DNA of 24,000 nucleotides from assembly GCA_964477825.1 (NCBI GenBank), contig CAYZEW010000003.1, forward strand, positions 28,715 to 52,714, in the 5' to 3' direction. Below are positions 1 through 24,000 of this stretch, in pieces (within the stretch, counting starts at the first letter, position 1; the number at the start of each line of letters is the position of its first letter). The notes beneath the pieces are model-generated. The model was not told the DNA's origin. It did no database searches and was given only the letters and a program-made list of their open reading frames with translations. A program made the translations under genes and the position numbers. This DNA is from an uncultured Candidatus Izemoplasmatales bacterium (lineage in GTDB: Bacteria; Bacillota_I; Bacilli_A; Izemoplasmatales; Izemoplasmataceae).

Positions 1-176
1 TTATAATAAGGCGATGACACCTTTGCATAAACTGCTTCATAAGTAATTCTATTGATTGATGAAATCACTTTAATCTCTTCTTTTGTTGCTTGATATTTTG
101 CTTCCTTTATTAAAATCTTAATTAATGGTTTTATTTCTTTTAAATCGATACTGTTTAAATATATTTTACGTTTCAT
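1..176 (-). CDS. MoeA-like protein, N-terminal fragment (gene continues beyond the left edge)
   Basis: Not in the ORF track because it is truncated. ATG at 174-176 has AGGTGA 5 nt upstream and lies 1 nt after the stop of the upstream moeA. It reads MKRKIYLNSIDLKEIKPLIKILIKEAKYQATKEEIKVISSINRITYEAVYAKVSSPYY... with no stop to position 1. The spacing ...NRI-x-x-E-x-V-x-A-x-x-x-x-P-x-Y resembles the MoeA N-terminal domain. Assignment is tentative. Confidence 0.4.
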   Translation of the reverse strand, partial: MKRKIYLNSIDLKEIKPLIKILIKEAKYQATKEEIKVISSINRITYEAVYAKVSSPYY

Positions 177-177
177 C

Positions 178-1407
178 CTAATCACCTAACCGATATACTT
201 TGACTTTTTCACCAGCTGTTTTTCCCTCAACAAATTCATCAATAATAATATAACCACTTGCTTCTTTTAAAGCATTTATCATTCCTGATTTTGCAAATAA
301 TGGAGTTGCAATTAATTTATTATCTTGATTGTATTCTACTTTTACTAATTGATACATTCTTCTTCCTGTGACTGAATGGACATTTAAACTTAAAATAGCT
401 TCAATATAAGGAGAAGGCATAACCTTATCAAGGTGATAAATAGTATTGATAATAGTATCAATAAAAGTATTTAAAACAAAGAAGGCACTAGTAGGTTGCC
501 CTGGGAGTCCTAAAAATAATTTATTTTGATACTTAGCTATGATTGTTGGTTTACCCGGTTTAATATTAACTCCATGAACTAATAATTTAGCTCCTAGACT
601 TTTTAAAATGGCATAAGTATAATCTTTATCTCCAACACTACTTCCTCCACTCGTCACAACAATATCAGCCTTTTCAAAGCCTTTCATTACTGCTGCTTTA
701 TATAAATCAAAATGATCATTAATAATCTTATTATCAATGATTTCAATCCTTTTGTTTTTTAAGTAATTACTAATTGTATAACTGTTAATATCTCTTATTT
801 CACCAATTTCTAAATGGGCTTTATTTTTAACTATTTCATCGCCTGTTGAAATTAGTGAAACTTTTAGCTTCTCATATACTTCTATTTCTTCTCTTCCTAG
901 TGCTTTTAAGGCCCCAATTACTAAAGGAGTTATTAAAGTGTTTTTATTTAACACTTTGCTTCCCACTTTAATATCAGTTCCTTTTTGAAGAGTGTTTTCC
1001 CACATTGTAACACTTTTATTAATTATAATTTCATCATTTAATTGGTCAGTATTTTCAATCATTACAACACTATTTGCCCCACTTGGCAAATGTCCGCCTG
1101 TTGGAACATAAACAGTAGTCTCTTCATCAACATTCACTTGTGATGCTTTTCCCATTTTGACTTCACCAACTAATTTTAAAATAGTTGGTGTTGCGTTTGT
1201 AGCTAATTTAACACTATTAAAATCAACGGCATAGCCATCAACGATTGAACGATTAAAATGCGGGACATCCTCATGAGAAATAATATCATTTGCAGAAACA
1301 TAATTTAAAGCATCTTCTACTTTTATTTTAAACTTTTTTAATTGATAATCTTTAAAGTTATCTTTTAATATTTTGATTGTTTCATCTATTGATTTTACGA
1401 GAAACAT
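178..1407 (-). CDS. moeA: Molybdopterin molybdenum/tungsten transferase MoeA
   Basis: 409-aa ORF with AGGAGG 6 nt upstream of the ATG at 1405-1407. MoeA hallmarks are VPHFNRSIVDGYAV in the N-terminal part and VVTSGGSSVGDKDY in the MoCF-binding domain. Its start overlaps the tupC stop, so it is operonic with the tungstate transporter. Confidence 0.85.
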   Translation of the reverse strand: MFLVKSIDETIKILKDNFKDYQLKKFKIKVEDALNYVSANDIISHEDVPHFNRSIVDGYAVDFNSVKLATNATPTILKLVGEVKMGKASQVNVDEETTVYVPTGGHLPSGANSVVMIENTDQLNDEIIINKSVTMWENTLQKGTDIKVGSKVLNKNTLITPLVIGALKALGREEIEVYEKLKVSLISTGDEIVKNKAHLEIGEIRDINSYTISNYLKNKRIEIIDNKIINDHFDLYKAAVMKGFEKADIVVTSGGSSVGDKDYTYAILKSLGAKLLVHGVNIKPGKPTIIAKYQNKLFLGLPGQPTSAFFVLNTFIDTIINTIYHLDKVMPSPYIEAILSLNVHSVTGRRMYQLVKVEYNQDNKLIATPLFAKSGMINALKEASGYIIIDEFVEGKTAGEKVKVYRLGD

Positions 1408-1985
1408 ATTTTTCCTCCTAAGTAGTATTCTTCATCGATTAGTTCTTCAATAAAGGTTTTATTATGACTTACAATAATAAAAGTTATTTGGTTTTTTAGT
1501 TTCTTAATTAAATTTGAGAGTTCAGTAATTGATTCTAAATCAAGATGCGTTGTTGGTTCATCTAATAATACTATCTCAGGATTAAAAATGATACTTCTAA
1601 TAATCGCGACTTTCATTTTTTCACCAGATGATAATTTAAGCGCGTTTTTGTTTAACAAATGATCAATACTTAATACTTTAGCATATTCCATTATTTTTTC
1701 TTGATATAAAGAAATATCCAATTTTCTGATTTTAAGCGGGTAAATGATGTTTTCAAAAACACTTCTATTAAAAATAACCGCTTCTTGAGAGTTATAGGTA
1801 ATTACCCCATTAACTTTAATCTTTCCTTCATATTCAATTAATGAAGCAATTGCTTTTAATAAGGTTGTTTTTCCCGCTCCATTTCTTCCACTAATTACTG
1901 AAATCTTATTCTTTTTAAAGTGATAATCTTCAAATTTAAAAGTAATTGTTTTATATTTTACAACTAAGTTGTTTATCTCAATCAT
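1395..1985 (-). CDS. tupC: Tungstate ABC transporter ATP-binding protein (TupC-like)
   Basis: Walker A GRNGAGKTT, signature LSSGEKMKV, Walker B VLLDEPTTHLD. The track start (GTG 1994) is probably an extension. ATG at 1983-1985 has GAGGTG 6 nt upstream and overlaps the tupB stop (ATGATTGA). It is a short, roughly 196-aa single-domain ATPase, as in Tup systems. Confidence 0.8.
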   Translation of the reverse strand: MIEINNLVVKYKTITFKFEDYHFKKNKISVISGRNGAGKTTLLKAIASLIEYEGKIKVNGVITYNSQEAVIFNRSVFENIIYPLKIRKLDISLYQEKIMEYAKVLSIDHLLNKNALKLSSGEKMKVAIIRSIIFNPEIVLLDEPTTHLDLESITELSNLIKKLKNQITFIIVSHNKTFIEELIDEEYYLGGKICFS

Positions 1986-2661
1986 AAAAATCACCTCTAA
2001 ACTTAGCTAATAATGTATGTAAAATAAAGGCAATTAATAATAAAATGATTCCCATAGCGATAGAACTAGAATATTCTCCCATACTGTTATTTAATGCTAT
2101 GTAAGTTGTCATAACTCTTGTGTCATTCTTTATATTCCCCCCTACAAGCATAACTGCTCCTACTTCACTTATTGCCCGTGAAAATCCTAAAATAATACTC
2201 ATTAGAATAAAGGGTTTAATTTCTTTTATTAAAAGGGTTATTTTATCTATTTTATTTGCTCCTAAAGTAGTAGCTGTTTCTAAGATCTTTTTTTGTGTTT
2301 TCTCACTAGAAATAATAATATTTCCGGTTATAATTGGTAAAACCAGCAATGTCTGGGCAAGAAACATTGCTGATTTTGTAAACAATAAATTAAGGTTGTC
2401 AAATGGTCCGGTTATAAAAAGTAAAACGATTAAACCAAGGACAACTGGTGGTATTCCCATAAAAGTAAAAACAAGCTTTTTTGTAAATCTTTTTAGCTTA
2501 AAATCAGAAATACTAATTAATATTCCCAGTAATGTTCCAAAGAAAGAAGCCACTATTGTCGCTAAAATAGAAATTGCTAAAGAAAGAAATATGATTGAAT
2601 ATATTTCTTTATCAAATGAAAATAACAATTCAAAAGCTTTAATAGTACTTTCTAAAATCAT
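1978..2661 (-). CDS. tupB: Tungstate ABC transporter permease (TupB-like)
   Basis: 227-aa polytopic membrane protein with a binding-protein-dependent permease loop (TATTLGANKIDKITLLIKEIKP). The ATG directly abuts the tupA TAG stop. Confidence 0.8.
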   Translation of the reverse strand: MILESTIKAFELLFSFDKEIYSIIFLSLAISILATIVASFFGTLLGILISISDFKLKRFTKKLVFTFMGIPPVVLGLIVLLFITGPFDNLNLLFTKSAMFLAQTLLVLPIITGNIIISSEKTQKKILETATTLGANKIDKITLLIKEIKPFILMSIILGFSRAISEVGAVMLVGGNIKNDTRVMTTYIALNNSMGEYSSSIAMGIILLLIAFILHTLLAKFRGDFYD

Positions 2662-3450
2662 CTAATCACCAGCATTCGGATAAAATAGTTGTTCATCATA
2701 CATAATATATGTTGCGATAAGGTCTTGAGTATCTTGGCTGATAATCCAATCATAAAATAAATCAGCATATTCCTCATTACGATTATGTAAATCGGGATTA
2801 ACTTTAATAACTCCATATTGATTTTTTAATTCTTCCCGATTTTCATAAGCAATTATTAAATCTAGATTATCTTTCATTGAAAGGTATGTTGCTCGATCAC
2901 TTAAAGTGTAATATCCACTAAGAGATGCCATCGTCAATGTCGCTCCCATCCCTTGGCCTGTTTCATGATACCAATTCCCAAAAGTTGTTACGTCATAATT
3001 ATATTGATTCCAAATTGACAACTCTTTTTGATGAGTTCCAGAATTATCTCCTCTTGAATAAAAATCAAGTTCTTGTGATGTCATAAATTCTAATGCGTCA
3101 GCTAATGTATCTCCTTCTAAATCAAATGGACCTACAATAATGAAATCATTATACATAATATTATGACGTTTTTCACCATACCCATTATTTACAAATTCTA
3201 TTTCACGATCATACGCATGTACTAGTAAAATGTCAGCTTCTCCCATTTCACCCATTTCTAGTGCTGCGCCCGTTCCTAAAGCAACTACTTTTACAAATAT
3301 CCCATATTCTTCTTCAAACACAGGAAGAATATAATCAAGTAATCCACTATTATCTAGTGATGTTGTTGTTACAATAAGTAGTTCTTTTTTTGAACAAGCA
3401 CTCAAAGTAAAAACTAATAATACTCCTAACAAAACAATAATTTTTTTCAT
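2662..3450 (-). CDS. tupA: Tungstate-binding lipoprotein TupA
   Basis: Signal peptide with lipobox (VFTLSAC). The mature protein starts ...LLIVTTTSLDNSGLLDYILP, carrying the TTTS motif that I recall as characteristic of TupA oxyanion binders. AAGGAAGG RBS. Sits downstream of a Moco-type riboswitch. Confidence 0.8.
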   Translation of the reverse strand: MKKIIVLLGVLLVFTLSACSKKELLIVTTTSLDNSGLLDYILPVFEEEYGIFVKVVALGTGAALEMGEMGEADILLVHAYDREIEFVNNGYGEKRHNIMYNDFIIVGPFDLEGDTLADALEFMTSQELDFYSRGDNSGTHQKELSIWNQYNYDVTTFGNWYHETGQGMGATLTMASLSGYYTLSDRATYLSMKDNLDLIIAYENREELKNQYGVIKVNPDLHNRNEEYADLFYDWIISQDTQDLIATYIMYDEQLFYPNAGD

Positions 3451-3472
3451 AACTTGCCTTCCTTATTAAAAT

Positions 3473-3512
3473 AAAAAAAAGATTTTTCACACCTAAAAAG
3501 GAGTAAAAAATC
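3473..3512 (-). terminator. Intrinsic terminator forming the expression platform of the upstream riboswitch
   Basis: Minus-strand RNA GAUUUUUUACUC-CUUUUUAG-GUGUGAAAAAUC forms a stem of about 10 bp followed by U8. It lies between the aptamer and the tupA RBS. Confidence 0.55.
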
Positions 3513-3514
3513 TA

Positions 3515-3615
3515 ACATCCTTTCCAAGCACGGGAGGTATAGGCATTTCTAACTATACCCAATGGTTTGCAATCATAATTACCGATAACCTTAGATTAAC
3601 AAACTCGGAATATTT
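3515..3615 (-). promoter_or_regulatory. Molybdenum/tungsten cofactor (Moco RNA motif) riboswitch aptamer
   Basis: The minus-strand RNA contains the remembered conserved blocks of the Moco motif in order: AUUCCGAG ... GCCUAUACCUCCCG ... UGGAAAGGAUG. Foldable stems are CCGAG/CUUGG (closing), GUUUG...CAAAC enclosing AAUC...GAUU, and a 7-bp GGUAUAG/CUAUACC hairpin. It sits in the 5' leader of tupABC-moeA, a typical genomic context. Not confirmed with a covariance model. Confidence 0.55.
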
Positions 3616-3629
3616 TTTTAACTGTCTTC

Positions 3630-3658
3630 ATAATATCACATTATTTTATTTTAATAAA
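3630..3658 (-). promoter_or_regulatory. Candidate promoter of the riboswitch-tupABC-moeA operon
   Basis: Minus strand has an extended -10 TGaTATTAT (-10 at 3630-3635). A weak -35 TTTATT lies 17 nt upstream. This places the TSS a few nt before the aptamer. Confidence 0.35.
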
Positions 3659-3706
3659 TAACTTTAGGATTATTTATAATAAAAATTCCTTATTTGAAAT
3701 TTATTG

Positions 3707-3735
3707 TTGAAAACGCTACCACGTAGGAGTATAAT
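3707..3735 (+). promoter_or_regulatory. Sigma-A promoter of the aor operon
   Basis: TTGAAA (3707-3712), a 17-nt spacer, then TATAAT (3730-3735), about 36 nt upstream of the aor ATG. The leader is too short for a riboswitch. Confidence 0.6.
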
Positions 3736-3771
3736 AATAGTAAGAAAAATAATCTAAAGGGAGGCTTTAAA

Positions 3772-5559
3772 ATGTTTGGTTATATGGGCAAACTTCTAAG
3801 AATCAACTTAACAGACAATACTATTAAGGTTGAGGACTTAGATTTCGAACTAGCAAAGAAATACGTTGGTGGTCGGGGACTGGGAACTAAGATACTTTTT
3901 GATGAGATAGACCCGAAAATTGATGCTTTAAGTCCAGAAAATAAATTAATTTTTATTAATGGGCCATTAACAGGAACACCTACCCCTACAGGGGGAAGAT
4001 ACATGGTAGTTACAAAATCACCATTATCTGGTACAATCGCATCATCTAACTCTGGAGGTACTTGGGGAGCAAGACTTAAGTATGCTGGTTATGATGGCGT
4101 TATTGTAGAAGGAAAAGCAAAATCACCAGTTTATATTGCCATTAATAATAGTGATGTTGAAATTAAAGACGCCGCGCATATTTGGGGTAAAATGGTTGGT
4201 GAAGCTACTGATATCTTAATGGAAGATAAAAAAAGAACTAATGTTCTTGCTATCGGACCTGCGGGTGAAAAACTAAGTAAAGTAGCAGCAATTATGAATG
4301 ATAAAGACAGAGCAGCTGGACGTAGTGGTGTTGGTGCTGTTATGGGAAGTAAAAACTTAAAAGCAATTATCGTAACAGGAAACTTAAAAGTTAGTTTATT
4401 TGATAAAGACGCTGTTAAAGCACATGTTAAAGATGCTGACAAACTATTAAAAGATAACCCAGTTACAGGACAAGGATTACCTGCTTATGGTACTGCTGTA
4501 CTGGTTAACGTAATAAACGCAAATGGTATTTTACCAACTAATAATTTCCAAGAAGGTGTTTTCTTAAGTGCTGAAGATATCTCAGGGGAAACTCTTGCTG
4601 AAAAATATTTAGTAAGAAAAGATCCATGTCACCGTTGTACTATTGGTTGTGGTCGTTATACTAAAACTGATAAAGTTGAAGGTGGAGGACCAGAATACGA
4701 AACAATTTGGGCATTTGGAGCAGATTGTGGTGTTAAAAATTTAGAAAACATTATTGAAGCTAACTGGTGGTGTAACCAACTAGGTGTTGATACAATTTCT
4801 ACCGGTTCTACTTTAGCAGCTGCGATGGAATTAAAATCAAGAGGCTTATTAGATCATATTGATTTTGAAGGACATCCACTTGATTTTGGAAATGACGACG
4901 CAATTGTTTATTGGACTAAAAAATTAGCTAAAAGAGAAGGTTTTGGAGATGAAATGGCTGACGGATCTTACCGTTTATGTGAAAAATATGGTAGAGCTGA
5001 TTTATCTATGACTGTAAAGAAATTAGAAATTCCAGCATATGACCCACGTGGTGTTCAAGGACAAGGATTAAACTTTGCAACTTCTAACCGTGGTGGATGT
5101 CATGTACGTGGTTATATGATTTCTCCAGAAATCTTAGGATTACCAGCAAAACTTGAACGTAGAGCAATTGAAGATAAACCTTTCTGGACAAAAACATTCC
5201 AAGATCTTACTGCCTTTATTGATTCAATTGGATTATGCTTATTCACTTCATTTGCTTTAGGTGCTGATGAATATGCTGAAATTTATAACGCTGTCGTTGG
5301 TACTAACTGGACAGGTGATGACATCTTGAAAGCAGGAGAAAGAATTTACACATTAGAAAAACAATTTAATATTGCCGCAGGTATTTTACCTGAAGAAGAT
5401 ACATTACCAAGCAGATTACTTACTGTACCTTTACCAAGTGGTCCTTCAGAAGGTGAAGTGCATCACTTAGACAAATTGTTACCTAAATATTATGAACTTA
5501 GAGGTTGGGATTCTTTAGGTATTCCTACAAAAGAAAGACTTAAGGAATTAGATTTATAA
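3772..5559 (+). CDS. aor: Tungsten-containing aldehyde:ferredoxin oxidoreductase (AOR family)
   Basis: 595 aa with the AOR-type N-terminus MFGYMGKLLRINLTDNTIKVEDL. [4Fe-4S] motif DPCHRCTIGC (CX2CX3C at residues 286/289/293), with a fourth Cys in DSIGLCLF. Two pterin-binding D-x-x-G-(L/V)-(D/C) motifs (LGVDTIS, DSIGLC). RBS GGGAGG. Confidence 0.9.
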   Translation: MFGYMGKLLRINLTDNTIKVEDLDFELAKKYVGGRGLGTKILFDEIDPKIDALSPENKLIFINGPLTGTPTPTGGRYMVVTKSPLSGTIASSNSGGTWGARLKYAGYDGVIVEGKAKSPVYIAINNSDVEIKDAAHIWGKMVGEATDILMEDKKRTNVLAIGPAGEKLSKVAAIMNDKDRAAGRSGVGAVMGSKNLKAIIVTGNLKVSLFDKDAVKAHVKDADKLLKDNPVTGQGLPAYGTAVLVNVINANGILPTNNFQEGVFLSAEDISGETLAEKYLVRKDPCHRCTIGCGRYTKTDKVEGGGPEYETIWAFGADCGVKNLENIIEANWWCNQLGVDTISTGSTLAAAMELKSRGLLDHIDFEGHPLDFGNDDAIVYWTKKLAKREGFGDEMADGSYRLCEKYGRADLSMTVKKLEIPAYDPRGVQGQGLNFATSNRGGCHVRGYMISPEILGLPAKLERRAIEDKPFWTKTFQDLTAFIDSIGLCLFTSFALGADEYAEIYNAVVGTNWTGDDILKAGERIYTLEKQFNIAAGILPEEDTLPSRLLTVPLPSGPSEGEVHHLDKLLPKYYELRGWDSLGIPTKERLKELDL

Positions 5560-5567
5560 AAAAAGTT

Positions 5568-5595
5568 AAGGAATGAATAATTTTATTCATTCCTT
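5568..5595 (+). other. Perfect 13-nt inverted repeat (hairpin) between aor and the maturase gene
   Basis: AAGGAATGAATAA (5568-5580) pairs with TTATTCATTCCTT (5583-5595). An A-run lies upstream and only a weak U-tract downstream on the plus strand. Confidence 0.7.
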
Positions 5596-5604
5596 CTTAA
5601 TATT

Positions 5605-6630
5605 ATGAAAAAAGTATATATAGAGTTAACTAATAGATGCAATTTAAACTGTGCAATGTGCTACAGACATTCTTGGGAAAATACTTTAGGTGATATGAGT
5701 ATCGAAATAATAGATAAAATTAGTGACCATTTAAAAGGGACAAAAGGCATTGTTTTTGGAGGAATTGGTGAACCAACAATAGCTAAACAATTTGAATATG
5801 CTGTTGAAAAGTTCAAACAATACGACTTAGAAATTACTACTAACGGAATTATCCGTAAATCTGCAATAGAAATATTATGTAAAAACTTTAAAAAAGTCAT
5901 TATTAGTGTCGATGGTACTGAAGATGATTATTTTTCAGTACGTAAAACAGAGTTTTCTCACATAAAAGAAACGATCGAATTAATCAACGCTTGTAAAAAA
6001 CGTCATAACTCAAGATTACCTTCAATCGAGTTTGCTTTTGTATTAACAAGATCAAACAAAAACACCATTTATAAAGTAATTGATTTCGCAAACAAATATG
6101 ATGTTGATAAACTGCTAGTATCTCATTTACTCCCCCAAAACAAAGAACAAACAAAAGATATCTTTTATACAAAAGATTATAATTATGAAGGCCATGAATA
6201 TATGAAATTAGTTAGTAAATATGCGATTTATGGTCATAAAGTCAATCTAGCTTTTCCTTATATGGAGATCAAAACAGAAAGATACTGTCAATTCGTAGAA
6301 AACGATTATACTTATGTTGATTATTCAGGAGACGTTATTCCTTGTTATCGTTTTGCTAACACCTATACTGAGTGGGTATTTGACCGTGAAAAGACTGTTT
6401 TAAAACATTCTTTTGGAAATATCTTAAAAGCTAATATTGATGAAATATATTATGGTAAAGAATATACCGAATTTAGACAAAGCGTTTTAAATACTAAACA
6501 TCCAAGTTGTGTAGATTGTGAATATGAAGATAGTTGTAGTTTTATTGAAACAACTGAATTTGATTGTTTAAGTTATTCTCCAAGTTGTGCAGATTGCTTA
6601 TGGAATAGAAATATTATAAAATGTACTTAG
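5605..6630 (+). CDS. Radical SAM/SPASM-domain protein (AOR-associated tungsten-cofactor oxidoreductase maturase family)
   Basis: N-terminal CNLNCAMCY (CX3CX2C). The C-terminal region holds a SPASM-type CX13GX4C (CQFVENDYTYVDYSGDVIPC), then CVDCEYEDSC and CADC...C, with at least 9 Cys in the last ~115 aa. It lies directly downstream of aor and upstream of the MoaD/ThiF pair. Confidence 0.8.
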   Translation: MKKVYIELTNRCNLNCAMCYRHSWENTLGDMSIEIIDKISDHLKGTKGIVFGGIGEPTIAKQFEYAVEKFKQYDLEITTNGIIRKSAIEILCKNFKKVIISVDGTEDDYFSVRKTEFSHIKETIELINACKKRHNSRLPSIEFAFVLTRSNKNTIYKVIDFANKYDVDKLLVSHLLPQNKEQTKDIFYTKDYNYEGHEYMKLVSKYAIYGHKVNLAFPYMEIKTERYCQFVENDYTYVDYSGDVIPCYRFANTYTEWVFDREKTVLKHSFGNILKANIDEIYYGKEYTEFRQSVLNTKHPSCVDCEYEDSCSFIETTEFDCLSYSPSCADCLWNRNIIKCT

Positions 6631-6640
6631 GTGATAAATT

Positions 6641-6874
6641 ATGATTACAGTAAAATTATATTCTGCGATAAGAAAATATGGTGGAAAAGAAGTGATGTTT
6701 GAATACTACGATGGGATGACAATAAGAGATATTATTACTGAATTGAAAATCCCTTTAAAAGAGATATCTATTATTATTTTAGATCATTTTGATAGTACTA
6801 CTGACATTATGATTGATAGGAAAGTTAAAGAGTCTTCTTTAATTCACCTTTTTCCCCCAATGGCTGGTGGTTAA
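6641..6874 (+). CDS. MoaD/ThiS-family ubiquitin-fold sulfur carrier
   Basis: 77 aa ending ...FPPMAGG-stop (C-terminal Gly-Gly). RBS AGGTGA. It lies immediately upstream of an E1-like adenylyltransferase. Confidence 0.75.
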   Translation: MITVKLYSAIRKYGGKEVMFEYYDGMTIRDIITELKIPLKEISIIILDHFDSTTDIMIDRKVKESSLIHLFPPMAGG

Positions 6875-6875
6875 A

Positions 6876-7550
6876 ATGGAACAAGATAGTAGAAATATGG
6901 GGATTTTAAACTTAGAAGAACTCCAAATAATTAAAAATACTAATGTCCTAGTTGTAGGGGCAGGCGGATTGGGTGGTTATATTTGTAGTAGTTTAATTCG
7001 CCTTGGTATAAAGAATATTACTATCATTGATGATGATAATTTTGAACTTTCTAATCTGAATCGGCAAATTTTTTCAACTACAAAAACAGTAAATAAATCG
7101 AAAGTCAAAGTAACAAAGGAAAAATTATTAGAAATTAATCCTAATGCTATCATCAAAATCCTTCAAATGAAATATGATAAAACTATTAATAAAGCTTTAT
7201 ATCCTTCTATTGATATTGTTTTTGATGCTGTTGATAATATTGAAACAAAACTTTTATTAGAACACCATTGTTCTATCTATAACAAACCATTAATTCATGG
7301 TGCTATTGGTGGATGGTATGGTCAAATAGGAATTATCTTACCAAACTCATATATCTTAAAAGAAATTTATAAAGATAAAGTTTATGGGATTGAAAAGACA
7401 TTAAAAAGTCCTACCTTTATCCCTGGAATTGTTGGTAATATGATGATTAGTGAATTTTTGAAATTTCAATTGCATAAAGACGCTTTAACTAATAAAATTT
7501 TCTTTATCGATGTTCTCGATCATGAGTATCGAATAATCCACCAAAAATAA
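6876..7550 (+). CDS. ThiF/MoeB/HesA-family E1-like adenylyltransferase
   Basis: Rossmann nucleotide motif VLVVGAGGLGGYICSSL and ELSNLNRQ. The track start (GTG 6867) overlaps the MoaD-like gene. ATG at 6876-6878 sits 1 nt after that gene's TAA. At about 224 aa it has no rhodanese domain. Confidence 0.8.
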   Translation: MEQDSRNMGILNLEELQIIKNTNVLVVGAGGLGGYICSSLIRLGIKNITIIDDDNFELSNLNRQIFSTTKTVNKSKVKVTKEKLLEINPNAIIKILQMKYDKTINKALYPSIDIVFDAVDNIETKLLLEHHCSIYNKPLIHGAIGGWYGQIGIILPNSYILKEIYKDKVYGIEKTLKSPTFIPGIVGNMMISEFLKFQLHKDALTNKIFFIDVLDHEYRIIHQK

Positions 7551-7564
7551 TTTATTTATATCTT

Positions 7565-7600
7565 AAAAAGGAAGTTCAATCTAACTTGAACTTCCTTTAA
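7565..7600. terminator. Bidirectional intrinsic terminator
   Basis: 13-bp stem AAAGGAAGTTCAA (7567-7579) / TTGAACTTCCTTT (7586-7598) with A/T runs on both sides. It lies between two convergent genes. Confidence 0.75.
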
Positions 7601-7614
7601 TATTAATATCTTTA

Positions 7615-7947
7615 TTATTCAGGATAATACTCTGTTATAATACACTCTCCTGAGTTATATATAGTATTTAAATAATTCTCTACACTTTCGCCATTAAGAA
7701 AAGCTTGTTCTTGAATTTCATCTAACTCTAGATCTCCTTGCATTACATCATTAACGTAATACTGATAAATACCATCATCCTTATAAAGATATTTATAAAC
7801 GTTATCATCAACCGTACAAGTAGCAACCATTGTTCCTTCAGGCGCTTCCCATTCATCTGGTGGAGCAAGGAGTCTTTCTCGGATACCACAACTACTTAAA
7901 AAAACAATAGTAATAATAATTATCATTACTTCTAACCTTTTTTTCAT
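7615..7947 (-). CDS. Small lipoprotein, unknown function
   Basis: 110 aa. Signal peptide with lipobox VFLSSCG. RBS AAAGGAGG. No family recognised. Confidence 0.6.
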   Translation of the reverse strand: MKKRLEVMIIIITIVFLSSCGIRERLLAPPDEWEAPEGTMVATCTVDDNVYKYLYKDDGIYQYYVNDVMQGDLELDEIQEQAFLNGESVENYLNTIYNSGECIITEYYPE

Positions 7948-7979
7948 CTGGTTTACCTCCTTTATATCCTTGTACTTTC

Positions 7980-8008
7980 ATTATAGCTTTTTCTTCATTT
8001 CAAAACAA
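7980..8008 (-). promoter_or_regulatory. Candidate promoter of the lipoprotein gene
   Basis: Minus strand has TTGTTT (8003-8008), a 17-nt spacer, then TATAAT (7980-7985). Confidence 0.45.
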
Positions 8009-8076
8009 ATAATATTAAAATTACCTATAAATTATATTATTGATATGTTACAATTTTTATATTCAGGAGTGGTAAT

Positions 8077-8622
8077 ATGTTAGTCTTAATTGGTGCTAGT
8101 GCTAGTGGTAAAACAGAAATTGCAAAACTTTTAATTGCTAAATATAATTTTGAAAAATTAGTTACTTATACTACTAGAAAAATTAGAAAAGGCGAAATTG
8201 ATGGCGTTGACTATCATTTTGTTTCCTTAAAGGAATTTATGAAGAAAAAAGCAAATAATGAGTTTTTAGAAACTGCTGTTTATAATGACACTTATTATGG
8301 TTCTCCTAAAAGTGGGGCAGGATTTTATAAAGTGATTATTGTTGAACCTGAAGGAGCTAACAGTATTTATGAGAAAAAGCTCCCCAATACTGTTTTCATA
8401 TATCTTGAAACCGATGAATTAATTAGAAGAGTTAGAATGTTGAACAGGGGCGATAGTTTAGTTAATGTGGAGAATCGTTTTAAAGAAGATAGAAAACACT
8501 TTAAGAAATCAAAATTCAAACATTTAGACTATGTTATTAATACTAATAAAAACACTTTAGAAGAACTTGCAGAAATAATTAATAATAAATATTTATCCCA
8601 TTTATCGATTGCTTTAATTTGA
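8077..8622 (+). CDS. Guanylate kinase-like protein
   Basis: P-loop GASASGKT. Guanylate-kinase core TYTTRKIRKGEIDGVDYHFVS ... EFLETAVYNDTYYGS. RBS AGGAG. It is shorter than canonical Gmk and its P-loop is atypical, so it may be a paralogue. Confidence 0.65.
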   Translation: MLVLIGASASGKTEIAKLLIAKYNFEKLVTYTTRKIRKGEIDGVDYHFVSLKEFMKKKANNEFLETAVYNDTYYGSPKSGAGFYKVIIVEPEGANSIYEKKLPNTVFIYLETDELIRRVRMLNRGDSLVNVENRFKEDRKHFKKSKFKHLDYVINTNKNTLEELAEIINNKYLSHLSIALI

Positions 8623-8640
8623 GAAAAATAAATTGCATAT

Positions 8641-8675
8641 AAAAAGCCATTTAGAAATTCTAAATGACTTTTTTT
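8641..8675. terminator. Bidirectional intrinsic terminator
   Basis: Stem CATTTAG (8648-8654) / CTAAATG (8660-8666), flanked by A5 upstream and T7 downstream. It lies between the convergent gmk-like and L25 genes. Confidence 0.65.
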
Positions 8676-8680
8676 ATTAA

Positions 8681-9280
8681 TTATTCGTCGTTTTGTTTAA
8701 TTGATTCTACTTCTAAGATTTCTTCAACTGCTTCATCAGTTTCAACTGCTTCTTCTTTAGGTTTAGATACAGAAACAACTACATCACTTGCTTCACTAAT
8801 AATTGTTATACCTTCTGGAGCAACAATGTCACTAACATGTAGAGTATCATTTTCTTCTAGGTCTTCTACATTTAATTCTAAATGTGAGATTCCTTTACCA
8901 ACTGCGTATTCAATTTCAATTGTATCCGCTACTGTATGAAGAACTAATCCTTTTTTCTCTACTAATTCTTTATTAACAAATACTACTCTTACTTTTGATG
9001 ACATTGTATCATCAAGTGATACTTTCATTAAGTCAAAGTGTCTTGCTGAATGATGATCATGACGAAGGGGCTGAACATCTTTAATATAAACGATATGTTT
9101 TACGCCTTCAAGTTCAACTTCAAATGTTTTTGAAGTTCCCATTTTATGATGCATCTTATTAAATTCTAAGGCATTAGCTTTAACAGATGTAGCTTCCATC
9201 CCTTTTCCGTATAAAACTCCCGGAACCGTATGGAAATCTCTAACTTTTTTTCCTTTTTCTTTTCTTAATTCTATTTTCAT
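8681..9280 (-). CDS. rplY: 50S ribosomal protein L25 / general stress protein Ctc (long form)
   Basis: N-terminus MKIELRKEKGKKVRDFHTVPGVLYGKG is typical of L25/Ctc. It is 199 aa with an acidic C-terminal tail. Confidence 0.8.
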   Translation of the reverse strand: MKIELRKEKGKKVRDFHTVPGVLYGKGMEATSVKANALEFNKMHHKMGTSKTFEVELEGVKHIVYIKDVQPLRHDHHSARHFDLMKVSLDDTMSSKVRVVFVNKELVEKKGLVLHTVADTIEIEYAVGKGISHLELNVEDLEENDTLHVSDIVAPEGITIISEASDVVVSVSKPKEEAVETDEAVEEILEVESIKQNDE

Positions 9281-9311
9281 TTTAATACCATCCTTTTTAT
9301 AGTCTATGATA

Positions 9312-9340
9312 ATTTTATCACAAAAAATGCATAATGTCTA
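9312..9340 (-). promoter_or_regulatory. Candidate promoter of the L25/Ctc gene
   Basis: Minus strand has TAGACA (9335-9340), a 17-nt spacer, then TAAAAT (9312-9317) preceded by TGa (extended -10). Confidence 0.5.
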
Positions 9341-9345
9341 TTTTG

Positions 9346-9374
9346 TTAGCAGGATATTAAAAATATGGTATAAT
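9346..9374 (+). promoter_or_regulatory. Candidate promoter of the DUF5684-like gene
   Basis: TTAGCA (9346-9351), a 17-nt spacer, then TGgTATAAT (extended -10, TATAAT at 9369-9374). It lies inside the track's 5' extension of the ORF, which argues for the shorter CDS. Confidence 0.55.
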
Positions 9375-9413
9375 ATAGTTAACAATAAAAAAATTAAAGA
9401 GGAGAGTGACAAT

Positions 9414-9788
9414 ATGGGCGGTAGTGGTGGTTCATTGAACACAGGACCAAATTTGCTTGTAATCGTTATTCAATTAGCATTTATGTTGTTCTATCTTTAT
9501 ACTACATGGAAGTTATTTGCAAAGGCTGGTTATCCGGGCGTTGGAGCAATTATTCCGATTTATAATGTGTATATTATTTTTAAAATGGCAAAATATAGTG
9601 GCTGGATGATTTTCTTATTAATGATTCCAATTGTTAACTTTATTATTATGTTTTTAGTTTATATTAGAATAGCTAATGGATTTGGAAAAGGTACCGGTTT
9701 TGGTCTTGGGTTAATCTTTTTAAGTCCTATCTTTTTACCTATTCTAGCATTTGGTAGTGCTGATTATGACGAAACCAGAATTGAATAG
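9414..9788 (+). CDS. Small integral membrane protein (DUF5684-like)
   Basis: ATG at 9414 has AAGAGGAGAG upstream. The track start at 9306 lacks an RBS and overlaps the promoter. The sequence AGYPGVGAIIPIYNVYIIFKMAK...GFGKGTGFGLGLIFLSPIFLPILAFG matches my memory of the DUF5684 family. Confidence 0.6.
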   Translation: MGGSGGSLNTGPNLLVIVIQLAFMLFYLYTTWKLFAKAGYPGVGAIIPIYNVYIIFKMAKYSGWMIFLLMIPIVNFIIMFLVYIRIANGFGKGTGFGLGLIFLSPIFLPILAFGSADYDETRIE

Positions 9789-9804
9789 TTATCATTAAAT
9801 TTAT

Positions 9805-9832
9805 AAAACGACCTTAATTAAGGTCGTTTTTT
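9805..9832. terminator. Bidirectional intrinsic terminator
   Basis: Perfect 18-nt palindrome CGACCTTAATTAAGGTCG (9809-9826) flanked by A4 and T6. The NUDIX stop codon lies inside the stem. Confidence 0.8.
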
Positions 9833-10383
9833 ATTTGGATTATTCGCTCAAAAATCTTTTGATATACAGCTTTAATTCTTTCTTCATTTACATAATTTAA
9901 CACTTCACTAATTTTAAACCATTTTACGCCAGAATTTTCATCTGCTTTAATTGTTAATTTTTCAGTTTCACTTGCCACTAATAAATAAGTGGCATTTAAA
10001 TGGAGGTGATCACCAACAAACTTTCCTCTTTTAAAATGGTTCTCTACTAATATTACATCAAGACTTATTAATTCATCGTTATACGGTTGAACATTCTTTA
10101 TGCCAGTTTCTTCTTTTGCTTCTTTAATCGCTACTTCTAGTAAATTAGGATTCCCATCATTATGTCCGCCCACCCAGGCCCAAGAATTATAAATATTATG
10201 ATGGGCGAATAATACTTTATCCATTGCTTCATTTATAATTATTGCTGATGATGTAATATGCGCAATTAGGTTTGTTCTTAATAATGCATCATCATTTTTT
10301 TCAATAAAAGTTATGATTGCTGCTTTGTCAACTTCTTCTTGTTCGCATTTTGCTACAAAATCTTTAAATGTTTTTTTATACAT
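9814..10383 (-). CDS. NUDIX hydrolase
   Basis: Nudix box GGHNDGNPNLLEVAIKEAKEETGI (GX5EX7REUXEEXGU pattern, with K replacing R). RBS AAGAGGTG. Confidence 0.75.
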   Translation of the reverse strand: MYKKTFKDFVAKCEQEEVDKAAIITFIEKNDDALLRTNLIAHITSSAIIINEAMDKVLFAHHNIYNSWAWVGGHNDGNPNLLEVAIKEAKEETGIKNVQPYNDELISLDVILVENHFKRGKFVGDHLHLNATYLLVASETEKLTIKADENSGVKWFKISEVLNYVNEERIKAVYQKIFERIIQIKNDLN

Positions 10384-10417
10384 AGCTTCACCTCTTTATT
10401 TACTTATTATATCATAT

Positions 10418-10882
10418 TTATCTACGTTGATATAAAATTATTCCCGCAATAATCAAGCATAGCGAAAAGATTTGAACCATATCAATTGACACTCTTTGTG
10501 CTCCGAACAGTCCAAAATGATCAATTATTTTAGAACCAATTAATTGAACTACTATTGAAATCATAATTGTTAATAAAGCGCCATTAACCGCAAAACTTTT
10601 CGAAATAAAGAAAACAATTATCACTCCCATTGCTCCTGCCATTATAACAAAAAGATTAACATTATTAATTAGTTTAACTGTTGAATTTCCACTAATTAAA
10701 TAGATTGTTATAGCAATTATTAAGCCAAAGAAATGTACAAGAATTACTGTTTCTAATGTCCCAATTTCTTTACTTGTTTTACCACTAAAGGCAGTTTGTA
10801 AAATTATCGCAGTTCCTGCAATTGCAGGCAAGATTAAATATCCCATTTTAATTATTCCTAATTTCTTTGTAAGTGACTTCAT
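10418..10882 (-). CDS. DUF606/YdcZ-family (DMT-superfamily) membrane protein
   Basis: About 150-aa protein with 4-5 TM segments. GYLILPAIAGTAIILQTAFSGK resembles the N-terminus of the bacterial/archaeal transporter family-2. The start is ambiguous: ATG 10882 (AAGAGG 8 nt upstream) or the internal ATG 10846. Confidence 0.6.
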   Translation of the reverse strand: MKSLTKKLGIIKMGYLILPAIAGTAIILQTAFSGKTSKEIGTLETVILVHFFGLIIAITIYLISGNSTVKLINNVNLFVIMAGAMGVIIVFFISKSFAVNGALLTIMISIVVQLIGSKIIDHFGLFGAQRVSIDMVQIFSLCLIIAGIILYQRR

Positions 10883-11040
10883 CTTTATTACCTCTTACTA
10901 TTTCTTTCGTTATATTTTTATTCCTTGTTATGTTTTTATTTGCTTTAAATAAATTAAAGCTATTTTCTGCAATAATTTTCCTCATAGTAATCCTCCTATC
11001 AAGTCAGTAAAGTCCTCAAAAATTTATTAAAGTTGTTTAA

Positions 11041-11481
11041 TTACTTTTCACTTAAGTTTTTTGGTCCAAATGGCATTGGAACTAAAGCATCAAGACTTGT
11101 TATATAATAATGATCCAAAGAATTCGCACTTATAATTGTTAAATCCTCAGAAAATTCAAGTAACACTTGTCTACAAACTCCACATGGGCCACTTGGTTCA
11201 CTAGTTGATAATTCAACGCCATCATATCCCCCAATAATAGCGATTGCTTCAAAATCTTTTTCACCCTCAGATACAGCTTTAAAAACAGCTGTGCGTTCTG
11301 CACAAACAGTTGGTGTATAGGCAGCATTTTCAATATTACATCCTTTAAAAACTTTTCCACTTTTAGTTAATAATGCTGCGCCAACTTTAAAATTTGAATA
11401 TGGTGAATAAGAAAAACTTCTAGCATCAATCGCATCGGCTACTAACGATTTAATTTGTTCTTTTGTTAACTTCGTTTTCAT
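11041..11481 (-). CDS. cdd: Cytidine deaminase
   Basis: 146 aa with zinc-binding motifs CAERTA and PCGVCRQ. RBS AAAGGAG. Confidence 0.9.
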   Translation of the reverse strand: MKTKLTKEQIKSLVADAIDARSFSYSPYSNFKVGAALLTKSGKVFKGCNIENAAYTPTVCAERTAVFKAVSEGEKDFEAIAIIGGYDGVELSTSEPSGPCGVCRQVLLEFSEDLTIISANSLDHYYITSLDALVPMPFGPKNLSEK

Positions 11482-11525
11482 CGTTTCACTCCTTTATTTT
11501 TGATACTTTATTCATTAGTATTAAT

Positions 11526-11552
11526 AGAAAAAAGAGCCCAATTGCTTAGACT
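11526..11552 (-). terminator. Weak terminator-like hairpin between the MgsA_C-like gene and cdd
   Basis: Minus-strand RNA GAGUC-UAAGCAAUUG-GGCUC forms 5 bp (one G.U) followed by U6. The stem is short, so it is probably leaky. Confidence 0.3.
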
Positions 11553-11565
11553 CACTGACCCATAG

Positions 11566-12180
11566 TTATGCTTGCCAACAATTAAATTGGAAACTACCTT
11601 CTTTTGGATCTTTTTCTTTAATTTCTTCTAATAGTTTTAATAATTGTTCTTTATAATCATTATTCACTTTAATTTCATTTACAACTTTAGAACCATGTTC
11701 TAAAAAATGTTTAAAATCTCTTCCCATTTCAATTCCTTTACGCGTATGCATATCATACGCGAAGTCTGGAATTTTAGGGATTGTACCTTGCTCAAACTGT
11801 TTAACAATTAGATTTTTCAAATGATCACTTGAACGATCTTTTTTTGATTGACATAAAATTCTAATTGCATGCACAAAAAACAATGGTCTATCCCCATCAG
11901 TATATGGAAAATTTTGACGAATTTGATTTAGTGTTAAAATTAAATTTGGTGCCGCTAAATTACCATATCCAATATCTTCAACTGAAATAGCTTGTAATCT
12001 TCTCCACAGTTTTTCTTCAAATTGTAAAGAAGTTATATACATTTCATAAGCTATCATGCATGCTTCTTTTTCTAATCCTCGGCGAATACTCTTTTGTAAC
12101 CCCGATACTAATTCATCTCCGGGGATTCCATTTTTAGAAGTAATATTAGCCCATGGATCATATGACATAAATTTTTCCAT
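11566..12180 (-). CDS. Stand-alone MgsA/RarA C-terminal-domain protein (no AAA+ ATPase module)
   Basis: Blocks DELVSGLQKSIRRG, RRLQAISVEDIGYGNLAAP, FFVHAIRILCQSKKDRS and IPDFAYDMHTRKGIEMGRDF follow the order and spacing of the C-terminal half of MgsA/RarA as I remember it. No Walker A or B motif is present. The track start (TTG 12201) overlaps deoD. ATG at 12178-12180 lies 4 nt after the deoD stop. Confidence 0.6.
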   Translation of the reverse strand: MEKFMSYDPWANITSKNGIPGDELVSGLQKSIRRGLEKEACMIAYEMYITSLQFEEKLWRRLQAISVEDIGYGNLAAPNLILTLNQIRQNFPYTDGDRPLFFVHAIRILCQSKKDRSSDHLKNLIVKQFEQGTIPKIPDFAYDMHTRKGIEMGRDFKHFLEHGSKVVNEIKVNNDYKEQLLKLLEEIKEKDPKEGSFQFNCWQA

Positions 12181-12184
12181 AGTT

Positions 12185-12925
12185 TTATGCCTGAAGGGCA
12201 ATTGCTGTTTCTAAAGCAATTTCCATCATCGCTTTAAACGCTAATTGACGTTTTTCAGCTGATATAGCTGTATGATTAATAATACTATCAGATACTGTTA
12301 AGATACACGCTGCTTTTTTACCTGAAACTTGGGCATTTGCAAATAATGCAAATGATTCCATCTCACCAGCAATAACACCGTTTTCTTCGACTTCTCTTGC
12401 CATGTTACCAGGGCGAGTAGAATAAAAAACATCTCCAGAAATAATTTTTCCATCAACAAATTTATGGCCAAGTTCTTTAGCTTTCTTAATTAATAAATCA
12501 TGAACTTTTTGATCACCTTTTAACACTTTATCCTCAATCCCGTGTCCAACTTTAGCAAAGCTAGATTCACTTGCTGATTCTTTAACGATAATGATATCCA
12601 TTAAATCTAATGTAGGATCCATTGCTCCACATGATCCTACTCTTATTATTGTTTCAACACCATAAAAATTATATAGTTCATATGAGTAAATTCCAATACT
12701 AGGCATTCCCATTCCAGACCCCATTACTGATACTCTTTTTCCCTTATACATTCCCGTAAAACCTAACATACCACGAACTTGGTTAAACTGAACGACATCA
12801 GTTAAAAAAGTTTCAGCAATATACTTTGCTCTTAAAGGATCACCTGGCATCAAAACAACTTTTTCAATATTCTTATTATCCTTTGCCTCAATATGAGGAG
12901 TAGGAATAGTTTCTAATTGATCCAT
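12185..12925 (-). CDS. deoD: Purine nucleoside phosphorylase, DeoD type (paralogue 1)
   Basis: VLMPGDPLRAKYIAETFL, VSVMGSGMGMPSIGIYSYEL, IRVGSCGA, EMESFALF and TVSDSI align closely with E. coli DeoD. RBS AGGAG. It has an N-terminal extension of about 10 aa relative to paralogue 2. Confidence 0.9.
   Translation of the reverse strand: MDQLETIPTPHIEAKDNKNIEKVVLMPGDPLRAKYIAETFLTDVVQFNQVRGMLGFTGMYKGKRVSVMGSGMGMPSIGIYSYELYNFYGVETIIRVGSCGAMDPTLDLMDIIIVKESASESSFAKVGHGIEDKVLKGDQKVHDLLIKKAKELGHKFVDGKIISGDVFYSTRPGNMAREVEENGVIAGEMESFALFANAQVSGKKAACILTVSDSIINHTAISAEKRQLAFKAMMEIALETAIALQA
12696..12727. repeat. 32-nt tract identical to 21817-21848 (inside deoD paralogue 1)
   Basis: ATACTAGGCATTCCCATTCCAGACCCCATTAC is found identically in both deoD paralogues. 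It encodes VMGSGMGMPS, and the flanks are also near-identical. Confidence 0.9.
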
Positions 12926-12934
12926 TATTTTCTC

Positions 12935-13876
12935 CTATTTAAGATTTTTTCTTTTTTTACTCCAACTGAAAAATACCAATGCAACAATTACAAATATAAA
13001 CGGAGACATTGAAACAATTTCTCCTGGTATTGTTGTATTTAATTCTAAAAAGATTGCTAATGTTTCAGCAAATCCAAATAACATAGATACTAACATTCCT
13101 CCAACTGTTGAACCACCCATTGCATTAGCACTTAACGCAATAAATCCACGACCAGAAGACATGTTAGAAACAAAGAAAGATGTGTATCCCATCGACAAAT
13201 ACATTCCTCCAACAGCTGTTAAAGCACCTGAGATAGAAATTGCCATTAGTTTCATGTTATGAACGTTAATTCCAACAGATTGTACAGTTTCAGGACTTTC
13301 ACCAACAGCTCTAATTCTTAAACCAAATGTTGTTTTATTTAAGATAAACCAAATGACAAGAACCATGAAGAATGCAAAATATGTTAACAAGTTATGGCCA
13401 CTAAGAATATCGCCAATAAAAGGAATACTCTTAATCAACGGAATATCAATATTTGGAAATACTAAACTTTGTAAAGAGGATGAAACTCCTTTATCACCAG
13501 TAACAATAAATAACATAAAGATCGTTAATCCACTAGCGATTAAGTTAAAGACAATCCCGGTTAGCGCAATATCTGCATCTAACTTAAGATGGAAAATACC
13601 AATAAACAACCCAGCTCCTGCACCTGCTAAAACGACAACTAAGAATGTCAAAATCAATGCTACTGCATGACTACCTACGATTGGTACAATAAAGGCACTA
13701 AATAAAACTCCAATTAAAGCACCTGTTATTAAAATTCCTTCCAGCCCAATATTAATTATCCCAGCTTTTAATGAGATATGGGCTCCTAAAGTTGCGAGCA
13801 CCAACGTTGTTGAAGCTCTAATAACTGTCCATAAGAATTCAGATGAAAAAATAATTTGAATTATATCACCCATCAT
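12935..13876 (-). CDS. Nucleoside (BMP-type) ABC transporter permease
   Basis: 313-aa polytopic membrane protein. Its ATG overlaps the upstream permease stop (ATGA). It is the second of a two-permease pair, as in NupQ/RnsD-type systems. Confidence 0.8.
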   Translation of the reverse strand: MMGDIIQIIFSSEFLWTVIRASTTLVLATLGAHISLKAGIINIGLEGILITGALIGVLFSAFIVPIVGSHAVALILTFLVVVLAGAGAGLFIGIFHLKLDADIALTGIVFNLIASGLTIFMLFIVTGDKGVSSSLQSLVFPNIDIPLIKSIPFIGDILSGHNLLTYFAFFMVLVIWFILNKTTFGLRIRAVGESPETVQSVGINVHNMKLMAISISGALTAVGGMYLSMGYTSFFVSNMSSGRGFIALSANAMGGSTVGGMLVSMLFGFAETLAIFLELNTTIPGEIVSMSPFIFVIVALVFFSWSKKRKNLK

Positions 13877-14937
13877 TTATTCACCTCTTCTTTCAAATCT
13901 AATTTCTTTAATAATGCTCGATATTCTAATTTTGCTGTTAATTTTTTAGATACTATTAATAAAATAATTATTCCTTGAACAACTAAAATGATTTCTGCTG
14001 GTACATCACTACGACGAGCCATAATGTTAGCTCCTATTCGTAAATACGCATAGAAAAACGCTGCAAATGGCACATGTTTAGGGTTATTTCTAGCTAAAAT
14101 AGCAACAATAACTCCATCCCAACCAAATCCAGGAGTAATATTCCAAACAAATCTTGTATACATACTTAATGCTTGAATTGCCCCACCAACTGCGGCAATT
14201 GCTCCCCCAGCAATTTGCGTAAACATTGCCGTAAATGTAATATTTATTCCTACTACTTTTGCAAACTCAGTATTTTTACCAGTCATTCTAATTTTATATC
14301 CAAATTTAGTTTTATACATTAATAAATAAGTAGCAATTACAGCAATTATTGCAATAATTAGTCCAGCGTGAATTCTTGTCCCTGGAATTAATGAAGTAAA
14401 TAAGATTTCTTTCGGATATGCGATTGATCCAATCCCATTAATATCTACATCTCTAAACCATTTATTAAGAATATAGATTCCAACATATACCATAACTGAG
14501 TTAATCATAATTGATGATACCAACTCACTTGCATCAGTTTTAATTTTCAAATAACCTGGTATCCCAACAATAATACCCCCAATGATAGCAGCAACAAGGA
14601 AGATTAAAATCCAAGTTAATAAAGGTCCCATTGATGTAGTAAAAACAATTACCATAACAACTATTCCACCTGCTAAAAAAGCTCCTTCTGAAGCTAAGTT
14701 AAAATTGTTACTAGAAAAGATTAATGATAATGCTAACCCAGTAAACATCATAGGAATCATCATTTCAATAACATTACCAAAATTTCTAACAGTTGATAAT
14801 GGTGCAATGAAAATACTATGAAGGGCAGTGAATGGGTCGTCACTTATAAAAAAGATAACCGTAAATAGTAAAATAAATGCAACTCCAATTGCGATAGCAG
14901 TTCGGAGAACTTCAAAACCTTTTTTACTCATATACAA
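13873..14937 (-). CDS. Nucleoside (BMP-type) ABC transporter permease
   Basis: About 352-aa polytopic membrane protein. The track start is TTG 14937. ATG 14931 (MSKKGF...) is equally possible. It overlaps the ATPase stop. Confidence 0.8.
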   Translation of the reverse strand: MYMSKKGFEVLRTAIAIGVAFILLFTVIFFISDDPFTALHSIFIAPLSTVRNFGNVIEMMIPMMFTGLALSLIFSSNNFNLASEGAFLAGGIVVMVIVFTTSMGPLLTWILIFLVAAIIGGIIVGIPGYLKIKTDASELVSSIMINSVMVYVGIYILNKWFRDVDINGIGSIAYPKEILFTSLIPGTRIHAGLIIAIIAVIATYLLMYKTKFGYKIRMTGKNTEFAKVVGINITFTAMFTQIAGGAIAAVGGAIQALSMYTRFVWNITPGFGWDGVIVAILARNNPKHVPFAAFFYAYLRIGANIMARRSDVPAEIILVVQGIIILLIVSKKLTAKLEYRALLKKLDLKEEVNK

Positions 14938-16474
14938 CCCCGCTTACATCATCTTGTACTTTTACACCTAACATGTAATAACCCAAATCTTTTTCAGTTA
15001 CTTTTTTTGGATTATCAAAAAATGCTGCGATTTTTCCTTTATGTAGAACAATAATTCTGTCACTTACTTCTAATACTTCATTTAAGTCTGCAGATACAAG
15101 TAAAACAACACTACCTTTTGTTCGTAATTCAATTAATTTCTTACGGACCATTTCTGCAGCCCCAACATCAATTCCTCTAGTTGGATGATTTGCAATAATA
15201 ATCTTTGGATCTTCATCTAATTCACGGGCAACAACAACTTTTTGAATATTCCCACCAGATAAAGCTCCAACTAAAGAATTCTCATCTTCACAAATGACAT
15301 CATATTCTTTAATTTTTTTTCTTGCGAAAGCTTTAATATTCTTTTCATCTAAAAAATATTTATATTTAAAAAAAGACTCATCAAAATTTAAACGGTCTAT
15401 AATTAAATTATTATAAATCGGTTCATCAGGGATTATTCCTTGATGCATTCTATCCTCTGGAATAAAGCGAAGTCCAGATTCACGAATTTCCTTGATCGAC
15501 ATATCTTTGGATAGTTGATTATTAATAAAAATTTGACCTTCATAGTGTTTTTTTAAGCCGATAATAGCATCTATTAATTCGGGTTGTCCATTACCTTCGA
15601 CCCCGGCAACACCAAGAATTTCTCCTTCACGCGCATCAAAAGATACCCCATTTAAGGCGAAATTATCAAATTCATCTTTAACTCGTAAATTTCTAACTTT
15701 TAAAGCACTTGCTCCTGTTTTTACTTTATCTTTATGAAATGTTAATATTATTTCTCGACCAACCATTAATTCAGCAATTTCAGATTCTGAAAGTTTTTCA
15801 ACGTCATAAACACCAACTTGCTTACCTTGTCTCATAATCGTCATTCTGTCACAAATTTCTTTAACCTCAGCTAATTTATGTGATATGAAGATAATACTAT
15901 GTCCATGATTTTTAAGTGTATTTAACTCTTTAAAAAGCTCTTCTGTTTCCTGGGGAGTTAGCACCGCCGTCGGTTCATCAAGAATTAGAACTTCTGCACC
16001 TCGATAAAGGGCTTTTAAAATTTCTAATTTTTGTCTTACTCCAACAGTAACATCATGAACTTTTTTTGACGTATCCATTTTAAAATTATATTTTTTTGCA
16101 AATTCATCTGCCATTTTAACAATTTCATTAAAATTGATTATCCCTCTTTTAGATACTTCTGAACCTAAAATTAAATTTTCGGCAATTGACATTGATGGAA
16201 CTAACATAAAATGTTGATGAACCATCCCTATCTTATTTTCTAAAGCATCCATTGGAGTTTGAATAGTAACTTCTTTCCCATCTACAAATATTTTACCTTC
16301 TGTAGCGCTGTCCATTCCATAAAGAACTTTCATTAAAGTTGATTTTCCCGCTCCATTTTCACCAAGCAAAGCGTGAATTTCGCCTTTATTCAAGGCGAAA
16401 TTTACGTTTTTGTTTGCTACAGTTCCGTTAGGATAAATCTTGGAAATGTTTTGCATTTCAATAATTTGAGACAT
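14924..16474 (-). CDS. Nucleoside/sugar-type ABC transporter ATP-binding protein (tandem ATPase domains)
   Basis: 516 aa. Domain 1 has GENGAGKST and LILDEPT. Domain 2 has the degenerate GVEGNGQ, LSGGNIQKVVVAREL and IANHPTRGIDVGA, typical of fused CUT2/BMP-family ATPases. Confidence 0.85.
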   Translation of the reverse strand: MSQIIEMQNISKIYPNGTVANKNVNFALNKGEIHALLGENGAGKSTLMKVLYGMDSATEGKIFVDGKEVTIQTPMDALENKIGMVHQHFMLVPSMSIAENLILGSEVSKRGIINFNEIVKMADEFAKKYNFKMDTSKKVHDVTVGVRQKLEILKALYRGAEVLILDEPTAVLTPQETEELFKELNTLKNHGHSIIFISHKLAEVKEICDRMTIMRQGKQVGVYDVEKLSESEIAELMVGREIILTFHKDKVKTGASALKVRNLRVKDEFDNFALNGVSFDAREGEILGVAGVEGNGQPELIDAIIGLKKHYEGQIFINNQLSKDMSIKEIRESGLRFIPEDRMHQGIIPDEPIYNNLIIDRLNFDESFFKYKYFLDEKNIKAFARKKIKEYDVICEDENSLVGALSGGNIQKVVVARELDEDPKIIIANHPTRGIDVGAAEMVRKKLIELRTKGSVVLLVSADLNEVLEVSDRIIVLHKGKIAAFFDNPKKVTEKDLGYYMLGVKVQDDVSGVVYE

Positions 16475-16476
16475 TT

Positions 16477-17544
16477 TTAAGGTTTAACACTATCTCTTAA
16501 TGTTGTTAATTCTTCAGTTGTCATTCCAACTGCAGATCCAACAGTAATTGCTCCTGAAATAATATCTGCTTCCATTTGGTCAATAAGCGCTTGTTGATCA
16601 GCAGTTAAATGTGATTTATACATATCGTTTTTGATTAGTCCAACTGCAGGAATACCTAAATATTCAACTGTTCCACCTGGCCATTCACCATCTAAATATT
16701 TTTGAACAGCTTCTAACATAACAACATCAATTGCTTTGATCATTGAAGTTACGATTACGTCAGCTTTATCTTGATCTACTCCATCAAATAATGCAAATTG
16801 GTCACTATCTACACCAATTGCTAATTTTCCAGTTTCAACAGCAGCATCAATTTGCCCAAGTCCTGCTCCACCAGCAACGTTATATCCAATATCTACACCA
16901 TTATTATATTGAGCTAACGCCATTTCTTTACCTTTAGCAGAATCATTAAAGTTACCAATATAAGAAATTGCAACTTTAATATCAGGATTAACTGCTTGTG
17001 CACCTTGAATGTATCCTACTAAGAAATCATTGATACCAGTGATATCCATACCACCTAAGAATCCAATAGTTCCAGTTTCAGAAACCATAGCTGCAACTGC
17101 ACCAGCTAAATAAGAACCTTCTTGAGGTTTAAATACTGCTGCATATGAGTTAGATAAATCATAGTCATCAAAGTTTAAGCCCGTATCAATAACTAAGAAT
17201 TTTTGATTTGGATATTGAGGTGCAACTTCTTCGATATATTGTTGCATTCCCCATGTAATTGTAAAGATTAAATCGTATCCTTCATCAGCTGCATCATATA
17301 ATGATGGTAAGAAGTTAGTTTCATCTCTACCGATTTCACGAACTGTTACTTCGATTTGATCTCCATATTGTTCTTCAATCTTTTCAGCTCCAACACCAGC
17401 TGCGTCTAAATAAGACTTGTCTCCTAATGTTCCAGGAATAATTAAGATCAATCTTATTTTGTCTGTTGTATCATCTGATTTACCACATGCTGATAATGAA
17501 AGGGTAAATAATACTGCAAGTAAAGCTACTAATAATTTTTTCAT
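16477..17544 (-). CDS. BMP-family (PnrA/Med/NupN-like) nucleoside-binding lipoprotein
   Basis: Signal peptide with lipobox TLSLSACG. BMP-type periplasmic-binding fold sequence (GTLGDKSYLDAA..., GFLGGMDITGINDF, VTSMIKAID). RBS AGAGGAGGA. It is the first gene of the ABC block. Confidence 0.8.
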   Translation of the reverse strand: MKKLLVALLAVLFTLSLSACGKSDDTTDKIRLILIIPGTLGDKSYLDAAGVGAEKIEEQYGDQIEVTVREIGRDETNFLPSLYDAADEGYDLIFTITWGMQQYIEEVAPQYPNQKFLVIDTGLNFDDYDLSNSYAAVFKPQEGSYLAGAVAAMVSETGTIGFLGGMDITGINDFLVGYIQGAQAVNPDIKVAISYIGNFNDSAKGKEMALAQYNNGVDIGYNVAGGAGLGQIDAAVETGKLAIGVDSDQFALFDGVDQDKADVIVTSMIKAIDVVMLEAVQKYLDGEWPGGTVEYLGIPAVGLIKNDMYKSHLTADQQALIDQMEADIISGAITVGSAVGMTTEELTTLRDSVKP

Positions 17545-17571
17545 AATTCTAAATCCTCCTCTTTTTCTTTT

Positions 17572-18723
17572 TTATTTTTTTATTTTAATCAACCTAAGTT
17601 TCTTGTTGAGAAAAAATAACACAATTAAAACAATCCCTACTTCAATTAATACATATCTAAACATTGGCTTAATTCCAATATTTTCAGCTAATATTCCCGT
17701 AACAGATGTTGTAATAGCTGCTGCTAAGCTGAAATAGAGTGCACTTGAAATACTTTGTCCTAAGTTTTTAACATTTTCATCGCAGATGATTACGAATAAT
17801 TTCTTTGCTCCCATTAAGAAATTTACGAATATTCCAGAATAGATTAATCCTGATAAAATAATATAAATATAATCATTAGTAAATAAAATAATAAAAATAT
17901 CAACTAATAAAAGTAATGTAGCGATTAATAAATAACCATAAGGATGTACTTTATTCATATATTTGTTAATAATACTGTAATAGATCATTTCTGAAACTCC
18001 AGCTAAAGCGATAAATATTCCAATATGGAAAACCGTTCCCCCATAATTTTGAATTAAGATATTAGAATTAACAAAGACTGTATACATTCCAAAAACAATA
18101 AAGGAAACCAATAAGATGTTTAAGAAAAACTTAACACTTAATAAGCCTTTTAAATCACTAAAATCTAATTTTTTATCTTCTCTACTCTCTGAATTACCCA
18201 TTTTATAAATATCTATCAATAAGATAGATGCACTAATAACGTAAAATAACGGCATATAACTGTATCCTAATATCTCAAATAACTTACCAACAAAAATAGT
18301 GCTTATTGATTTCCCTAAAGACGAAAAGATTAAGATACTTGCATAATTATCATGAGTTTCTTTACTTTCAAACAAAACCCAACTATCAATCGTTGAATAA
18401 ATCGATTGAATTGAAAATCCCATAATCATTGCAATAATGATAAACACTACATAACTAGTTGAAAAGAATAACAATGATATTCCTAACATACTAAGAAAAA
18501 TTTGAATTAACATCACTTGTCTCGGTGATAAAAATTTATCTGATAAATAGCCATTTAGGAATTGTCCTAAAACTGCGGATATCATATTAACTGATAATAT
18601 TAATCCAATTTTTGATTCCGAAACTCCTTGGCTGTTTAAAAGAGCAATGATAAACCCTTGATAAATCATAAAAGTAAAAGTGAATACTAAGTAAGCTCTT
18701 TTAAATGTATTTATTGTGTTCAT
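17572..18723 (-). CDS. MFS transporter (12-TM type, substrate unknown)
   Basis: 383-aa hydrophobic protein. The N-terminal pattern FxxxG...LxxxGxSxxxIGxxxS...GxxxDK is shared by LacY/NupG/HcaT-like MFS families. RBS AGGAACGAGGA. It lies 27 nt upstream of the BMP gene and 66 nt downstream of the activase. Confidence 0.7.
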   Translation of the reverse strand: MNTINTFKRAYLVFTFTFMIYQGFIIALLNSQGVSESKIGLILSVNMISAVLGQFLNGYLSDKFLSPRQVMLIQIFLSMLGISLLFFSTSYVVFIIIAMIMGFSIQSIYSTIDSWVLFESKETHDNYASILIFSSLGKSISTIFVGKLFEILGYSYMPLFYVISASILLIDIYKMGNSESREDKKLDFSDLKGLLSVKFFLNILLVSFIVFGMYTVFVNSNILIQNYGGTVFHIGIFIALAGVSEMIYYSIINKYMNKVHPYGYLLIATLLLLVDIFIILFTNDYIYIILSGLIYSGIFVNFLMGAKKLFVIICDENVKNLGQSISSALYFSLAAAITTSVTGILAENIGIKPMFRYVLIEVGIVLIVLFFLNKKLRLIKIKK

Positions 18724-18789
18724 AGAATCCTCGTTCCTATCACTTTACAAAGCCCAATACCTCGTAGCTATGAATTTTTGATAACCTAT

Positions 18790-19638
18790 TTATATAATTT
18801 CTACTGTTTTAGCTCCGTATTTAAGGGCTAGTTGTTTTAATGATTCCATCCTGTCTATTGTCGGGATGTTTTTTTGAACACTGGCTTTTTTAGAATCAAT
18901 CACTCCATGAGTTCTAACTCTAATCAATTTGTAAAGGACATCGTAGCCTTTGATTGCTTTAGCCGTTTCAATAACTGTTTTTTCAACATCAATATAATTT
19001 TCAATAATAACCGTTCTAACTTCATAAACTTTATCCATCTTAAGTAACTTTTTTAAATTTTCAATAACATCTTCATTAACACTAACTCCTAATAACCGTT
19101 CAAAATTACTAACAGTTTTAATATCAACCATAAATTTATCAGTTACTTCAATTAGATCTTTCATCTCATCAACATTAGTAAACCCATTAGTATCAATAAA
19201 ACAAGTTAAGCCCATTTCCTTAACTAATGGGAAAAGTTTTACTAAAAAGGCTTTTTGTAACGTTGCTTCTCCGCCTGATATTGTAATTCCTCTAGCAAAT
19301 ACTTTATAATTGCTAATTTTCTTAACTAAATCTTCAAGAGAATAATATGCTGTCTTTGGTGATGATGATATCTCACAAATATCAACACATTGATTACAAT
19401 CGATACAAATATCAATATCATATGTAACTAAACCATCCTTCATCCCTAATGCTCCAGTGGGACAACCTGGCACACATTTTCCACAATGAATACACTCAGC
19501 AATTGTTTCAGGATTATGACAATATACACAGCCAACATTACAAGTTTGTGTGAAGATGGCAATTCTATTTCCTGGACCATCAACAATCGAAAACGGTAAA
19601 AATTTATTTACATATAGGAAGTTTGGATTATTTTCCAT
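18790..19638 (-). CDS. yjjW: Glycyl-radical enzyme activating protein, YjjW type
   Basis: DGPGNRIAIFTQTCNVGCVYCHNPE (radical-SAM CX3CX2C). Two ferredoxin-like cluster motifs, CIHCGKCVPGCP and CIDCNQCVDICE. SAM-binding ISGGEATL. The start (ATG 19638 or TTG 19641) overlaps the yjjI stop by 11-14 nt. Confidence 0.85.
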   Translation of the reverse strand: MENNPNFLYVNKFLPFSIVDGPGNRIAIFTQTCNVGCVYCHNPETIAECIHCGKCVPGCPTGALGMKDGLVTYDIDICIDCNQCVDICEISSSPKTAYYSLEDLVKKISNYKVFARGITISGGEATLQKAFLVKLFPLVKEMGLTCFIDTNGFTNVDEMKDLIEVTDKFMVDIKTVSNFERLLGVSVNEDVIENLKKLLKMDKVYEVRTVIIENYIDVEKTVIETAKAIKGYDVLYKLIRVRTHGVIDSKKASVQKNIPTIDRMESLKQLALKYGAKTVEII

Positions 19639-21160
19639 CAACTCGCACTTTTCGATCTAAAATATTTGCAATATCATCAGCTCCGCTTCCACAGAATGCT
19701 GTGTCACGCATTACTGCTTCACCGTTTTTATATTTTTCTAATTCACTTCTTTTAGCTAAATATCCAGTAACCCTTACTAATTCTTGGTTATCCATATAAA
19801 TTGTAAAGAAACGATAATCTAAAGCGATTAATCCCTTAATAACATCAGAGATTGCTTCTGGTTTATTTTCATATGTTTGATCAAAAGAGAAAACATCTCC
19901 TGTTCCTGCTTTAAAGAATTTTTGGAATTTACCTGAATGATTCATATGATCTGCTAAATCAGGTTCTTGACCAATTTTAATTCTATGTCCTGGTGTATTT
20001 CGGTAATCTTCATCACTAATGTCAGCTCCAACTTGGCCGTGAAGGAAATATTTATTATTTGTTCCTTCACAATAAACACCTTCATGAGCTTCAACCATAT
20101 CGTAATGAAGTTGCATTAAGGCCATTCCAATTTCATCTCCACGTTTACTTTTTCCAAATGTTTCATCTAATCCTTCAAGTTCTAAGAAATGATTTACTGC
20201 ATCCGCAAGGCCAACCATTCCAGCCATTCCTGTGAAGTTTTCTCGTTGAATAAAGCCTTCTTTTACTAACCAATGGGTTTTAAAAAAGGGTGCTTCTTCA
20301 ACCGTAAATCTAGTTTTCTTATCAATCATTGATAATTGTGATTTAATAACTTTAGGCATGACATCATTTAACATTTCATCTAGCGAATTACATGAAGCCG
20401 CTATTGTCCCATATCTTAATCTTGGTAATGAATACCCACCACCACCAAGTAAAAGGGTATTATAACAACTTACTACTGCATAATCGCCAATATCATCAAC
20501 ATACATTTTATCATTTGCAATTGATGGTTTTGCAGCAATTAAAGCACACTTTGCAGCTAAATCTAAAAACTCATCAGAAGTTTTATCTTTATCATATTTT
20601 AAAGTTAAGTTTGGAGTTGGATTCAGTAATTCCATTGATGCCTGTAAAATCATTCTTCCCGCTCTTGTATCTTCTGGTCCAATATCAGCATGACAAAATC
20701 CAGTTGGGATTGTTTTATCAATATGATTTAAAAATCTTTTAATTTTTGGATAATCTTCTTCTTCATTCGTAACAAACGGTTCAATTAATTTATCAATATG
20801 ACCAACAAACACTGGTAAAGTACCTACTGAAGGAACACTCTTATATAAAATAAGTAATCCATCTAGGACATCATCCATTGTTTTAGGAGGCTCTAATTCA
20901 AAATATTTCGAACCATTTTTAAGGAATACCTCATATCTTGGAACAATATATCTTGGTCTAAAGAAAGCGAATCCTTCTCCTAAATCACAAATAAAATCAT
21001 TTTCTAAGTATTTAATATCTTCATCTGTAAATCCTAACAACTCTTGGGGGTCAAATAATCTTTCTGATGCTAATGCTAAAGCAACAACCCGTTGTTGATA
21101 TGTTAGTTTTTCATCCTTTATCGTTTTCAGGACATCTTCTTTTTTAGTTACCAAACTCAT
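19628..21160 (-). CDS. yjjI: YjjI-family glycyl radical enzyme, substrate unknown
   Basis: About 510 aa. C-terminal glycyl-radical fingerprint NQELVRVTGYLAKR (RVxGY). The Gly codon is at 19763-19765, 45 residues from the C-terminus. It is coupled to a GRE activase. Size and pairing match E. coli YjjI/YjjW. The track start GTG 21181 is an extension. ATG 21158-21160 has AAGGAG 7 nt upstream. Confidence 0.8.
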   Translation of the reverse strand: MSLVTKKEDVLKTIKDEKLTYQQRVVALALASERLFDPQELLGFTDEDIKYLENDFICDLGEGFAFFRPRYIVPRYEVFLKNGSKYFELEPPKTMDDVLDGLLILYKSVPSVGTLPVFVGHIDKLIEPFVTNEEEDYPKIKRFLNHIDKTIPTGFCHADIGPEDTRAGRMILQASMELLNPTPNLTLKYDKDKTSDEFLDLAAKCALIAAKPSIANDKMYVDDIGDYAVVSCYNTLLLGGGGYSLPRLRYGTIAASCNSLDEMLNDVMPKVIKSQLSMIDKKTRFTVEEAPFFKTHWLVKEGFIQRENFTGMAGMVGLADAVNHFLELEGLDETFGKSKRGDEIGMALMQLHYDMVEAHEGVYCEGTNNKYFLHGQVGADISDEDYRNTPGHRIKIGQEPDLADHMNHSGKFQKFFKAGTGDVFSFDQTYENKPEAISDVIKGLIALDYRFFTIYMDNQELVRVTGYLAKRSELEKYKNGEAVMRDTAFCGSGADDIANILDRKVRVDGK

Positions 21161-21320
21161 AATCTCTCTCCTTAAACACACTTTTATCTTCTTTATCGTC
21201 TTAAAAAACGCTTACAATTTTAAATTTAAAATGCTCTTTTTCCTTTGCTTGCCAAATCACTGTGTCATCTAGTAATGTGAATACAATATTCAGTTTTTCC
21301 ATCACCTTACATCTACTTTC

Positions 21321-22025
21321 TTAAGCTAACTCTAAGGCGATTTTCATCATTTGCGTAAAGGCCTTTTGTCTTTCCTCTGCAGTTGTTTCTTTTTGAAGAA
21401 CGATATTATCTGATACTGTCAAAATACAAGCAGCTTGTTTTCCCAATACTTTTGCATTATGAAATAGGGCTGTAGCTTCCATTTCGGCAGCAATAATGTT
21501 ATATTTTTGAAACGTTTCTAATGTTCTGCTAAAGTCTTCTTGATAAAAAACGTCTCCTGAACTAGTTCTACCAACAACTAAATCGATAGCTAGTTTTTTA
21601 GCAATTTCAATTATTTCATTATTTAATTCTTTTGAAGGATAGGTAATCTTTTGTGATTCCCCACTCATTATTTCAACATATGATGAATCTGAATATGAAT
21701 CTTCAGTAAGAATCACTTGATATAAATCAAGTTCTTTTCTTGCTGCACCGCAAGAACCAACTCTAACAATCCTATCAACATCATAAAACTTAAATAATTC
21801 GTATGAATAAATTCCCATACTAGGCATTCCCATTCCAGACCCCATTACAGAAACAGCTTTTCCGTTGTATTTTCCAGTAAAACCTTTCATTCCACGAATA
21901 TTATTAAACTGAACAACATCATCTAAAAATGTTTTAGCAATGTACTCAGCTCTTAGTGGATCTCCAGGCATAATAACGTATTTTGCAATATCACCTTTTT
22001 TTGCTTCGTTATGTGGTGTTGCCAT
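21321..22025 (-). CDS. deoD: Purine nucleoside phosphorylase, DeoD type (paralogue 2)
   Basis: MATPHNEAKKGDIAKYVIMPGDPLRAEYIAKTFL..., VSVMGSGMGMPSMGIYSYEL, VRVGSCGA, EMEATALF and TVSDNI are near-collinear with E. coli DeoD. RBS AGGAGGG. It is the first gene after the operon promoter. Confidence 0.9.
   Translation of the reverse strand: MATPHNEAKKGDIAKYVIMPGDPLRAEYIAKTFLDDVVQFNNIRGMKGFTGKYNGKAVSVMGSGMGMPSMGIYSYELFKFYDVDRIVRVGSCGAARKELDLYQVILTEDSYSDSSYVEIMSGESQKITYPSKELNNEIIEIAKKLAIDLVVGRTSSGDVFYQEDFSRTLETFQKYNIIAAEMEATALFHNAKVLGKQAACILTVSDNIVLQKETTAEERQKAFTQMMKIALELA
21817..21848. repeat. 32-nt tract identical to 12696-12727 (inside deoD paralogue 2)
   Basis: ATACTAGGCATTCCCATTCCAGACCCCATTAC is identical in both paralogues. 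Confidence 0.9.
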
Positions 22026-22198
22026 ATTATTCCCTCCTAAAAGTTTTTATTTTAACCCCAAAAATCTGATTTCTAGATTATAAAAAAATAACCATCTTAA
22101 TCAATTAGACACTCCAAGGCCAACCTAACTGATAATGTCGTTAATTATCCCTATAAAATAAAACTTGTGTGGTATCATTACCATATATCCTTATTATA

Positions 22199-22227
22199 AT
22201 TTTACATTTTAGATAGCTTACTGTCAA
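22199..22227 (-). promoter_or_regulatory. Sigma-A promoter of the nucleoside/GRE operon
   Basis: Minus strand has TTGACA (22222-22227), a 17-nt spacer, then TAAAAT (22199-22204). The predicted TSS is about 165 nt upstream of the deoD ATG. Confidence 0.6.
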
Positions 22228-22316
22228 TATAATTTAAATTATTAGTTTATATAGTTTCTAATCAATCAAAAAAGCTAATAATCAAAATGTTAATTCTTTA
22301 AATTTTCTTAAAAGCT

Positions 22317-22325
22317 TGTTATACT
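22317..22325 (+). promoter_or_regulatory. Extended -10 element upstream of the esterase gene
   Basis: TGtTATACT lies 33 nt upstream of ATG 22358. No convincing -35 was found. Confidence 0.4.
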
Positions 22326-22357
22326 ATGATAAATTGAATAAATTAACAGGAGGAACT

Positions 22358-23242
22358 ATGAGAAATTTAAATAGCTTTAGAGAAAGTTTATTAAAAGCAA
22401 GATTAGCATATACTGGTGATCCTATCCCAATGCAAGCATCAAGAGACATAGTTTTTATGGAAGAATTTTATGAAATATCTGAAGGAGTAACTGTTAAAGA
22501 AAGTAAAATTGCTGGTATTGAAATTTTAGAAATTACGCCTAAAGACATTTCTTCAGATTATTATGTTATTTATATTCATGGTGGAGGTTATGTCACAGGT
22601 GACCCAGTTTCTGAAACTTCCTATCCAACTGAATTTATGAAACTCCTAGGTGCTAAAGGAATTTCTATCCGTTACCGTTTAGCGCCGGAAAACCCTTTCC
22701 CGGCTGCTTTAGATGACGTTATAAAAGTATATCAAGAAGTTATTAAAACCATTGCTCCTAGTAAAATAATTTTAATCGGCTCATCTGCAGGTGGCGGGTT
22801 AACCGTAACAACTTGCCTAAAATTAAAAGAACTTAATTTGCCACAGCCAAAAGCAATTGTCTTATTATCTCCTTGGCTTGATTTACTAGGGAAACTCCCC
22901 TCATACAAGAAAAATGCTGCAATTGATGCTTTACTTGATTATGATACAATCTCTGATACTGCCTATCTCTATGCAAAAAAGGATTTAGATAATCCATTAT
23001 TAAATCCGTTAACTGCTGATTTATCAGACTTCCCAATAACATTTTCACAAGTAGGAACTCATGAAATGTTAATTGATGATAGTATTTACCTAACCAAAAG
23101 ATTAACTGCCTATGGTGTTAAAAACAAACTTGATATTTGTCAAGGCGGATTTCATGCTTGGCAACTATTCAATAATCATATTAAAGAAAGCCAAGAATCT
23201 ATTGAAACTGCCGTTAAGTTCATTAAAGAATTAGCTTCTTAA
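22358..23242 (+). CDS. Alpha/beta hydrolase, hormone-sensitive-lipase-like (family IV) esterase
   Basis: Oxyanion-hole motif IHGGGY, nucleophile elbow GSSAGG, and distal Asp (LIDDS) and His (GGFHAW). The track start (TTG 22316) overlaps the promoter element. ATG 22358 has AGGAGG 5 nt upstream. Confidence 0.8.
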   Translation: MRNLNSFRESLLKARLAYTGDPIPMQASRDIVFMEEFYEISEGVTVKESKIAGIEILEITPKDISSDYYVIYIHGGGYVTGDPVSETSYPTEFMKLLGAKGISIRYRLAPENPFPAALDDVIKVYQEVIKTIAPSKIILIGSSAGGGLTVTTCLKLKELNLPQPKAIVLLSPWLDLLGKLPSYKKNAAIDALLDYDTISDTAYLYAKKDLDNPLLNPLTADLSDFPITFSQVGTHEMLIDDSIYLTKRLTAYGVKNKLDICQGGFHAWQLFNNHIKESQESIETAVKFIKELAS

Positions 23243-23271
23243 ATTATTAATTAAAAGTTAAAATACATTTT

Positions 23272-23317
23272 AAAAAAAAGGAATAACAGCTGAATTAACT
23301 ACTGTTATTCCTTTTTT
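23272..23317. terminator. Bidirectional intrinsic terminator
   Basis: Stem GGAATAACAG (23280-23289) / CTGTTATTCC (23302-23311) flanked by A8 and T6. The nucleoside hydrolase stop codon lies within the 3' arm. Confidence 0.75.
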
Positions 23318-24000
23318 ACATTTTTTTCTGAAATCAGACTAATCAATAAATCAACAAATTTCTGTTTATCCATTTTTTTACATACTTTATAATTACTTTT
23401 TCTTCCTTCTACTATAAATTGTTTTCCATATAATTCATCATCTTCAACAATAATATCTAAATAGGCACTTTCATATTCTAAGGCAATGGTATCATCGATT
23501 AAAATTGCAATAATTCCTGGGTCAGCTAAAATAAAGCCTTTTCCTTGTCCTAACTTAATGCTGAATTCTACTAAGGACTGATTAATATCAATTACAAATT
23601 TAGCAAGTTTTGAGTTGATTTCTAAGATCCTATCAATATCATTCTCATTAATATTAACCCCGGTTAAACAAGTATTCCAAGGCAATAAAACCATCTCAGG
23701 ATAAAACTCAGAAACAATTTTTACAGCTTCAGCATCGACATAATAGTTAAACTCGGCATGAGGAGTCATATTTCCTTCTCCAAAACCGTTACCACCCATT
23801 ATATAAACCTTACGAACTTTTGCCATTGTTTTTGGATCTTTCTTTATTGCTAAGGCAACATTTGTTAATGGTCCAATTGCAACAATATCTATTTCTTTAG
23901 GATTCTCTTTGACTAAATCAATCATTGCCTCAACTGCCTTTTTTTCTTCAACCACTTTCTTTAGCATTGGTAAATCAATATCACCCATCCCATTCATTCC
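23305..24000 (-). CDS. Inosine-uridine-preferring nucleoside hydrolase family protein (C-terminal ~230 aa; N-terminus beyond the right edge)
   Basis: DIVAIGPLTNVALAIKKDP and MGGNGFGEGNMTPHAEFNYYVDAEAV are typical IUNH motifs. The reading frame stays open to position 24000. The N-terminal DxDxxxDD motif would lie outside the window. Confidence 0.8.
   Translation of the reverse strand, partial: GMNGMGDIDLPMLKKVVEEKKAVEAMIDLVKENPKEIDIVAIGPLTNVALAIKKDPKTMAKVRKVYIMGGNGFGEGNMTPHAEFNYYVDAEAVKIVSEFYPEMVLLPWNTCLTGVNINENDIDRILEINSKLAKFVIDINQSLVEFSIKLGQGKGFILADPGIIAILIDDTIALEYESAYLDIIVEDDELYGKQFIVEGRKSNYKVCKKMDKQKFVDLLISLISEKNVKKE

Follow-up and report, generated by a model that had tools for sequence, protein, structure and literature searches.

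The association of an AOR gene with MoaD and MoeB genes is not new and has been in print since 2006, when Iyer, Burroughs and Aravind described an AOR-linked "tungsten cofactor biosynthesis" neighborhood (PMC1779556). In these clusters, MoaD was strictly adjacent to aor and often accompanied by MoeB and a MoaA-like gene, and in Azoarcus MoaD was fused to AOR (PMC1779556). The neighborhood occurred sporadically in distant bacteria and archaea and was proposed to make molybdopterin specifically for the AOR tungsten cofactor (PMC1779556). In Thermococcales, the genes for AOR, a MoaD-family GG carrier (ublC), and a radical SAM protein are direct neighbors, in T. kodakarensis as tk1066-tk1065-tk1064 (PMC11323500, where a gene neighboring aor in P. 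furiosus is cited from Kletzin et al. 1995). A genetic contribution of UblC to tungsten enzyme activity was demonstrated in T. kodakarensis, as deletion of ublC lowered AOR activity to ~54% and abolished FOR activity, and on S0 the Ubls proved to be redundant and not required (PMC11323500). The aorABCDE operon of Aromatoleum aromaticum also contains MoaD-like genes (PMC6365974, PMC9295118), and with aorDE recombinant AOR went from a specific activity of 4.5 U/mg to one of 16 U/mg, or 85 U/mg when tungstate was supplied as well (PMC9295118).

The window analyzed here, a stretch of 24,000 nucleotides from an uncultured, wall-less marine bacterium (Izemoplasmatales), carries a four-gene unit of aor, a radical SAM/SPASM gene (rSAM), a GG carrier, and an E1, all of them ORFs on the + strand. 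The four genes named in an earlier sequence-only reading were all recovered at their positions by ORF calls and domain searches. The unit is a true copy of the already described AOR-linked tungsten-cofactor maturation cassette, which is of a widespread kind, and neither Izemoplasmatales nor Mycoplasmatota are included in the lineage list of the 2006 paper (PMC1779556). It resembles the Thermococcales genes in its components, with tk1064 as a putative counterpart of rSAM, whereas in T. kodakarensis the carrier lies between aor and the radical SAM gene, the gene for the E1 is at a separate locus (tk2117), and extra Ubls are kept (PMC11323500). A. aromaticum differs by a three-subunit AOR, two MoaD-like genes, and an operon for which neither rSAM nor E1 is reported (PMC6365974, PMC9295118). 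The present analysis covers gene identities, motifs, conserved order, and phyletic pattern, and adds to the published association the failure to detect MoaE in almost all sampled genomes of the class, the tracking of AOR by carrier and E1, cassettes free of rSAM, and a sister rSAM clade near arsenic-resistance genes.

The first gene, aor (3772–5559, + strand), encodes a tungsten-type aldehyde:ferredoxin oxidoreductase of 595 aa with AFOR_N (276 bits) and AFOR_C (492 bits) domains, scoring 782 bits against PDB 9g7j and 723 bits against P. furiosus 1AOR. The CX2CX3C motif was read at C286/C289/C293 as previously noted, and C489 is the fourth cluster Cys. Of two proposed DxxG[LV][DC] pterin motifs, one is strict (D484-SIGL-C489), while the other reads N335-QLGV-D340. 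The product is a W-bis-pyranopterin/[4Fe-4S] aldehyde:ferredoxin oxidoreductase, and a genome search revealed its gene as the only one of the AOR family.

The second gene (5605–6630, + strand) encodes a Cmo-type radical SAM/SPASM protein of 341 aa, in which both the Radical_SAM and the SPASM domain were detected. Its CX3CX2C motif is formed by C12/C16/C19, the CX13GX4C motif noted before is found at C228...C247, and nine further Cys are invariant among 18 homologues; conserved Cys number 12. Its top NCBIfam match was TIGR04317, with which it shares the Cys pattern and the adjacency to AOR; the alignment runs end to end (model positions 3–348 of 349) and scores 336.6 bits, short of the 380-bit cut-off, which no genome in the class sample passed. 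Proteins named tungsten cofactor oxidoreductase radical SAM maturase are ~40% identical to it, and homology and context support its assignment to this lineage, while NCBI labels its close relatives no more specifically than "radical SAM protein" or "SPASM domain-containing protein". In line with the sequence-only reading, a literature search found no paper showing the action of a maturase of this family. In a structure model with low confidence for the C-terminal 44 residues, the predicted fold was nearest to SuiB, SkfB, anSME, and CteB, and the small-molecule SPASM/twitch enzymes BtrN, DesII, BlsE, and MoaA were also among the matches. The N-terminal half resembles MoaA in profile searches. 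anSME (PDB 4k36–4k39) is a SPASM enzyme of similar size that likewise lacks an RRE peptide-recognition domain and matures a client metalloenzyme, with a TM of ~0.6 to the predicted model and an identity of ~20%. Sister clades of the cassette rSAM adjoin arsenic-resistance (ars) genes, away from AOR.

A gap of 10 nt separates rSAM from the gene for the carrier (6641–6874, + strand), a MoaD-family sulfur-carrier protein whose 77 aa and Gly-Gly terminus (FPPMAGG) agree with the earlier description. It scores low on generic models (26 bits for TIGR01687 and 17.5 bits for PF02597), but a profile of its orthologues matches the MoaD structures 1vjk (E 1.7e-10) and 1fm0. It is the sole ThiS/MoaD-like ORF detected in the genome. 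The fourth gene (6867–7550, + strand) encodes a minimal ThiF/MoeB-type E1 adenylyltransferase, read either from a GTG at 6867 (227 aa, overlapping the moaD stop) or from an ATG at 6876 (224 aa, matching the length given before). Its ThiF domain scores 167 bits and GAGGLG occupies residues 31–36, while no rhodanese domain was found in its sequence and a catalytic Cys motif of its own is absent. Besides it, the genome has one ThiF-family gene, which is TcdA-like; this E1 is the only one of the MoeB type. E. coli MPT synthase MoaD2MoaE2 with MoeB likewise combines a FPPxxGG MoaD-family carrier with a ThiF-fold adenylating E1. In contrast to that system, the cassette has no MoaE, its E1 lacks Zn-binding CxxC pairs because it contains only two Cys, and its genes are associated with a single client enzyme and not with moaABC.

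Upstream of aor, a candidate sigma-70-like promoter (TTGAAA-17-TATAAT, 3707–3735, + strand) agrees with 11 of 12 consensus positions, as a consensus match of a type occurring at 32 sites in the region compared to 27 expected, and GGAGG (3760–3764) lies 7 nt ahead of the aor ATG. The 45-nt spacer between aor and rSAM contains a 12–13 bp hairpin (5568–5595, + strand; −13.6 kcal/mol, z −3.75). Strong hairpins occupy the same spacer in most related loci folded, often with a U-tract on their 3' side. The hairpin probably acts as an attenuator or as a stabilizer of the mRNA 3' end, keeping AOR abundant relative to the accessory proteins. As it parts aor from the rSAM gene, the proposed single promoter for the whole unit is retained as a candidate, but co-transcription is plausible at most. 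The unit ends at a stable 13-bp bidirectional terminator hairpin identified by folding (7567–7598) between thiF (+) and a converging 110-aa ORF (−) (+ strand, −16.5 kcal/mol, z −5.4; − strand, −18.8 kcal/mol). The strong terminator of the earlier reading is qualified here, as the U-tail is broken on the + strand (UUUAAUAUU) and the hairpin is equally a terminator for the converging gene.

On the − strand, a Moco/Wco riboswitch aptamer without P3 stem (3501–3621; RF01055, 68.6 bits, E 7e-15, with the P3 positions of the model deleted in the alignment) heads a divergent operon. Its genes in the window are tupA (2662–3450), tupB (1978–2661), tupC (1395–1994), and moeA (178–1407), all on the − strand, and the operon extends beyond the window with moeA-PBP, moaA, moaC, MOSC, and moaB. 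FDH and a MobA-FdhD fusion are encoded on the same contig.

Among 78 related loci scored, 34 kept the order aor, rSAM, GG carrier, E1, and AOR was directly upstream of rSAM in 50. These loci belong to Mycoplasmatota, Bacillota, Thermodesulfobacteriota, Spirochaetota, Bacteroidota, Thermotogota, Atribacterota, and Caldisericota. The genes moaA and moaC were located in the divergent operon. No MoaE could be detected anywhere in this genome, nor in 40 relatives or in 300 of the 301 sampled class genomes, compared to its occasional occurrence in the 2006 clusters (PMC1779556). Its absence from the cassette, previously used to argue for a role outside cPMP, is therefore uninformative.

MoaC was present in 28 of the sampled class genomes. 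Among 27 MoaC+ class genomes of high quality, which are kin and thus not independent samples, the cassette-type E1 occurred in 11 of 11 genomes with a strong AOR-family gene and in only 2 of 16 without AOR. This contrast recurs within four families, and the two exceptional AOR-less relatives carry the E1 and a GG ORF in a different context. The E1/carrier pair thus follows AOR-family genes and not MoaA/MoaC, independently supporting the proposal that the carrier serves AOR instead of general molybdopterin. In five AOR-less MoaC+ genomes, no ThiS/MoaD match, no cassette-type E1, and no MoaE were found (four have a TcdA-type ThiF only and one has no ThiF match), although the missing MoaD is soft evidence as small, fast-evolving carriers may evade detection at scores such as the 17.5 bits (PF02597) of the cassette's own. 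Four of the five encode a Mo/W-bisPGD enzyme. In addition, four of six further AOR-family paralogues have their own adjacent GG carrier. Two high-quality genomes of two lineages (G081 and G050) carry aor-moaD-thiF beside tup-moe-moa genes without a Cmo-type rSAM, with MoaA as their only best TIGR04317 match, so that rSAM is no obligatory step. Given these patterns, the cassette is somewhat more readily explained as an AOR-specific sulfur-carrier branch with an accessory maturase than by any other reading.

A housekeeping role is unlikely, though it deserves the most weight among the alternatives. Carrier and E1 would be the general MoaD/MoeB for FDH and AOR, merely parked in the aor operon beside other cofactor genes, with a non-homologous protein such as MOSC as the large subunit of MPT synthase. 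As the genome holds a single MoaD-like carrier, a single MoeB-type E1, and a molybdopterin-requiring FDH, the pair could serve both enzymes, in line with the shared contig of FDH and the MobA-FdhD fusion and with the adjoining tup-moe-moa operon. A MOSC orthologue lies within the moa operon at 10 of 11 loci examined, and MOSC has already been proposed as a substitute in MPT synthase (PMC4751268). The earlier description of the pathway as "dedicated" was too strong, since the loss of UblC in T. kodakarensis also affects FOR (PMC11323500). This alternative is opposed by the 14 of 16 AOR-less genomes missing the E1, by the bisPGD enzymes in genomes with no detectable carrier, and by the additional AOR paralogues that come with a carrier of their own.

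The sequence-only reading had suggested that the thiocarboxylate provides a W sulfido/thio ligand or other AOR-specific sulfur instead of the dithiolene. Such a role would be comparable to that of FdhD or Moco sulfurase. Archaeal AOR-family enzymes are reportedly activated by sulfide, relatives seemingly make general MPT without the pair, and the pair follows AOR. However, with its FPPxxGG tail the carrier is typical of MoaD proteins, and known sulfido insertases are of unrelated types (FdhD, NifS-MOSC fusions), making this variant improbable.

It is more doubtful still that the GG protein is mainly a ubiquitin-like modifier or chaperone of apo-AOR, with an anSME-like rSAM modifying a residue of AOR or carrier. 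The nearest folds of peptide- and protein-modifying SPASM enzymes, the 1:1 pairing of AOR paralogues and carriers, the MoaD-AOR fusion (PMC1779556), and the protein conjugates formed by T. kodakarensis Ubls (PMC11323500) point in this direction, but the annotated neighbors included no recognizable E2-like or JAB-type gene, the fold matches include small-molecule enzymes, and the rSAM model is weak at its C-terminus. Least probable, and disfavored as a general explanation, is rSAM as a radical MPT synthase placing carrier sulfur into cPMP instead of MoaE, which would fit the missing MoaE, the MoaA-like N-terminal half, and the translational closeness of rSAM and carrier, but MoaE-less G081 and G050 manage without rSAM, rSAM is missing from 20 and MoaE from 26 of the 27 MoaC+ genomes, canonical MoaE coexists with rSAM in Thermodesulfobacterium, Treponema, and Caldisericales, and sister clades lie near ars genes and not AOR.

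For the AOR-specific branch, we infer chemical steps in which the minimal E1 would adenylate the Gly-Gly end of the carrier, and a sulfide or persulfide donor would convert the acyl-adenylate to a thiocarboxylate. The sulfur would then pass to the AOR-destined cofactor, most likely to the pterin dithiolenes, by a route bypassing the MoaE absent from this lineage. The divergent riboswitch-controlled tupABC-moeA-moeA/PBP-moaA-moaC-MOSC-moaB operon would provide for making the precursor, taking up tungstate, and inserting the metal. The Cmo-type rSAM, with one SAM cluster and conserved Cys enough for two putative auxiliary clusters, may act as an accessory maturase on AOR or its cofactor that would be helpful, but not universally required.

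The cassette consists of four forward-strand ORFs that fill positions 3772-7550. The first (3772-5559) encodes an AOR of 595 aa in which AFOR_N (276 bits) and AFOR_C (492 bits) span the full length, and which matched 1AOR of P. furiosus with 723 bits over residues 1-594 and PDB entry 9g7j with 782 bits. It is the only AOR gene in the whole genome. All four Cys ligands of the [4Fe-4S] cluster are present, C286/C289/C293 and C489. The motifs named in the sequence-only reading were found in the cassette proteins except for the first pterin loop: both loops occur, the second as DSIGLC (484-489), but the first, NQLGVD (335-340), has N in the place of D. The tungsten rather than molybdenum type of the enzyme is predicted from its context, namely the adjoining tupABC genes and a Moco/Wco riboswitch without P3.

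The second ORF (5605-6630, forward strand) encodes a radical SAM protein of 341 aa (rSAM) with a C-terminal SPASM domain (PF13186, 42 bits). Its best family was TIGR04317, the tungsten cofactor oxidoreductase radical SAM maturases, which the sequence-only reading had named, but at 336.6 bits it falls short of the curated equivalog cut-off of 380 bits, which was reached in none of the 301 class genomes searched with the profile. Among 18 homologues, C19 of the CX3CX2C motif (C12/C16/C19) was invariant, while C12 and C16 were conserved in at least 90%, one alignment row being without the N-terminus. Nine Cys beyond this triad were invariant in the same homologues, comprising the CX13GX4C pair and C302/305/311/321/328/331/340. 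The predicted structure had a mean pLDDT of 79.5 and was good for residues 1-297, while the Cys-rich last 44 residues were unreliable. SPASM enzymes came out on top of the fold search, with SuiB, SkfB, anSME, and CteB nearest at a TM of about 0.6, and small-molecule enzymes followed lower in the list. A guess at the substrate from structure was dropped because protein-modifying and small-molecule enzymes both occur among the fold matches and the Cys-rich tail was modelled poorly. The sequence-only reading knew of no demonstrated function for this protein, and a literature search likewise found no paper reporting a demonstrated maturase activity for an rSAM of the TIGR04317 type.

The third ORF (6641-6874, forward strand) encodes a MoaD-family carrier of 77 aa with the C-terminus FPPMAGG. 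While it remained under the curated family cut-offs (26 bits vs 49.5 for TIGR01687 and 17.5 bits vs 22.5 for PF02597), a profile of its orthologues matched the MoaD structures 1vjk (E 1.7e-10), 3rpf, and 1fm0. The GG ORFs of related loci form a single well-conserved family with the consensus ...VAILLVNGRD...ISIFPPVGGG. The fourth ORF (6867/6876-7550, forward strand) encodes an E1 of 224-227 aa with a ThiF domain (PF00899, 167 bits), and its GxGxxG nucleotide loop is GAGGLG at residues 31-36. In MoeB and ThiF of E. coli, two CxxC pairs bind structural zinc. Neither such pairs nor a C-terminal rhodanese domain were found in the cassette E1, whose only Cys are C40 and C135 and which has no extra domain. 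The cassette carrier was the sole ThiS/MoaD-like ORF in the whole genome. Candidates for a second copy of either gene were discarded, since the other PF02597 match was a 13.9-bit stretch within a 785-aa frame and the other ThiF-family gene was TcdA-like rather than a MoeB-type E1.

The rSAM gene starts 45 nt downstream of the end of aor, and the following junctions are a 10-nt gap and an 8-nt overlap. The promoter of the cassette is a consensus match only, and aor itself is without a riboswitch. A significant hairpin (5568-5595, forward strand) fills the spacer between aor and the rSAM gene, and a second significant hairpin after the E1 gene closes the cassette. The spacer hairpin recurred in most of the related loci that were folded (L023-L101), where it was stable, often followed by a U-tract and conserved in position across phyla, while its sequence varied. 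No obvious Shine-Dalgarno sequence was found at the rSAM start in the window. Judged from sequence, the hairpin suggests an attenuated expression of the accessory genes and would fit a high level of AOR with lower levels of its accessory proteins.

The arrangement was followed in species-representative genomes, in which 339 loci with rSAM relatives were found. Among the best 80 of these 339, 78 were scored: an AOR gene lay immediately 5' of the rSAM relative in 50, and the complete order of aor, rSAM, GG ORF, and E1 occurred in 34. The loci are distributed over eight phyla. Such recurrence makes the arrangement more than chance. The observation of a four-gene cassette was confirmed in its gene identities, domains, and conserved order.

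The cassette is a known AOR maturation module. Iyer, Burroughs and Aravind reported in 2006 that MoaD genes are "strictly adjacent" to aor, frequently with MoeB as well; they regarded these genes as a cluster, probably mobile, that produces molybdopterin for the tungsten cofactor of AOR and noted a MoaD-AOR fusion (PMC1779556). The T. kodakarensis gene for UblC (tk1065) is flanked by aor and a radical SAM gene; its deletion lowered AOR activity to about 54% and abolished FOR activity in pyruvate medium, while the Ubls of this organism are redundant and not required on S0 (PMC11323500). Addition of the two MoaD-like genes aorDE increased the activity of recombinant AOR in Aromatoleum (PMC9295118). 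The earlier description of the pathway as "dedicated" is therefore stronger than the Thermococcus genetics allow, as the loss of UblC also affects FOR (PMC11323500).

The source MAG has 1.31 Mb in 103 contigs, is 84% complete, and has about 30% G+C; the window covers positions 28715-52714 of its contig C3. On the reverse strand at 3501-3621, tupA-tupB-tupC-moeA and moa genes are headed by a Moco/Wco riboswitch aptamer that scored 68.6 bits on RF01055 and aligned to it with the P3 stem deleted. Moco/Wco riboswitches without P3 are a variant linked to tungsten-cofactor genes. Past the window edge, the operon led by this riboswitch continues with a moeA-PBP fusion, moaA, moaC, a 144-aa MOSC protein, and moaB. 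Farther upstream follows an NAD-type formate dehydrogenase, composed of a NuoF-like protein, FdhA (TIGR01591, 852 bits), a MobA-FdhD fusion, and a NuoE-like protein. With the tup-moe-moa operon and the formate dehydrogenase genes found there, the contig lacks only molybdopterin (MPT) synthase to be a complete tungsten/pterin island.

The absence of MoaE, the large subunit of this synthase, from the cassette had been taken to mean that the carrier does not feed cPMP. This argument fails as stated, because MoaE is missing from the whole lineage and its absence from the cassette is thus the wrong evidence. With PF02391, MoaE was not found in the source genome (84% complete) or in 40 (by one count 41) relatives, 11 of which have MoaC. 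In a class-level sample of 301 genomes, MoaE occurred in one and MoaC in 28, of which 27 were high-quality. Pterin cofactors are thus made without MoaE throughout the class. A hidden divergent MoaE in the source genome was rejected: HMMs were built from canonical MoaE and from divergent clostridial MoaE-like proteins, and neither gave a match better than E 0.1 among all six-frame ORFs.

The clostridial proteins form a divergent MoaE-like family of about 135-140 aa that reaches only 25-37 bits on PF02391. Members (loci L104-L115; for example positions 2150055-2150351 of contig C1 in genome G332) carry the motifs GMFLVHNGVVRQTPKAKV ... GGDIRPHV and coexist with a MOSC protein, and they are easily overlooked in surveys that report MoaE as absent.

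The rSAM cannot be an obligatory step of AOR maturation, because two genomes of high completeness (G081, 94%; G050, 98%) carry aor-moaD-thiF adjoining tup-moe-moa-MOSC genes, and the TIGR04317 profile found no Cmo-type rSAM in either, the best matches being MoaA. The rSAM is thus an accessory. Natural cassettes without it were seen at L148:7486-10118 and L149:11226-15008, two loci where aor, moaD (73 aa), and thiF are fused head-to-tail with tupAB-moeA-moa-MOSC-moaB; in one of the two, moaA lies directly 5' of aor. A role of the rSAM as a substitute for MoaE was rejected as a general explanation from the spread of MoaE, MoaC, and rSAM among genomes and from the genomes G081 and G050.

In the tree, the AOR-linked rSAM clade of the Izemoplasmatales is sister to a Eubacteriaceae clade with a support of 99/96. 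The rSAMs of this Acetobacterium/Eubacteriaceae clade (L040:9490-11011; loci L036-L056) are 41-44% identical to the cassette protein and retain every Cys. Their gene lies directly 3' of an arsR-family regulator and next to arsD, arsA, and a pyridine-nucleotide disulfide oxidoreductase, with no AOR adjacent. A second clostridial clade is likewise no longer associated with AOR. Going by these neighbourhoods, some members of the "tungsten maturase" family may act in arsenic-related chemistry, and since two clades sit away from AOR, caution is warranted on the tungsten-specificity of the family as a whole.

The role of the carrier and E1 was addressed with the 27 high-quality MoaC-bearing genomes of the class-level sample. 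A strong AOR-family gene was present in 11 of them, all 11 of which had a cassette-type E1 and at least eight a GG ORF beside the AOR-family gene. Of the other 16, 14 had a TcdA-type E1 only or none; in reading these counts, kin are not independent samples and carriers, being small, easily escape detection. The contrast recurred inside four families, so it is not merely the effect of one clade. The two exceptions, both without AOR, were G181, with an E1/GG pair on a 3-kb contig fragment, and G264. The latter (L150:8059-10649; contig C7) has a unit of a 433-aa Fe-S protein with two 4Fe-4S ferredoxin-type motifs, a cassette-type ThiF, an 81-aa GG ORF, and DUF1858, which by its gene content is a putative ubiquitin-like sulfur-carrier unit. 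An adjacent GG carrier of their own was found for four of six additional AOR paralogues. Distant AOR-family paralogues of 650-700 aa with 27-36% identity were seen at L168, L174, L175, and L167, each adjoining a ThiS/MoaD-like GG ORF of 65-78 aa.

Taken together, the phyletic contrast and the carriers belonging to individual paralogues favour an AOR-specific role of the carrier/E1 pair. A housekeeping role, in which the pair would be the general MoaD/MoeB for all molybdopterin synthesis, is rather unlikely. No ThiS/MoaD match was found in five AOR-less MoaC-bearing genomes that were checked, and four of these five have a bis-PGD molybdoenzyme. As AOR-less genomes keep such enzymes without carrier and E1, the bis-PGD enzymes of these lineages are implied to receive molybdopterin without MoaD, MoeB, and MoaE. 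In the preferred reading of the cassette, carrier and E1 probably form an AOR-specific thiocarboxylate branch that would do without MoaE and most likely feed the pterin dithiolenes, and the rSAM would be a maturase that is not essential. From the original interpretation, the AOR maturation module with a carrier and E1 that look client-specific was thus retained, while the argument from MoaE was not.

The MOSC protein of about 144 aa, which is encoded on the reverse strand between moaC and moaB just upstream of the window (L003:13123-13557, on contig C3 of the source genome), is proposed from gene context as a candidate to replace MPT synthase without being homologous to it. It lay within the moa operon in ten of 11 related loci (L147-L157), and an orthologue was present in 43 of 50 rSAM-bearing genomes. 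Of four genomes with canonical MoaE, three were without a MOSC orthologue and one had a weak match only; this complementarity is suggestive, while it coincides with a phylum boundary and was not counted as a test. The idea of MOSC in place of MPT synthase is in print for Dehalobacter (PMC4751268), and the gap at MPT synthase has already been remarked for Geobacter (PMC2700814).

As far as is known, unactivated carboxylic acids are reduced by no catalysts other than the AOR-family tungsten enzymes. These enzymes are sought for biocatalysis and gas fermentation, while the lack of insight into cofactor maturation makes it difficult to produce them recombinantly in active form. The biochemical question is real and is not uniquely exposed by this locus, which alone does not open the maturation problem, as its organism is uncultured and its cassette was already known. 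One bacterial class, however, offers natural "knock-outs", in which AOR either has an rSAM or lacks one, and in which the cofactor pathway is accompanied by carrier and E1 or does without them. According to these cases, carrier and E1 go with AOR, and the rSAM is an accessory. Genes chosen for co-expression with AOR should therefore comprise its cognate carrier and E1, and the right test background for its maturation is a host without MoaE. More tentatively, and on balance doubtful, two routes of sulfur insertion may coexist in MoaE-less cells: one independent of MoaD, MoeB, and MoaE, for which MOSC is the candidate and which would suffice for formate dehydrogenase and other bis-PGD enzymes, and one by carrier thiocarboxylate that only the AOR family requires, with its own MoaD-like partner for each AOR paralogue and the Cmo-type rSAM as an option. 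If this is true, the AOR cofactor would be made or completed by chemistry specific to its client enzyme instead of coming from a shared pool of molybdopterin.
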